The notes beneath the pieces were generated by a model that was given only the letters and a program-made list of their open reading frames with translations, made no database searches and was not told the DNA's origin. DNA of 64,000 nucleotides from Tetramitus jugosus (lineage: Eukaryota > Protista > Heterolobosea): positions 248,001 to 312,000 of the forward strand of contig OW569371.1 of the NCBI GenBank assembly GCA_937625935.1, in the 5' to 3' direction. The position numbers and the translations under genes were made by a program. This document shows, piece by piece, positions 1 to 64,000 of this stretch (position 1 is the stretch's first letter; each line of letters opens with the position of its first letter).

Positions 1-2
1 CA

Positions 3-2489
3 TCACTCTCATCACTATCAACAACAACAATAACAAACAAAAAGAGAAACAGAACAGAAAATGATCAAACTTTGCAACATGAAGAAGACAATGAAGAAGA
101 AACGACAACACCAAAAAAGAAATTTGCAAGATTGAGATTGCAGAGAGAAAACAACAACCACAACAACAACAAACATGAAGCTGATGTTGATGCTCCGAAT
201 GAAAAAATGTCAGTCAAACAAAGTACGCCAAAAAAGCGAACGTTAAGACGACCAAGACCAACGACACGATCATCAACATCCAAAACTTTATCATCACCAA
301 CAAATGTTTCGCCCAAACAAAGTATCACAATTTCGCCAAAAATATCAAATTCTCCTCTGCTGGAGCATGCAAAATCAAAGAGTATTGATTATTCGTCGGA
401 GGATAGTGACAATGTAACACAAACAAAGAAGAGCAGTGCATTGAATAGTAATAATGATGATGATCATCATCATGAAACGACGAATAATGAAGATGGAGTG
501 ACTGGATTTGGAGACGGTGATGATGGTGATGATGGCAAAAAGGATACCAATGCGATAACGAATGATGAAAACAAGGTTATTGTCATTCATAACGGTAATG
601 GTCCAACATCAGATCATATGATTGACAATAATGATAATGGCAATGATGATGATGAAGGAAATTCAGAAGAGGAGATCATGTTTGTTGCTCCTTGTTTAAA
701 CAAGAAGAATGAATCGTCATCATCGTTATCATCTACTCCCACGAAGACATCAAACGACAATGGTTCAATTGAATTTGATGACAGTGATGACAATAACGAT
801 GACGAGAAAAGAGTGGGAACAACTTCTCAACAAACGAAACGACGAGGACGGTTGGCAACACTGAGAAAACGAAAGAGTTTGAGTCAAGTGGACAAGCGAA
901 AGAATGCGTTGGATCAGTTGAGTAAGCGCACGAAACTGCAATCATCACAAGCTCATAATAACAATGATGACAGTGATATGAGTGATAGTGATTACACACT
1001 GAGTAGTAGCGGCGAGGAAGGAGTAGATGATAATGCAGTGAATGTAGTAGAAGAAGCGAAACTTGAGGAAGAAACAGCTCCAAAGAGGAGAAGAGTCGTC
1101 CGAAACAAGCATCACAAGCGCACAGGTAATATGGAGCGCTTAAAGGTTGGATTGGATGACTTTATTGTGTCATCCGACGAAGAAATTGAATTTGAATCTC
1201 CAGACGAATTGGACAAGGTCGTAGAAGAGAAAGTCGTGGAGGTACCAAGCTTGGCCACACAATCAGCCAAGATTACATTTGTGAGCAAGGAAGGAAGGCA
1301 CGTGGAGAAGGAAGTATTCACACAACAACTGGAAAAGGAAGAAAGTGAAGATGACGAAGATAATCGTGATTCAACGGTATCCTCTCCTGAAATCTCCTCT
1401 GGGTACACATCAGTCAAGAGTGCTCCTTTCTTGTTGCGGCCAACTACTACATTGAGCGTGAAGGGTGCATTTATGACGACGTGTCAATATTTTGCTTACT
1501 CTGCCATTTATCCTGAATGGGAGCGCGATGTCCTAAAGGATGACGAGAAGCGAGATCATTACCAACCATGCTTGATCAAAATATTGGATACTGTTAGCTC
1601 CATCAAGGAGAGCTTAGCAGCGAGCTCTGTTTGGACATCCGAATTGTGTGAAGAGATAAAACAACGCACTTTCTTCCATCATCAGGACTTTTTCGCAAGT
1701 TCGGACGAATGTTGTGACGTGTGTCGACGATCGAATCACGAACCTACTTTTGCTGTCTCCTTGTCTGGCGACATAATAGATCAAGGTTTTTATTCGAGGT
1801 ATACGGCATGTAATCCTAACAAGTATATCATTCAAAAGGCCCCAAAGCCCTACAAATTTGTTTCTGCTCGGATATGCTTTGCACGTGTGTCTGTTTATCA
1901 TATCATGCACCACTACAAGTATTTTCTGGTGCGGAAGCTTAAGTCATTGATTTCATCCATCAAGAAAACCGACGAAGCAGACGTGATGATACAAATCGAA
2001 AACTCAAACACATTCTCACTCTTGTATCATGGATTCAACACAATGTTGTCATATGCTGAGGCCATGTCAAGTCCAAGGTGGACAAGAAATAGCTCCGATA
2101 CGACCTATTCGACTCGCTTATGGAGTGTCTTGCCAATCAATCGTATACAAGCATCGAAAACAGCTACTAGCAATGTAGAGACAAGTCAATCTGATCAACC
2201 ACTCACTGGTGAGCAACCATCAACCAGCGACCAGGAAGATGCAAATCGAGAGATACCTCCTTCTCCCGTGGAAATGCCAGCATCGCCAGTCCTTTTCTCG
2301 ACCCAAGATCCAACACCCTCTCAAGTGACTGTCTCATTCCCATTAATAGAGACCAAACAAGAAGAAACAGAATCGGAAGGAAAGGAAAAAGAAAACCATG
2401 TTGACAAAGCAGAGGACAATGAGGAAGAAGAGGATGATATGTGCATCCTTCTTAGTGATGACGAGGACGAAGCCATGGAACAAAATTAA
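3..2489 (+). CDS. DUF4211/CCDC82-like protein with long acidic low-complexity N-terminus; 5'-truncated by window edge
   Basis: The frame of ORF 72..2489 is open back to position 3 with no stop. The C-terminal region 'ASSVWT...CDVCRRSNH...ICFARVSVYHIMHHYKY' resembles DUF4211. Confidence 0.6.
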   Translation, partial: SLSSLSTTTITNKKRNRTENDQTLQHEEDNEEETTTPKKKFARLRLQRENNNHNNNKHEADVDAPNEKMSVKQSTPKKRTLRRPRPTTRSSTSKTLSSPTNVSPKQSITISPKISNSPLLEHAKSKSIDYSSEDSDNVTQTKKSSALNSNNDDDHHHETTNNEDGVTGFGDGDDGDDGKKDTNAITNDENKVIVIHNGNGPTSDHMIDNNDNGNDDDEGNSEEEIMFVAPCLNKKNESSSSLSSTPTKTSNDNGSIEFDDSDDNNDDEKRVGTTSQQTKRRGRLATLRKRKSLSQVDKRKNALDQLSKRTKLQSSQAHNNNDDSDMSDSDYTLSSSGEEGVDDNAVNVVEEAKLEEETAPKRRRVVRNKHHKRTGNMERLKVGLDDFIVSSDEEIEFESPDELDKVVEEKVVEVPSLATQSAKITFVSKEGRHVEKEVFTQQLEKEESEDDEDNRDSTVSSPEISSGYTSVKSAPFLLRPTTTLSVKGAFMTTCQYFAYSAIYPEWERDVLKDDEKRDHYQPCLIKILDTVSSIKESLAASSVWTSELCEEIKQRTFFHHQDFFASSDECCDVCRRSNHEPTFAVSLSGDIIDQGFYSRYTACNPNKYIIQKAPKPYKFVSARICFARVSVYHIMHHYKYFLVRKLKSLISSIKKTDEADVMIQIENSNTFSLLYHGFNTMLSYAEAMSSPRWTRNSSDTTYSTRLWSVLPINRIQASKTATSNVETSQSDQPLTGEQPSTSDQEDANREIPPSPVEMPASPVLFSTQDPTPSQVTVSFPLIETKQEETESEGKEKENHVDKAEDNEEEEDDMCILLSDDEDEAMEQN

Positions 2490-2765
2490 ATCGTGTAATA
2501 ACATCATGTCCTCATTATGGTTAATGTCAAGTTACACAACTCATGATATCCGTAATACTCAGGTATGGATATCATGATATTCACTCCATTCTGCCGAGAC
2601 AATACCTTTTTGGAGAAATTTGAGGCCCGAATCAAGTGTGCGGTAATATTAGCCTGCAAATGGGAAAATCCTTCCGTCCGTCATCTTCTTGAAATTTCTC
2701 ACTGCGTCAAACGTCGGATCTCATACGGAGCAAAGAGGGGAATTTTTACAAAAGCAGAAAGAAAC

Positions 2766-4145
2766 ATGAGAAGAAAAAAACAAAAGCAAAACCACTGTCA
2801 TCATCATGGATCACCACATCAAGCTCATCATCACCTCTCAAACACAGCCACTTCACAAGCATACATTCCCAACTCTTCCTATCTCACTCTGAGCAACGAT
2901 CAGAGAGAAGAGTCACAAAAATTGGAAGATGAAGTGTTGGAAGCGATCAACTATTTCTCTGTGCTCAGTTCTTTTGCAGCCTATGAGATTCACTCGTTTC
3001 ATCATTTGATGATTCGCCAAAATTACTTTGGTCAGTTGAGTGAAGAGCGCAAGCAAATGGTCCACGGTTTGATTTCTGCGCGATACAATCTACAGCGGAA
3101 AGCATTTGCCGCCAATTATAATCTCATTCTAAAATTGTTGCCGCGAGATCACGTTGGCGCAATGGAAGTTGGAAGGCCAAGAGGCACTTCGACGACGACT
3201 GCCACGACAACTTCTGTCGATGGAAGCTCAAGCTCTCAAGATGCTGGAGGTGTCAATGAACAAATTGAAGGATTGTATCCAAGACGCATATCCATTAAGG
3301 TTCCACCTCACTTACAAAAGGGAGTAAAAGTAAGTGATGAAGATGTAGATAAGGTTCACTCCACTCTGAAAGCAATCATGAGAGATTGGAGCACTGAGGG
3401 CTCCACTGAGAGAAATGACATTTATCAGCCAATTCTCAACGCTCTCGTCTCTCATTTTGGTGAGAGCGCACCAACACCTGAATCTCGTTCCCAGATACGA
3501 GTGGTCACTCCTGGTTGTGGTCTCGCTAGGTTGACCTGGGAAATTGCTCGCCTCGGTTTCAATTGTCAAGGCAACGAATACTCGTTTTATATGCTATTGG
3601 CAGCCAATTTCATTCTGAATGAGGTCACACAGAAAGATCAGTATGTCATTCATCCGTTTGTGCATCAAAGTATTAATCTTACTTCTGCACAGGATCAATT
3701 GTGTCCAGTTTCCATACCTGATGTGAACCCGCTATCGTTGAATGAACTGTTACCAACAGGAAAAACAGCAAACTTGTCCATGGTAGCAGGCGATTTCATC
3801 GAGGTGTACTCGGATGACAACTATGCATCAACGTTCGATTGTGTCGTCACTTGCTTCTTTATTGACACCGCAAAGAACATATTTGACTACATTGATGTTA
3901 TCCATCGGATATTGAAGAAGGGAGGATTATGGATCAACCTGGGGCCATTACTCTACCACTATGCAGAGATGCCAAACACGTTCAGCATCGAATTGACATA
4001 TGAAGAATTACGGCAAGTTATCGTTAGCAACCAACGGTTTGAAATCAAAGAGGAGAATTGTGTGGATAGCACCTACTGTAACAATCCGAGATCGATGCTA
4101 CAGGCCACATACAGGACCATTTTCTTCCAAGCTATAAAGTTGTGA
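2766..4145 (+). CDS. CARNMT1: Carnosine N-methyltransferase (N2227-like family)
   Basis: Motifs 'KVHSTLKAIMRDWSTEG', 'VVTPGCGLARL', 'QGNEYSFYM', 'SMVAGDFIEVY', 'TCFFIDTAKN', 'WINLGPLLYH'. Start chosen at ATG 2766; the ORF track begins at 2565. Confidence 0.9.
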   Translation: MRRKKQKQNHCHHHGSPHQAHHHLSNTATSQAYIPNSSYLTLSNDQREESQKLEDEVLEAINYFSVLSSFAAYEIHSFHHLMIRQNYFGQLSEERKQMVHGLISARYNLQRKAFAANYNLILKLLPRDHVGAMEVGRPRGTSTTTATTTSVDGSSSSQDAGGVNEQIEGLYPRRISIKVPPHLQKGVKVSDEDVDKVHSTLKAIMRDWSTEGSTERNDIYQPILNALVSHFGESAPTPESRSQIRVVTPGCGLARLTWEIARLGFNCQGNEYSFYMLLAANFILNEVTQKDQYVIHPFVHQSINLTSAQDQLCPVSIPDVNPLSLNELLPTGKTANLSMVAGDFIEVYSDDNYASTFDCVVTCFFIDTAKNIFDYIDVIHRILKKGGLWINLGPLLYHYAEMPNTFSIELTYEELRQVIVSNQRFEIKEENCVDSTYCNNPRSMLQATYRTIFFQAIKL

Positions 4146-4453
4146 AATTCATGAATTCTTCTGATTTCGGACAACAGCCCGCCTCGAATAGGAGCATTCC
4201 CCGTCGACAGGAAGTGGACATTTCGATTACTCAGAATATTTTGCTTCTTTTGCTGCGTGTCGTCAACATCAATCCGTCACCCATGACTCTATTTCGGCGT
4301 ACGAGAGCAAACAACACCAACAACAAACACTCAATTTTGCTTCTTGTTTCTTCTTCAGAGCTCAATTCAAAGAGTAGAAAGCAATAAAAACAGGCATCAA
4401 CACAAACCAGAAACAACAATAACAAAACACTCTCGTATGAAGAATAAGCAAGA

Positions 4454-5716
4454 ATGAAAACAACAGAGCGGAGTATTCTATCAAAAACAGAGTCATCTCA
4501 CTTTCTACCGCCAGATGTTCTCGTTATCCTATTTTCATTCTTGAGAGCACATGAAGTGGTCAACAATTGTGCGAGAACGTGTCGTGATTGGCGCCTCTTG
4601 GTTCATGGTTGCGCCACACGCAATCACACTGACAATGGCAATAACAATCATAATAGTGATGATAACAATTTTGATTGTGAGTCATTTGAGCGGTGCACTC
4701 TACTGTGGCGAACGCTTCATCAGCAACGATGGCGCGCGACAAAAAATTTAACACGACACATGTTGAACAACCATGAGGATTACAATAATAATAATAATAA
4801 TGATAATAACCATGGCAATATGGACAACGATCAAGAGAAAAAGGAAGATAATGAAACAACTGTAACAACAACAACAATACCAACGACCAGTACGAAATCA
4901 TGGAGAAGGCAATTTGAGCATCAATTGAAACAATTGACCTTTCCATGTGCCATCTGTCAAGAAGCATGTTCATTCGAACATCGCTTGTTCATTGATCGTC
5001 CCAAATTTATTCGACCATGCAAGTGTCTCATTGGATACGCTCATGTTCAGTGCTGGAACCACACTCGTCGCTACAAGAATGAACAATTTCTCATGTTGAA
5101 ATCCAGTTCTCAGAGTCTGCCGTTTCAACGATGTGCAAACTGTAGTTCACTGTACAAAATGAGAGAAGACCCACAGTACGATGGCAAATATTTTAGTGCC
5201 AAGGAGAATATTGCACGGAAGCGAATGAATTTGTTTACAGTGATTTTCTCGGTGGTGGCTCTGTTGATTTATTTGTTGTTGGATCGGTTCACGGATAATG
5301 GTGCATTGTCAAATATTGGCTTCTATTTTTCAATGTTTTGTGTTTCTGTTGTCTGGGCGTTTGTCATGGTGATAATTATAGAGGTCAACACACGGTTCTA
5401 CAATGATGAAATGGTCAAGCGATTTTACTTAGTTGATTTTGTGACTGCTCCGGATTGTTTGAGTGAGGAGAGTGGATTGGAAACGGGTACGAGTAGTGGT
5501 AGAAGTATCAATGGAAGTAAATATGGTGGTGGTTTCATTGAGCGCTTCATGGCCCGTTCTGGTTTGTGGGCTGTAATTAAGGCAGCCATCGAAAGCTTTT
5601 ATTTGACAAGAGTAGGTCAAAATCGCAGCTCGAGCGATCTTTTGGCAAAGCAACGAAAACTGGAAACAAGACAACGACCTGGTGCAAAACAAACGTTGGA
5701 TTCCTGCACGCAATAA
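4454..5716 (+). CDS. F-box + RING-CH (RINGv) + two transmembrane segments; MARCH-like E3 ligase chimera
   Basis: F-box 'LPPDVLVILFSFLRAHEVVNNCARTCRDW'; C4HC3 pattern 'CAIC...PCKC...AHVQC...CANC'; two hydrophobic segments after the RING; AATAAA at the stop. Confidence 0.75.
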   Translation: MKTTERSILSKTESSHFLPPDVLVILFSFLRAHEVVNNCARTCRDWRLLVHGCATRNHTDNGNNNHNSDDNNFDCESFERCTLLWRTLHQQRWRATKNLTRHMLNNHEDYNNNNNNDNNHGNMDNDQEKKEDNETTVTTTTIPTTSTKSWRRQFEHQLKQLTFPCAICQEACSFEHRLFIDRPKFIRPCKCLIGYAHVQCWNHTRRYKNEQFLMLKSSSQSLPFQRCANCSSLYKMREDPQYDGKYFSAKENIARKRMNLFTVIFSVVALLIYLLLDRFTDNGALSNIGFYFSMFCVSVVWAFVMVIIIEVNTRFYNDEMVKRFYLVDFVTAPDCLSEESGLETGTSSGRSINGSKYGGGFIERFMARSGLWAVIKAAIESFYLTRVGQNRSSSDLLAKQRKLETRQRPGAKQTLDSCTQ

Positions 5717-5867
5717 AACAACTCGCTCAGTTTTTCGTAAGTCGGGGATGACGGATGACAAGTTATTCCGCCATACCATCACCCCAAAGAAACGAACTAT
5801 CCAGAACGAAGAAGAAAAAAAGCGAAGAAGCAGAAACAACCCACAAACCATCCAATAGAAGAAAGAA

Positions 5868-7271
5868 ATGCTCAAAAAGGTCTCACGTAAATTGTTTGGT
5901 TCCATCATCAACAGAAAAGATCAATCCAATGACCTGGCTTCCTTCCAAAAAAACACCAATGCCCACCACCATTCTGACGTCTCGTCTTCCGATTCGGCCC
6001 TAACCGCAGACACGACTACTACCACAACAACATTGGCCATCAAAAGTTTAGAATCGGTGGCGGCAGTCGGTATAGAGACCTATTCCATTGAAGAATTGTG
6101 TGAGAGATATATCAAGAGAAGTCAAGAAGAAGACATTCCAATGAATTACGAGCAAATTACGGTGTCTGGTCTCGTTCAATTCTGTTATGATATTCAGTGT
6201 GTTCCGAAGAATGATGTCAGTGTGTTGGTCGTCTTTTATCATTTATTGCTGTTGGTGAATGACGACCATACGAAACAAAATTGTGAAAATGACAATGAAC
6301 TTGCGACGAAAAAGAAGCAGAAGAATTGTTTGGAGCATCCGTACATGGTGTCGAAACAACAATTTTTGGAAGGATGGCAACGATTCGATTGTAAAAATTT
6401 GAAGGACATTAAAAATAGAGTTCGAATTTGGCGCGAAGAATGGGAAAAGAGCGCGAGTCGGAGTATTGAAATTGGCGGGAAGAATCTTGACGTGCCTGGT
6501 GACGGAAGTGGTGGTAGCAGTAGCAATGACGACCGTCAACAACATCGACCCGAAAGCTTGTTCCATGATGTGTACAAGTTTGCATTTGATTTCAATGTAG
6601 GTGTGAGCTTGGACAGTGAAGATGAAAATGATGGATTTGAGACGATTGAGGATGCGATTGCTGGATGGGACTTGTTCTTTAGGAATCGGTGGCCACTGTA
6701 CCAGCAATGGGTTCAGTTTGCAAAGCAAAGATATGGTAGTCAAGCCGTGAATAACACTTCTTCATTGTCGCCAATGTCACCACCAGAGCCTACGAGCACA
6801 GCACTATTAGCAGAACAAATGGAAGAAGAACAAGGAGGAGAAAGAGAAGGAAAAGAAGAAGAACAAGAAACAGAGAATAATGAAGAAGAGCAAGAGGTCA
6901 TACAAGAAGTTTCTTTGAAGGAAGAAACAATGATGGCCGATGATCATATTACCATAACGAGAGATATTTGGCAATCTTTTTATTCATTTGTGATCGAGTA
7001 TTGGACAACTGAACAGTTGTTGGACTTTAAAGAAGATGATAGAGAATGGCCTGTTATGATTCTTGAGTTTGTTCAGAGTGTTGTGTCAGCGCTTGCTGCA
7101 CCTCAACAAGAACCAGAGCAGGAAACCACCAAGGAGCACGAGGGTGAAGAGAACTGTGAGTCTTCACTAACACAGGAGGCAGAAACCCTACCGAAGGAAG
7201 ACACCCACGAACAAAGTCATGAACAAGAAAAAGAAGTTCACCAGGTACAGCAAGAAGCAAATGTTTTGTAA
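5868..7271 (+). CDS. DCN1-like protein (PONY/cullin-binding domain), divergent
   Basis: 'GLVQFCYDI', 'SKQQFLEGW', 'FHDVYKFAFDF', 'AIAGWDLFF', 'ITRDIWQSFYSF' and 'WPVMILEFV' follow DCN1 motif order, with acidic insertions. Confidence 0.75.
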   Translation: MLKKVSRKLFGSIINRKDQSNDLASFQKNTNAHHHSDVSSSDSALTADTTTTTTTLAIKSLESVAAVGIETYSIEELCERYIKRSQEEDIPMNYEQITVSGLVQFCYDIQCVPKNDVSVLVVFYHLLLLVNDDHTKQNCENDNELATKKKQKNCLEHPYMVSKQQFLEGWQRFDCKNLKDIKNRVRIWREEWEKSASRSIEIGGKNLDVPGDGSGGSSSNDDRQQHRPESLFHDVYKFAFDFNVGVSLDSEDENDGFETIEDAIAGWDLFFRNRWPLYQQWVQFAKQRYGSQAVNNTSSLSPMSPPEPTSTALLAEQMEEEQGGEREGKEEEQETENNEEEQEVIQEVSLKEETMMADDHITITRDIWQSFYSFVIEYWTTEQLLDFKEDDREWPVMILEFVQSVVSALAAPQQEPEQETTKEHEGEENCESSLTQEAETLPKEDTHEQSHEQEKEVHQVQQEANVL

Positions 7272-7392
7272 ACCATGTGACAAAAAATTATCGACTCCAT
7301 CAAAAACCTCTTCCTCCGGTTGGCGACCATTGAGTACTCTTGTTCCTTGTACGGCAACGAGAGGGAGATGTATGCAGACAGTCAATTCACGC

Positions 7393-7540
7393 ATGGTTTT
7401 TAATCTCATTGATTGTCCTGTCCTGGTCATGTCGAATTGTCTTCTGAGATGACTGCGGCACTTCGATTAACTGATGGAACCATTGTCGTTGTTGACTCAG
7501 TAGAGGGATGCCATTCTCAGACTGAAACCAATCAAGTGTT
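7393..7540 (+). pseudogene. Fragment of translation elongation factor 2 (eEF2/EF-G family) G-domain, frameshifted
   Basis: 'FNLIDCP' then '[35 protein letters not shown]' matches eEF2 '[31 protein letters not shown]..EG...QTET'. The two halves are separated by a 5-nt duplication (GTCCT at 7415-7419 and 7420-7424). Confidence 0.8.
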
Positions 7541-7697
7541 CTTGAGAGTTCACTATTCTACAGATAGAATACTTGGAGTTGACTCACGAGAATGTGAGTC
7601 TATGATTGTTCGTCGATTGTAGACACTGAGCAGAACGAAAAAGCCGAGTTTAAACTAACTACGAATAAATTAATATTTTACACCGATTGACAAATAA

Positions 7698-8795
7698 TCA
7701 CTGATTCACTACACTTTCTCCGTACATCACTTGCTGAGACAACGGTAGAGACATTTCTTGAGATGCGCTATGAGATGACTGTGGCACTTGAATATCTGAG
7801 TGTCGCTGTATGTTGCGTACCTGTTCGTTCAGTATGGACAACTGGAGCGAAAGTCTTTGATTTTCATTGTACAATTCTTCATATTGATCCACCAAGTCGT
7901 CGTTTGCAGACATGGCACTCTTACAAAACTCTTCAACTTTGGCAATATCAAAGAACCTTCCACCGAATGAACTCAACGCCGCTTCGTACATTTCACCACT
8001 AATGAACTGTTCACTGTTTAAGAAATCGTTTGAAATGTTCATTTGACGTTCATTCCGGAAGAATTGAGACATTTGTCCAGATTGAACAAACAATGACAAA
8101 TCTCTTTTCAATGTCAATGCATGATCAAAGACCGGTACTTGCTCACTGCTACTACTGCCACCATTTTTGTGGTTCTGGTGATTTACATCAGTATCTATAC
8201 ACTTTAACGCATGCTCAAACAGAGCTTGCATGTATAAATCAGTCGTGTACACAGAGTAGACACGAATTTGATTCTTGAAGACTTGAACCATTTCATCACG
8301 TTGTTCCGTCAACGTACGTCCATTGATCACCAAACCAATCAACATTCCAAACTGTTTTCTCATCTTTTCATCTTGAATATTGTTCTTGATCAGATATTTC
8401 ATCAATTGGAGGTGCATTTGACGAAATGTGTGCTTGACCATTAGTTCTTGCTCTTCTTGGACTTGTTGAGCAGTGGCAGTGTCAGACGGTGTGTAATTGA
8501 ACACAATGTACCATCCCAGGATACCATCAGTCGTTGACGACGGAAAAGCAAAAGTTTCTTGTTGTACCTGTTGTTGAGCTTCAGCTGCTTGGTCAAAGCT
8601 ATCATTGTTCATTGGAGCTTCTTCACCACCACCTCTTGGACATTCTTTGGGAGAATGATGGGAGTACTCCTTGATGTGAATGTGCTTTCCTTCACTGTGA
8701 GAAACAATGGATCCATAGAGCCAACCGAATCGCCTTCTGTGAGAATCACATTGCAATCGAGCAACAAGATCCTTGTGAACGTAAATCTTGGTCAT
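7698..8795 (-). CDS. MPN(-)-like protein with C-terminal coiled coil, possibly Abraxas/ABRO1-like
   Basis: 'FGWLYG...IHIKEY' and 'ILGWY' resemble MPN strands; no JAMM HxH motif; heptad-rich C-terminus. Start placed at ATG 8795. Confidence 0.45.
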   Translation of the reverse strand: MTKIYVHKDLVARLQCDSHRRRFGWLYGSIVSHSEGKHIHIKEYSHHSPKECPRGGGEEAPMNNDSFDQAAEAQQQVQQETFAFPSSTTDGILGWYIVFNYTPSDTATAQQVQEEQELMVKHTFRQMHLQLMKYLIKNNIQDEKMRKQFGMLIGLVINGRTLTEQRDEMVQVFKNQIRVYSVYTTDLYMQALFEHALKCIDTDVNHQNHKNGGSSSSEQVPVFDHALTLKRDLSLFVQSGQMSQFFRNERQMNISNDFLNSEQFISGEMYEAALSSFGGRFFDIAKVEEFCKSAMSANDDLVDQYEELYNENQRLSLQLSILNEQVRNIQRHSDIQVPQSSHSASQEMSLPLSQQVMYGESVVNQ

Positions 8796-8896
8796 TGTGT
8801 AATACTCTTTTTTTGAGAAGAAATGCGACTTGTTGATCGCAAAAAAATGAGCTCCAGAGAACCATCTGCATGTACCTTGGACGACGTCAGTTTTTT

Positions 8897-10282
8897 TTAC
8901 TGAGTCTTGTCTCTGTCCACCCAATCAAAGCCGCACATTTCACAAATGTAGAACAATTTTCCTTGGTTTTCCCTGTTCTTCATTTTTACATATTGAATGA
9001 GCTCCGCCACACATCTGCCACAGGTTGTGCACTTGTAATTGTCTGATTGAACCAGACTTTTGAGAATCTTGAAATTGATGAAAGCCTTCTTTTCAGAGAG
9101 TTCATCTTTGGTTTTTCCCATTCTTATGTTCATCATAAACTTGAATTCCTCGTCAGTAATTTCGTCTTTGGCCCTCCCATATTCCAGGATGGTTGCACTC
9201 GGGACTCCTGTGTACACATTTTTATGGATAAGGGTTGAGGTATCTGGAATCGACCTGGAGTTTTGTGATAGTATCAAGAGAGCAGTGTCAGCATGCCCAA
9301 ATTCCGAAGCAACTCGCCAAGCGTCATGTTTCCAAAAAGATGGGTCTATTCGCTCATCTTTAAGTAAAAGTTCGATGAGAGAGTTCGCTCCATTCATGGC
9401 GGCCGTTCTGAGAACGAGATTGTGGAATATGGTTGGATCTACTCTTTTGGTCATTATCATACGTTCTACGAGGTTCATATGATTTTTTTGACAACCCAGC
9501 TTGACTGATTCAGTCAGATCTATAGTTTGATCTTCAATAGCTACATCAAGGAGGGCTCCATGATCATTTTCGATTGCTATATGAAGGAGTTCATCGCTTG
9601 TTGCCAATTTGTGGTGTTTGACGAGACAAAGAACTACATAGCCCTTATTCTTCCTCTTTGCATATTGATCAAACAGCTGTCGATTTTCTTCAAGGGAAAT
9701 TAGTTGCTTCCATTGTTGAGATCCAACGAGAATATCAAGAGAAGTCATAAATTTCAGATCTCTTGCATATTCAAACATGGTAAGCAAGTGTTCCTTGGTG
9801 AGTTTGTTGTGTTCCATGATCAATCTCAAAGCCTTTGGAGTTTGTCTTGCAACTGCCACTCGAAACGCACTCGTATGGTAGCCCTCCCTCAAAAAAGAAG
9901 TGAACGGATTGAATCGCTCCGTTTGTGACACGAGTGTGAAAAGTTCTGCATTGTCAAGCTGGATCAACACTCTTATACCACTATTACTATGTGGTAAGAG
10001 ATCAACATTGGTGTCGTCAAGACATCGCTGCAATAACTCGACATTTCCACTCTTGCATGCATGTGCCAACGCATGTTGATTTAGTCTCTGTGCTCTCAAC
10101 GCCTGTTTATGAAATCTTTTGTTTTTCAGGATTTGCATCAAGGAGAAAATTTCTCTGTTGGAAAAATGGGTCAACACAGTCCATAAGATGTCATCAGGCC
10201 AGTACAATGGTGTTGTTTCTTGGGTGACCACCTTTCTTCGCTTCACATCAATGCTTGCTTTTGCTTCTGTAGGACGCTTCAT
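8897..10282 (-). CDS. F-box-like + ankyrin repeats + C-terminal GRF-type zinc finger
   Basis: NLS-like KRRK; F-box-like 'YWPDDILWTVLTHFSNREIF'; ankyrin repeats such as 'LAHACKSGNVELLQRCL' and 'LRTAAMNGANSLIELLLKDERIDPS'; C-terminal 'CTTCG...NQGKLFYICEMCGFDWVD'. Start at 10282 or 10309. Confidence 0.7.
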   Translation of the reverse strand: MKRPTEAKASIDVKRRKVVTQETTPLYWPDDILWTVLTHFSNREIFSLMQILKNKRFHKQALRAQRLNQHALAHACKSGNVELLQRCLDDTNVDLLPHSNSGIRVLIQLDNAELFTLVSQTERFNPFTSFLREGYHTSAFRVAVARQTPKALRLIMEHNKLTKEHLLTMFEYARDLKFMTSLDILVGSQQWKQLISLEENRQLFDQYAKRKNKGYVVLCLVKHHKLATSDELLHIAIENDHGALLDVAIEDQTIDLTESVKLGCQKNHMNLVERMIMTKRVDPTIFHNLVLRTAAMNGANSLIELLLKDERIDPSFWKHDAWRVASEFGHADTALLILSQNSRSIPDTSTLIHKNVYTGVPSATILEYGRAKDEITDEEFKFMMNIRMGKTKDELSEKKAFINFKILKSLVQSDNYKCTTCGRCVAELIQYVKMKNRENQGKLFYICEMCGFDWVDRDKTQ

Positions 10283-10313
10283 TATCGGATCTTCTTTTTT
10301 TGCGAACATGAAA

Positions 10314-10346
10314 TTGGCGCCCAAACTGTGTTCTTTTTTCCCGCCA
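10314..10346. promoter_or_regulatory. Two E2F-like sites in the ankyrin-GRF/SPC24 divergent promoter
   Basis: TTGGCGCCCAAA (10314-10325) and TTTCCCGCCAA (ending 10346). Confidence 0.45.
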
Positions 10347-10377
10347 ACAACAAACCAGTAAAGAAAAAAAACAACGG

Positions 10378-11052
10378 ATGAACGACACGAGTCAGGTTGG
10401 AATTGCAACCAACAACAACAACAACAACGGCAATGGTAATGCTGCTATGGATCCTAGGAAAGACATTGAACAGTCACTCAAGGTTCTCTCCCAACTAGAC
10501 GGCCTGTACAAACAAATGCCCGACCATGAGCGAATTCAGAGCATTCAAAAGCAGAGAGAAGAGTTGATAAACAAGTGCCGACAACAACAAAACAGATTAA
10601 AGCAGTTGATTCATCAAATGAAGGCAAAGAATGAACAAACAAGGGCACAAAGTGTTCGAGTGGAGCCTGAATCGGAGCATTTGAAGAGAGTGAAGATGCT
10701 GCAGAGAGAACTAGAGGATTTGAATGAGAGTGTGTTTGGTCTGGAACAGCAGTGTCACAATTTGTCAAAGTTGATTGAGCAGGAGCATCAGAGGCAATTG
10801 TCCTATCAAGAACAGATTTCATCATTAGATAAGGAATTTAATGATCAGGTGAGATGGGGCAATGATTTAACAAGAATGTACAAGTATGTTTGTCCTGTGG
10901 AGTGGGATTTGGCCTATTCGCAAGGTGCAAAGGGCTTCTTTAAGCCTGACGCAGTGAAACAACAAAATGTCATTCTGTTTGACTTTACTGGTTTCAGTGA
11001 GAGACAAACAGCCAACCGTATGTGGGACAAACTGTACGAAATGTTCTGCTAG
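10378..11052 (+). CDS. SPC24: Kinetochore Ndc80-complex subunit Spc24-like
   Basis: Long coiled coil followed by 'MYKYVCPVEWD...G......ILFDFTGFSERQTANRMWDKL', which resembles the Spc24 C-terminal RWD-like domain. Confidence 0.65.
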   Translation: MNDTSQVGIATNNNNNNGNGNAAMDPRKDIEQSLKVLSQLDGLYKQMPDHERIQSIQKQREELINKCRQQQNRLKQLIHQMKAKNEQTRAQSVRVEPESEHLKRVKMLQRELEDLNESVFGLEQQCHNLSKLIEQEHQRQLSYQEQISSLDKEFNDQVRWGNDLTRMYKYVCPVEWDLAYSQGAKGFFKPDAVKQQNVILFDFTGFSERQTANRMWDKLYEMFC

Positions 11053-11194
11053 AAAACATTGATTCAAGGTTTCTCGTAACCGGAGGTTGTACTGCAACAT
11101 ACAAGGAGATCCTCATCTTCGATCAGGACATATAAATAGTTCTGTGTACAGATGGTCCTACAACACCAAAGAACAAAACATAACAACACCGACT

Positions 11195-11482
11195 ATGCCG
11201 AGGGAGTGGAAGTGTCCAGGTTGCTCTAGCACCATGACGTCTCATTACAACCGACACAGAGAACATTGTTGCCGCTTCAGGGAAACTAATGATTTCATTG
11301 TATTTCAACAAGCGAAAAAGAAGCGAGAAGAATGCTCAAGTCTGAAGATGATTAACAAGGTTGCATTGGCTTCTGAAGAACCAGTTTCAACGGTTTCATC
11401 ATTGATGAGTGACAAAATCCCTACCATAACAACTACACAAACTTCCACTAATCCAACTCAACCAGAAACATTGAATAAATAA
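11195..11482 (+). CDS. Small hypothetical protein with C2HC-like zinc-binding motif
   Basis: 'WKCPGC...YNRHREHC'; TATAAATA about 60 bp upstream (near 11131); AATAAA overlapping the stop. Confidence 0.4.
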   Translation: MPREWKCPGCSSTMTSHYNRHREHCCRFRETNDFIVFQQAKKKREECSSLKMINKVALASEEPVSTVSSLMSDKIPTITTTQTSTNPTQPETLNK

Positions 11483-11521
11483 TTTATCATAAAAATACAA
11501 GTTTTGCAACAAGTCAAATTG

Positions 11522-13168
11522 TTACAATTTGAATCTGGCAATGTTTAACAGTGAAATCTTCTGCCTATTGATTAAACTGACTGCCGGATAAAAGTGTTGA
11601 CCACTAATGTAGTCGAACGGCTCTTCCATGATTGGTTCTCCATTCAAGAAGAACATTATGCTAGCACCTACTCGTTTGCGTCCAATTAACCGCTTCCTCT
11701 CCTCCACATAATCCTTTGTAGCAACACTAATGTCCTTCTCATGAAGCAACTCATCATTCTCTTCAGATGAATGAGTCATATCAAACTGTATCGTTACGAC
11801 ATCACCATCCTTAATCTGGAATCCACTGCCTAGCTTAAAGAAATCATTGAGTTTATACATGATTCGATTCGATGCCAAAATCAATCCAATTCCTTCGACT
11901 CCCTCACTTCCAATCCACACACCATTCGCTCTCCTTCTCATTCTCTGTCTCTCACTCACAGAATGATCATCGAGACCCGAACTGGAAGGATGAGGAATCG
12001 CACCTACAATAATCTTCCAATAATTGCTTCCCTGAGCTTCCATATGATCCACCAAAATACTCCACTGATACAAGTAACCTGGTTTCATCGCATAGGCCAA
12101 TGGAACAGTGATCCACTTTGTGCCACGATCATGATTCGAATTCATGACACATCGACCACCAATCTCATAACGAATCAATTGATGATGATACAGCGCTAGA
12201 GCTTGATCAAACTCCAATTGTTTCAAATCTCTCGTGTCCATGAGGTTCATTGTCGACTGATGAACGACTCTTCTTTCCACCGCAGTTCTCTCATTCTCAT
12301 CATTTGTAGCCATTTCACCACTCGTTGCATGATTCACATTTGCATGCACATTCGCAAGAGAAGTCGTAGTCGTAGTAGAGGTAGTATTCGTCAGAGAACT
12401 AGACTGATTTTGTCGTAAGAATGAAAGTTGTTGAGGGCTATTGTGAGACCTCATGAGCCAACCACTAGAGGATGACGAGATTGGTGGAGAAGAGGCTCCC
12501 ATCAATGATGATGAAGATGATGATGACACATGCAGTGAAGGAGGAGGTGATTGAGAAAAGGGTGGTGAGAAGGCAGCAGGAGGAGACATGGAAGATGCAC
12601 CCCAACTACCTGATCGAACAGCATGACTATTGACATAGTTGCTGCTGCTTTCATCAATGGGCTTGAAAGCGACAAACTTGTTGCACAGAATCGATTGAAC
12701 ACATTGTCGCCACGAAAGAGCTCTCTCGTGGTGGTCAGACTCACTCCGCCGTAATAGAGAAAAATATTTTTCCGAGTCGGAGATTGAAAAATGGGCGCGT
12801 TGACGCTTCCAAATGCAATCAAAATGGAATTTCCACACCCATGCAAAACAATCATCGTTTTGTTCATTGTCGTAATCTTCATCGTCTTCACTACCACCCA
12901 ATAAACAATCCGCAAAATATTGATTAACAAGTGCCAAATGATACAGATCGCTCACTGTTAAAAACAAGGCAATTTCGGAGAAAATGTCGGAGTTTTCATA
13001 GAGAAATTGAGCGTCGAGGTGCTCAACCACAGCAACTGTTTTGGCTGTGATGTGAGAGGAAAAGGGTGATTGAGATTTCGATAATGGGCTCGAGGATGAT
13101 GATGCAAATGTAGCAGTTGGAGAATTTTGCTGCTGCAAAAATTGTGAAAAAGCAGATGAAAATGACAT
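11522..13168 (-). CDS. F-box + SPRY/B30.2 domain protein
   Basis: F-box 'DIFSEIALFLTVSDLYHLALVNQYF'; SPRY-like 'GYLYQWSILVD...IIVG...GDVVTIQFDM...IMFFLNGE...HFYPAVSL'. Confidence 0.75.
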   Translation of the reverse strand: MSFSSAFSQFLQQQNSPTATFASSSSSPLSKSQSPFSSHITAKTVAVVEHLDAQFLYENSDIFSEIALFLTVSDLYHLALVNQYFADCLLGGSEDDEDYDNEQNDDCFAWVWKFHFDCIWKRQRAHFSISDSEKYFSLLRRSESDHHERALSWRQCVQSILCNKFVAFKPIDESSSNYVNSHAVRSGSWGASSMSPPAAFSPPFSQSPPPSLHVSSSSSSSLMGASSPPISSSSSGWLMRSHNSPQQLSFLRQNQSSSLTNTTSTTTTTSLANVHANVNHATSGEMATNDENERTAVERRVVHQSTMNLMDTRDLKQLEFDQALALYHHQLIRYEIGGRCVMNSNHDRGTKWITVPLAYAMKPGYLYQWSILVDHMEAQGSNYWKIIVGAIPHPSSSGLDDHSVSERQRMRRRANGVWIGSEGVEGIGLILASNRIMYKLNDFFKLGSGFQIKDGDVVTIQFDMTHSSEENDELLHEKDISVATKDYVEERKRLIGRKRVGASIMFFLNGEPIMEEPFDYISGQHFYPAVSLINRQKISLLNIARFKL

Positions 13169-13302
13169 GGTCTCTCTTATTCGTTGAGTGTGAATTGCAT
13201 GTGTGACGTGTTTTTTGTTGTTAATTTTTTCTTTGTTTTTCCCTCTTTTTTATCGGAAGGAAAATAACTCCGATGAACGGGGAAAGTTAACGCAGTTCCT
13301 AT

Positions 13303-14886
13303 CTACTCTTCGAAAGAGTCTGTGAAGGAAGAGATGAGGGTTCGAGGAGAGTTGGGGTTCATCTCTTTGGGAACAACTCTACTCAGAGTCCTTTTGGAGC
13401 CACTGAATTCTGATATCCTTCCCGTGGTCTGTTTTTGTTCTGAGACTCTGGGGTTGTCTGGATTGAGAGTGTGGTTGAGTTTGTTGAACAGTATCTTCAA
13501 CACCATTTCTTTTTCTTCCCATGTTAATCGTGTGAAGTCAGATTGTACAATTGTTGCGAGGTGTGGAGAGTCGGCCGAGCTCCGTTTTACCTTTGTCATT
13601 TTCCCTAAGACATTGTAAAGTCCAGAACGGTTGTTCTTTGTCATTGTTCTCAAATTAATGGGAGGGAATTCCGCTTGGGTGTGCTCAGAGTCCGATAACG
13701 TTCTACTATCCTTTAACTTCTGACTCTTCACGAAGGAGAAAGCTTCTGCAAAAAACATTTCGAACTCTGTCCTTTGATGTAGTATTCTCTCCGCAAGTTT
13801 CTTCAGATGGAGTAGTTCTCTAGTCCGAACGACGACCAAATTCTGTTTCTCTGCCAGTTCCCTCTTCAACTTTTCCGAAGATCGATTATTTTCATAGATT
13901 AACTCGTTCTTCTCTCTTACATAACATTCCTGTTGTTGCTCGAGCTTCAACTCTAACTGCTCTATTTTGGTATGGAGTTCTTTAATTTCTCTTGCTACTC
14001 TTACTGCCTGCTTAGCATACATTTTCAAACTGTCTTCGACTAAATCTTTCTCTCTCGTTAATTGCCGGTTCTCAACCTCGAGATTTGTTTTTAATTGACC
14101 TACATCAACGAGGTCCCTTCCTAATGTTCGTTGTTGATCCATTAGCTCGATATTTTCTTGGTGTATTTCCTTTGATTTTCTACCTACTAGACTCATTGCT
14201 TTCTGGTGAACTTCCTCGAGCAGAGCCCTTCGAAGCAACTCCTCTTCTGCCTTCAAGGCAATCTTTTCTTCCTCAAACTTGACTTTCAATTTCGTTAACT
14301 CAGTTTCAAAGTTAGCTTTCATAACATCAATTTCCATTTCCTTCCTCCGTAAAGCCTCTTTCAACTCTTTCTTATCTATCTAGAAACGTGATTACAGAGA
14401 TTACAATTGTTATTAATTATCAATCTTCATCGCTTCTCCTTCATACACATTTCTTGTACATACTTGCAACTTCTCGAGTTCCTTCATATCTTCTTTCATT
14501 TTATCGAATTCACTGTTCAGGTTGGTCTGAGTCATTTCATACTCCGTTCTTCGAGAAGATAATTCTAAATCCTTGAGTTTTAACCTCTCTTCATAGTCGT
14601 CCTGCATATCCTCCATCTTCTTCAGCAAATTTCGGAGTTGAGTGTTCTTCAGTTCCAAATCTTTTTGTAAGTAGGAAGAGACTTGAGAATGATCATGTTC
14701 CCTCTTTTTTGATTCTTCTTTCATTGCCGAGTTTTCAGCTTTCACTTTTTCATACAGTGACATGTAGGTTTGTAGAGCTTGAAGCTTGGCTACAACACTT
14801 GCATCGTCAATCTTACTCGCTGGTTCGCTTGCCGAGCTCATGTCATTGATTCGAGCATCAGATGTCTTTGTTTTCAACTTGGACAT
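13303..14886 (-). CDS. BBOF1: Basal body orientation factor 1 (CCDC176); exons 14886-14464 and 14379-13303
   Basis: Coiled coil with 'LAERILHQRTEFEMFF' and 'LTWEEKEMVLKILFNKLN'. Intron 14463-14380 (GTATGT...TTCTAG) joins the two ORFs in frame. Confidence 0.75.
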
Positions 14887-14985
14887 CAATTATTCTGTTT
14901 TCGGTTGCAAGATAAATTAGTTCTGTTTTTGCCTCTTGGTACACTTGACATTTCAAGTCACGATGAAATGAATCTTAACTTTATT

Positions 14986-16269
14986 TTACGATACGCTCGC
15001 TTTCGGTTCTTTGTTCAACATACGACAGAAGAAAACGTTAGAAAGAGTCATGTTTTTGTTGGGAACTGCATAATTCATCCCCTTACTCATCAACTCTCTC
15101 ACATTCTCAGCATAGAGATCTGGGTTTTCCCTTTCCAATTGGTTAGGATAATATACTGGAAAGTGAATAATCGTACAACTGTTGTAGAATTGACACAGAA
15201 ACCGAGGAAACCAGAGAAAGATGTTAATACTGTCCCAAGCTACATTAAAATGACGGTAGGGATAGTGAACCATCATGGGCTTCACTGGAGATCCGTTCAC
15301 AAATGCTCCTCGGTGAAACCGGAGCAAACTTGTGCCATTCGTGGTCGTCCCCTCAGGAAATATCACTAACTTTGCTCTGGTCGTATCTTCATTGTACTTT
15401 TTCTCTTCTTCTTTCATCATATCCAACAAGTTACTCCTCGTGCTTTCATCATAGAATAAGCAACCAATTTGTTGCATGAATCGACCAATAATCGGAACTT
15501 TTTGAAGAGATCCTTTGGAGAGCATACCAACAGCTCCTAGCTCTTCCAAAATCATGAAGACATCACAGAACGACACATGATTGCAAACTGTAATGTAACA
15601 ACTCGAATCAGTTTCTGACTGAGAATTCTGAGTATAATATTGATCCGAACCATTGATCATCTGATACTCGATATCCTCTCGTGTTTCTCTATCGTTGATC
15701 GATGTCAAGGAGTTGTTATCGAAGACGGAGTTTTCCGGGTGCTGTTGAAGTCGAGCAATATCGTCTCCGGATAAAAAGATGCGATGAATTCTGTGGAACC
15801 CAGAGACAATCAACCCTACACGGATCACGTCTTTCAACCACGAGAACATTATTCTTCTCGGAGAGTCTGGCGGCAAGTCATCAATTGACTTGTAACTATG
15901 TTTCGGCGAACAAATGAACAACCAATCAGTGAACACAACAATTCTAGAGAACAAGTACCAAGAAAGAACAATTAGCAGAATAAGACAGAATCGGACAGGT
16001 ATGAGTATAATTCCTGGGAAAATGAACTTGATCGTTTCGAGAGCAATCGTTGCACGGGAGGACGACCGTCGAAACGGGGCAGTATAATTCTTTGTTTTCA
16101 TGTCAACTTTTAAGACATTTTCTTGTGTTGGATCTCTCTGACTGAATGTCTGATTGACTTGAATGATCGAATCTGCGCTGCCTGAATCTAAAGGTGCTTG
16201 TTGGAGTTGATCCATGTTCATGCTGTTCAGTTGAAAGCTATTGGCATACTGAGTAGGTGTCGTCATCAT
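14986..16269 (-). CDS. Lysophospholipid acyltransferase (LPCAT/LPEAT, PlsC family)
   Basis: Acyltransferase motifs 'NHVSFCD' (HX4D) and 'IFPEGTTTNG..LL.FH.GAF'; N-terminal TM segment. Confidence 0.9.
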   Translation of the reverse strand: MMTTPTQYANSFQLNSMNMDQLQQAPLDSGSADSIIQVNQTFSQRDPTQENVLKVDMKTKNYTAPFRRSSSRATIALETIKFIFPGIILIPVRFCLILLIVLSWYLFSRIVVFTDWLFICSPKHSYKSIDDLPPDSPRRIMFSWLKDVIRVGLIVSGFHRIHRIFLSGDDIARLQQHPENSVFDNNSLTSINDRETREDIEYQMINGSDQYYTQNSQSETDSSCYITVCNHVSFCDVFMILEELGAVGMLSKGSLQKVPIIGRFMQQIGCLFYDESTRSNLLDMMKEEEKKYNEDTTRAKLVIFPEGTTTNGTSLLRFHRGAFVNGSPVKPMMVHYPYRHFNVAWDSINIFLWFPRFLCQFYNSCTIIHFPVYYPNQLERENPDLYAENVRELMSKGMNYAVPNKNMTLSNVFFCRMLNKEPKASVS

Positions 16270-16560
16270 CTTGGGGTTCTTTGATTTTTAGAGCCAACTA
16301 TCCAATGATGTGGAGATTGAACAGAAAGGGTCAGGCAGAGTTCAAACTATTTTTGGTCGGTTGAGTGTATAATAGCTCAAGGAGTTTTTTTCACCTCCGA
16401 ATTCTGTGTCGTGGAATTTGACAGGTGTCCTTGACCAACGATCTTGCTCACCAACTCATAGAATGGTGTAGCTCAACATGACTCCAAATCCTTTGAAGTG
16501 GTAGTGTTCCCATTGATTTGATTTTTATGAAAGTTTATTGTTCCCAATCCCAGTAACTTA

Positions 16561-18900
16561 TTATTCTGCCTTGTCTGTGGTTGGCTGTTTCCCAAAGAGA
16601 GAAGCAAAGTTGCGAGTTTTAACATTAACCATTTGACGAATCGTCTCAATATCTTCATCAGCAAGTGGAACACCAGCTGCCAATCGAGACTTCTCTTCCT
16701 CCTTTTGTGACTCTTCCTTTGGTTGAACAAACCTTTGAAGGAATTCATATGCAAGTAGCGTGACACCGAATTGAGGAGACGAACGAACGACTCTTGGAAC
16801 AACACCCTTGAAGAGTGCTTTTGGTCCTTCTTGCTTGTAAACTTGACCCAGACAATCCATAATACCAGAGTATGTGGCCTGTCCTTTACGAGCCTCAACT
16901 TGCAATCTTGTCTTCACCACATCGAATGGCGTTGTTGAAGATGCAGAAATACCTCCTGCAATACAACCAGCAAGCAACAATCCCCACCCTTGTGTCTCAA
17001 CCTCACCTTCCTTCTTGAACTTTTCTTTCAGGTAGGCATAAGTTGGGAAATATATACCAGAGAATGGAATATCTCTGGCAAAACATGCCGTCGATCCTCT
17101 GTATAATCCAGACAATCCTAACTCCTTGCAAATTGTTAGAGCACTCTTAGGAGCGATACCCTCTTGTCTTGCAATTTCTCCTTGTACTTGCAATCGAATC
17201 TTGACAATTTCAATAGGATTGGTGAATACGACCTGAGAGGCACCAGCACCCATACCAGCTAACACTTCCAATGGGAAGTAAATTTCGCCCTCCTCGCCAG
17301 AACCACCAAACCAATCGCGCAAGAAATCGTTGGTGACAAGCTTGATAGCCTTCTCTGGAGCTACACCAATCAATTGAGGACCAAGACCACGATACAGCCC
17401 TTTGAAACCTTCAAATTTGTAGATTTGCTTAAAGCAGTCAATGCTGCTTGCATACAGCTGAGGGCCACCGCCACGCTGATTCTGCATACGTGTCTTCACC
17501 ATATCAATAGGATAGACAGCTGTTGCACCAATAGCTCCAGCAATACCACCATACAAAGTTTTTGTGGCAACCTTTACGGCACCACTCATCACTCTCTCTT
17601 GCCAAGTCATCTCAGCAATAGGATCCTTGGAACTGATTGCATCACGACTCCATGCATCCAACACGGCTTGTCTTCTTTCAGTGTCATGATTCAAAATGTT
17701 GATAAACTCTTCATAGTCCTCTCTCGAAAGAATATCTTCGTTTGAACTGGCAAACATTTTAAAAATGATAGAAACTTCCATTGGTGACAAAACAATACCT
17801 GTAATACGTCTAGCAGCTCTACTGAAGCTCGTCTTATCAATCTTACCATCAGGACCAGCAGCGTTACGAATAGAGGAAGCTACAGCCTGCAAGTTACTCA
17901 TAATTCGATTGAATGCATCAAACTCTGCATAACTAATCTTCTCTGATGTTTCCGACAATTTTCTAATGTTTTGATTGATTCTCTGAGGCAACTCTGACTG
18001 AGAAATATATCCCGTCAACAATTGACCAAACTGTGAAGCAGAAATGTAACCGTCGCCATCAGAGTCCATTCTTTGGAACTCTTGTCGACGAATCTCTTCT
18101 GTCAACAGTCTCATAAACTGTGAAAATTGATGGTAGGACAGTGTGCTGTGACCATCTCTGCCAAAGAACCTTGTCATCAACTCACAATCGAAATCGAAAT
18201 CAGTGTTCACATATCGATTGTTCTTCAATGCATGCTTGAACTCGTCCTTTGAAATACTGCCGTCATTGTTCACATCAAACATTCTGAACGCCATCTCAAA
18301 CTCATTCTCCGGTGTAGTCAAGAACTTGAACAGAATAATGTACTCTGATAGATTGATCATTCCAGTTTCTTTCGTATCAGCCATTTGGAACAGCAATCGT
18401 AGTGTGTTGGAATCAGGTGCCTTTTTTGGTGCAGCAGTTGTTGCTTGCTGTTGATTTCTATCAATAATGGATCGAATAAAGTCATCTGGTGTCATCAATG
18501 GAGATCCACTGATGGAGTCTCGATGAGAGGCATATCGTTGGAAAATTTTCTTGAGTCTCTTGTGTTGTTTCTTGTCCAACACTCTTCTCTTGGAAGTGCC
18601 TGATGAGGAAGCTTGTTGTTGTTCTCCAGATGTTGCAGCAGCAGTAGGTTCTTCAGCATGAAACACGCTTCCCCACATGCTACTCCTTGTTTTGTTGCTA
18701 CTGTTGTTACTGTTTGTTTCATCATGATCAGTTGTTGTTGTTGTTGATGTCGATGATGATGAAGTTTGCCAGACATCTCTTGTTGTGTACAATGCAGCAG
18801 AAAATCCAAGATTTTCCACATGAGTATTGTTGTTTAGCTTTCTGATCTTGTTTTTGGTCGAGTGAGACATTTCACTTGGAAATCGTAGATCGTTTGTCAT
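16561..18900 (-). CDS. Calcium-binding mitochondrial aspartate/glutamate carrier (aralar/citrin, SLC25A12/13-like)
   Basis: Several EF-hands (DTKETGMI, DVNNDGSI, DSDGDGYI) followed by three carrier repeats 'YPIDMVKTRMQ', 'NPIEIVKIRLQ', 'TPFDVVKTRLQ', plus 'RSSPQFGVTL'. Confidence 0.92.
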   Translation of the reverse strand: MTNDLRFPSEMSHSTKNKIRKLNNNTHVENLGFSAALYTTRDVWQTSSSSTSTTTTTDHDETNSNNSSNKTRSSMWGSVFHAEEPTAAATSGEQQQASSSGTSKRRVLDKKQHKRLKKIFQRYASHRDSISGSPLMTPDDFIRSIIDRNQQQATTAAPKKAPDSNTLRLLFQMADTKETGMINLSEYIILFKFLTTPENEFEMAFRMFDVNNDGSISKDEFKHALKNNRYVNTDFDFDCELMTRFFGRDGHSTLSYHQFSQFMRLLTEEIRRQEFQRMDSDGDGYISASQFGQLLTGYISQSELPQRINQNIRKLSETSEKISYAEFDAFNRIMSNLQAVASSIRNAAGPDGKIDKTSFSRAARRITGIVLSPMEVSIIFKMFASSNEDILSREDYEEFINILNHDTERRQAVLDAWSRDAISSKDPIAEMTWQERVMSGAVKVATKTLYGGIAGAIGATAVYPIDMVKTRMQNQRGGGPQLYASSIDCFKQIYKFEGFKGLYRGLGPQLIGVAPEKAIKLVTNDFLRDWFGGSGEEGEIYFPLEVLAGMGAGASQVVFTNPIEIVKIRLQVQGEIARQEGIAPKSALTICKELGLSGLYRGSTACFARDIPFSGIYFPTYAYLKEKFKKEGEVETQGWGLLLAGCIAGGISASSTTPFDVVKTRLQVEARKGQATYSGIMDCLGQVYKQEGPKALFKGVVPRVVRSSPQFGVTLLAYEFLQRFVQPKEESQKEEEKSRLAAGVPLADEDIETIRQMVNVKTRNFASLFGKQPTTDKAE

Positions 18901-19354
18901 TGCTTTGTTTATTGTTAGTGTTGTTATTGTTGTTATTGTTGTTTGTAGTGTATGTACAATGTGTGTATCTCAGAGAGATCTATTTTTGTTGTAGTAAAGA
19001 AGGGGAGAGCTTTACAAAAAAAGATCACGTTGTTTGTGTTGGATGACGGTTGTTTAGGTGTTTGGGTTTGTGTGATGTACAGATAAATTAGAATGGATTT
19101 TTGGAAAGCTCTTTGGAGACTCCTCTTTCTGTCCTTTAAAAATACAGTGGTTGTTGTTTGGTTTGTTTTGCTTTGGTTGGTGTGAGTTCTCCAAACACAA
19201 AGTGAGATGACAAGGTGTTCTGAAAGGTGTTGTTAGCGAAAATATTCCAAGTGAAAATGTTCCGAAGGCTGATGCAGGGACTTGTCTTGTCGCCAACAGG
19301 GAGAAATGGAAAATTTCAAGATTCAGCCAAGTTGACAACGAAAAATGAGACAGG

Positions 19355-19894
19355 TTATTCCTCCTGATTGAGCTCCCTGATTTCATGCTTTACGATGGTA
19401 TTGAAGTCTGAGAAGATGAAATGAGCCGCAAATCTCTTGTTTTGCAGCATTTGAGGGAACCATAGCTTGTCATCAGGCCACATGTCATCATATGGAATCT
19501 GATCGACATTGAACCATTCTGGTTTCATCTCCTCAGTCTCCTCGATTTGTCCTTGTAGCTCACCAGACTTGAAAACATGACATTCCAACAACCGATCTTC
19601 ATACTGATGATCAAATTCGAAGAACAGAATACCCATTTGTTCTGGATTCACTGCAGTGACACCAAATTCTTCTTGTAGTTCTCTCTGGGCTCCTTCTGCG
19701 ATTGTTTCACCCTTCTCAACCTTTCCACCAGCACCATTCCACTTTCCAGCTCCAAAACCTCTCTTCTTCATTCCCAATAGCAGCTCGTTTCCCTTGTGAA
19801 TGAAAACAAGTGTAAGAACCTTGCGATCTTGGTATTTAGCGGCAGCTATAGGAAAAATTGGCTTTGTCAAATGAATGGGCAAGAGTCTTTGCAT
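19355..19894 (-). CDS. NUDT1: Oxidized purine nucleoside triphosphatase (MTH1-like Nudix hydrolase)
   Basis: 'LLGMKKRGFGAGKWNG.GGKVE.GET...GAQRELQEE' Nudix box; 'ETEEMKPEWF' and 'IPYDDMWPDD..WFP'. Confidence 0.9.
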   Translation of the reverse strand: MQRLLPIHLTKPIFPIAAAKYQDRKVLTLVFIHKGNELLLGMKKRGFGAGKWNGAGGKVEKGETIAEGAQRELQEEFGVTAVNPEQMGILFFEFDHQYEDRLLECHVFKSGELQGQIEETEEMKPEWFNVDQIPYDDMWPDDKLWFPQMLQNKRFAAHFIFSDFNTIVKHEIRELNQEE

Positions 19895-19939
19895 TGATAT
19901 TTTTCGTCCTTGTTGTGAAAATGATGTTCCCACGAAAAA

Positions 19940-19950
19940 GCGCGCCAAAA
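19940..19950. promoter_or_regulatory. E2F-like site in the NUDT1/TPX2 divergent promoter
   Basis: GCGCGCCAAAA (reverse TTTTGGCGCGC) matches TTTSSCGC; similar motifs recur in other promoters of this window. Confidence 0.45.
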
Positions 19951-20115
19951 ACCAAAGTAGTTCCAGCCGCGCCATTTCGATTGTGTTTCCGTTAAGGATT
20001 TTCAGTTTTGATCCACTGCTGCAATAAATTAATTAGAAGAACCAAATATTTCGAATAACAAAAGCTATACACTTTGAACCAAATCAGTTGGTCGCACATC
20101 ATCATAATTTATTCC

Positions 20116-21524
20116 ATGAGTCATCTCCACTTTGATAATGAACCTCGTGCCATGCACAAAAAGTATGAACCACGCTCAAGGCTCGCCCATCTTTTGCCAA
20201 CGAAGATGAAGAAGCGTGAATCACAACCACCAAAGTCTAATGTTCATGATTCTGATTGGGAGTTTAACGCCCCAAAGTTTTATGACTTTGATCATTTGAA
20301 TGAGTCAAAGAAGGTGGATATTTGGTTTGGTAAGTATGCAATTGATCTCCATATGAGCCTTCATTCTCATTTCTAATCGCTCTCTTTCCACAAATTTATA
20401 ATGCTTTAGATTCTGAGCAGGCTGCTCAATTAGAGTTTGATCCCAATATTGAAAAGGAGAATGTACAACAAGCAAACAAGAATAACAAGAACAAACCAAA
20501 GAAAGCATCTGATCCACTCATGTTTACACCAGTCAAAACACCAAAGAGACAACTGAAGGAGACAACTGCAGTTGTACAGGAGCAACCAAACAAGGACAAT
20601 GTTGCTGTCAATCCTCAAAAGGCTCCGACGATTTTGGGAGTGAAACCTGATCAAAAAGTCAAGCGTAAGAAGGTCGCAGCTGAGCCTCATCGCTATCAGT
20701 TGACGATACCACACACGCCAAAGCTATTAACTGCTCAACGAAACAGGAAAATCGAAAGGGAAGAAGTGAATGTGCAACCACCCAAGAACAACAATGACAG
20801 CCAAGAATCTAAATGGGAACCAAAATTAACTCACCCTGTGCCGTTCAAGTTCCATGAAACCGTTCGCAGGAAGGAAGAAATCATTTCGCATCACTCACCA
20901 TTCAGAACCGTGCAAGAGAGATTGAAAGAATTCGACACAAAGTACTCCAGACCAAAGCGGCTCTTTAAGCCACAATTGACGGTACCACAGGAGTTTCACT
21001 TTTCGACCCAGCAGAGAATCAGACCTGCAGCTCTAAGTAGCGAAGATCGGGAGCAACTAGAGGTGGAGAGTGCTCCAAAGTTCAAGCCAAGAGCTTTCAA
21101 TCCAAGCCTGTTCAACAATGGTGCTGTTGGTGTTGCAAAAGTTGAGAAGAGAGGACTGACTCAACCTCAAGAGTTCCACTTGAGCACAACGAACAAGAGA
21201 TCAAGAGAAGTAGTCGATGAACAGGAAGAGGAGCAAGCATCTAAGCCAGCTCCAAAGAGAAGGAGAACCGAGGCACATCGTGAGCCTGTAAGAAGAACTC
21301 TCGAAATGCCAGACTCTCCACAATTGGTCACCCGGAATAAGCAAAGATTGACAAGTGAAGCCGAAGAGTCCATCACACAGTTCAAGTCAAAGCCTGCCCC
21401 ATCATCAGTTCCTTTCTTTCCAAAGCTCGGAGTCGCTCCATTGACTGAACCAAAACCATTCAACCTTAGAACAGAATCGAGAAGAAGAACCAATGCCGTA
21501 AATTCTTCCAGCCTCAGATCATGA
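20116..21524 (+). CDS. TPX2: TPX2-like spindle assembly factor; exons 20116-20329 and 20410-21524
   Basis: N-terminal Aurora-binding-like 'WEFNAPKFYDF...DIWF'; repeated 'LTxPxxFxF/L' motifs. Intron 20330-20409 (GTAAGT...TTTAG) joins in frame. Confidence 0.8.
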
Positions 21525-21768
21525 AGATTGATACGTTGCGAATAAACAGCTCATTCCATTTTTCCGAATGATGACGACATTGACGAATGTTCAACAAACA
21601 ATGCAGTTGTCGGTTTTTCTTGTAACTTCTATTGTAAAGTGTTGATTCGGGCCGGTGAGCGGACTACGGTGAGAACGCAATAAAAGATCTCGAAAATCTT
21701 GATTGTCAATTAAAATCAACAACGACAATAACAAATCAACACCTCGAATATCACTGAGTAATAACACA

Positions 21769-22149
21769 ATGAGTTGGGACGGATACGTAGCAAATTTGGT
21801 TGGAGACAGGAGCCAAGTCACTAAGGCAGCCTTCTTTGGACACGATGGATCCATCTGGGCCAAGAGCGCTGATTTGAACATTACTCCTCAAGAAGCTCTT
21901 GCTATTGTTTCTACATTTAACAGCCCTAACAAGGGTTTCGAAACTGGTTTCGTCATTGGTGGACAGAAGCACATGTGCATTAGAGCTTCTTCTGATCACA
22001 TTTGTGGAAAGATGGGAACATCTGGCTTCTCTGCTTACAAGACTGGTCAAAGCGTTGTATTTGGATACTATGTCGAACCAGCCACTCCTGGTAACTGCGA
22101 TGTTTCTGTTGGAAAGTATGCTGACTACTTGTCTCAAAACGGATATTAA
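21769..22149 (+). CDS. Profilin
   Basis: 'MSWDGYVANLV...AAFFGHDGSIWAKS...GQKHMCIRA...KTGQ...YADYLSQNGY'. Confidence 0.95.
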   Translation: MSWDGYVANLVGDRSQVTKAAFFGHDGSIWAKSADLNITPQEALAIVSTFNSPNKGFETGFVIGGQKHMCIRASSDHICGKMGTSGFSAYKTGQSVVFGYYVEPATPGNCDVSVGKYADYLSQNGY

Positions 22150-22649
22150 TTGTACAACAATAAACCATGTAATGTAAATCTCTCTGGCCGCAGAGTTAAT
22201 TTTTTAGTCGCAAGTTTCAATCTCAATTTGGTAGTTCATTGTTACATTTTTGGGAGTTCTAAAACTCAGATATGTGGGGACTGTTGAATGTAGTGCCAGA
22301 GAAAAGTCGTTCTCCGTAACATTGTCTCACTGTTTCAGTCCAAGTTGGTTAATGCTCCCATGTCCATCACAAGGAGAAAGACACTATCAGTTTCAGATGA
22401 TCGTCAATCTCTTCTTTCGTTAGGCACATACAAGTGATTCAGTGGCTAAAACTCTTTTGGTGAATTCACCTTTTCAAGTACTGTCTCCTCATAGTCTCCA
22501 GCAATATCTCCTGTATCAATTTACAAGACAATCTCGCAAAGATGGAACAGTATCAACCAGTGCAATTTACTTCCAATGAAGTCATCTTGTCGTAAACGTT
22601 TTGGCGCCAAAAAGGAAGTTGTGAAAAAAGAATTGGAGCGAACAAAAAA

Positions 22650-23444
22650 ATGAAGAGAACTACCACCCAGTGCGAACCGAACGAAATTTGTCAATACAAA
22701 AAGGCCAAATCATCAACCACACCAGATGAAAAATGTTGTGGTGGAGTAGATTGTTTGAGTGGTGACATGTTGTCTGACATCTTCAGTTTTTGCAATGCAT
22801 CCGATATGTGTCATCGTATTGCCCTTGTTTGTCACAAATGGAATGAGAGTCAATATCCTGCTTGGCAAGAATTGTACAAGAGCAAGTTTGGATCAAATCT
22901 ACCTGTTGGTTTCTCCAGCACAGACAATATTGATCCAGAGTTGAATATCAGACAGGAACACGCCTTCAAGTTCTTTTATCGAGTGAAGTCACAGTATGAG
23001 AACAACCTTTATGTTTCCCATTCAAAGACATACCAGAGATCTGATTTTCCTGACAAGGAAAGTGAGAGTTCATGGTTTGCCAAGCAGGCGCTGTCTACAG
23101 GGTTGCATTGCTCTGCCGATGAAGAACCATGGCCAGACATGGATCTCATGCTCGGTGAGGAAGAAGATGAATCGGTTGATGATCACGAATTCACCAGAAT
23201 GACGCTTGTGGATCGATTGACTCATTTCAGATACTACTTGTACGAGTATCAAATGGGAGGCAATATTGTTGGTGCTGTTTTCTTGGGAAAGGGCTTGGAT
23301 GATATGGTGAGTGTTATCCATGATTCATGTTTCTATGATGAATCAACGAAACATCAAGATGATCGAGAATTGAGAAAGGCAATGGAAATTGTTTCACGTC
23401 GGAATGATGAGCCTGAGAATGAAGCAGAAGATGAAGACGAATAA
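22650..23444 (+). CDS. F-box protein with uncharacterised C-terminal domain
   Basis: 'LSGDMLSDIFSFCNASDMCHRIALVCHKW...AWQELY'; basic N-terminus. Confidence 0.75.
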   Translation: MKRTTTQCEPNEICQYKKAKSSTTPDEKCCGGVDCLSGDMLSDIFSFCNASDMCHRIALVCHKWNESQYPAWQELYKSKFGSNLPVGFSSTDNIDPELNIRQEHAFKFFYRVKSQYENNLYVSHSKTYQRSDFPDKESESSWFAKQALSTGLHCSADEEPWPDMDLMLGEEEDESVDDHEFTRMTLVDRLTHFRYYLYEYQMGGNIVGAVFLGKGLDDMVSVIHDSCFYDESTKHQDDRELRKAMEIVSRRNDEPENEAEDEDE

Positions 23445-23536
23445 AGATAAGAATTACGATTCTCAGATGAATCTTCCTTGCTCTTGTATCATCTCCTCTT
23501 GTGCAACTCTTTGCACTGTATCCCATGCCAGAAACA

Positions 23537-23630
23537 GAGACATCCCCGTTTCGCCCCCTTCACATAAGTTCTTGCACATATCCATGGTAACTAATGTAAT
23601 CAAAGCAGCAGGGCGAAACGGGGATGTCTC
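23537..23630. repeat. Perfect 20-bp inverted repeat with 54-bp spacer
   Basis: GAGACATCCCCGTTTCGCCC (23537-23556) is the exact reverse complement of GGGCGAAACGGGGATGTCTC (23611-23630). Confidence 0.9.
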
Positions 23631-23697
23631 CCAACCCTTTCCTTCCAATTCGGAAAATTAAAGTACCTAGTAGATAGAATCGGAGTATTTACAAGAA

Positions 23698-23770
23698 GCC
23701 GAAATAGCTCAGTTGGGAGAGCGTGAGACTGAAGATCTTAAGGTCGCGTGTTCGATCCACGCTTTCGGCA
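23698..23770 (+). tRNA. tRNA-Phe (GAA)
   Basis: Cloverleaf: acceptor GCCGAAA/TTTCGGC, D-arm AGCTCAGTTGGGAGAGC, anticodon loop CTGAAGA, T-loop TTCGATC; T-run downstream. Confidence 0.97.
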
Positions 23771-23828
23771 ACCTTTTGTTTCGCTGGGTTAAAAACTTTG
23801 GACTATGTCGAATATGTTGGAGGACACT

Positions 23829-25403
23829 TTAATGAATGAACTGCAAATAGTACCGCAAATTGTTCCATTGGTCGTCCAACTTTTTCTCGTCAAGTAGTAT
23901 TGAGTGGCAGAACCAAACTTGATAATCTGTCATGATCTTTAAGTTGTCAGCCGTGACCTCACCACATAATTTAATTTGCGAGGCGTCAACCTTGATTTCA
24001 CGTCCATTGAAAGCATCGGTAGGTATATTGGCCGTTAAATTTGAAGCAATTCTCCTTCGTTTCTTAGGTCTATCCTCGTTTTCAATATCTGCTTCATCTT
24101 CACCACCCTTCACCATGTATTTATAGTCGAGTGCTTGCAACTCGGCAGATGATACTGTCCCCTTGAAAATCACACCTTGTTTGCACCTGTAGTTCACTGT
24201 TGTAATCTTTAGTGTGAACTCAATCTGTTGTTCATTGAGAAATGAGTATCGCGTTATTGCCTTAGCAGTAAATGGAAATGTCATACAGGTCGTAATATAT
24301 TTGACAAGTGTGTTTAGATCATTGAGGCAGCCAGTGCCTTCTGGACACATGGTCGTAATTCTCTTGTTCACATCAGACAGGTTCAATACTTGTGCCACAT
24401 CCACCTTCTTACTCAATTTTTGAGGTGGTTTTCCTCCGTGAGATTGAAACACCTCGACGACTTTTCTGAGACCTTCGTGATCAGAGCTCTTGAGTCGAAT
24501 AGTACTGGGAAAAGCCTCCGATATGGTGTTCAAGTTTGGAATCCTAGTCTCACACTCGTGCTTGCACAATTCCAAGAATCCTGCCTCATTCGTACACTTG
24601 ATATGATTCACCAACAGACATCTCTTGACAAATTTTCGATGATCGTCCAAAATGCGTCCAATCACCGACTTTTTCTTCATGCCATACAGATCCGTAGCCA
24701 TCACATAATAGCCTGTTGCACTCAAATCAGAAACTGACATTTTCTTGTACTTTTTCTTGCTGTGTGACCTGAATCTCGATGCCTTGCCACCATCATCAAA
24801 CTCCGAGTCCGATCCAGCATCTCCTCTAGTGCTACTACCACTGCTCACAATCTCTTCATACTCGTACAGTGGCTCCGCAACCATGATACAGCCAAAGTAG
24901 GGATTGAATTGAGCCACACTCTTCACAATCACATTCTCCTTGATGGATGATACGAGTGAGTTTCTCCACTGTGCCACAAACGGATAACACACACCATTTT
25001 TGAGGTAGTCATAAATGATGGTGTGTTGATCGAGAATGCTTCGATTGACGAGTAAGCCATCCAATCGAGTATCACTGGACATTTCTTCGTCCTTGAGTGA
25101 TGGATAGTCACCACCGTCTTGATTGTCATCGTCTTCAATGTGATATTTTTGAGTCTTGTTATTGTTGTTGGGGTTGTTGTTTTTGGTGGTATCGTCGTCA
25201 TCATCATTCTCATCATCATCATCAACATCATCATGGTCATCATCAACATCGTGATCATTACTTGTTGGTTTGCTGCTGGATGATGATGATGAAGGAGTAG
25301 TGGAGGTGGTGGTGTTAGTAGTCATGGCACCGTTGGAGTCAAGGATAGGGTCGTCGAAATGGTCCACCTGTCCGTCCATGTTGTTGTCAATCTGATCCAT
25401 CAT
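23829..25403 (-). CDS. Hypothetical protein with acidic N-terminus and two CcbP-like domains
   Basis: Intact 524-aa ORF. It has an internal repeat 'Y.YL....YPF.AQW' / 'YI.....FPF.AKA' ending in 'ILDDHRKF' / 'IMTDYQVWF', and an NLS-like PKKRRR. Confidence 0.6.
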   Translation of the reverse strand: MMDQIDNNMDGQVDHFDDPILDSNGAMTTNTTTSTTPSSSSSSSKPTSNDHDVDDDHDDVDDDDENDDDDDTTKNNNPNNNNKTQKYHIEDDDNQDGGDYPSLKDEEMSSDTRLDGLLVNRSILDQHTIIYDYLKNGVCYPFVAQWRNSLVSSIKENVIVKSVAQFNPYFGCIMVAEPLYEYEEIVSSGSSTRGDAGSDSEFDDGGKASRFRSHSKKKYKKMSVSDLSATGYYVMATDLYGMKKKSVIGRILDDHRKFVKRCLLVNHIKCTNEAGFLELCKHECETRIPNLNTISEAFPSTIRLKSSDHEGLRKVVEVFQSHGGKPPQKLSKKVDVAQVLNLSDVNKRITTMCPEGTGCLNDLNTLVKYITTCMTFPFTAKAITRYSFLNEQQIEFTLKITTVNYRCKQGVIFKGTVSSAELQALDYKYMVKGGEDEADIENEDRPKKRRRIASNLTANIPTDAFNGREIKVDASQIKLCGEVTADNLKIMTDYQVWFCHSILLDEKKLDDQWNNLRYYLQFIH

Positions 25404-25541
25404 GATGTTTTTCAGTTGTTTTTTTGTTTCTTTGTGTGTTGCTTCCAGGAAAAACGGGAAAATATTTGATTTGGCGGGAAAGTTGTTGTTGGCGTTGTTG
25501 CCTTGCAGGTGATGAGAAATAGTTTATAAGAAATTAAGGAA

Positions 25542-26947
25542 TTACTCTTCAGCTGCAGCCTCTTCCTTTGCTTCAGCTGCAGGTGGTGCAATCAACTCTG
25601 CCAACTGATTGGAAAGCTCAGCATTGTCCAAGACAGCCAATTGCAACAGCTTGACAATGACTGGAGACTCTTCATTCTTTACAGCCTTGCAAGCATCGAT
25701 CAAGGCAACTTTAGTTTCGTTAGATGCGGCAACAAATGTGCTTGCAACTTGAGCCTTTTGTTGGAGACCTCTTGGCTTGCCCAATGGAGCAACAGCCTTT
25801 ATCAAGTGTTCATTTTGATCACCATCAACAGCCTTTAGAGCAGAAACGAATTGATTCAAGACTTGTTCATTCACGACGACTTGACTGAACTTGCCCTTGG
25901 AGGCAAGACTGAAAACTTCAACTGCTCTTGCGACATCTCCGGCAGCAAGCAATTGGTCAATGACAAAGAATAGAGCTTCGGTATCAACTGGCATTCTCAA
26001 CACATGCGCATTCATCAACACTGAAAAAGCAATACGAATGAAAATGTTTGTTTAGCACACGCACACAACTCATCACAATAACAACAACAACAACATGAAC
26101 TACACACAAACAACAAAAAGAACAAGCATGCAAAAAAAAAACACACACTACATACAATCAACAGCACTGTCCACATCACCCAATTGAACAAATTTTTTGA
26201 GCATCACAAGTGTCGTATGATTCTTAAACTTGATATTTCTGAATGATAGAACTCTCCAAACACGCAGAGCAAACTGTAAATCAGCCTCAGTCTTTGACAG
26301 AGAAATCAATTCTTCCACTGGAACGGAGCTATGACGCTTTCGTGTCTGATTCAACTCTCTCATATACTTTGTGTAGGCAATTTCTATTGGGGATTCAGGC
26401 GACCATCTTCTCTCTTCCTTCTCATCCTTCAAGTACTCTTGTTTGATTGCTGCACCGCCCAACTTTTTTGTCAAGACTGCTTTTTTCTATGGATGATGAA
26501 TTGATAAATTATATTTGTTATTTGTGTGTGTGTGTGATGGATGAGAGAGAGTGTGCCAGGTGTTCGTTGGTTGTTTCGTTTGTGATTCCACCCGAGGGAG
26601 ATCAAGTAGTTTGTTATATTGATGAAATGATGTACAAATGTCAGTAAAGTTGATTTTGCGCAAAAGCTTTCAACAAGAAACGAAAAAAGATTGTTCATGA
26701 CGCGTACCTTCTTAGCTTCAATAACCTTTTGCCATCCTCTTCTTCCCTTGAGGTTAACAGGCAGATGCTTACCACCGTGACGCACTTGGTTGTTGAAAAG
26801 TGTGTTTGTAATGTTGTTGTTATTGCAGATGAGAGAAGATGAGATCACATGATGACTGGTGGTCGAAGATAGAGATGAAGATGCGATCAAATGATGTCTA
26901 GCATTGTTTGCGACGAACAAGGAACGTCCCTTGATTAAGCTCTGCAT
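25542..26947 (-). CDS. Predicted mitochondrial helical-repeat (PPR-like) protein; exons 26947-26708, 26486-26156, 26020-25542
   Basis: Ser/Arg-rich presequence ending 'QVRH'; introns GTACGC...CATAG and GTATGT...TTCAG join three ORFs in frame; repeats 'FVQLGDVDSAVDLL' and 'LLAAGDVARAVEVF'. Confidence 0.6.
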
Positions 26948-27153
26948 TTTTCTCAACGTGTTGTTTCACAATTTTTTTGTTTGTGTGGGAACAGAGTTTC
27001 GCCGAAATTTGTTGTAAAGATTTTCCCTCCGGTTTAGGTGACAACTATGCTCATAGACGCATAAAGGTCTGGGATTCCAACCACCAGCATTCTTGACCAA
27101 GTCACGGCCAAACAAAGCCAGACGACTGGAGAAAGGAGCAAAAAAGTAAAAGT

Positions 27154-27236
27154 CGCGAACTACAGGATTCGAACCTGTGAGGGATCTCTCCCATCTGATT
27201 TCGAGTCAGACGCCTTAACCACTCGGCCAAATTCGC
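27154..27236 (-). tRNA. tRNA-Ser (CGA)
   Basis: Reverse complement GCGAATTTGGCCGAGTGGTTAAGGCG-TCTGA-CTCGAAA-TCAGA, long variable arm, then ACAGGTTCGAATCCTGT-AGTTCGC-G. Confidence 0.95.
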
Positions 27237-27742
27237 TTGGTGTGTGATAAGGCACAAAAAATCTTGATATATACTAAAAATGTCTTTTTTTCGTTGCTGG
27301 CACAAATGATCACAGGACTGACGAAGAGTGGAATAGAGAAGAAGCAAAGGGAGAAAAGGCCCAAAATTTGCTGATTTTAATTCAAAGGAGATTGCTGGTT
27401 TCTAATGCTCTACTTGAATCAATTTTGACGGCATGCTGGCGACAGAGAATCAACAAAGAAGTTAAATGAGCAACCAATGGTTGTATTTAAAAAACATAGT
27501 TCTTTTTTCGGACGGTAGGTCGCATCTGCCGTAGTTGTTCGACCAAGAAAAAAGTGCCGGAGTGGATGAAGACGAGCAAATAACAGATTTTAGCTTCCTC
27601 AAATACAAACACTCATTTTGAGTTAAGTTGTCTGTGGTAGTTTTTTTTGGCCAACCAAAATAATCCAGTCCGCACGTTCTTTGTTCGTGTTGTTCATCAT
27701 TTATTGTAAAAGTTTGTGTGGTGATACTGCATACGTAGTGAC

Positions 27743-28548
27743 TTAAACACCAATTTGGCTACGAACTGCATTTCTGGCAAACAATCCCACGATAGCATCC
27801 TTAATGGCCACAACACTTCCACCATCATCATTCCAGTACTTGAACATGATACACATGATGACAAACATGTAAACAGCATTGGCCAACCATACTGCCATCA
27901 TCACAAATTGCCACGTCATTCCAAAGTAGTTCTTGTAACGAATTTCCCAGAGACCTGCAACCAGACCGTTTCCTCCGACATTGGGCACTCCAATGCTCAT
28001 CAAAATACAGAACAAAATACCCACAAAGTATGCCAGGAAAAAGATGCCATAACGCAGCGAGTTGCTGCTCTTGCAAGCACCATAAACGGGATAAAATTGA
28101 ACAAAGAAGGCAACAAACGGAATAAAAAAGAGATAAATGGCAGACATGACTGTCATTCCCAGGAAGGCACTATTGTAACCCTTGGATGTCAGAGACACGA
28201 TTGCTCCCACAAAGTTGGCCAGTGCAATCACAGAAAACACTGTTTCAGGATCCAAAATGATCAAATATTTGGTTTCAAAACAAAAAAACACGTGAAAACA
28301 CAACAAGAACAACAAGAACAAAATATAAAGTTAGCTTATGGATAGATATGTGATGAAAAATCAGTGATTGTTGTTTTTCGTGGTGGTTGTTACGTACAAA
28401 AGTATTCAATTACACCCATGATGCACAAAAATTTCTTGTTTTGACATTCACTTAAGCTTAGGTACATGAATGGACAGAATGGAGGAAAGTTGTTGACCTT
28501 GTGAGGCTCCACTTCTGTTCCCATCAAGTTCTTGAAGAATTGCGACAT
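27743..28548 (-). CDS. SCAMP-family secretory carrier membrane protein; exons 28548-28398 and 28239-27743
   Basis: 'NNFPPFCPFMY', four TM segments, 'FYPVYGACKSSNSLRYGIFF', 'IGVPNVGGNG'. Intron 28397-28240 (GTACGT...AACAG) joins in frame. Confidence 0.8.
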
Positions 28549-28944
28549 GTTGTTATTGTGTTGGTTGTGGTTTGTTCGGTTTGTTGTTTGAGACTCCAAA
28601 AAGGAACGTTCGTGTTTCTTTGTTTTTTCGCGCTAAAAAAGTGCTCAAACAGAATCTGCTAATATTCCGCTCTCCAACCAGGTCGTGGAAACTGGTCAGG
28701 TACCTGTGTGTCATTGAAGGAATTATTTCTCATGTGTTACTCGTTCTTTTTTCAATGGTTGCAGGTTCCTCACTTTAACGTTCGTGTGCTGCACAACTCT
28801 CATCATTTGTCATTGCATTTTCTTGCAATGCGGACAAACATGTTCGGCAGTTGACATCAGCTTTCACAACTCGTCGCCAAGCAAAAAGCAACACAAAACA
28901 TTCAAAAACCAACAAACAAACCAAAACCAAACACCAGACACCAG

Positions 28945-30291
28945 ATGAACGGTCGTCACTTTTTCATCACTCTCCTCTTGGTGGTGTTACTCTTCACCTC
29001 CACACGAGTCACATGCGACAATACCTCCAACAATACAGAAGCAGCTACAACAACAACAACAGAAAAACAACCAACCATTCAAGTGTCAGTCTCTGGACAA
29101 CAAGTACCAGTTATCAAAGGCGAAAGAATTCATCATGTTCCTCCACAACAACATCAACAACAGCATCAACCAACAACAATGAAAGCCATTTCTCATTTGG
29201 AATATTTTTCTCGATTGTTCAGCACGTCATTTGTCGATCGAGTCACCGAACCAGAGCCAATCAATCAAAAATTTGTTCAAAAATTCACACATGACCAGAC
29301 TCATTTCTCGTCCTTTTTGTTTGGTTATCACAAGGATCCAGGCAGTGTTTCAACAGTGGAGGGCGCCATGGAACTCAAATTGAACGTCAGAGGAACCAAA
29401 AAGATTCAATCAGCAGTGGAGGAAGCACGACAAGAGTTGTTTGATTATGAGATGCATTGTACGGGTCCAGTGTTTCGCAGTGGAAATTATGAGGCATGTG
29501 AATCCATGTGGTTAATTGTTCAGTTGAATCATTGGATGAGATTGCAGGTGCATGGTATCAATCTATTGCAAATGGCATCGAGAAAAGCAGAGGATCCACC
29601 TTCTTCACTCAAGATTGATTCATGGACATCGTACTACAATCATGACATGTTGTCCATGCAGGCATTTGATGAAATTATTCCCATCGAGTACAGAAGAGAC
29701 GATATTTCATCTATTGTTGGATCGTCTTCGCGCGGTATCATGACTGTTCTTCTCAAGGAGTTCATGTCGAGTCACGAAATCATTCCCATCAGTTTTTACA
29801 CTGTGCACTACTTGACGCACCATGAGAGGAATCAAAAGAGAGCACAGCACCATCCAAAGTACTTTATCCCTATTGTTTTTAATGAGACTGGCAAGGGAGA
29901 ATACGGCGGTTACTTTACTGAGGATGTTGAGTTTGCTGTTCCATTCAAATCACCTGTCAAAGGATTGGCGAGTGCCATGGAGCAGTACACTGATTTTATG
30001 AAGAATGTGGAACGAGTGTTCATGTATCTGGAGGGACCTATTCATCTGCAACCATCGACTGATCAGAATGTCATCAAGGCTTCCGTGGCTCTTTCTTACA
30101 TGATTTACACAAAGGAAGATTATCCAAACAAGCACGTCTTGTGTCAGGGTATTGCATTCTTGGAAGTTGATCGCAGAAAATCAACCAAGCAATTCTCATC
30201 TTTCAAGTATCTGTTCAATGATGATGACATTCTCGTTGCACTTGGCAATAAGAGCAATGTCAGAGTTATTTCATCGTTTGGGAAGAATTAG
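28945..30291 (+). CDS. Hypothetical secreted protein
   Basis: 448-aa ORF with signal peptide 'MNGRHFFITLLLVVLLFTSTRVTC'; no family recognised. Confidence 0.65.
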   Translation: MNGRHFFITLLLVVLLFTSTRVTCDNTSNNTEAATTTTTEKQPTIQVSVSGQQVPVIKGERIHHVPPQQHQQQHQPTTMKAISHLEYFSRLFSTSFVDRVTEPEPINQKFVQKFTHDQTHFSSFLFGYHKDPGSVSTVEGAMELKLNVRGTKKIQSAVEEARQELFDYEMHCTGPVFRSGNYEACESMWLIVQLNHWMRLQVHGINLLQMASRKAEDPPSSLKIDSWTSYYNHDMLSMQAFDEIIPIEYRRDDISSIVGSSSRGIMTVLLKEFMSSHEIIPISFYTVHYLTHHERNQKRAQHHPKYFIPIVFNETGKGEYGGYFTEDVEFAVPFKSPVKGLASAMEQYTDFMKNVERVFMYLEGPIHLQPSTDQNVIKASVALSYMIYTKEDYPNKHVLCQGIAFLEVDRRKSTKQFSSFKYLFNDDDILVALGNKSNVRVISSFGKN

Positions 30292-30385
30292 GAGAGTTGT
30301 GTTAGTTCTGATTGGCGAACCATAGCGATCCAGTTCTGAAGAAACAAAGATGGCATGTATTAGTCTTCTAGTGTGAATAAAAGTT

Positions 30386-31718
30386 TCAAACCATATGTAC
30401 ATCAAACACATACAATTGCTCATGGCTCTCTTTCTTATCAAATTCTGACAGCGTGTCCATACTTCGTCTTTCAATTGACATCTTCTCAAAGCTTTGTTGT
30501 TCTTCCAACAGTTGCACAACATCCAACAATGAATCTTCAGAAAAGATCGATTTGCCATCTGATGAATCGGTATCTGTGTCTGACTCTTCAGTTAAGTCCT
30601 CTCTTTCGATGGTCTTCTCCCGTCCATCATCGACAGATTCGGTCGTAGGTTTTGCCAGAAAATATTGTTCGAAGTACTCTACTCCTAAACTATCTTCGTC
30701 TGAATATGTCGAATCTTCTTCCTCATCCTCTTCGTTCTCTTCTTCATCTACCTTCTTCAATACATCATTTGCAAACGACCTACTTGAAACCGAATTGCAA
30801 CCAGATGAGAGTCGCGTCGGCGAGGAAGATTGCTGTGTCAAATAGGTTGTATACTCTCGTTTGAGTACTTCCTCCTTTCTCTGGGTCATCCTCATACTTT
30901 CCCCTAACGTTTTCTCCACGTCTAGTTCGATTGTTTGCATCGCTTTTTCCACTAGCTCAGGTTTGTTAGCTGATGCTTCGTTCATCCGCTCTATGCTCAT
31001 CTGTAGGTTCGCGTTTCCCTCCTTTAGAGCATTTATGGTCTGTTGAAAATCGTCTACTTTGGTCTGAGTTCATTCCTTTAGTTAGCATTGTTCTTCTACA
31101 CACGTGAATGACATACAAATGTTCTCTCACCTTAAATGACAACCTTTCCTCCTCACTCTTCCTTTTGAGTTCAACATTATCGGATATCATTTCTTCGATC
31201 TTTGTTTGGTAGGTTCTAATCATCATGCTATTCTGATGTAATTTACCCTTCAAACTAGAAGCTTCCTTCTGCAAATTCTCGTTTTGCTTCTTAAGTTTCT
31301 CGATCACTTCATTCTGTTCTCGATTCTCTTTTCTCTTTGCTTCTGCTATTTCATTCTTCTCCTGCTCTAGTTTTCCTAATGTCAGACATATTTCTCTGAG
31401 TCTGAGTTTATCTTTGATGCACAAGTCCCGGAATGTGATCTCCTTGCCTGGAAACAGCTTCAATTTTTCAGCGTGATTATTGACTTTCCGTGAAAGAGCA
31501 CCTCCTGAAGTGGAAGAACCTTTGATAGAAGGTGGTGAACGTTTATTACTAGCAATAGTTGTTTCACTGATTTTTCTACTAGGGACTACCTGTGGTCTGC
31601 TACCAATGGACGAAGTACTGGAAGGTCTCTTGGGAGATTTAGAGGAAGTAGAGCTAGGAGAAGTTATGTTCTTCAATTGACTCACATCAGAATCTTCACT
31701 TGAATTCTTTAAGCTCAT
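30386..31718 (-). CDS. KIAA1328/hinderin-like coiled-coil protein; exons 31718-31131 and 31063-30386
   Basis: 'FRDLCIKDKLRLREICLTLGKLEQEK...LKKQNE...YQTKI' resembles the KIAA1328 domain. Intron 31130-31064 (GTGAGA...GCTAAC...CTCAG) joins in frame. Confidence 0.6.
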
Positions 31719-31788
31719 TTTGAAGCGCGATCGTAGATTGCTTTGTGTTGCTCCCAAATATTTTGGAGGGAGCAATTTAGCGCCTCGA

Positions 31789-33969
31789 TCAATCCGAGTC
31801 AACTGTGTCATCTGTTCTGAATACAAGCTTCATGTTCTTCCGTTTGGTGGTGGGAACAGGCTCATCATCATCATCAAATAGAGTTCTGTTACCCATCTCG
31901 TGTAGTTCATCCTCTGTGAGTAGAATATGCCCTTCACCTTGAGCACGAGAAGAAAATCTCGCATCGATATCATAAACCACACTATAAATGATGGACGCTA
32001 GTGCAACAGTAATAATGACCATATTGGGTATGATAATACCGACAACGCAAAGAAAATTCTTGGCTCTTCGGCTGTGGAACAAACCGGTGGAGTAGAGAAG
32101 TATAATTGAGGAGGTAAGCATCTGTACTATCGTTGCAGCTATTTCCAACATTGTTCTAACATATGATGCAAATGGTTTTGTTACCAAAAGAATCAGTAGA
32201 TACCCAGAGAGCACGACCAATAGACCAACACATTGATCTTTGGGAGAATTCGTAAATAATCCAAATAAACATCCCAACAGGAAATGTTTAGCAAAGATTA
32301 CCGTTGTAAACATGTCAAACTCCTCCTTGAATTGTTTCTGAAAAGGTTGAATAATATCTTCCGTCATGGCTCGAATATTGGCGTCTGTCTTTCGTTTGAA
32401 CACAACAAACACAGAAAGAAGAGGCAATCCCAACAAATATCCAACCAGCAAGGCGAAAGACACCAGTAAGGTGATGGCAATGATTCGACCTCTGAATGCC
32501 AACTGAATTTCATACATTACACTCGATGCCACACCAAGATACGCCATGATAGCTAATTGAATGAAAGAGATAAAGAGGTTGTGTTCCAAATTCTTCTGTC
32601 TCTGCTGACTCTTGGACATTCGATACACAATGATCACACCATTAAATATGACTGTAAGGATGACCACTACACAGACCAAAATGAAATTATCCAAGAACAC
32701 CAATAATCCATTCTCGTTCATTTCTTGTCGTAGATCGAAATAGTTACTTGTCGAGCTGAGGACACTAGTTACCTTTCTCATCGAATTGAGGGAACCTTCT
32801 TGTTTCAACTGATGACTCCTCACGTTCAGATCGAAAATAAAATTCGACCACTCGAAGAAAGCACAGAACTTTAGCAGCAATGGAGGAACATAGGCTCCAA
32901 TTAAACCACTCAGACCAATGAATTGCATCATGTGCACCAAACCAATGGTCAGTTGGACCCACAAAACATTGGGTGAAAGGAATGGTAAACCAACCGATAC
33001 CAATAGCACCCATATTGTCCCTAATGCTGTATTCCAATTCTTAATCTTTGCTATTTGTCGAATATTAATATTTACACTGCACGTTGCATCTCCGGACCAA
33101 TCTCTTGTGCAATGACAAGTACCAGTATGTAGATTACAAACACCATGAGGGTAAGAACAATTGTTTGGACATAACCGAAGCTCGCATCGTTCTCCACTAT
33201 GCATACTGTCACATTCACACACTCCACTCGTGGTATTACATGTACCAACTCCATTACACGCTGGATCTAAACAAGCTTTCAGCGAGCAATCATCATGAAA
33301 ATATCGATCTTCACAAACGCAGTGACCACTTGTCCGATTACAAGTTCCATGACCAGAACAATTATTAGGACAAAGAGTCCATTCACAACTATCACCTGTG
33401 AAATTGTTCAAGCACTGACAAACACCAGTCTCATGATTGCAAACACCATGATCACTATTACAATCACCAGGACAATTCATCAACCCACAATCCAAATTAA
33501 AGTATGGCTCAGGACAAAGGCACTTACCATTTGATGTATTGCACTCTCCGTGACCAGAACAATTGTTTGGACATGCAAGCTGACTGCAATCCAATGAAAA
33601 ATAATCACCATAACATTCGCACACACCTGTCGTCACATTGCACGCACCATGGTCACTACAACCATTGGGACAAGGCGTCGCAGCAACATCACCACTCGCT
33701 CCACCATCTATTGGGGATACTCTATCGTCAGATTTTTCAACCTTGTTCATCATCTTCTTGCCAGCATCCTGTGGCACATCAAAAGGTATAAAACGATCAT
33801 CGATATGACCATTCGCAGGAACAACAATCACACCTCTCTTGGGGGAGTTTGACAGGGGAGAATTGTCACGATTATTACTATTGGGAGGAATTGTTGCCAA
33901 TATATGGGTAAATACGAGAGTCAAAAACACGTGTAGCAGCAACACGACAAGTAGGAGTTTGGTTGACAT
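31789..33969 (-). CDS. Membrane protein: signal peptide, about 6 tenascin-type EGF repeats, multi-pass TRP/FLC-like TM domain
   Basis: Repeats 'CPNNCSGHG.CN...G.C.C...YF..DCS'; then 'QFIGLSGLIGAYVP...F...FEWSN' and about 8 hydrophobic segments, including 'LLVTKPF'. Confidence 0.8.
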   Translation of the reverse strand: MSTKLLLVVLLLHVFLTLVFTHILATIPPNSNNRDNSPLSNSPKRGVIVVPANGHIDDRFIPFDVPQDAGKKMMNKVEKSDDRVSPIDGGASGDVAATPCPNGCSDHGACNVTTGVCECYGDYFSLDCSQLACPNNCSGHGECNTSNGKCLCPEPYFNLDCGLMNCPGDCNSDHGVCNHETGVCQCLNNFTGDSCEWTLCPNNCSGHGTCNRTSGHCVCEDRYFHDDCSLKACLDPACNGVGTCNTTSGVCECDSMHSGERCELRLCPNNCSYPHGVCNLHTGTCHCTRDWSGDATCSVNINIRQIAKIKNWNTALGTIWVLLVSVGLPFLSPNVLWVQLTIGLVHMMQFIGLSGLIGAYVPPLLLKFCAFFEWSNFIFDLNVRSHQLKQEGSLNSMRKVTSVLSSTSNYFDLRQEMNENGLLVFLDNFILVCVVVILTVIFNGVIIVYRMSKSQQRQKNLEHNLFISFIQLAIMAYLGVASSVMYEIQLAFRGRIIAITLLVSFALLVGYLLGLPLLSVFVVFKRKTDANIRAMTEDIIQPFQKQFKEEFDMFTTVIFAKHFLLGCLFGLFTNSPKDQCVGLLVVLSGYLLILLVTKPFASYVRTMLEIAATIVQMLTSSIILLYSTGLFHSRRAKNFLCVVGIIIPNMVIITVALASIIYSVVYDIDARFSSRAQGEGHILLTEDELHEMGNRTLFDDDDEPVPTTKRKNMKLVFRTDDTVDSD

Positions 33970-34176
33970 TTTTTCAATTATTCCTCCTAGCTATCGGAGA
34001 AGTCTCGGAGAAACTCTCATAAAGTTCGGCCAGTTGCCCAACTACAGCATGCGGAGTGGAGAGAATTGAACCCATCCGCAGTTGGCTAACGAATCAATCG
34101 ATATCAACGAACAATGAACTCTCCATGATCACTTTTGTGAACAAAACAGTGAGCGTCTAGAATTCTGTCCTACATC

Positions 34177-35130
34177 ATGGGTTGTGTGAATTCGATTCAT
34201 ACGTCTGAAGACGTGTTGTTCGTGTGGCAGGATCGTGAAATACGGTTTGATTGTACACCAGAAGAGCTAGAGCTCAGGAGTGGAGAGTTTGAGATTGACA
34301 GAGCTGACGATATTGAGGATTCGAGAGCGAATCAGGGAGTATCAGGCACCTTGATCGTAACCAACTTGAGAGTCATCTGGACGGCAACTAGGAAAAACTC
34401 TCTCAATGTGAGTATAGGAATGAACTCAATCGCTAACCTGAATATTCACACCACAGGAGGAACATCCAATGGCTTAACTCAATCTCTGATCCTCCTTACA
34501 AGGTCTGAAGAGGATCAGTTAGAATTCGCATTTATGAATATGGAGAAGAACAATAGCCCTCGAATATTCATTAGTATTCAGGGTGTACTGAGTAGATACG
34601 ATACGAGTAGACTCTACAGGGATATATTTACCAATGGATCTGCAAGAGTGAAAGACGGTCACTTGCTTCCATTGGCCAGAGAGGAGGCAACTATACGAGA
34701 GACCAATGTTTGGTTAATCGAAGAAGATCAATCATCAGAATCGAAATCTCCTATACTAGGAACCATTATTCTCACCAATATTAGACTTGTTTGGTTCGAG
34801 AAGGACGCCTCTTCGAGCAACAACATCAGCATTCCTTGGATCCACATCAGAAATGTGAGGAGAGCAAAGGGATCTCAGTCTGTATTTCAACTCGATATCA
34901 CACCTCTCATTCTCCCAAACAAAACCTTTACTTTCCAGACAGAGGAATCCCTGGATAAACCCATAGGACTCGTGGAAGAGATTATGAACGCTTGTGTTAT
35001 CCATCTTCAAAATCCAATTTTTGGAGTCGAGTACAAAGTGGTGAACAGAGCTCCTAGCGTTGCTCAATTCAAGGTAATTCTCAAGAATCACTCTGTTGCT
35101 AATCTCATGGTCAAGAAACATATGGTCTAA
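34177..35130 (+). CDS. BBS5: BBS5-like protein (tandem PH-like/DM16 repeats); 3' end uncertain because of a possible intron at 35074
   Basis: 'WQDREIRFD', 'IEDS.AN.G..G.LIVTNLRVIW', 'YDTSRLYRDI', 'LGT..LTNIRLVW', 'NISIPW', 'NPIFGVEY'. Confidence 0.8.
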   Translation: MGCVNSIHTSEDVLFVWQDREIRFDCTPEELELRSGEFEIDRADDIEDSRANQGVSGTLIVTNLRVIWTATRKNSLNVSIGMNSIANLNIHTTGGTSNGLTQSLILLTRSEEDQLEFAFMNMEKNNSPRIFISIQGVLSRYDTSRLYRDIFTNGSARVKDGHLLPLAREEATIRETNVWLIEEDQSSESKSPILGTIILTNIRLVWFEKDASSSNNISIPWIHIRNVRRAKGSQSVFQLDITPLILPNKTFTFQTEESLDKPIGLVEEIMNACVIHLQNPIFGVEYKVVNRAPSVAQFKVILKNHSVANLMVKKHMV

Positions 35131-35270
35131 ACGCTGTCAGAGAAAGAAACCTGGTTTCAACACAAAACAACAATTAGGCAAGAGGAGGAATATCGCAATT
35201 TCAGGACTTTATCGGACTATAACTCCGCTTTTCGCGCGACTTTCTGATAACGCCCCACACCACAACAAAA

Positions 35271-35718
35271 ATGAACAGAATCAAGGATACACTCTTACGT
35301 CTATGGAATTCGCCTGTTGGCTTGAAGACGACTCATTTTTGGGGACCTGGTATGTTTGATCACACACAATATCCGGGCATTACAATCATCATAAAATTTT
35401 TTGTCATATGACTGACACTTTGCTGTTTGTTGTGTGGTTTCGAAAAAAAAAGCTGCAAACTGGGGAATCGTTTTGGCTGGTTTAGCTGATGTGAACAGAG
35501 ATGCTGACAAGATTTCTGGTACCATGACGACTGTCATGTGCGTGTACAGTGCTCTATTTATGAGATTTGCTCTCAAGGTCCAACCAAAAAACGTCCTCTT
35601 GTTCTCTTGCCACGCATGTAATGAAGTGGTCCAATTGTACACTCTGAGCAGACTAATCAATTATGAGATGAATAAGGATAAGGAATTGGTTCAAGGTGAG
35701 GGCGCTCAAAAAGCTTAA
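35271..35718 (+). CDS. Mitochondrial pyruvate carrier; exons 35271-35349 and 35453-35718
   Basis: Spliced product 'TTHFWGPAANWGIVLAGLAD...ISGTMT....YSALFMRFA..VQPKN.LLF.CH..NE..Q'; intron 35350-35452 (GTATGT...AAG). Confidence 0.9.
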
Positions 35719-35870
35719 AGAAATCTGATTGACATTTTCTGGAGATTTTGACCTGAGCTCACTTGTGGATTTGCTTGTCTGTGTGTTGAGTTGTTTTATT
35801 GTAAAATTGCCTCATAAAGAATCTAATGTAATGCATTAAGTTTAATTTCGGTTGTATTGCGTGAAGGAAC

Positions 35871-37781
35871 TTATTCATCGTCTGCGTCATCAACATCTTC
35901 ATCGTCTCCATCCTCCTCTTCTCCATCGTTCTCCTCATCGTCCTGTCCTTCTTCCTCCTTTGGTTTCTCCTTCTTTTCGATCAATTTAGACACTGTCCAC
36001 TGAATGAGCAATTCGAACTCTGGCTCAGGTTCCTTCGGTTTCTTCTCCGTATCTTCGTCTTCTTCGTCTTCTTCCTCGGCTTCTTCGTCTTCTGGCTCAG
36101 GTATCTTGTGTCGAGCACATAACTCTAGAATGTACTCCTTTGGTAAAGGTTCAGGTATTCTGGCTCTGAGCTTGTATTTGTGCTTCTTCTCATTGAAAAG
36201 TTCTGTTTCTCCCAAGCCTGCTTCCTCTCCAGTCTCATGGTCTCTCAAGATAACCTTATACTCTACATCATCTCCAATAAATTGAATTCGAATCGTATTT
36301 GCATTCTTCAGCTCAATTCGACCTTTAGATGTGGAGAAACTGGACATGGTTAATCCAAATTCTGATCCCTTGTACAACAGTATATTTCTGTCAGCATAGA
36401 CCTCAGGCGTCACAACAGTTGTTAAGTATTGCTTGGATGGATCATTTGGGTAATGGTTGTCGATGAAACTCTCCGGAGGTACTAGGAAGTAATAGTTGCG
36501 CAGCTGCTTGGTGTGCTTCTCTCCATCAAACAGCCCGCTTCCTAGTGTACAATCGACAAAGTAGGTGTGTTTATCTAAGGCAACACTATTCCAGAAGTGA
36601 TCTCCTTCTAATTTCAGTGCTTTGTCGTTGGTAACTCCACTGATAACTTCTGATCGTAAAGATTTACTCTCGCAGAGAGTGGCGAAGAGATTCGCAAATC
36701 CCTCACTATTTCCCCTTCGAGAATTAAATACTGTAGCCGAGTCTGATGATGCACAAGATGGATCAAATTCAATGTTATGGGTGACCCATAAAAAGAAAAC
36801 ACGGAATCTCTCCTCATCGTTCCGCGCAAGGCTACATAATCTATTGGAGAGTGTTTGAGTATCCACTTCATCTTCTTGAATTGTGTTCATCGCATAGATA
36901 TCTAACTTTGCATATCGTCTCTGTCTCTTTCTATGTTTGCCGGATAGTGGAGTTATAACATAGCCATCAAGCTTATATTTTGGGGGAGGCCTAGTTCTTG
37001 GTTCATAGTTGTACTTGAGCTTACTCGGTATTTCGTCATTCGAGAACTGTATAGCATCGAAAATCAGAGATACTTCCTTAGGTTTCTGAGTTTCAAGAAA
37101 ACGAGACTTATAGTTATTGGGAATATATACAGTACTCAGTAGTATCTGTTTCAATATCGCCCTCTTCTCCAAATCGATGTGTTCAAATGTATCCCACAGC
37201 TTCTTCACTCGCTTTTTATCCTTTTCGCGCTTCTCTTGCTGCTCAAATCTCTGCACATTCGCCAAGTACGTCTCTTCCAATGTAAGAACTAAACCTCGTG
37301 CCTTGGCGTGTGATTGCATGGTTGTCATCTCGGTTGAATAGTACAGCAGGTGAAATAAAACCTTCTCCAACTGGAAATAAGATCCTTGTTCGATGTCACC
37401 AATTAACCCGTAGAACATTTGCTCTCTATTCTGATTCGGCTCTGGAGTAGTCATGAGCAAGAAGAGCACAACAAATAGTTGAACATCAACCAATTCATGG
37501 TGTTCAGTCGTCTCTGAAGCTTCCTTTGAAGCACTCAACAAGAATAGATCAATCAAAGCAGAGAACATTTGCTCAGCAAATACCTCCATGGATGGACCCA
37601 AAATATCAAGAACCATCGAAACAAAGTCATCCCTGCAGACGAAAGCATGTTTCGAGTCCATATCTCTTACCCTTTCTTGGAACAAGGCAACAAACTTTCC
37701 AAGTAGTTGATACAGAGGAAGAGAAGCATTCACATAGTGTTCTGCCAGTACATTGGAAACGTGGGATAATTCAGCTCTCAT
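35871..37781 (-). CDS. Transglutaminase-like (KY peptidase/Cyk3-type) domain protein with the catalytic Cys position occupied by Ser
   Basis: 'FLWVTHNIEFD', 'RRGNSEGFANLF', 'DHFWNSV', 'FVDCTLGSG', 'YYFLVPPESFIDNHYP'; acidic tail; first in-frame ATG at 37781. Confidence 0.75.
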   Translation of the reverse strand: MRAELSHVSNVLAEHYVNASLPLYQLLGKFVALFQERVRDMDSKHAFVCRDDFVSMVLDILGPSMEVFAEQMFSALIDLFLLSASKEASETTEHHELVDVQLFVVLFLLMTTPEPNQNREQMFYGLIGDIEQGSYFQLEKVLFHLLYYSTEMTTMQSHAKARGLVLTLEETYLANVQRFEQQEKREKDKKRVKKLWDTFEHIDLEKRAILKQILLSTVYIPNNYKSRFLETQKPKEVSLIFDAIQFSNDEIPSKLKYNYEPRTRPPPKYKLDGYVITPLSGKHRKRQRRYAKLDIYAMNTIQEDEVDTQTLSNRLCSLARNDEERFRVFFLWVTHNIEFDPSCASSDSATVFNSRRGNSEGFANLFATLCESKSLRSEVISGVTNDKALKLEGDHFWNSVALDKHTYFVDCTLGSGLFDGEKHTKQLRNYYFLVPPESFIDNHYPNDPSKQYLTTVVTPEVYADRNILLYKGSEFGLTMSSFSTSKGRIELKNANTIRIQFIGDDVEYKVILRDHETGEEAGLGETELFNEKKHKYKLRARIPEPLPKEYILELCARHKIPEPEDEEAEEEDEEDEDTEKKPKEPEPEFELLIQWTVSKLIEKKEKPKEEEGQDDEENDGEEEDGDDEDVDDADDE

Positions 37782-37885
37782 TCCTTCGGATCGTTTTTCT
37801 TTGGAAGTCTGAACCGTAAATAACTGACAATTAGCTTTTGGCGCGAAAATTGCAAAACTTTTATCCACGCAGCATCATATTGCTG

Positions 37886-40405
37886 TTAGAAGTCGATGAG
37901 ATCTTCTGTTTTTTGTGACTTGGGCAATTTGAATCTCTTGTCCGATCGATCAGCTTGATATTTCGCCAATATGTCTTCCAATTCCTTCCGTACTGAGCTG
38001 AACGACGGCCGTTTTTCAGGTTCCTTTTTCCAACACTGTTGCATTAACGAGACAATACTCTTTGGCACCTTATCTGGAAGCTCGCTCAAGTCTGGACGGA
38101 GATCCTCCTCCACAACCTTTTGTGACAGTTCGAAAAAGTTAAGGTCTGGGTACAGTGGTTGTCTGGAAAACATTTCCCATAGCACAATCCCGAAAGAGTA
38201 AACATCAGCCTTCTCTGAGTATGTATGGTTCTTACTGAGAACTTCAGGTGCACAAGTCTCGGCCGTACCGCATAGTGTCATCCGCCTCGATTTATCAGCA
38301 ACTCGACTCAATCCAAAATCAGCCACCTTTATCGTCCAATTCTTGTCACACAATAAGTTTCCAGTTTTCAAGTCTCGATGAATAATAGGAGGCTCGGATC
38401 CGTGAAGATAGGTCATTCCTCGTGCAATATCGATAGCCATTCCTAAGAGCTTACGATTCGATAGAGGTACACTTGTGTCTCGTATGATTGAATACAGAGA
38501 TCCTCTCTCGCAGTATTCACTAATAATGTACAAATGAGGATGCTTCTTCGCTGCGCCATAAAACTTGACGATATTAGGATGATGCAAAGTGCTCATCAGT
38601 GCTGTTTCCTTTAAGAAATCATCCAAAATTTCCTTTTGTGCATCAACATCAACATATGAAAATCGTTTGATCGCAACAGGTGCACCATTCCATCTACCCT
38701 TGTACACCTCTGAAAAACTACCAGAGCCAATCTGCTTATCCAAAGTAAACTCGCTTGGATCAATGTTTGTTCGCTGATCAACATTCAATTCCTCGAGTAT
38801 ATCTCGGTCAATAAGTGACTCCATCAGTTCGTTCTTTTCCCTTCGCTTCTTCGATGGAGTATCTCCCTTCTTTTTCACAAAAAATAGTCGAATAATAATG
38901 AAGTATGCGCTTCCAGCCACGAGCAAACAAAGTGCAAGAGCAGCTACACAACCGAGTGTGACGAGCAATGGAAGCAAGATTTTGTTTCCCAGTTCACTTC
39001 GTACTCGTTTGCAGCTACCTAATGAGCTACCACACACCATCTTCTTATCAATCTCCTTTCTGACTGCGATCAATAATAAGTTCGGTATGAATGCCAGAGT
39101 TGCACGATACGTACTGCTAAACTTGACCTGATCAGCCATCAAAGCCAAAGAATCCCTCAAGAACAAATATAGAGCAACACCTCGTTCAACAACAAGCTGA
39201 TGCTTTTGCATGCACCAATAAGTGTAGGTCACAATCGGATACGCCTGAGGAGCATCCACATTAAATAAATTGAAATGATCCTGTGAAGGTAGGAATGTTG
39301 TTCCACTCACTGGATACAACGAAGCATCCTTTGCCAGTTTCGAATTGGTAACAGCAGCAACAATTGATTTTCTCTCTGGTTTTATGAATTGGCCCCTGTG
39401 ATCCAAGACATGGATGAGAACGACTGGATCGGATGCAGGAACATAGGTCGTTTCAAAAAGACTGAGCGACGTGTAGCCAATACTGAATCCAGCATACGAT
39501 ACCTAATCAACATTTAAAAAAAAGTGGTAGAAACACGCATTGTCAGTTAAACATAAACATCAAAATGCACACAACGAAAGCCAACACAACAACTGAGAAA
39601 AACAAACAACTCAACAACAAACAAGCACACATACATAATTAATCATTGCAGAATTGCTTTCGAGTGCAATATCCAATGGATTTAAAATCGTCTCAAACGG
39701 AATACGAACCGAAGCTCCATACTTTTCTCTCCACTGTGAGCTAATACTACTGAAAAAGGAAGATAAAACATAAGTCGTTCCACTCTCCGATGTTCGATAC
39801 AGTGCATTAATCTCCTCATGAGGCAAATTGGCACTAGGATTCACTCGACGAATATCCACATGGTCCCAATACAGCACCGTTCCATTATAAATACCCAGAA
39901 TCAACTCTTGTGTCAGATTGAGATGCGTGAGAGAAGAACTCTCCAAATTGGCAATCAAAACAAGTGACTCCACATAGGACGGCACACAAAACACATTGGC
40001 ATCTGTTTCCTCATATGATGATTCCAAGGGCAACAAATTCAATGGATAATAATCCATGGAGGATATGACAAAAGCATTGTCCACTCTTTCTTCGTCTTCT
40101 GAAAGGAGACTTGTGAGACCTGTGGGGCTATTACTCGCAAAGTATTCCATGTGATGCGAGTGTGAGGCATTAAAGGAATATTCTTGGGCTAACTTTGCTT
40201 CGAGTGTTTGAGTAAATGTGGAACCAGTGTTCTTGAGAAGCTTTAGGCATTGAACTTGTGAGTGATGATGTTGTTGTGTGATGACGAGTAGTAGAGTGGT
40301 GAGAATGATGACTATCCAATAGAAGGCAACTGAGGCAGCCATGTTCGGTGATGGTGATAATGATGATGTTGTTGTTGTTGTTCTTGTTCTTGTTTTACTT
40401 CTCAT
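37886..40405 (-). CDS. Single-pass receptor kinase: PstS-like phosphate-binding ectodomain + TM + TKL kinase; exons ~40405-39635 and 39502-37886
   Basis: PBP motifs 'TGSTF', 'LNLTQELILGIYNGTVLYWD', 'RTSESGTTY', 'SIGY', 'AYPIVTYTY'. Kinase motifs GSGSFSEV, VAIK, HRDLKTGN, DFG, APE. Intron 39634-39503 is in frame. Confidence 0.85.
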
Positions 40406-40701
40406 GTTGCGGTGGGTCATAACACAGTGTTTCACTTACGCACACTCACAAGATGATGATAAAATGGAAGATGTTCTTCTTTTTGTTGCGGATGGCGACT
40501 TCCTTTGGAAAAGCGAACGACAATGGGAGCCCGACGAATGGGTGGGCCAAGAATTCTTCGCAGCGCGGGAAAATATGGTGGACATCAATGTCAACAAGGC
40601 ATTGCCAAGAGACCACCATGTGAAAAATCAGATTGCTGGAAGGAGAAATGGGAGTTGTTGGTTTTTTACAAATAATAATAGAGCAAGTAGTCTGTTTTCT
40701 T

Positions 40702-41777
40702 TTAAAAAATTACAGTGTCAATCATACTGCCCATCACCTGGTCAATGTTGGAACTCATGAGAGCTTCCACGTCCTGGGCCAAATGACGCTTGGCATCAAG
40801 CTTTCCTACATTTTCAATTTCAAACTTTTCCTTGGAGACCTTTGCTTCTTCCTGCAGCATCTTGTTGTACGATTTTGCCAATTGAACCAAATTCTTTAGC
40901 GTGTTCGTATTGCTCTTCTCATGCTCATTGAAATCGGCAATCTTCAATCCTTCGGTCCATGCCTTCTTATGTACATTCAACAACATTTTCTGCTCCAATT
41001 CATTCTTTCTATAACTGATTGGCATTGAGTAATAATGTCTGTTCAATCCGTGAATCAGAGCTTGAATGGTCGCCTTATTCAAATGACCAACGTTCGATGT
41101 GGTCTGGCGAGGTTCCTGGCCCATCATGAGCGTCTGAGGATTAATCGTTCTGAATGCATCAATCACGACCTTACCCTTGACGGATTGAATTGGATCAACA
41201 ACAACAGCAACTGCTCTCTCATTCAATTGTTCAAACGATTGTTGCGTGTTCACATCGACGCCTGACAACCAACACCCGAAACCAGGATGAGAGTGATACC
41301 ATCCAACAACCATCTCTGGTCTACCTGTTTGTTTCAACATGTCCAACATTTTTGTTTGAAAAACTGGATCGACAGCCTCGACTGAGACACCAGTACCAGA
41401 CTGTGGCATAGCAAACACATCAATCACACGCACAGTGTATTCATCGACAAACTCACCGAGCATGAGACCCATGACTTCCATAGGAACACCGGCTCTACCT
41501 ATAGTTAATCACATAACACGGCAAAACAAAAGCAAGAATCATTTCGTGTTAATTTCAATGAACGCGTTGAAATCATGGAGATTGTTTTTGAAGATCGACG
41601 ACAGTAGAGGTCAATCACACATAGACATCGTGATTCCATACCATGCTTCAACATTTTCAATAGAGCCAACGAGGAAATGTACACTTGTTCTGCAGTATCG
41701 ACTTGTGGTTGATCACCGCCACCGGCAGCACCACCGAATCCACCTCCCATCAACAATCGTTGCAATCTTTGATCCAT
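40702..41777 (-). CDS. RPN11: 26S proteasome deubiquitinase Rpn11; exons 41777-41642 and 41498-40702
   Basis: '[21 protein letters not shown]|[18 protein letters not shown]' and JAMM '[17 protein letters not shown]'; intron 41641-41499. Confidence 0.97.
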
Positions 41778-42059
41778 TTTTTAAAATATATATATTTTCA
41801 AGTTCGGTACGTACGTCGTCGTATTGTTTGTTCAATCTTTGATTGTGCTTCTCCGTTTTGTTTCGACTGATCCAAAAAGCATAGAAAACAAAAATAGAAT
41901 TAGGAAATGCTTACAAATTGTTCCTCCACATTACAACAATCCCATTTCTACGAATCACCGATTATCCGATGTCATTTTACCGCTGCATTTTTTGCCGACT
42001 CACGCAAAAAAAAATCTTCCACACAATCCTCACTCGACCACAACCACCACCAGACAAAA

Positions 42060-42644
42060 ATGAAGCGATTTTTGACTAGAGCTCTCATCAACAACAACAA
42101 CAACGTTGCTCCATCATCCTCGACAACATGTCGATGCATACACACTGCAACTACTACTACTACTACTACTAGGCCATCATCGCCCATGTCCCACCATCAC
42201 AACGCACTTCCATCCAGAGGTCTCGAAGAATTCATTGATCACACGCTCTTTGAAGGAAAGAAATTGGAATCAGCAGGAAGAGCATGGAAGGCCAAAGAGC
42301 TAAGAAGAAAGAGCATGATTGATTTGCAAAAATTGTGGTTTGTTCTCTACAAGGAACGTAATATGCTCATGACCATGGATCGGTTAGCAGTCATGATGGA
42401 CGGAAAGTTGTCTCACAGAGAAAGAATTGGAAAAACAGCTCAGTCCATGGCACGTATCAAGAGTATTGTGCGTGAACGTCAATTGCAAGCAAAAAAGATG
42501 GCTCAAATTGAGTTTGCACAAAAGAAGGCACAAGGATTTTATCAGTGGCCAATAGAGGACTCTGAATTGGCACGACAAGTGTTGCAAGCTGATGAACAAT
42601 TGAGCGAACATTTGGCGCATGAAGAAATGGAAGCGAAACAATAA
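42060..42644 (+). CDS. MRPL47: Mitochondrial ribosomal protein uL29m (L47)
   Basis: 'GLEEF...GRAWKAKELRRKS..DLQKLWFVLYKERNMLMT...SMARIKSIVRER'; presequence-like N-terminus. Confidence 0.9.
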   Translation: MKRFLTRALINNNNNVAPSSSTTCRCIHTATTTTTTTRPSSPMSHHHNALPSRGLEEFIDHTLFEGKKLESAGRAWKAKELRRKSMIDLQKLWFVLYKERNMLMTMDRLAVMMDGKLSHRERIGKTAQSMARIKSIVRERQLQAKKMAQIEFAQKKAQGFYQWPIEDSELARQVLQADEQLSEHLAHEEMEAKQ

Positions 42645-42831
42645 TCATAACATACTTTACACAAGGAAATATTGGATGAACGACACGAAGCAGAAATAAA
42701 AATACGAGTCTTTTCAGTTGTGAGGTGTGTGTGCGGTTGCACGTGTGCCATCTTCATTTGCAAGTGTTTTGTTTATCATTTGTGTTGGATTTATATAAAG
42801 TGTTGTGTTAGTAAAACGCTTTCAATCATGC

Positions 42832-45800
42832 TTAAGCCGTGTTCGTTGTCGTTGAGCTCACATGATCCCCGCGATTGCTGTTCCAGTCACTGTTACTACT
42901 GCTTGCATGCTCATGGTGTTGAGAACCACTGTGCAGCAGTGCATTCGTATCGTTCATGGGCTGTGTCGTTCCTACATCCAACTGCCTTCGATAATGAGGT
43001 AGCGGAGGTGCGGAATCGCTTGGCCGGTTCTGAGCAGTGAACACAATCTTTTGATAACGTTCATTGGTTTCCAGAGCTTTCTTGGCTGCCTGTGCATCTC
43101 TGACATCCTTAAATGTGATGAAGGCGCACTTTTGATCTCGCAGATAGTTCAAGCTCTCCAACTCTCCAAACGGTTCAAAATCACGACGCAGGATTGCTTG
43201 ATCCACATCCATGTTATAAAATCTGCCAGCCCACAAATGCCTCGATGGTTCAGTTGAATCGTTTGGATGATGTCTGTTGCTATACGAGCCATCGCGTCTC
43301 TGGTAGTTATTGGAGAAATAACCACCACCATGCTTGTTATAGTTACCGTAGGAATCTCTGTTGTAAAACTTTCTTCCACTGTTGTCATTGTTGAAGTTTG
43401 GACCCCGTCCATACTTGTTGTAACGATTCCTCTGATAGTCATCATTTCCAAATTTGTTTTGAAATGATGGCGACCGCGAGAATGGTTGTTGGAAGGATGA
43501 AGGAGTTTGAGAACCTGATTGTCCGTAATTTGACCATGGTTGTTGTCCCTCTGGTGAGAAGGTATTTGATGGGGAGCGAGGATAGGATCTTGGTTGAGAA
43601 CCTGAACTCTGCTTGTCACCGTGAGGGAAACTGTCGACTCTTGCTCTCTTTGGTGATGGAGTTCCCAGTGAATCATTGTAATCTCTTCTCCGCTTTTCAT
43701 ACCCTCCAGCAACATCGTCCATGTTGACGCTTGGTGGTGGTGGTTGTGGTGTGACATTACCAGGAGTGGATCTCTGTTGAAGAATCGGTAGTGATGTGAG
43801 TGACTCTGTCGAAGAACCATCAGAGAAGCGACGAGATGAGGGAGGTGGTGGACCAGAAGGTGGAGGAGGCTCTGCACCAAAGCTGAGCCTCACACCTGGT
43901 GGCATCATTGATGAACTCGAAAGTGGCGATCGAATGGGAGGTGGTGGCCCCGAGTTCAAAAGTGGTGGAGGTGGTGGCCCCGATGGTGGTGGAGGCTCCA
44001 AACCTCTTCTCTCCGGAGGCATAAACGATGGCATGGTGCCAGTAAACTTTGGACTGTCACTGATGGGAGTAAATGATAGAGCGGGTGATGGTGGTATTGG
44101 ACTCATTCGTTGTTTGATAGGAGAAATCGTTGGGAAATCATAGGAGGGAGATGGTTGAGCAGGTATAATAGACGGCGTGGCCAATGGTTGAAGTGGGAAG
44201 GATTGAGGAGTGCTGAATATTTGGATATTACTATACAAAGGAGATGGCGATGGAATCACATTATCTTGAGTGATAGGTACAATCTTCGGTATGATGTCTG
44301 GCAACAGCTGTGGAGCAGTGGACTTCTTCTCAATCTTTATGTTGAGAGGTGAATTGCCTGCGTCCAAATCCTCTGCCTTTAGCATCGCGCCCAAATATTG
44401 ATTGTCGTTCACTGATTGGCCATAAGTTCGCATTAACTTCGATTTTGGAGGAATAAATAGTAACATAGCCTCCCCAAATCGAACAACACCCACTGTATTA
44501 TCTCGTTCTAGTGACCTCATAGCATCGTTAAAGCACTGTTTTTGTCTTCCATTAATATCAATTAACTCAAAGCGCAAAAAATCCAGTAAATGAGTTCCAA
44601 CAATCTGCAACTTGTCAACTGACAATCTCTTGTCAATATCAATCGTATCTCCAAAATTAAAACTGAAGGCACCTCGGTGCAAGATTGTTGAACTTCCAAT
44701 GAATTGACCTCGACACTTGATATGCACCTGTCCACATTTGCGCCAAGGTTTGATATTGAAAATATGTTTCGAAGGAGTTTCTTCGGCCTCTGTTCGATCA
44801 CGCATCACCTTTCTTCTCTTCCGAGGAGTATCTGTGCTCTTACTCTCCTCGCTACTCTTTTTCGTTTTCGATGCTGGAGAGGGCTTCGCAACTCTGGTCT
44901 TCTTTTTGACGTCTTCTTCCTCCTCCTCTTCTTCCTCTTCATCGTCCAACGTTTTTGATCGTAATCGTTTCCTCCGCCGTCTCACCACTTGTGCCGTATG
45001 CTTCCGACTCTTTTTCTCGTCCTCTGATGAAGAGCTGTCTGACTCTTCTTCAGATGATTCATTGCGCTTATTCTTTGTTGTTTTTTGTTGTTGTGAAGGT
45101 CGTATCCTTCTTCGACTCCGTGCCTTATTAGCAACATTTCGTTTCGAACTATCGTCGTCAGATGATGATTCGGCACTTTCTTCCTCCTCTTCCTCATTTT
45201 CTTCATCAGAAGTGTCTTCGTTAGAATCGGAATCACTGTCTTCAGAGTCAGAAGTCTTTGTTAATTGCTTCAAATACATAATTTGTTGTCTCGCTGTCAT
45301 TCTCGGACTTGATAGAGGATCAGCTCGTACATCCTTTGCATTCGCAAGGTTTTGTGCACTGAGAGAATTACCTGGAACAATCTCAGTTGTGCGTCTCTTT
45401 CTGCCTCGTTTGGCAGGCTCCATTTTGTCAGATTCTTCTTTTGGCTCCACTGGCTTTGACTCCACAACACTCTTCTTTTCGCTTGTTGCTTTATCGACAG
45501 TGGAGGACGGTTTTTTTACATCTGTACTCTCCAGTTTCTTCTTGTCTTCCTTCGTCTCGACTACGACCTTGTTCTTCTCAGTTTTCACAGGAGTCGGAGG
45601 AGCAGATTTTTTAGTTGACTCGGATATAATTTCCTTCACAGTTTGTTTCAATGGTACAGAGACTGGAGTCGATGTCAGTGGTGTACTTAGAGGTGTTGAA
45701 ACAGAAGGTATTGCAGCAGCCGTAGACGGTGTTAATAAATTACTATTGTCTCCTGTTATTGAAGTGGCTGTTGATGGTGTAACTGTTTCTGGTGTCACTG

Positions 45801-46653
45801 TCTTTACTGCCACATCTCCACTCTCGATTGGAACTTTGATGCTAGAAACCATAAATCTCTTTTTTAGTGGAAAACTCACTGAACTGGGAATCGTTTTTTT
45901 GTCTTCCACTGGTGGTACACTACTACTCACAACAACACTAATTGATGCCACCACTGACGACTCACTTGCTAGATTTGGTTTCCGTAGAGTATTGCCCACC
46001 AATTCATCGCCATCATTTTGTTTCGCAACTGGTATTGATGTCTTTGACGTCGTTACAGCAGCACCAGCAACGGAAGAAGAAGATGTAGATGACTCACGCT
46101 TCCTTGTTCTTGACTTTTTCTTTGAGTCACTGTCTTCATCATCATCTCTTTTTCGACGAGAGGTCAATGACTTTTTTTTGTCTCTTGTCTCAGTAGATTT
46201 TGTCTTCTTCTTATTTCTACTACTACCACGACTACTACTACTACTACTGTCCTTTTCTTTACTCAATCTTTTTCTTCTGTCATTGGTCACTTTTTGTCTT
46301 CCATTGTTTTTGGAACGACGATTGTACTCTTCGTCATCACTATCAGATTCATCTTCGTCTTCATCATCGTCTTCTTCGTCATCATCATGAGTCGATGAAT
46401 AAGCTTCTTCTTCAGAGTCATTGTCATCATCATCATCCTCACCATCATCATCATCAGAATCTTCCTCTTCGTCCTCTTCATCAGATTCTTCATAATGACG
46501 ATTGCGACGCCTTCGTTGTTGTTGTTGCACTAATTTTTCATTCAATTTTTCCTCATCTGATTCTTCATCATCGATAAAGGAAGCACTGTTTTTTTTGCGC
46601 TTGGAGGCTTGTCTAGCTACTACTGTAGTTGTTGCTGTTTTTCTTCTTACCAT
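42832..46653 (-). CDS. Large low-complexity nuclear protein with SPOC-like domain, Pro-rich region and C-terminal RRM
   Basis: SPOC-like 'TIDIDKRL...GVVRFGEAMLLFIPP'; RRM 'HLWAGRF...FEPFGELESL....DQKCAFITF.....A.AAKKAL'. Confidence 0.7.
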   Translation of the reverse strand: MVRRKTATTTVVARQASKRKKNSASFIDDEESDEEKLNEKLVQQQQRRRRNRHYEESDEEDEEEDSDDDDGEDDDDDNDSEEEAYSSTHDDDEEDDDEDEDESDSDDEEYNRRSKNNGRQKVTNDRRKRLSKEKDSSSSSSRGSSRNKKKTKSTETRDKKKSLTSRRKRDDDEDSDSKKKSRTRKRESSTSSSSVAGAAVTTSKTSIPVAKQNDGDELVGNTLRKPNLASESSVVASISVVVSSSVPPVEDKKTIPSSVSFPLKKRFMVSSIKVPIESGDVAVKTVTPETVTPSTATSITGDNSNLLTPSTAAAIPSVSTPLSTPLTSTPVSVPLKQTVKEIISESTKKSAPPTPVKTEKNKVVVETKEDKKKLESTDVKKPSSTVDKATSEKKSVVESKPVEPKEESDKMEPAKRGRKRRTTEIVPGNSLSAQNLANAKDVRADPLSSPRMTARQQIMYLKQLTKTSDSEDSDSDSNEDTSDEENEEEEEESAESSSDDDSSKRNVANKARSRRRIRPSQQQKTTKNKRNESSEEESDSSSSEDEKKSRKHTAQVVRRRRKRLRSKTLDDEEEEEEEEEDVKKKTRVAKPSPASKTKKSSEESKSTDTPRKRRKVMRDRTEAEETPSKHIFNIKPWRKCGQVHIKCRGQFIGSSTILHRGAFSFNFGDTIDIDKRLSVDKLQIVGTHLLDFLRFELIDINGRQKQCFNDAMRSLERDNTVGVVRFGEAMLLFIPPKSKLMRTYGQSVNDNQYLGAMLKAEDLDAGNSPLNIKIEKKSTAPQLLPDIIPKIVPITQDNVIPSPSPLYSNIQIFSTPQSFPLQPLATPSIIPAQPSPSYDFPTISPIKQRMSPIPPSPALSFTPISDSPKFTGTMPSFMPPERRGLEPPPPSGPPPPPLLNSGPPPPIRSPLSSSSMMPPGVRLSFGAEPPPPSGPPPPSSRRFSDGSSTESLTSLPILQQRSTPGNVTPQPPPPSVNMDDVAGGYEKRRRDYNDSLGTPSPKRARVDSFPHGDKQSSGSQPRSYPRSPSNTFSPEGQQPWSNYGQSGSQTPSSFQQPFSRSPSFQNKFGNDDYQRNRYNKYGRGPNFNNDNSGRKFYNRDSYGNYNKHGGGYFSNNYQRRDGSYSNRHHPNDSTEPSRHLWAGRFYNMDVDQAILRRDFEPFGELESLNYLRDQKCAFITFKDVRDAQAAKKALETNERYQKIVFTAQNRPSDSAPPLPHYRRQLDVGTTQPMNDTNALLHSGSQHHEHASSSNSDWNSNRGDHVSSTTTNTA

Positions 46654-47248
46654 ATCTATGCTGACTCACGCTCTAATTTATGTGTTGTTGATAAGTTAAA
46701 AAATATTTTTCCGTTTTTTTTGAGAGAGTGTGTAGTACTGTTTCTTCTTTCTACTCTTGTGTGTTTACCTCAACAAAAAAATCAATGTGTTTTTGGAGAC
46801 AACGTTTTGCACAACAAGAAAAAAAGGTGTAGTTGATGGTCGTCAATTTTTGTTGTTATTCAATTGTTTGTTGTTGTCGTTGTCGTTGTTGTTGGGGTGA
46901 GAGTGGTTCAATTTGCACACAAGTCCGTTTGTTGATGTTGTTGTTGGTTTTTGTGTCTTGTCGTTTTTTTTTTGGTGGTTTCGGAAAAATTTCCAATCGC
47001 CCAACGAATGCGAGAGAACTTTTTCTGGACCATATGAGGATTGTAAAGGGGGACAACGAACTGTGATTCACATATGAGTCATGTTTGGGATACAATTGAT
47101 GTTTGATGAATAAGGTAGATCTGAGGATGGTTTGCTTCGAGCAAAGCTTCGAGATTTGCTGATGCTACTGCAAAGGAGATCAGATCGAAGGAACACTGTC
47201 AAAAAATTCCAAGAACAAAAAAATCACACTGACAGAGAGCACGAAACC

Positions 47249-47656
47249 ATGTCCGAGCAACAACAGCAGATCACTCCCACAACAACGACGAGTGTTGTGA
47301 CAACTTTTGTCCAACAGGATCAACACGTTGACGCCAACACCAACAAGAATACACAATTGATCACATGTAGACTTTGTCAATCCAAGATTTTGAAGCCACA
47401 AACCGCTACTTTTGTCAGTTCAACTGAAACTATTCCAGATGTAGCGACAGGTACCAGACAGTATGATGAATGGTGGGTCGTGAACGACATGTTTCAGTTT
47501 GAGAACATTGGATTTACAAGATTGAGTGCTGAACAAGCTCAAATCATGCAAGGCAGATTCATGTGCTGTGCGGATTGCGAGCATGAACCGATTGGCTTTG
47601 TCAAGAGTGGTAATCAATATTATGGCTGCGCGCATGTTGGGATACAAGTAGAGTAA
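47249..47656 (+). CDS. MSS4: MSS4/RABIF Rab-interacting zinc-binding protein
   Basis: 'ITCRLCQSKIL', 'WWVVNDMFQFENIGFT', 'CCADCEHEPIGF'. Confidence 0.9.
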   Translation: MSEQQQQITPTTTTSVVTTFVQQDQHVDANTNKNTQLITCRLCQSKILKPQTATFVSSTETIPDVATGTRQYDEWWVVNDMFQFENIGFTRLSAEQAQIMQGRFMCCADCEHEPIGFVKSGNQYYGCAHVGIQVE

Positions 47657-47718
47657 ACAAACAATGAGATCAAGTTTTTTTCATTTTCTAGAAGCCAAAA
47701 CGCAATGATGCATTTTAT

Positions 47719-48234
47719 TTAGAGTTGACCACAGTTAGCAATGGTAATGGTAGCCTTTGGAGCACCGTTTTGAGATCCAAGAGATTCAATCTTCGTGACG
47801 ATTTCTTGACCTTTGGTAACCTTACCAAAGACAGTGTGCTTTCCGTCCAACCAGGAAGTCACAACAGTGGTGATGAAGAATTGGGAACCGTTGGTGTTTC
47901 TTCCGGCATTGGCCATGGACAACAAGAATGGTTGGTCGTGCTTCAGCTTGAAGTTCTCATCATCAAACTTTCCACCGTAGATGGATTCACCACCAGTACC
48001 ATTTCCTCTGGTGAAGTCACCACCTTGGAGCATGAATTGAGGGATCACTCTGTGGAAGTTGCTACCCTTGTAGTGCAAAGGCTTGCCTTGTTCACCAATG
48101 CCCTTTTCTCCAGTGCACAAAGCTCTGAAGTTTTCAGCAGTTCTTGGGACAACGTCAGCAAAGAGCTCGAAGGTGATTCTGCCTGCTGGTTGATTGTTGA
48201 TGGAGATATCGAAGAAGACGGTTGGGTTGACCAT
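47719..48234 (-). CDS. Cyclophilin A-type peptidyl-prolyl isomerase
   Basis: '[10 protein letters not shown]...[16 protein letters not shown]...[28 protein letters not shown]...[16 protein letters not shown]...[10 protein letters not shown]'. Confidence 0.97.
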
Positions 48235-48674
48235 TGTTACAGTTTGATTGTTGTTGATGTGTGAGGTTGTTTGTTTTTTTAAGCACAAACGTTGGATGCC
48301 AGCGCGTTAAGAGTCATTGGATTCCAAAACACAGCGATCAAATTCATCGCAAATCTTGAATAGATAAAAATATCTTGGTCAACCCTTTACAATGCAATCG
48401 GAATGAAAAAGACCTACGACGAATTTCCTGAGACCTCAAATGGTCAAGACCATCAGGTTGAGCGGTTCTTGTATTCCGATTCATGGAAAGAGATGACCGA
48501 TTTTATCTACGGTTCGCACGTCATTCGTGCTCTCTGTCAGAGAAACCATGAGTCCATTCTTTTTCATGGCGCCAAAGCTGCATCATTGGCGCCATTTTGT
48601 GGCGGTACGAAACGGTTCCCACCATCAGTTAACACACCGTTAACTTAGAAGCCAAACAAACATACCTTTTTAAA

Positions 48675-51488
48675 ATGACAGACACTGAAACAGATATTGA
48701 GGATATCGTGTTAGATACCGATTTAGAGCTAGGAGAAGACGATGAACTTGATTACTATGACTACGATGATTTGGACTTAGTCGACTTGGAAGAAGACGAT
48801 GACGACGATGACGACGATGACGATGTAGAAGACAGCGATCATGAGTTTGATCATCCTTCGAAACAAGTGTCTTCCTATAAGGGTAAGAATATGGATCAAT
48901 ATGGTGTAAGTTCTTCCTCTACATCTGCCACTGTACAGTATGTGATGGATTCTATTTTGCCAACCACAGAGGAGGCTACACAACGGAAGATCTATAAAGA
49001 ACAAGATGATCTATTGGGTAATGTTCTTCCGTACACAGATCAAGAAGAAGACGAGGTACACACTCCTGGTCCTACTGATCGATCCATACGGAGAAATCAG
49101 ATTGAACATAGTATAAAGAGAAGGTTGGACAAAATGAGCCAACAATTGGAGGATTGGAAGCATAGACACGATGATTTTATTCATGAAGAAGATGATCAAG
49201 CAATGGCGAACACAAAGAGGCACGCTTTGACGAAACAAAGCAGAATGAAATCTCCAGTTATGGGGGTTGTCAAACAATCTGATTTTAATCGTTCGTATTT
49301 TAAACAATCAACAAAAGATGCAACATCATCCAAAGCAGATATACTACAACAAGAACTATTAGAGTCAAAGAAAGAGATAGAGAGGCTGAAATCTACAATC
49401 GAGATTCAAGGAAAAGACATCTCGAGAGAAGCACAACAAGCAAGGGAGAATAAAAGAGAGGAGAAAGTAGAGAAACCAAAGGTAGAAGCCAAAAAGCGAG
49501 CTATTAATGTGGTAATCAAACTCCAAACTATATGTAAGAGTCAACAGGAGGAGATCAATAAGCTTAAGAGAGATTTGTTGAGAACTAAAAAAGCACTGAA
49601 ATCACAAATTGATCAAAACGAGAAAAAGTTGAGGGAAAGGGACAACGAACTTGGTGAAATTCGTGATTTGTATGAGAGGACAGTTGATGATATTCACAAG
49701 AAGGAACGACTGCTGGATGAGCATGTGACCTCCTTGAATGATAACTGCCGAACTCAACATCAGAAAGCAAAACGACAGAGTGAGATCTCCATTGAATTGC
49801 GTCATAAGCTCAATGCAAAAATTGATGAGTGCAAACAGCTGGAGAAAACGATCAAAAACATGGAGAACAAGGAGAAAGAATTTAGGGAGAAAGAAAAATC
49901 AAATACTATTTTGCAAAAGAGATACAGTGATCTATTGAGTCAGAACAGAGATCTGAAAAAGCAAATAGATGAGTCTCAAACTCAATTACAAGAGTTACAA
50001 GCGGATAAAACAGATCTCTCAAGAAAGATTCGAGACAATGAAGAGCAGCATAGACAAATTGTTCAGGATCTAGAGTACTCGAACAAACAATTAGAAGCGA
50101 AAGTAAGAGAGACGGAGAACAATGTAAAAGAAATTCAGTTGAGTAATAACAGAGAAAATACTCGATTATCTCTGTCCCATAAAGATCAAATCGAAAGAGT
50201 ACAAAGGGATTTAATGGAGTGGAAACAAACTTGCAAGGAGCTCAACGATGATTTGGATCGAGTGAAAAGAGAACATGGTATCAAACTTAAATCTGCGGAA
50301 GATGTTCTAAACCAGAAGCTATCAGAAGTTTTAGATAGAGAGCGGAAGTACAAAGAACAAAATAGAACCCTACAGAAGAAAGTAGAAGAACTTCTCCAAA
50401 AATCTCTTGTTAATGAGCAATATTTAACAGAGCAAATAGAATGGAAAACAAGATATGAACAAGAGGTGAGTAAGTGGAGAGTAGAGAAACTGGGGTGGGC
50501 AAACGAACGGTTAGATATGGAGGATCAGTTGAAGAAATTGAAGGATATCCAAGAGCAAACTCAAGAAGGAATTAGATCGGATATTGAAAAGTACAAAGCA
50601 ATGCTGCATAAGGAGAGGTACATGCGAGAATCACTCGAGAACAAAATTTTAGAACTGAACAACACCATTTCAGAGCTGGAAAGAAAATCAGCTTTGCAAA
50701 GAGAGATGGCCAATATGGATGCCTTGAAGACAGAGGATCAGTCACAGAAGATATCCGATATTAGGAGAGCACAAAAGAAGTTGGAACAGAATTACAGCGA
50801 TATGCAACAGAAACTAGCTTCATACATGCATAAATACAATCAAACCTTGAGGGAAATGAGCAATTTAAAGAACATCCATTCGAAAGCAATAGAACAAATG
50901 AAGATTCGTACATTTAACAGAAATGATACATATGATTCTGATACTGATGCATCTAGCGATGCTTCCATGGACCAGCGGACGACACGTAAGAGTTTGAAAG
51001 ATATCGCTGACTTGCAAGTCAAGTGTGACGAAGATGTAAAAGAATACAAATCAAAGATGAGTTCTCTCATTAAAGATATGACAAATCACGGACAAGAAAT
51101 TAGTGGGTTGAGGCAAGCATTCCAAATGTTGAAGTCAAAAATGGCCGCAATACCACCTGCTAAAACTGCTAGCTCGAAAAGAACATCAATGTTGAACAAC
51201 TATGAAGGATCTAGTGATGAAGATCGTTTCGATCAACTCAGTGACGCATCGTATGAAAGCACAGACGACGAAAGAACAGAACGGTCTCAAGCTAGACGAA
51301 TGAGATCCAGGTCTGCAGACTCTTCAAGAAGAGTTCAGAGACCTGTCTCCATCGCAACAGAGAAAGTAAAGGTGAAGAGTAAGAAACTGAAATCTGATCT
51401 TTTGAGACCTACAATCAGTTCGGCTGAGAAAAGTAAGAGTAAGTTGACCTCTGGACCAGTCTCAAGCACCATTAAAAAGAAAAAGTAG
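48675..51488 (+). CDS. Long coiled-coil protein with acidic N-terminus (possibly centrosomal or cytoskeletal)
   Basis: 937-aa intact ORF with continuous E/K/Q/L heptads over most of its length. Confidence 0.7.
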   Translation: MTDTETDIEDIVLDTDLELGEDDELDYYDYDDLDLVDLEEDDDDDDDDDDVEDSDHEFDHPSKQVSSYKGKNMDQYGVSSSSTSATVQYVMDSILPTTEEATQRKIYKEQDDLLGNVLPYTDQEEDEVHTPGPTDRSIRRNQIEHSIKRRLDKMSQQLEDWKHRHDDFIHEEDDQAMANTKRHALTKQSRMKSPVMGVVKQSDFNRSYFKQSTKDATSSKADILQQELLESKKEIERLKSTIEIQGKDISREAQQARENKREEKVEKPKVEAKKRAINVVIKLQTICKSQQEEINKLKRDLLRTKKALKSQIDQNEKKLRERDNELGEIRDLYERTVDDIHKKERLLDEHVTSLNDNCRTQHQKAKRQSEISIELRHKLNAKIDECKQLEKTIKNMENKEKEFREKEKSNTILQKRYSDLLSQNRDLKKQIDESQTQLQELQADKTDLSRKIRDNEEQHRQIVQDLEYSNKQLEAKVRETENNVKEIQLSNNRENTRLSLSHKDQIERVQRDLMEWKQTCKELNDDLDRVKREHGIKLKSAEDVLNQKLSEVLDRERKYKEQNRTLQKKVEELLQKSLVNEQYLTEQIEWKTRYEQEVSKWRVEKLGWANERLDMEDQLKKLKDIQEQTQEGIRSDIEKYKAMLHKERYMRESLENKILELNNTISELERKSALQREMANMDALKTEDQSQKISDIRRAQKKLEQNYSDMQQKLASYMHKYNQTLREMSNLKNIHSKAIEQMKIRTFNRNDTYDSDTDASSDASMDQRTTRKSLKDIADLQVKCDEDVKEYKSKMSSLIKDMTNHGQEISGLRQAFQMLKSKMAAIPPAKTASSKRTSMLNNYEGSSDEDRFDQLSDASYESTDDERTERSQARRMRSRSADSSRRVQRPVSIATEKVKVKSKKLKSDLLRPTISSAEKSKSKLTSGPVSSTIKKKK

Positions 51489-52194
51489 GCCAACGATTTT
51501 TTTCCAGCTCGTAGTTGTGGCGGAACGTTTGAAAGTTTTGATTGAGCCGCGAAAACTCAATCACTTCGGTAAATATTGATTGGATCAAGCAAAGGTCAGG
51601 GTAATTTTCTTGATTGGATGCTGCGAAATCGTAATTTGATTGAGGATCACAACAACGGTCATTACTGTTGGTTACGTAGTGATTCATTCTGACTGATGCA
51701 TTGCGGTGATGGTTCTCCCAAGGGGTTTGCGCACGCAGCATTGCCCCAGTTCCATCATAATTGATAGGGTTTGTGGAGGCAATGTAAAGCTAAAAGATAT
51801 TTTTAAACGCCACATTAACATTCCACACGCAACCACGCACACGTTTCTAGAGAAACAGATTCTTCCCACCTATTTAACTTGTGAACAACAAGTTTTGTTG
51901 CTTAATTTAACACCTCTACAACAACAAAATACGATAACAACAACCGATCAACAACAGGAGCCCAACCAAAAATTTCCCAATTCCCCTTAACACTCTCCTT
52001 AAAATAAACACCCACAGGTAAGTGATGTATATTTGACTGATTCTGTTTCCAGTCATTGCAATTCCACCATTTGCAACAATCACAACAACCACCTCCGTAT
52101 AGCTTTTACTAACCATACTCAAACCATACACTGTCTGATTCCATAAATAATAATAACCATGGTCGAAACTCCCTATGCACTACAGAAGAAAAGA

Positions 52195-53925
52195 ATGTCC
52201 ATCACATTGACTCCAGATTTTCAAAAGAACATGAATGCACTCATGCAGCCTCATGGGGCCTCTTCCAGCACAGAGGTCAAGGAACAATTGAAGAAGGTGG
52301 ATGAAGAGTACGCATACTCTCCTGAACACGAAGTTCAAGACACTTTGATAAAGCTCGGTATCAACCACGGAGCCAGAATCTTTAGAAATGCCCCTGTTCC
52401 TCAACTCTATGAATGTGCGCTGAGAATGGAAGAAGGTTCCGCCATTACTTCCTCTGGTGCACTTTCTGTTCGCTCTGGCGCCAAAACTGGTCGTTGCCCA
52501 GCAGACAAGAGAATTGTCGATGAGGAGAGCACGAGAGATGACATTTGGTGGGGACCAGTCAACATTAAGCTCTCGGAACACTCATTCATGGTCAATAGAG
52601 AACGTGCAATCGACTATTTGAACACTAGGAAGCACTTGTTTGTTCAGGACGGATATGCAGGTTGGGATCCAGAGCACAGAATTAAGATTAGAGTCATTAC
52701 TACGAGAGCTTACCATGCTCTCTTCATGAGAAACATGTTGATTAAGCCATCGCAGGAAGAATTGCTCAATTTTGGTGAGCCAGACTATGTCATTTACAAT
52801 GCAGGTGAGTTCCCAGCCAATCGTTTCACTGAGGGAATGAGCAGCAGTACAAGTGTTTCCATCAATTTCAAGTCCAGAGAATTTGTCATCTTGGGATCTC
52901 AGTATGCAGGTGAGATGAAGAAGGGTGTATTCACCATTATGCATTACTTGATGCCAAAGATTGGACTGTTGTCTCTACATTCCAGTTGCAATCAGGGAAA
53001 GAGTGGTGATGTCAGTTTGTTCTTTGGTCTGTCAGGCACTGGTAAAACGACGTTATCTGCTGATCCAAACAGATACTTGATTGGTGATGATGAACATGTC
53101 TGGGGACCAAATGGAGTCTTCAACATTGAAGGTGGCTGCTATGCAAAGGCCATTGGTCTGAGAAGAGAAAAGGAACCAGAGATTTTCGATGCTGTGAGAT
53201 TTGGAGCTGTCGTTGAGAATGTTGTTCTGGATCCTGATACATGTGAGATTCTGTACGACGACCAAAGTATTACGGAGAACACGAGAGTGAGTTATCCATT
53301 GGAATACATTCCAAATGCAAAGATTCCAGCTGTTGTGAATGAGCATCCAAGAAACATCATCTTGCTGACTTGTGATTCATTTGGTGTTTTACCTCCAGTG
53401 TCCAAGTTGACTCCAGAGCAAGCCATGTACCATTTCATCTCTGGATTCACGTCAAAGGTTGCTGGAACTGAAGTCGGTATCACAAGTCCTGAAGCTACCT
53501 TCTCATCTTGTTACGGTGAACCTTTCCTTGTGTGGCATCCAGTCGTCTACGCCAATTTGTTGGCTGCCAAGATGCAAGAACACAAGGCTGATGCCTGGTT
53601 GATTAACACTGGATGGGTTGGTGGTTATGAGAATGGCAGAAGATGTCCGCTGGCTTACACCAGAAAGATTATTGACGCTATTCATGATGGAAGCTTGGCC
53701 AAATCCAAGTGTGTCCCCATGCCCATCTTTGGATTACAAATCCCAACTGAATGTGAAGGTGTCCCATCAGATATTTTAATCCCTGACAGGTCATGGAGCG
53801 ACAAGAACAAGTATAATGAAACTGTGAAGAACCTGGCCGCCAGATTCATCAAGAACTTCTCCAAGTACTCCGACAAGGCCTCGAAAGAAGTAGTCAGTGC
53901 TGGACCAGTATTACCGAGTGCATAA
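52195..53925 (+). CDS. pckA: Phosphoenolpyruvate carboxykinase (ATP)
   Basis: 'KTGRCP.DK', 'YAGEMKKG', 'LHSS', P-loop '[13 protein letters not shown]', 'LIGDDEH', 'NIEGGCYAK', 'TENTR..YP'. The start may be 52195 if 52018-52185 is a 5' intron; the ORF track uses 52159. Confidence 0.95.
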
Positions 53926-54734
53926 ATATAGCAAGCTCCTGTTTTCTCATCAATTTCAAACCAAACGATCAGACATCCTCCTTTATCTGGTCAAGTCCTT
54001 TCTTTGTCGGTGCGACAATAAAAATGCGAATCGGAAAAGATTTCTCCACCTCCCTTTTAGTTTTGACATTTGAATGAATGAGCGACATGCTGTCTCTTGT
54101 GTAACAGATGACAACTTCAACATCACTTTTCAAAGGACAATGAACGGACTGTGCCAATCAAGGATCGGATCCCTTTCACTAAGCAATAACATCAATAAAA
54201 ACAAACGAACCAACAATAATAACGAGAATCTTGAGCACATCCATCAACTCAAGTAGTCTCGCGTTTCGTTGATCTCACTTGCCACAGCTGCTGCAGAGCT
54301 CTCTCTCACCATTCGCTCATTTTTCACATTCACACAACCTTGGCCTATCCACCACCAAAATCAGATTCACCGACCATCCCATTTGTGCCATTACCACAAA
54401 AGTCTTCTTTTTTCTGAGTCAAGCAAGAAACAGAGTGTGTGAGTTGTTGACCCCCACAGAAACACCTACACACAACCAAACAAATCATTTGCTCACTGTG
54501 AGCAATAATTAATCTCCATTGAGTTGTTTCGCTCCCTCGGTTGTCAACAACTACTTGCGAACATCATTGCGCACACACCCACCTCTCAATTTGACGTGTG
54601 CACATCAACAATAACAGCAACAACAGCAACAATAATATACCAACAACAACGAACAAGTAGAAGCAGCAATTTGTGCAGCTAACATCAACAACAACATCAA
54701 TAACAACAAGCAACAACAATAATAACTATAAAAA

Positions 54735-57042
54735 ATGAGTACTCATTTGACGTCGATAGGGCACAACCTAGATGTTGCACTGAGTGCATTTTATGATTCT
54801 CTAAATAGCAACAACAACAACAATCAATCCTTCTATGGAGATTTGAGTGGAAAGAAATGGAATTCACCTTACAATGATACATCAAAGGGAGATGGCACAT
54901 GGTTCATTAACAAGAGGTTTGTATTGCTTGTGTTTTATCGAATACAGTGTTTGTGTGTTTGTGTAGTGGTCTGCTGAAGGTGAGAACAATTATGAGCTTT
55001 TTTGTCGTGTTTGAGACATTGCTCATGTTCTTTCTCAACGCCATAAAATTTTTTCCCGTGTGCTTTGGTGGTTGACCACGATCGAACACACTGAGATCAC
55101 ATGCACACACAAGATAAGGATTGCTAACAACATGAAATCAATTTGTATGTGAATTCTTCCAAATAATAGAGATTCAATCATGGTGCCCTCCATATCAAGC
55201 ATCTTTTTTGCGGCAGGTATTCTGCAGTGTATCATTCTCTTTATTGCCATTATTTGGCGGAGGAATATGCAGCCCATTAAGAGTCGAGGTGCATTGCTAA
55301 TTTTGATAGCTATGGTGTCTCAGTCCTATGTCATTATCAATTCTGCTGCACGGTTCATGGTTGGTCGATGGAGGTATCCCTGCTTCCTCTATTCCATCAT
55401 GTTCTCAGTTGTCATTCCGTTTGCCTTTTTGCCTGGTGTTTTGCGCATGTTTCGGTTGATTTACATTGTAAAGCTCAATAGCTTAAAGAAATTTGTGGCC
55501 AATATCAAGGGAACGACAGGGAATGAAGATGAGAACAATAAGCACAATAGTGTTGCACAGGTGAACAATCACAACAATAACAATAGCAACCATAACATGG
55601 GTCACACCAATGGCTTTGCTGTTTTTAAGAACAGACAACAACAGAGGACGTTTGCTCTGTGGAAGTTTTGGGTCTCCAACAAGTTTATTGTCCTGTGCTT
55701 TATAGTCAGTGTGGTTATTCATTTGGGCATTTGGGGAATTTTGGCGGGAACAAGCTCTGATCCTGCACTCTACTTTAGCTTTAGGAGCTCTTGTGGAATG
55801 AGTTCTGTGGACTCGTATGTCATTGTAGGTCAAGCATTTGTCTACATTGGTGTCAACTTGCTATTGCTGTTGTTCGCTATTGTGAAACGAGTGGAGGACA
55901 CCTGGTCCATTCGTATCGAGTCAGTAATTGTATTGGCTCAGTGGATTCTGTTCTTTGCAGTGTTTGTGCTGATCGCTGCTCTATGGTGGTACTTTTACAT
56001 ACAGGCAGAAAGATATTGGCCATATGGTTACTTTATGATTATGGCTTGCTTCATTGATATACTGTTCTCTGCTTGGATTCCGTTGATTCGCTCGTTTATG
56101 ATACCACAGAAGCGAGGATCAAAATTGGAACAAATTTTGACCATCCAAGACAGTTCAGGTGCCAATGTAGAGCAATTGAAGATTGTGTTGGAGGACACGG
56201 ATTTCAAGGAATCGTTCCGTATGTTTTGTGAAAAGAGTTTCTGTCCAGAGATGCTCCTGTTTTGGGAGGAAGCCAAGCAATATGAGCTTCTCAAGGAGGA
56301 CTATAGTCGAAGAGTGGCAGCCAAGAGCATTTTGGACAAGTATCTGTCTGTTGACGCTCCTTTGGAACTCAATCTTCCAAACAAGCAAATATTCATTCCT
56401 GAAATTACAGATGCCATTAATCAATATGAAGCAACCTTGCTCCAAGGAGTGTACGTTGGTACAAACATTCTCACAGAGATGGGAACAAACATTGCACTTT
56501 ATGTATTTAATAAGGAAGCCGCGCATCATAAGGAGAACTTTTTGTCTCGAATGACAAATATTGCAACATCTGAAGAACAAATTATTGCTGAGGCAGTACA
56601 GAGATATCAAAGCATTTTGCTAGATGCTAAAAAGGATGGAGATCATGAGGACAAAGGAGTCGAGGATGAGGCCATCGAGTGTACTCATGAAGTGAGCACA
56701 TCACATGAGGAGGATACTCACTCTGCGACAGATCAAATGTCCACCCACACAACTACCACATCCACAAATCCAAACTCCAGTACACCAAGCAAGAGAAAGG
56801 CTACAGTAGCCAAAATTAGGAAAAAGCTAAAGAGACCGCAAAGTACTAGGAATCTCTTGGAATCCAAGAACGAAAAGAAAGTAGAGAACAAGTTGCCAGA
56901 CGCTCTGTTCCATCGTCTGATTTTGCACACCGAGTTGGACATGATGGACATTTTTGCTCGATATCGTAATACTAGGCCATTCCGTAAACACATGGATAGA
57001 CTGAGAGAGGAAGTGAAACTCAAGGACATTGTTGTTGCCTAA
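54735..57042 (+). CDS. 7TM-RGS protein; exons 54735-54916 and 55170-57042
   Basis: About 7 hydrophobic segments ('QPIKSRG', 'DTWSIRIE') then RGS 'FKESFRMFCEKSFCPEMLLFWEE...ILDKYL..DAPLELNL...LFHRL....ELDMMDIFARY'. Intron 54917-55169 (GTTTGT...GCTAAC...TAG) is in frame. Confidence 0.85.
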
Positions 57043-57192
57043 GCGACGACCTCCATATCCTCATCGTAAATAAAACATCAAACGTCATCAGTCACCTAGA
57101 CCCAAAAGGTAATTTTAGTTTGAGCTGTGTGGCATCGGGAACAAAGGAACAAAGACATCAACAAACCAAACAACAATAACAACAACAACGAC

Positions 57193-58440
57193 ATGTTCCC
57201 TATTCTCTCTCTTCCTACTGATGTTGTTATTCATATCATCGGTTTTGTTGAGATTCAATCTCATGAGTTGACCATGCTCAATCCACCCGATTATCGCTGG
57301 CTCTCATGTTTCGGGAGACACAAAGAAGAACCATGTCGCTTCGTCTACTTGTTCCCCAGTGTTGTACTGAACTTGTCTGAAGTGAAAACTGGAGCGCCCA
57401 GTTACGGCGTAACTCGGAGCGACATTCTGTTATTCGCTCAAAATGCCAAGTACGTGCGATTCATTCTGGGGAGCCAGAACGCGAAATGTGCTGCAGATAG
57501 GATGCTAGATTACTGGGTGTTCTCTCAGCAAGGACAGTCAAGGCAGCGAGTAAATATCGAGGTGCAAGAGGATGATGGTTTCAAGTTCCTAACAGGCGAG
57601 AAATCAACCATGCTGGACGAGTTGATTCAACAAATGATAGTGCCATCGAGTCAGATTCGATCAAAACCAATTAACGAGCTCAATTTATTGTTGATTCGAT
57701 TGAGAGATAGAGCTGTGAAGCAAATTGTGTCGAGTGCAAATGTTCGACATCTTGTTCTTAATTACGACCACATTTCACCTTCAATTATGGATTGTTTCAA
57801 AGCATCGACAGTATCTAGTATTAAACAACTGACTCTGATTGTGTCGCCCAGTCTGAGAGAGGATGCTCTCGATTTACAATCAGTTTGGTCAAGTAGTTCA
57901 ATCGAGTCACTTTCAATTCTGAGTAGCGTAAGAAACGAGTATATTTTGAAACAGTTGCGATTTACATGTCAAAATGTGGATCCTTTGGCAGAGAGCACGC
58001 ATTTAACAACATTGAACATGCCGCTTGTGGATCTTAACAGATCAATGTGCTCTGTTTTACTTCGAAATCAGAGTATTCGAACACTGTGTATTGGAGTGAA
58101 CCTAGAATCAAGCTCCTTGTCAGGCTGTGGATGGAAGCGAAACCATAAGGCAATTTGTTCAATGGAAGAGCATCCTATACGAGAGTTCATTCTAAATTAT
58201 GAATGTATTCGTAATTTGACCTTGTTCTTCAATGTATTACTAGAGGTCGATGTGTACTATATTATTCAATTGATATCAAATCGACAGAAGCCCAAACCAG
58301 TCGACTCGTTCAATCACATTACAATCGTTGCCTTAGAGTATCAGTATAAAGATCGCATCGGTGAGTACAGGCAACGTGCAATGCGTGTAAGAGCAGATTG
58401 CAACACGATGGTTGAATTTAGAACTTATCATTCACAATAA
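57193..58440 (+). CDS. F-box + leucine-rich-repeat-like protein
   Basis: 'ILSLPTDVVIHIIGFV' F-box start; LxxLxL repeats (IKQLTL, IESLSI, LTTLNM, IRTLCI, IRNLTL). Confidence 0.65.
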   Translation: MFPILSLPTDVVIHIIGFVEIQSHELTMLNPPDYRWLSCFGRHKEEPCRFVYLFPSVVLNLSEVKTGAPSYGVTRSDILLFAQNAKYVRFILGSQNAKCAADRMLDYWVFSQQGQSRQRVNIEVQEDDGFKFLTGEKSTMLDELIQQMIVPSSQIRSKPINELNLLLIRLRDRAVKQIVSSANVRHLVLNYDHISPSIMDCFKASTVSSIKQLTLIVSPSLREDALDLQSVWSSSSIESLSILSSVRNEYILKQLRFTCQNVDPLAESTHLTTLNMPLVDLNRSMCSVLLRNQSIRTLCIGVNLESSSLSGCGWKRNHKAICSMEEHPIREFILNYECIRNLTLFFNVLLEVDVYYIIQLISNRQKPKPVDSFNHITIVALEYQYKDRIGEYRQRAMRVRADCNTMVEFRTYHSQ

Positions 58441-58480
58441 ATTATCTTGCCTGAACGTTTAAACTGCTAATATTCAGTGT

Positions 58481-59455
58481 TCAGGCTGATATGCTCTCCT
58501 GTTTCACTCGTTTCAATCGATTTAATATCTGATGATATTGTTCCACGAGTTGCTTATGTCTTCTTTGCAGAGCATGTTGCTTTTCATCACTCAGAACAGG
58601 GCTATCTGGTTCGTTCTTGTCGAGATTACTGCCGAATAAGAGACTATCCTTGTAACTTTCAACTGTTGACTGCATGGATTCTAACCACTTTTCCCTCACC
58701 ATGTTCATCTCTCTCTCAACACTGCTCAATTGTTGCTCTAAAGACAACAACTCACTATCCAATATATTCGACACTGTTGATTCATTCATCTTCCCATTTG
58801 GTGGAGCATTTGGCGAGCTCTCGGGTTTCTTTTGAGCGCGATTAGTTTGATTAGGAGCTTTCTTACTAGGTTGGTGCTGCTTACTTGGCGGAGACAGTGT
58901 CTTGACGGTTGGAGAAGACTCTGCTTTCGCAACTACTTTCTTTGTCTTCTTCTCAGTGCCTTCTTCCTGTAATTTTGTAGCATCAGGAGAGCGTTGATGC
59001 AAGATAAATGACACTCTTCTGTGAATTTTGGAAGCAGTATCTTGTGTTGTTGACTCTTGTGCTTTCTGCGGCAATTGCTGCCGGTTTCTTGGAGCCCGAG
59101 TAGCTTGCATAGTCCTATCAACAGTGGCCATTCTAGAATCGTTAATGTGATTGGCAATGACGGAACATCGAAAGCCCTGTCTTCGAAATCCTCTGTGATT
59201 CAGTTCGTTGCTCAAGCGGGACCATCCTTTAGCATTGACGGAAGGATTCACTCCATGAGATCGCACCAAATCTCTCAACCCATTCCTCACCGTCATGTAC
59301 AGAGCCATTGGTATCAGCCCAGTGTTTCTCTGGTTGACATTGTAAAAATTGTAACGCTCATTGTAATGTGCACCAACAGGCGGGATATTATGAAAGTGGA
59401 GTGGGGCACGATGACCGACCAGATGAGGTGGATACGGATGTTGATTTTGAAGCAT
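58481..59455 (-). CDS. Hypothetical protein with possible Myb/SANT-like (trihelix-type) domain and C-terminal coiled coil
   Basis: 'GWSRLSNELNHRGFRRQGFRC' resembles the trihelix pattern 'W..ls..L...G..R....C'; heptad-rich C-terminus. Confidence 0.5.
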   Translation of the reverse strand: MLQNQHPYPPHLVGHRAPLHFHNIPPVGAHYNERYNFYNVNQRNTGLIPMALYMTVRNGLRDLVRSHGVNPSVNAKGWSRLSNELNHRGFRRQGFRCSVIANHINDSRMATVDRTMQATRAPRNRQQLPQKAQESTTQDTASKIHRRVSFILHQRSPDATKLQEEGTEKKTKKVVAKAESSPTVKTLSPPSKQHQPSKKAPNQTNRAQKKPESSPNAPPNGKMNESTVSNILDSELLSLEQQLSSVEREMNMVREKWLESMQSTVESYKDSLLFGSNLDKNEPDSPVLSDEKQHALQRRHKQLVEQYHQILNRLKRVKQESISA

Positions 59456-59612
59456 GTGTGTTATCTTGTCCTTCAGAGTTGTGATTTGCTTTTTGTGGAA
59501 CAGAACAAGAAAAAAGTAAAAAAAGAAGGAGCGGAGATATAGACAAGGCCTAAGGAGTGAAATGTGAGATCAAGTGAAAACTGATGATTGAATACACTCC
59601 ACAACAATCAAA

Positions 59613-60989
59613 ATGAGAGAGGAAAAGAATTGTAAAATAGTGATACTGGGTGGAAGTTCTACAGGGAAAACAACCCTCTTTCGTCACTTCAAGTCCTTGT
59701 TCAAGGATCATGATAGTTGTTGGGAGGACAGGCAGTGCGGAACACTGGCACTGTCCAATACGTTACTGCTGTTGAGACTTGCCCTGTTCTTAACAAAGAA
59801 GGAAATTGTTGAAAGTGAGAAAAATCAGGATGTTGCTTCTCAATTAATCTTGATGACTCGTTCTGATATCATCGATCTAGAACCTTGCTTCATCTCGTCC
59901 CATTTCATCGAACAACTGGCAATATTGTGGAAAAGCGAGCGAAAACTAAGAGAATTTGTTCGTGAGGAGCAATACATGGATTTCAGTATCGCCGAACGAG
60001 TACATGAGAGCTTGTATGTATTGGATCGATTGAGTCATGTTTACAAAGAAATTCAATGTGGTCGTGTGTCCAGAGAAATTGTTCTTCGAAGTGCACAAAC
60101 GACAATGAAACTACAGAGTGCATATGGTTACTGGAAAGGCATGAACATCACTATTGTTGACACTCCAGATGTACAACACGATCTAGACACAAACTATAGA
60201 ATGTTAAGTGGAGCTTCCTGTGCGATATTATGTGTTTCACTGGTTGATTATTACAAGTATTGCTATGATGATAGAACAATGAATAGAACTGTGGAATCCA
60301 TGGGAATTTTGTCTGACATCTGTGTTTCGAGTCATTACAACCCATCTGATTGTCATCTCGTTTTGATATTCACGCACTTTGACCAATTTAAGAGTTCATT
60401 ACGATACAAATCACTCACAGAAGTGTTTCCAGAGTACAACCCCAGTCAGTCTCACGTATCATTATCATTATCATTACTGGAGAGAGAGCTTTCTGATCAC
60501 GAAGAGGAGGGGAGTTCTGGTTTGAAGGATAACTCAACGAAGGATCTGCCAGAGATAGATATATCTCCGGTTCCCGATGATGTTCAGTGTTACATCTTTA
60601 CCTTTCTTCATCCGATCGAATTGGGAATACTCAGTCTCGCGAACAGTCACTACTACAGGTTAGTAAACTCCGATGAAGTTTGGAGTTGTTTATGCCACAA
60701 GTTTGAACCTAACCTGAAAAGATCAGAGGTTCTCCAGGTCAACAAAGACTGTTTCTATTCGTATAGAAGGGATCACTTATTCAAACACTACTTCGTTGTG
60801 GGAGGATATCAGAGCTATCTGGCTTTACAATACATGATACAGGAATTCTTAAATCTTATCCCAAAGAAAGATATGAGGATAGATGTTATTGTAAGTAACT
60901 CAATGGATATCATCAAGTCCCAGAAAAACTTGAAGACCCTTCTCACTTCTTTGTCCATCAGAACGTACTCAACATCAACGAACCAATAA
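59613..60989 (+). CDS. Divergent G-protein alpha-like protein with internal F-box insertion
   Basis: 'KIVILGGSSTGKTTL', helical domain, 'IVLRSAQTT', 'IVDTPDVQ', 'ILCVSLVDY...YDD..MNRTVESM', 'LVLIFTHFD', 'FPEY'. F-box 'VPDDVQCYIFTFLHPIELGILSLANSHYYRLVNSDEVWSCLC' follows, then G-alpha 'ALQYMIQEFLNL'. Confidence 0.8.
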   Translation: MREEKNCKIVILGGSSTGKTTLFRHFKSLFKDHDSCWEDRQCGTLALSNTLLLLRLALFLTKKEIVESEKNQDVASQLILMTRSDIIDLEPCFISSHFIEQLAILWKSERKLREFVREEQYMDFSIAERVHESLYVLDRLSHVYKEIQCGRVSREIVLRSAQTTMKLQSAYGYWKGMNITIVDTPDVQHDLDTNYRMLSGASCAILCVSLVDYYKYCYDDRTMNRTVESMGILSDICVSSHYNPSDCHLVLIFTHFDQFKSSLRYKSLTEVFPEYNPSQSHVSLSLSLLERELSDHEEEGSSGLKDNSTKDLPEIDISPVPDDVQCYIFTFLHPIELGILSLANSHYYRLVNSDEVWSCLCHKFEPNLKRSEVLQVNKDCFYSYRRDHLFKHYFVVGGYQSYLALQYMIQEFLNLIPKKDMRIDVIVSNSMDIIKSQKNLKTLLTSLSIRTYSTSTNQ

Positions 60990-61494
60990 GTTTTCAACCA
61001 AAGAGAACAAAAAGAAGCTTAAATGTCTCCTGAGAACAGATGATGGCATGAATGAAGCAGTCAAACGACAGAGAACCACCAATGATACTGAATTTGATGA
61101 AACAATTGAAATTTGTTTTGAACTTGACCTGGACACATGACCAACAATCATTGAGTTTTGTGACACTCGAGAGTTTCACATGCAAAAGAATCAATCAATT
61201 CAAATTCAATCTATTGCTCATGTCCAATAAGAACACTAAAACGATTAACAGACAGCTCATTGCATTATCTCATTTAAATCTGCATTCATCAAATCACAGA
61301 CAACGCTTTTCGTTGCTCTGACTTTCTCATTGTGCGAGGGTCTGCGAATCTAACCCTATTTTGATCCTCCCAGCACATCAAAAAAAGTCCCGAAAGGATC
61401 ACATCGCGTGAACTTTTGAGAGGTCAGAGGAAGGATAAATTGATCCTGAGAGAAAAGAAACAATTTGTTCAGTATTGATCCAAAAGTCGAAAGC

Positions 61495-61944
61495 ATGGCA
61501 GTGTCGTTCTTACCTCTCATTCATGAACTTTGTGTGACAATGTTCGCTGGAGTCGCATTGTATATCAATGTTGCGGAACATCCTGCTCGAATGACTATTC
61601 CAATTGAATATGCTGTTTCACAATGGGCTCCAAGTTACAAAAAGGCGGCCATGCTACAAGCTTCTCTCGCAATGATCTCAATCCTAGGTGGATTAATCAG
61701 TTTCCTTATCAGTGGTGGCTCTCAATACTTGATCAGTGCTTTGTTGATGGCCTTTGTTTTTGGCTTCACAATGACAGTCATTATGCCAGTGAACAAGAAA
61801 CTGCTGTCTTTGAAAACAATGGAAGAAAAGAAACAGAAACAAGTGGAAACAATGTTGATCAAGTGGAACAGATTGCATGCCGTGAGAACAATTGCTGCGT
61901 TGACTGCTGTGTTTATCCTCTATGCCGCAAAGATCAAACAGTAA
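61495..61944 (+). CDS. DUF1772/anthrone-oxygenase-like membrane protein
   Basis: 'FAGVALYINVAEHPARM', 'QWAPSYKKAAMLQASLA', 'FT..VIMPVNKKLL', 'W.RLHAVRT'. Confidence 0.8.
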   Translation: MAVSFLPLIHELCVTMFAGVALYINVAEHPARMTIPIEYAVSQWAPSYKKAAMLQASLAMISILGGLISFLISGGSQYLISALLMAFVFGFTMTVIMPVNKKLLSLKTMEEKKQKQVETMLIKWNRLHAVRTIAALTAVFILYAAKIKQ

Positions 61945-62179
61945 ATAATCATTGAATGGAATCACTCAACGTTATGTTGATGCCTGCTTTTTGTGACGAC
62001 TTTCTTGGCCATCTTGGCACCTACCGAACAATTAATAAGACAGTGGAGATGTTCCGTCCTCCTTACGTATACTCCATTCCGGGGCAGTACCAACGCTTCA
62101 TCCTCTTTGTTGCGGCCGATGTTCCATGGAACACTAAAAATTGTAAAGTTGATTTTACTTTCGGAGAATTAATGAAGCA

Positions 62180-62250
62180 GCTGCTTTAGTATAGTGGTAG
62201 TACACGGGATTGTGGCTCCCGCAACACCGGTTCGATTCCGGTAGGCGGCA
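62180..62250 (+). tRNA. tRNA-His (GTG)
   Basis: Acceptor GCTGCTT/AGGCGGC, D-arm TAGTATAGTGGTAGTAC, anticodon arm CGGGA-TTGTGGC-TCCCG, T-arm ACCGG-TTCGATT-CCGGT; T-run downstream. Confidence 0.93.
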
Positions 62251-62283
62251 ACTTTTGGGCACATGTTGTGGATATTTTCTTTA

Positions 62284-63681
62284 TCAAGGATGTTTGAAGG
62301 GTTTGATACCTGCATAGTAATTAATCTTGTCTTTTGCGGCAGCTGATAGACGACCCCAAAGCACTACACGAGAGCCCATGGCAAAAGCACCATCCTTTGC
62401 TCCCAGAGAGATATTTTGGGCGAATGTGCCCATTGCTTTGTATTCCGGAAGAGATGGCTCGTCTTTTTTGCTTGCCAGAATCGCCAATAAGGTCCTTCCA
62501 AGAAGTTCGCCCTGAAAGTGAGCATTTGCACCTGATTTCTCACAATCAAAATCGTTGCAATCACCGACAGAGAATACATTTGGATGACTAATCGATTGCA
62601 ATGTCTTATTGATAGCAACAGTCTTGCGATCTGATAGAGCTAAACCACTTCCTTCGATCCACGATGTCCTTGGTTTAGAGTTTGTGCACCAAAATATCAT
62701 TGTCACATCGTTCAATTGCTTTCCACTTTTTGTCGAAAACACCTTGGTCACATCTGGATCCAAATCCTTTGAATAATCATGATCATCACTCGGAATCACT
62801 CTATCATTTAACATAACAGTTACATCATTATGTTGCATAAACTTGTTCACATAATTGTGCGTTCTCTGACCACATCGTTCCAACAAAATGTCTTGTCCAT
62901 GTACCAATGTAATCTTCAAATCAGATCGCTTGTTCTTCTTCTTTAGATCGTTCAATTCACCTACGAGCTCACATCCTACACTACCACCTCCTACAACAAC
63001 AATGTGCTTATTGTTTGGACTCAACAATCGATCATACACTTCCCTCAATGATTTTTCCCTAGATGCCGAATGGTTATCCTTATCCCAATCGGCCTTAATA
63101 TACGGAGCAGAATATCCAGCACCTGTCGCAACAATTAAATAATCATATGGAATCGCATGATGCTTCTGACTTTCTTCTGATTCAATCATATCATAATTCA
63201 CTTGTTGTTTCTCTGTGTTCAATCCCGTGACCTGACAATTCGTAATCACCTTAAACATCTTTCTGCCTTCTTGGGTTGGATATTTGCGATAATATCTGGT
63301 CATCAAATCGTTCTGGAATTGAAGGAGAGAACATGACACATCAGGATACTGTGATGGATTAACCATGCACCTCAATGCACAAGGAACGTACTCATAATAG
63401 TCCTTCTTCTCCAACAGAGTGACTTGAATGCTCTTTTCTTGAAACCTATCACCATTATCACCATTTTCACTACTGTTGCTATCATTGTTATGTCGTGAAG
63501 CCCGTCTTTGCTTCTTATTCTTCTTCTGGAGAAGAGTCGTTGGTTTTGAGAAGAGCTCTAGGACGACAGAGAGACCTGCCATGCCTCCACCAATGATGAC
63601 AATGTTCAAGATGGACGGATCATGGGTTGCCGTTGCGGTGTTGGTTATATTCTCTGTATGTTGTAGTTGTTCAGAAGACAT
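62284..63681 (-). CDS. AIFM2/FSP1-like FAD-dependent pyridine nucleotide-disulfide oxidoreductase
   Basis: 'IVIIGGGMAG' FAD motif, 'YDYLIVATG', 'IVVVGGGSVGCELVGEL' NAD motif, 'PNVFSVGDC'. Confidence 0.88.
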   Translation of the reverse strand: MSSEQLQHTENITNTATATHDPSILNIVIIGGGMAGLSVVLELFSKPTTLLQKKNKKQRRASRHNNDSNSSENGDNGDRFQEKSIQVTLLEKKDYYEYVPCALRCMVNPSQYPDVSCSLLQFQNDLMTRYYRKYPTQEGRKMFKVITNCQVTGLNTEKQQVNYDMIESEESQKHHAIPYDYLIVATGAGYSAPYIKADWDKDNHSASREKSLREVYDRLLSPNNKHIVVVGGGSVGCELVGELNDLKKKNKRSDLKITLVHGQDILLERCGQRTHNYVNKFMQHNDVTVMLNDRVIPSDDHDYSKDLDPDVTKVFSTKSGKQLNDVTMIFWCTNSKPRTSWIEGSGLALSDRKTVAINKTLQSISHPNVFSVGDCNDFDCEKSGANAHFQGELLGRTLLAILASKKDEPSLPEYKAMGTFAQNISLGAKDGAFAMGSRVVLWGRLSAAAKDKINYYAGIKPFKHP

Positions 63682-64000
63682 GATTCAATGAGATTGTTTT
63701 GTTGTTGTTTTCTGCCATGAGATATCTGATCTGGAAGCTCTTTTGCCTTTAAATGAGCGCGGCGGGGTTTGAAAAACTGTCCGGTGGGATGAAAAATGGA
63801 ACGAGCGGCGATTCTCTTGGAGCGAAAGGCGTACGGCTGGGCATTAAGAAATTGACCGATGGAGGATATCCACCGAAAACTGTCTGATCTGAACCGAGAG
63901 AAAGAGCCGAGGATGGATGATTCAAATTCAGCAACAAGGTCTATTACGGTGATTAGCCGAAATAAGACGACAACAAGCAAGACGGTGACTGGCTGAGCGT

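Follow-up and report, generated by a model that had tools for sequence, protein, structure and literature searches.

Can an F-box be accommodated inside the Ras-like domain of a heterotrimeric G-protein alpha subunit, and what would a protein of this kind do? Few signalling modules of eukaryotes have been studied as well as G-alphas and F-box proteins, which are normally linked only indirectly, but a gene within the window (the whole stretch of Tetramitus jugosus DNA analyzed here, 64,000 nucleotides) appears to carry both. A sequence-only reading of this gene had described a single intronless open reading frame encoding a G-alpha-like pseudo-GTPase, interrupted just after its FPEY motif by an F-box, and had proposed that the protein serves as an adaptor of an SCF ubiquitin ligase, possibly one that captures RGS proteins.

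A G-alpha fold with a nested F-box

The open reading frame exists as described (Table 1), and no splice joints are seen in the contigs that can be placed on it. It lies in an open frame of 465 aa with an in-frame stop eight codons 5' of the ATG, and a divergent gene on the opposite strand begins 157 bp away, which leaves little room for a further exon with an N-terminal helix. Pfam assigns residues 3-295 of the 458-aa protein to the G-alpha family (PF00503, E 6.3e-27, 95 bits with a cut-off of 48.8), covering profile positions 18-299 of 333, and residues 321-362 (60573-60698) to the F-box-like family (PF12937, E 7.4e-6, 26.1 bits with a cut-off of 24.3); the second F-box profile, PF00646, scores 20.2 bits, slightly under its cut-off of 20.5. 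When the PDB is searched with phmmer, the window protein matches Gαo, Gαi and Gαt over residues 4-282 at E about 4e-14 to 1e-13. The insert in the αG-α4 loop amounts to ~125 residues and consists of a disordered linker, the F-box and two linker helices, which end in the family motif K-x-Y-F-x-x-G-G and resemble the helical linker of Cdc4 and FBXO3.

Table 1. Positions of the gene and its parts in the window (residue numbers refer to the 458-aa protein).
Feature	Coordinates	Strand	Basis
Whole gene, single intronless ORF (458 aa), G-alpha with nested F-box	59613..60989	+	Pfam, AlphaFold2, VIA-align; no splice joints in contigs
G1/P-loop GGSSTGKTT, residues 13-21, intact	59649..59675	+	Alignment with canonical G-alphas
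All-helical domain, residues 33-159	59709..60089	+	AlphaFold2 secondary structure; Pfam G-alpha; VIA-align
Switch I remnant LRSAQTTMK, residues 158-166	60084..60110	+	Alignment with canonical G-alphas
Degenerate G3/switch II, residues 183-194; DTPDV for DxGGQ; RNERKKW gone	60159..60194	+	Alignment with canonical G-alphas
G4 remnant THFD, residues 254-257, for NKxD	60372..60383	+	Alignment with canonical G-alphas
FPEY, residues 272-275, end of αG region, final canonical G-alpha residues ahead of the insert	60426..60437	+	Alignments
Disordered acidic/Ser-rich linker, residues 287-310	60471..60542	+	pLDDT <50 (AlphaFold2)
F-box, residues 321-364; helices 322-329, 334-341, 345-351, 354-364	60573..60704	+	Pfam; profile E 1e-9; Foldseek; predicted Skp1 interface
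Two helices, residues 370-380 and 386-396, from F-box to α4	60720..60800	+	AlphaFold2, insert model, Foldseek
G-alpha fold resumes: α4 398-413, β6 423-427, α5 433-456	60804..60980	+	hhalign, AlphaFold2, VIA-align
G5 remnant SNSMD, residues 428-432, for TCATD	60894..60908	+	Alignment with canonical G-alphas

The F-box is nested inside the G-alpha Ras-like domain and is not merely C-terminal to it. In a profile alignment of the hhalign type, the N-terminal part of three family members matches 16 canonical G-alphas (E 3e-46) up to canonical column 298, at the 'FP[ED]' motif, which bears out the insertion point proposed from the sequence. The tail behind the F-box, again from three family members and aligned alone, corresponds to canonical columns 299-352 (E 2.5e-4, probability 43%), a region comprising α4, β6 with the TCATD motif, and α5. 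As the front ends at column 298 and the tail matches columns 299-352, the two pieces are contiguous on the canonical G-alpha profile. Separate matches of the canonical G-alpha HMM before and after the insert are also found in three less degenerate paralogs from the same genome (in one example at profile positions 12-294 and then 287-348), and one same-genome paralog retains a T-C-A-I-D β6 motif after its F-box.

The same arrangement is seen in the AlphaFold2 model of the window protein (45-sequence alignment, mean pLDDT 87.4, pTM 0.85), which runs from β1 to αG over residues 5-263, is disordered at 287-310, continues with the F-box helices at 322-364 and further helices at 370-396, and closes with α4, β6 and α5. 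VIA-align places model residues 5-451 onto residues 32-347 of Gαi1 (Z 30-31, rmsd ~3.0 Å, 310-330 residues aligned) and performs equally well with Gαs, Gα13, Gαq and plant GPA1, covering nearly the whole target chain in each case, and Foldseek comparison with G-alphas gives TM values, by target, of 0.78-0.82. By AlphaFold2 and VIA-align, both the Ras-like domain and the all-helical domain inserted into it are complete through β6 and α5. The resumption of G-alpha sequence after the F-box, which had been read from a degenerate tail, is borne out by alignment and model alike, and the αG-α4 loop is shown to tolerate the insertion of a whole domain.

The insert resembles Skp1-binding F-boxes

A profile built from 16 family inserts was compared with solved F-box chains and matches those of FBXL5 (1.1e-9), FBXO3 (1.6e-9), FBXO4, β-TrCP, Skp2 (5.7e-6) and Fbw7 (1.2e-5). 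Folded alone, the insert reaches a pLDDT of 91.5, and the top 50 rows of a Foldseek search with this model are all F-box chains, nearly all of them solved with Skp1, although the short length of the domain keeps the E-values weak (0.06 and above). The three-helix F-box fold is present, superposing on that of Skp2 with an rmsd of 1.5 Å over 43 residues. With Cdc4 and FBXO3, 82-90 residues can be aligned, linker helices included, and the two extra helices therefore correspond to the linker that joins F-box and recognition domain in those proteins.

The genome encodes a Skp1 (168 aa, L021:1492-1995, minus strand) and at least seven cullins. A predicted complex of this Skp1 with excised residues 308-400 of the window protein scores 0.87, possibly through model memory, vs. 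0.01 for the best control, with at least 88% contact agreement between runs, a partner pLDDT of at least 63, and an interface predicted at residues 314-348. Solved complexes attained that mark in 51 of 78 cases and mismatched pairs in 2 of 108; since many Skp1-F-box complexes have been solved, we read the score as likeness to these complexes and not as proof of binding by the window copy. The role of SCF adaptor proposed in the sequence-only reading gains support in silico from the solved-F-box profile, the Cdc4/Fbw7-like linker and the Skp1 score, and it stays a model-based proposal.

Loss of the switch machinery in the window copy

Alignment with canonical G-alphas shows that the window copy keeps the P-loop, the switch I Thr (T164), the G3 Asp (D183) and the G4 Asp (D257), and agrees with every motif reading made earlier from the sequence. 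Ala161 occupies the position of the catalytic Arg and Met165 that of the Gly contacted by RGS proteins, and the catalytic Arg and Gln, NKxD and TCAT of canonical G-alphas are all absent. The N-terminal helix and its lipidation site are also missing, as had been noticed, with β1 beginning at residue 5. The window copy is the most degenerate one and, judged by these residues, cannot hydrolyse GTP by the known mechanism or form a γ-phosphate-sensing switch.

The elements that are degenerate in this copy (switch II, αN and the switch I glycine) are partner surfaces of canonical G-alphas, and replacement of the switch I glycine by serine gives the classical RGS-insensitive G-alpha (PMC9283941). With Met165 in place of this glycine and switch II gone, the window copy is unlikely to capture RGS proteins by way of the canonical switch interface, as the sequence-only reading had suggested it could. 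The window gene does have a 7TM-RGS gene (55180-57042) and an F-box-LRR gene as neighbors, but the genome contains at least 130 RGS-domain matches and an RGS gene lies near none of the other five paralogs, which makes the adjacency uninformative.

On a relative's contig, an LRR gene adjoins the family gene and an RGS gene lies 5 kb off. The two neighboring LRR proteins, that of the window and that of the relative's contig, share no significant similarity. A functional neighborhood of 7TM-RGS, F-box-LRR and G-alpha genes was considered and rejected as evidence on account of the dissimilar LRR proteins, the abundance of RGS matches, and the other paralogs that have no RGS gene nearby. A repeat at 61171-61233 matches no Rfam family and no tRNA.

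A conserved heterolobosean family

The window gene is no one-off and belongs to a conserved, apparently uncharacterised heterolobosean family. Our search of the genome (26.35 Mb in 56 contigs, ~25 G-alpha genes altogether) identified six loci, on contigs C28 (the window gene), C3, C50, C13 (two loci) and C1, in which a G-alpha profile match ending near position 280 of 333 is followed by an F-box and then by the tail. An exhaustive profile search with the F-box-plus-tail part only, against 1.8 billion cluster representatives, returned 30 proteins at E up to 1e-3. Among the 20 of these matches that were scanned with Pfam, 17 have a G-alpha followed by an F-box, so that at least 17 clusters share the nested layout; two of the 17, P0032 and P0036, are fragmentary, with a G-alpha match under the gathering score.

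All named members come from other Heterolobosea, namely Naegleria lovaniensis (XP_044552494.1), Willaertia magna (KAL9652580.1 and KAL9656181.1) and Acrasis kona (KAL0489080.1), and are annotated as hypothetical, XP_044552494.1 under the title 'F-box domain-containing protein'. G-alpha/F-box proteins are, then, already in public databases but uncharacterised, and the earlier statement that no characterised protein has this layout stands with that addition. A word-indexed homology search gave no matches for the window protein, and when queried with the C-terminal part of the N. lovaniensis protein it recovered that protein alone; because the exhaustive profile search found the family, these nulls reflect a limit of the index and not absence. 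Searches of the ESM Atlas, by features and by shape, gave only generic F-box or generic G-alpha clusters.

Our literature searches did not turn up any account of a G-alpha carrying an F-box, and a prior mention is possible in surveys of G-alpha architectures; one by Anantharaman et al. in 2011 (Gene 475:63) reportedly covered heteroloboseans. A paper on the G proteins of Naegleria fowleri gives 13 Gα proteins and never mentions F-box or ubiquitin (PMC9283941). Conserved and structurally coherent, the fusion spans a lineage of protists to which the genus of the brain-eating amoeba belongs.

Members of the family differ widely in the state of their G domains. DxGGQ is retained in about half of them, G4 is either NKxD or, in about half, T[HKN]xD, and G5 is usually x-N-[CAS]-[LI]-D. 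DTGGQ, for example, is present in the C3 paralog and in P0029 and P0031, while P0031 and the near-canonical C13a paralog have the catalytic Arg. The EukProt protein P0002 carries a degenerate G-alpha in tandem with a near-canonical G-alpha that bears the insert. Several members start with Met-Gly, which fits N-myristoylation and may mark a site for it. As many relatives retain DxGGQ and NKxD, the term pseudo-GTPase suits the window copy and not the family, whose G domains range from near-canonical to fully degenerate and provide a natural series in which the origin of pseudo-GTPases can be studied.

A maximum-likelihood tree was calculated from 323 G-alpha core columns, with every insert column removed. 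The F-box label changes twice on this tree vs. a mean of 13.8 changes for shuffled labels, none of 500 shuffles being as good, and a tree constrained to place the F-box-bearing sequences in one clade beats the free quick search by 11.7 log-likelihood units (p-AU 0.80). With so few changes, and with the constrained tree the better one, the tree does not reject a single origin of the insertion. Within it, the window protein clusters with the C3 paralog, P0031 and P0029, on a branch (length 2.28) that is the longest among the genome's own F-box-bearing paralogs.

Functional interpretation and alternatives

The best reading of the window protein, which we consider probable though by no means secure, is that of an SCF substrate receptor with the G-alpha-like domain as its recognition module. 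On this view the αG-α4 surface loop of a heterolobosean-specific G-alpha subfamily acquired an F-box and a short helical linker, probably in a single event, with the complete G-alpha fold kept around them. In the predicted structure the insert is joined to the front of the protein by a floppy linker and, on its C-terminal side, by a high-confidence helical linker into α4, and the order F-box, helical linker, recognition domain would be that of the SCF receptors Cdc4 and Fbw7. By docking onto Skp1, the F-box would bring the G-alpha-like domain into a Cul1-based SCF ubiquitin ligase. The domain architecture, the fold, the family and the state of the motifs are shown by the analysis; assembly with Skp1 and SCF is inferred with support in silico, and the recruitment of any substrate is likewise putative. 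Members with intact GTPase motifs and a Met-Gly start could recruit partners at membranes in a nucleotide-state-dependent manner, while the window copy, in which the N-terminal helix, both catalytic residues (Arg and Gln) and switch II are gone, cannot serve as a switch and would most likely act as a soluble, constitutive, catalytically dead adaptor.

Three considerations lead us to the substrate-receptor reading. The F-box is conserved and Skp1-competent in silico; the tether, the F-box, the helical linker and the packing of α4, β6 and α5 match the geometry of known receptors; and the window copy retains F-box, linker and tail while its switch machinery is lost. If the F-box is functional, the state of a G protein could be converted directly into ubiquitylation.

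A wider proposal, which we put forward tentatively and regard as possible rather than probable, concerns the family as G-protein-gated SCF adaptors. Intact Met-Gly members at the membrane, GTP-loaded by self-activation or by a receptor, would hand bound partners (effectors, 7TM-RGS proteins or receptors, for example) to Skp1-Cul1 for ubiquitylation, with the window copy as a soluble form fixed in a single state. If this is true, nucleotide state would be read out directly as protein degradation, an output of heterotrimeric G-protein signalling that has not been described in any organism.

The roles could instead be reversed, with the G-alpha part as the signalling module and the F-box serving only the protein's own turnover through SCF auto-ubiquitylation, or a non-SCF tether to Skp1. 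F-box proteins are, as a matter of general knowledge, often unstable through auto-ubiquitylation, and some work with Skp1 outside SCF complexes, and the members that have a P-loop, DxGGQ, NKxD and a Met-Gly start, of which there are many, could be real switches. The window copy, however, has no switch machinery left to regulate and nevertheless conserves the F-box, the helical linker and the tail, and its order of F-box, helical linker and domain mirrors that of substrate receptors, so that we think this explanation unlikely.

Could the window copy be a decaying, functionless paralog of a functional family, expressed or not but free of selection? Its branch is the longest of the genome's own F-box-bearing paralogs, and most G motifs and the N-terminal helix are lost. 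Yet the frame of 458 codons is intact, the AlphaFold2 fold is very confident, and both the F-box and the K-x-Y-F-x-x-G-G motif are conserved. Strain or allele variants in the contigs number 16 synonymous vs. 9 non-synonymous, and five of these nine alter the disordered linker or the last nine residues, while those in the core are conservative (I232V, D246N, K63E, V74I); this pattern, in a small sample, suggests purifying selection. Gene fragments are also found in RNA libraries: contigs from soil metatranscriptomes, 95-99% identical, span 59739-60061, 60213-60549 and 60636-61027. As evidence of expression these contigs are weak, because they may contain DNA and because no RNA-library contig bridges 60549-60636. 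Taken together, the intact frame, the confident fold, the RNA-library coverage and the variant pattern make the gene look alive, and we hold decay to be quite improbable.

An artefact, either an assembly chimera of a G-alpha and an F-box gene, which the sequence-only reading had itself raised as an objection, or an F-box-coding intron removed from the mRNA, was rejected with near certainty: we found no point in its support, the nested order recurs at six loci of the genome as well as in four other named assemblies and transcript sets, an independent run on the same organism yields overlapping contigs, 100% identical, that together span the whole gene, no joints are seen in these or in the RNA-library contigs on either side of 60549-60636, and the tail behind the F-box is needed to complete the G-alpha fold.

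Comparison with known systems

Like canonical G-alphas (PF00503; Gαi1, Gαs and the Gα of N. fowleri), the window protein has the full Ras-like and helical-domain fold (Z ~31, rmsd 3.0 Å), and it keeps their P-loop, switch I Thr, G3 Asp and G4 Asp. It differs from them in the ~125-residue F-box insert, in the missing αN helix and lipidation site, and in the replacement of the catalytic Arg, the Gln, switch II, NKxD and TCAT. G-alphas themselves probably derive from ARF-like GTPases.

With the SCF receptors Cdc4, Fbw7, β-TrCP and FBXO3 it shares the F-box profile and fold and linker helices that superpose (Cdc4 and FBXO3), and a Skp1 interface is predicted for it. Its recognition domain, however, would be a G-alpha and not a WD40, LRR or ApaG domain, and its F-box is internal, nested in a loop of the recognition domain, rather than N-terminal.

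Two groups of GTPases are also joined to ubiquitin-ligase components. In RhoBTB, an atypical Rho GTPase domain is fused to BTB domains that bind Cullin-3 (PMC10413933). As in the window protein, a GTPase or pseudo-GTPase domain and a cullin-adaptor module are present in one chain, but the domains are Rho vs. G-alpha, the modules BTB/Cul3 vs. F-box/Skp1/Cul1 and the arrangements tandem vs. nested, and the fusions are not homologous. ARF-family GTPases fused to F-box or BTB domains, together with TRIM23 (RING plus ARF), show recurrent recruitment into ubiquitin circuits (PMC8358228); these are small ARF domains in terminal fusions, whereas here a full G-alpha with its helical domain holds the F-box inside the G domain. 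Given the ARF fusions and RhoBTB, a GTPase domain in a cullin adaptor is an existing concept, though not one that extended to G-alpha or to a nested arrangement. If its F-box is functional, the heterolobosean family would add a third independent case to RhoBTB and the ARF fusions, in which a GTPase domain has come to serve as a cullin-ligase adaptor, and may link G-protein signalling directly to protein degradation.

Sequence variation and a dispersed repeat at the nested gene

Contigs from an independent sequencing run of T. jugosus carry a second version of the sequence at the gene for the G-alpha protein with a nested F-box, differing from the window at 8 of 114 letters at 60276-60389 and at 15 of 237 letters at 60914-61150, with a 3-nt deletion at window 61044. 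This second version could come from another allele or haplotype, or from a strain growing in the same culture.

A short dispersed element lies downstream of the gene (see table), and a genome search recovered at least 40 copies of it at 78-92% identity. In soil metatranscriptomes, contig depth over the repeat reaches 84-103 vs 3-9 for its flanks; in the organism's own run, depth at the repeat is approximately 1500, and contigs there have loose ends on both sides. The repeat matched no Rfam family and no tRNA; its copies may form a family of small ncRNA genes, or it may be a MITE-like element.

Features flanking the nested G-alpha/F-box gene (window coordinates)
Feature	Position	Strand	Description
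RGS-domain protein	55180-57042	+	620 aa; multiple hydrophobic segments at N-terminus and RGS match (Pfam)
ORF with N-terminal motif	57127-58440	+	437 aa; N-terminal 'LSLPTDVVIHIIGF' motif
Dispersed repeat	61171-61233		~62-75 nt; 180 nt downstream of the gene's stop codon

Relatives, neighboring genes and the G-protein toolkit

Within the nested family, the 798-aa EukProt protein gene11385-4552_t (P0002) contains a tandem pair of G-alpha domains, of which the first is degenerate and the second, near-canonical (DTGGQ, NKHD), bears the nested F-box.

The N-terminal motif of the 437-aa ORF looks F-box-like; a Pfam scan of this ORF returned nothing above noise, and its similarity to the LRR gene adjoining the relative P0029 was not significant.

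The T. jugosus G-protein toolkit is very large given the 26-Mb genome, with at least 130 RGS-domain matches, many within ORFs of 2000-2500 aa; about 25 genes encode G-alpha proteins, and introns interrupt several of these genes. In the 620-aa neighbor, the Pfam RGS match spans only profile positions 3-71 of 117, and an insertion may displace the second half of the domain; the protein is apparently a plant/Naegleria-type 7TM-RGS.
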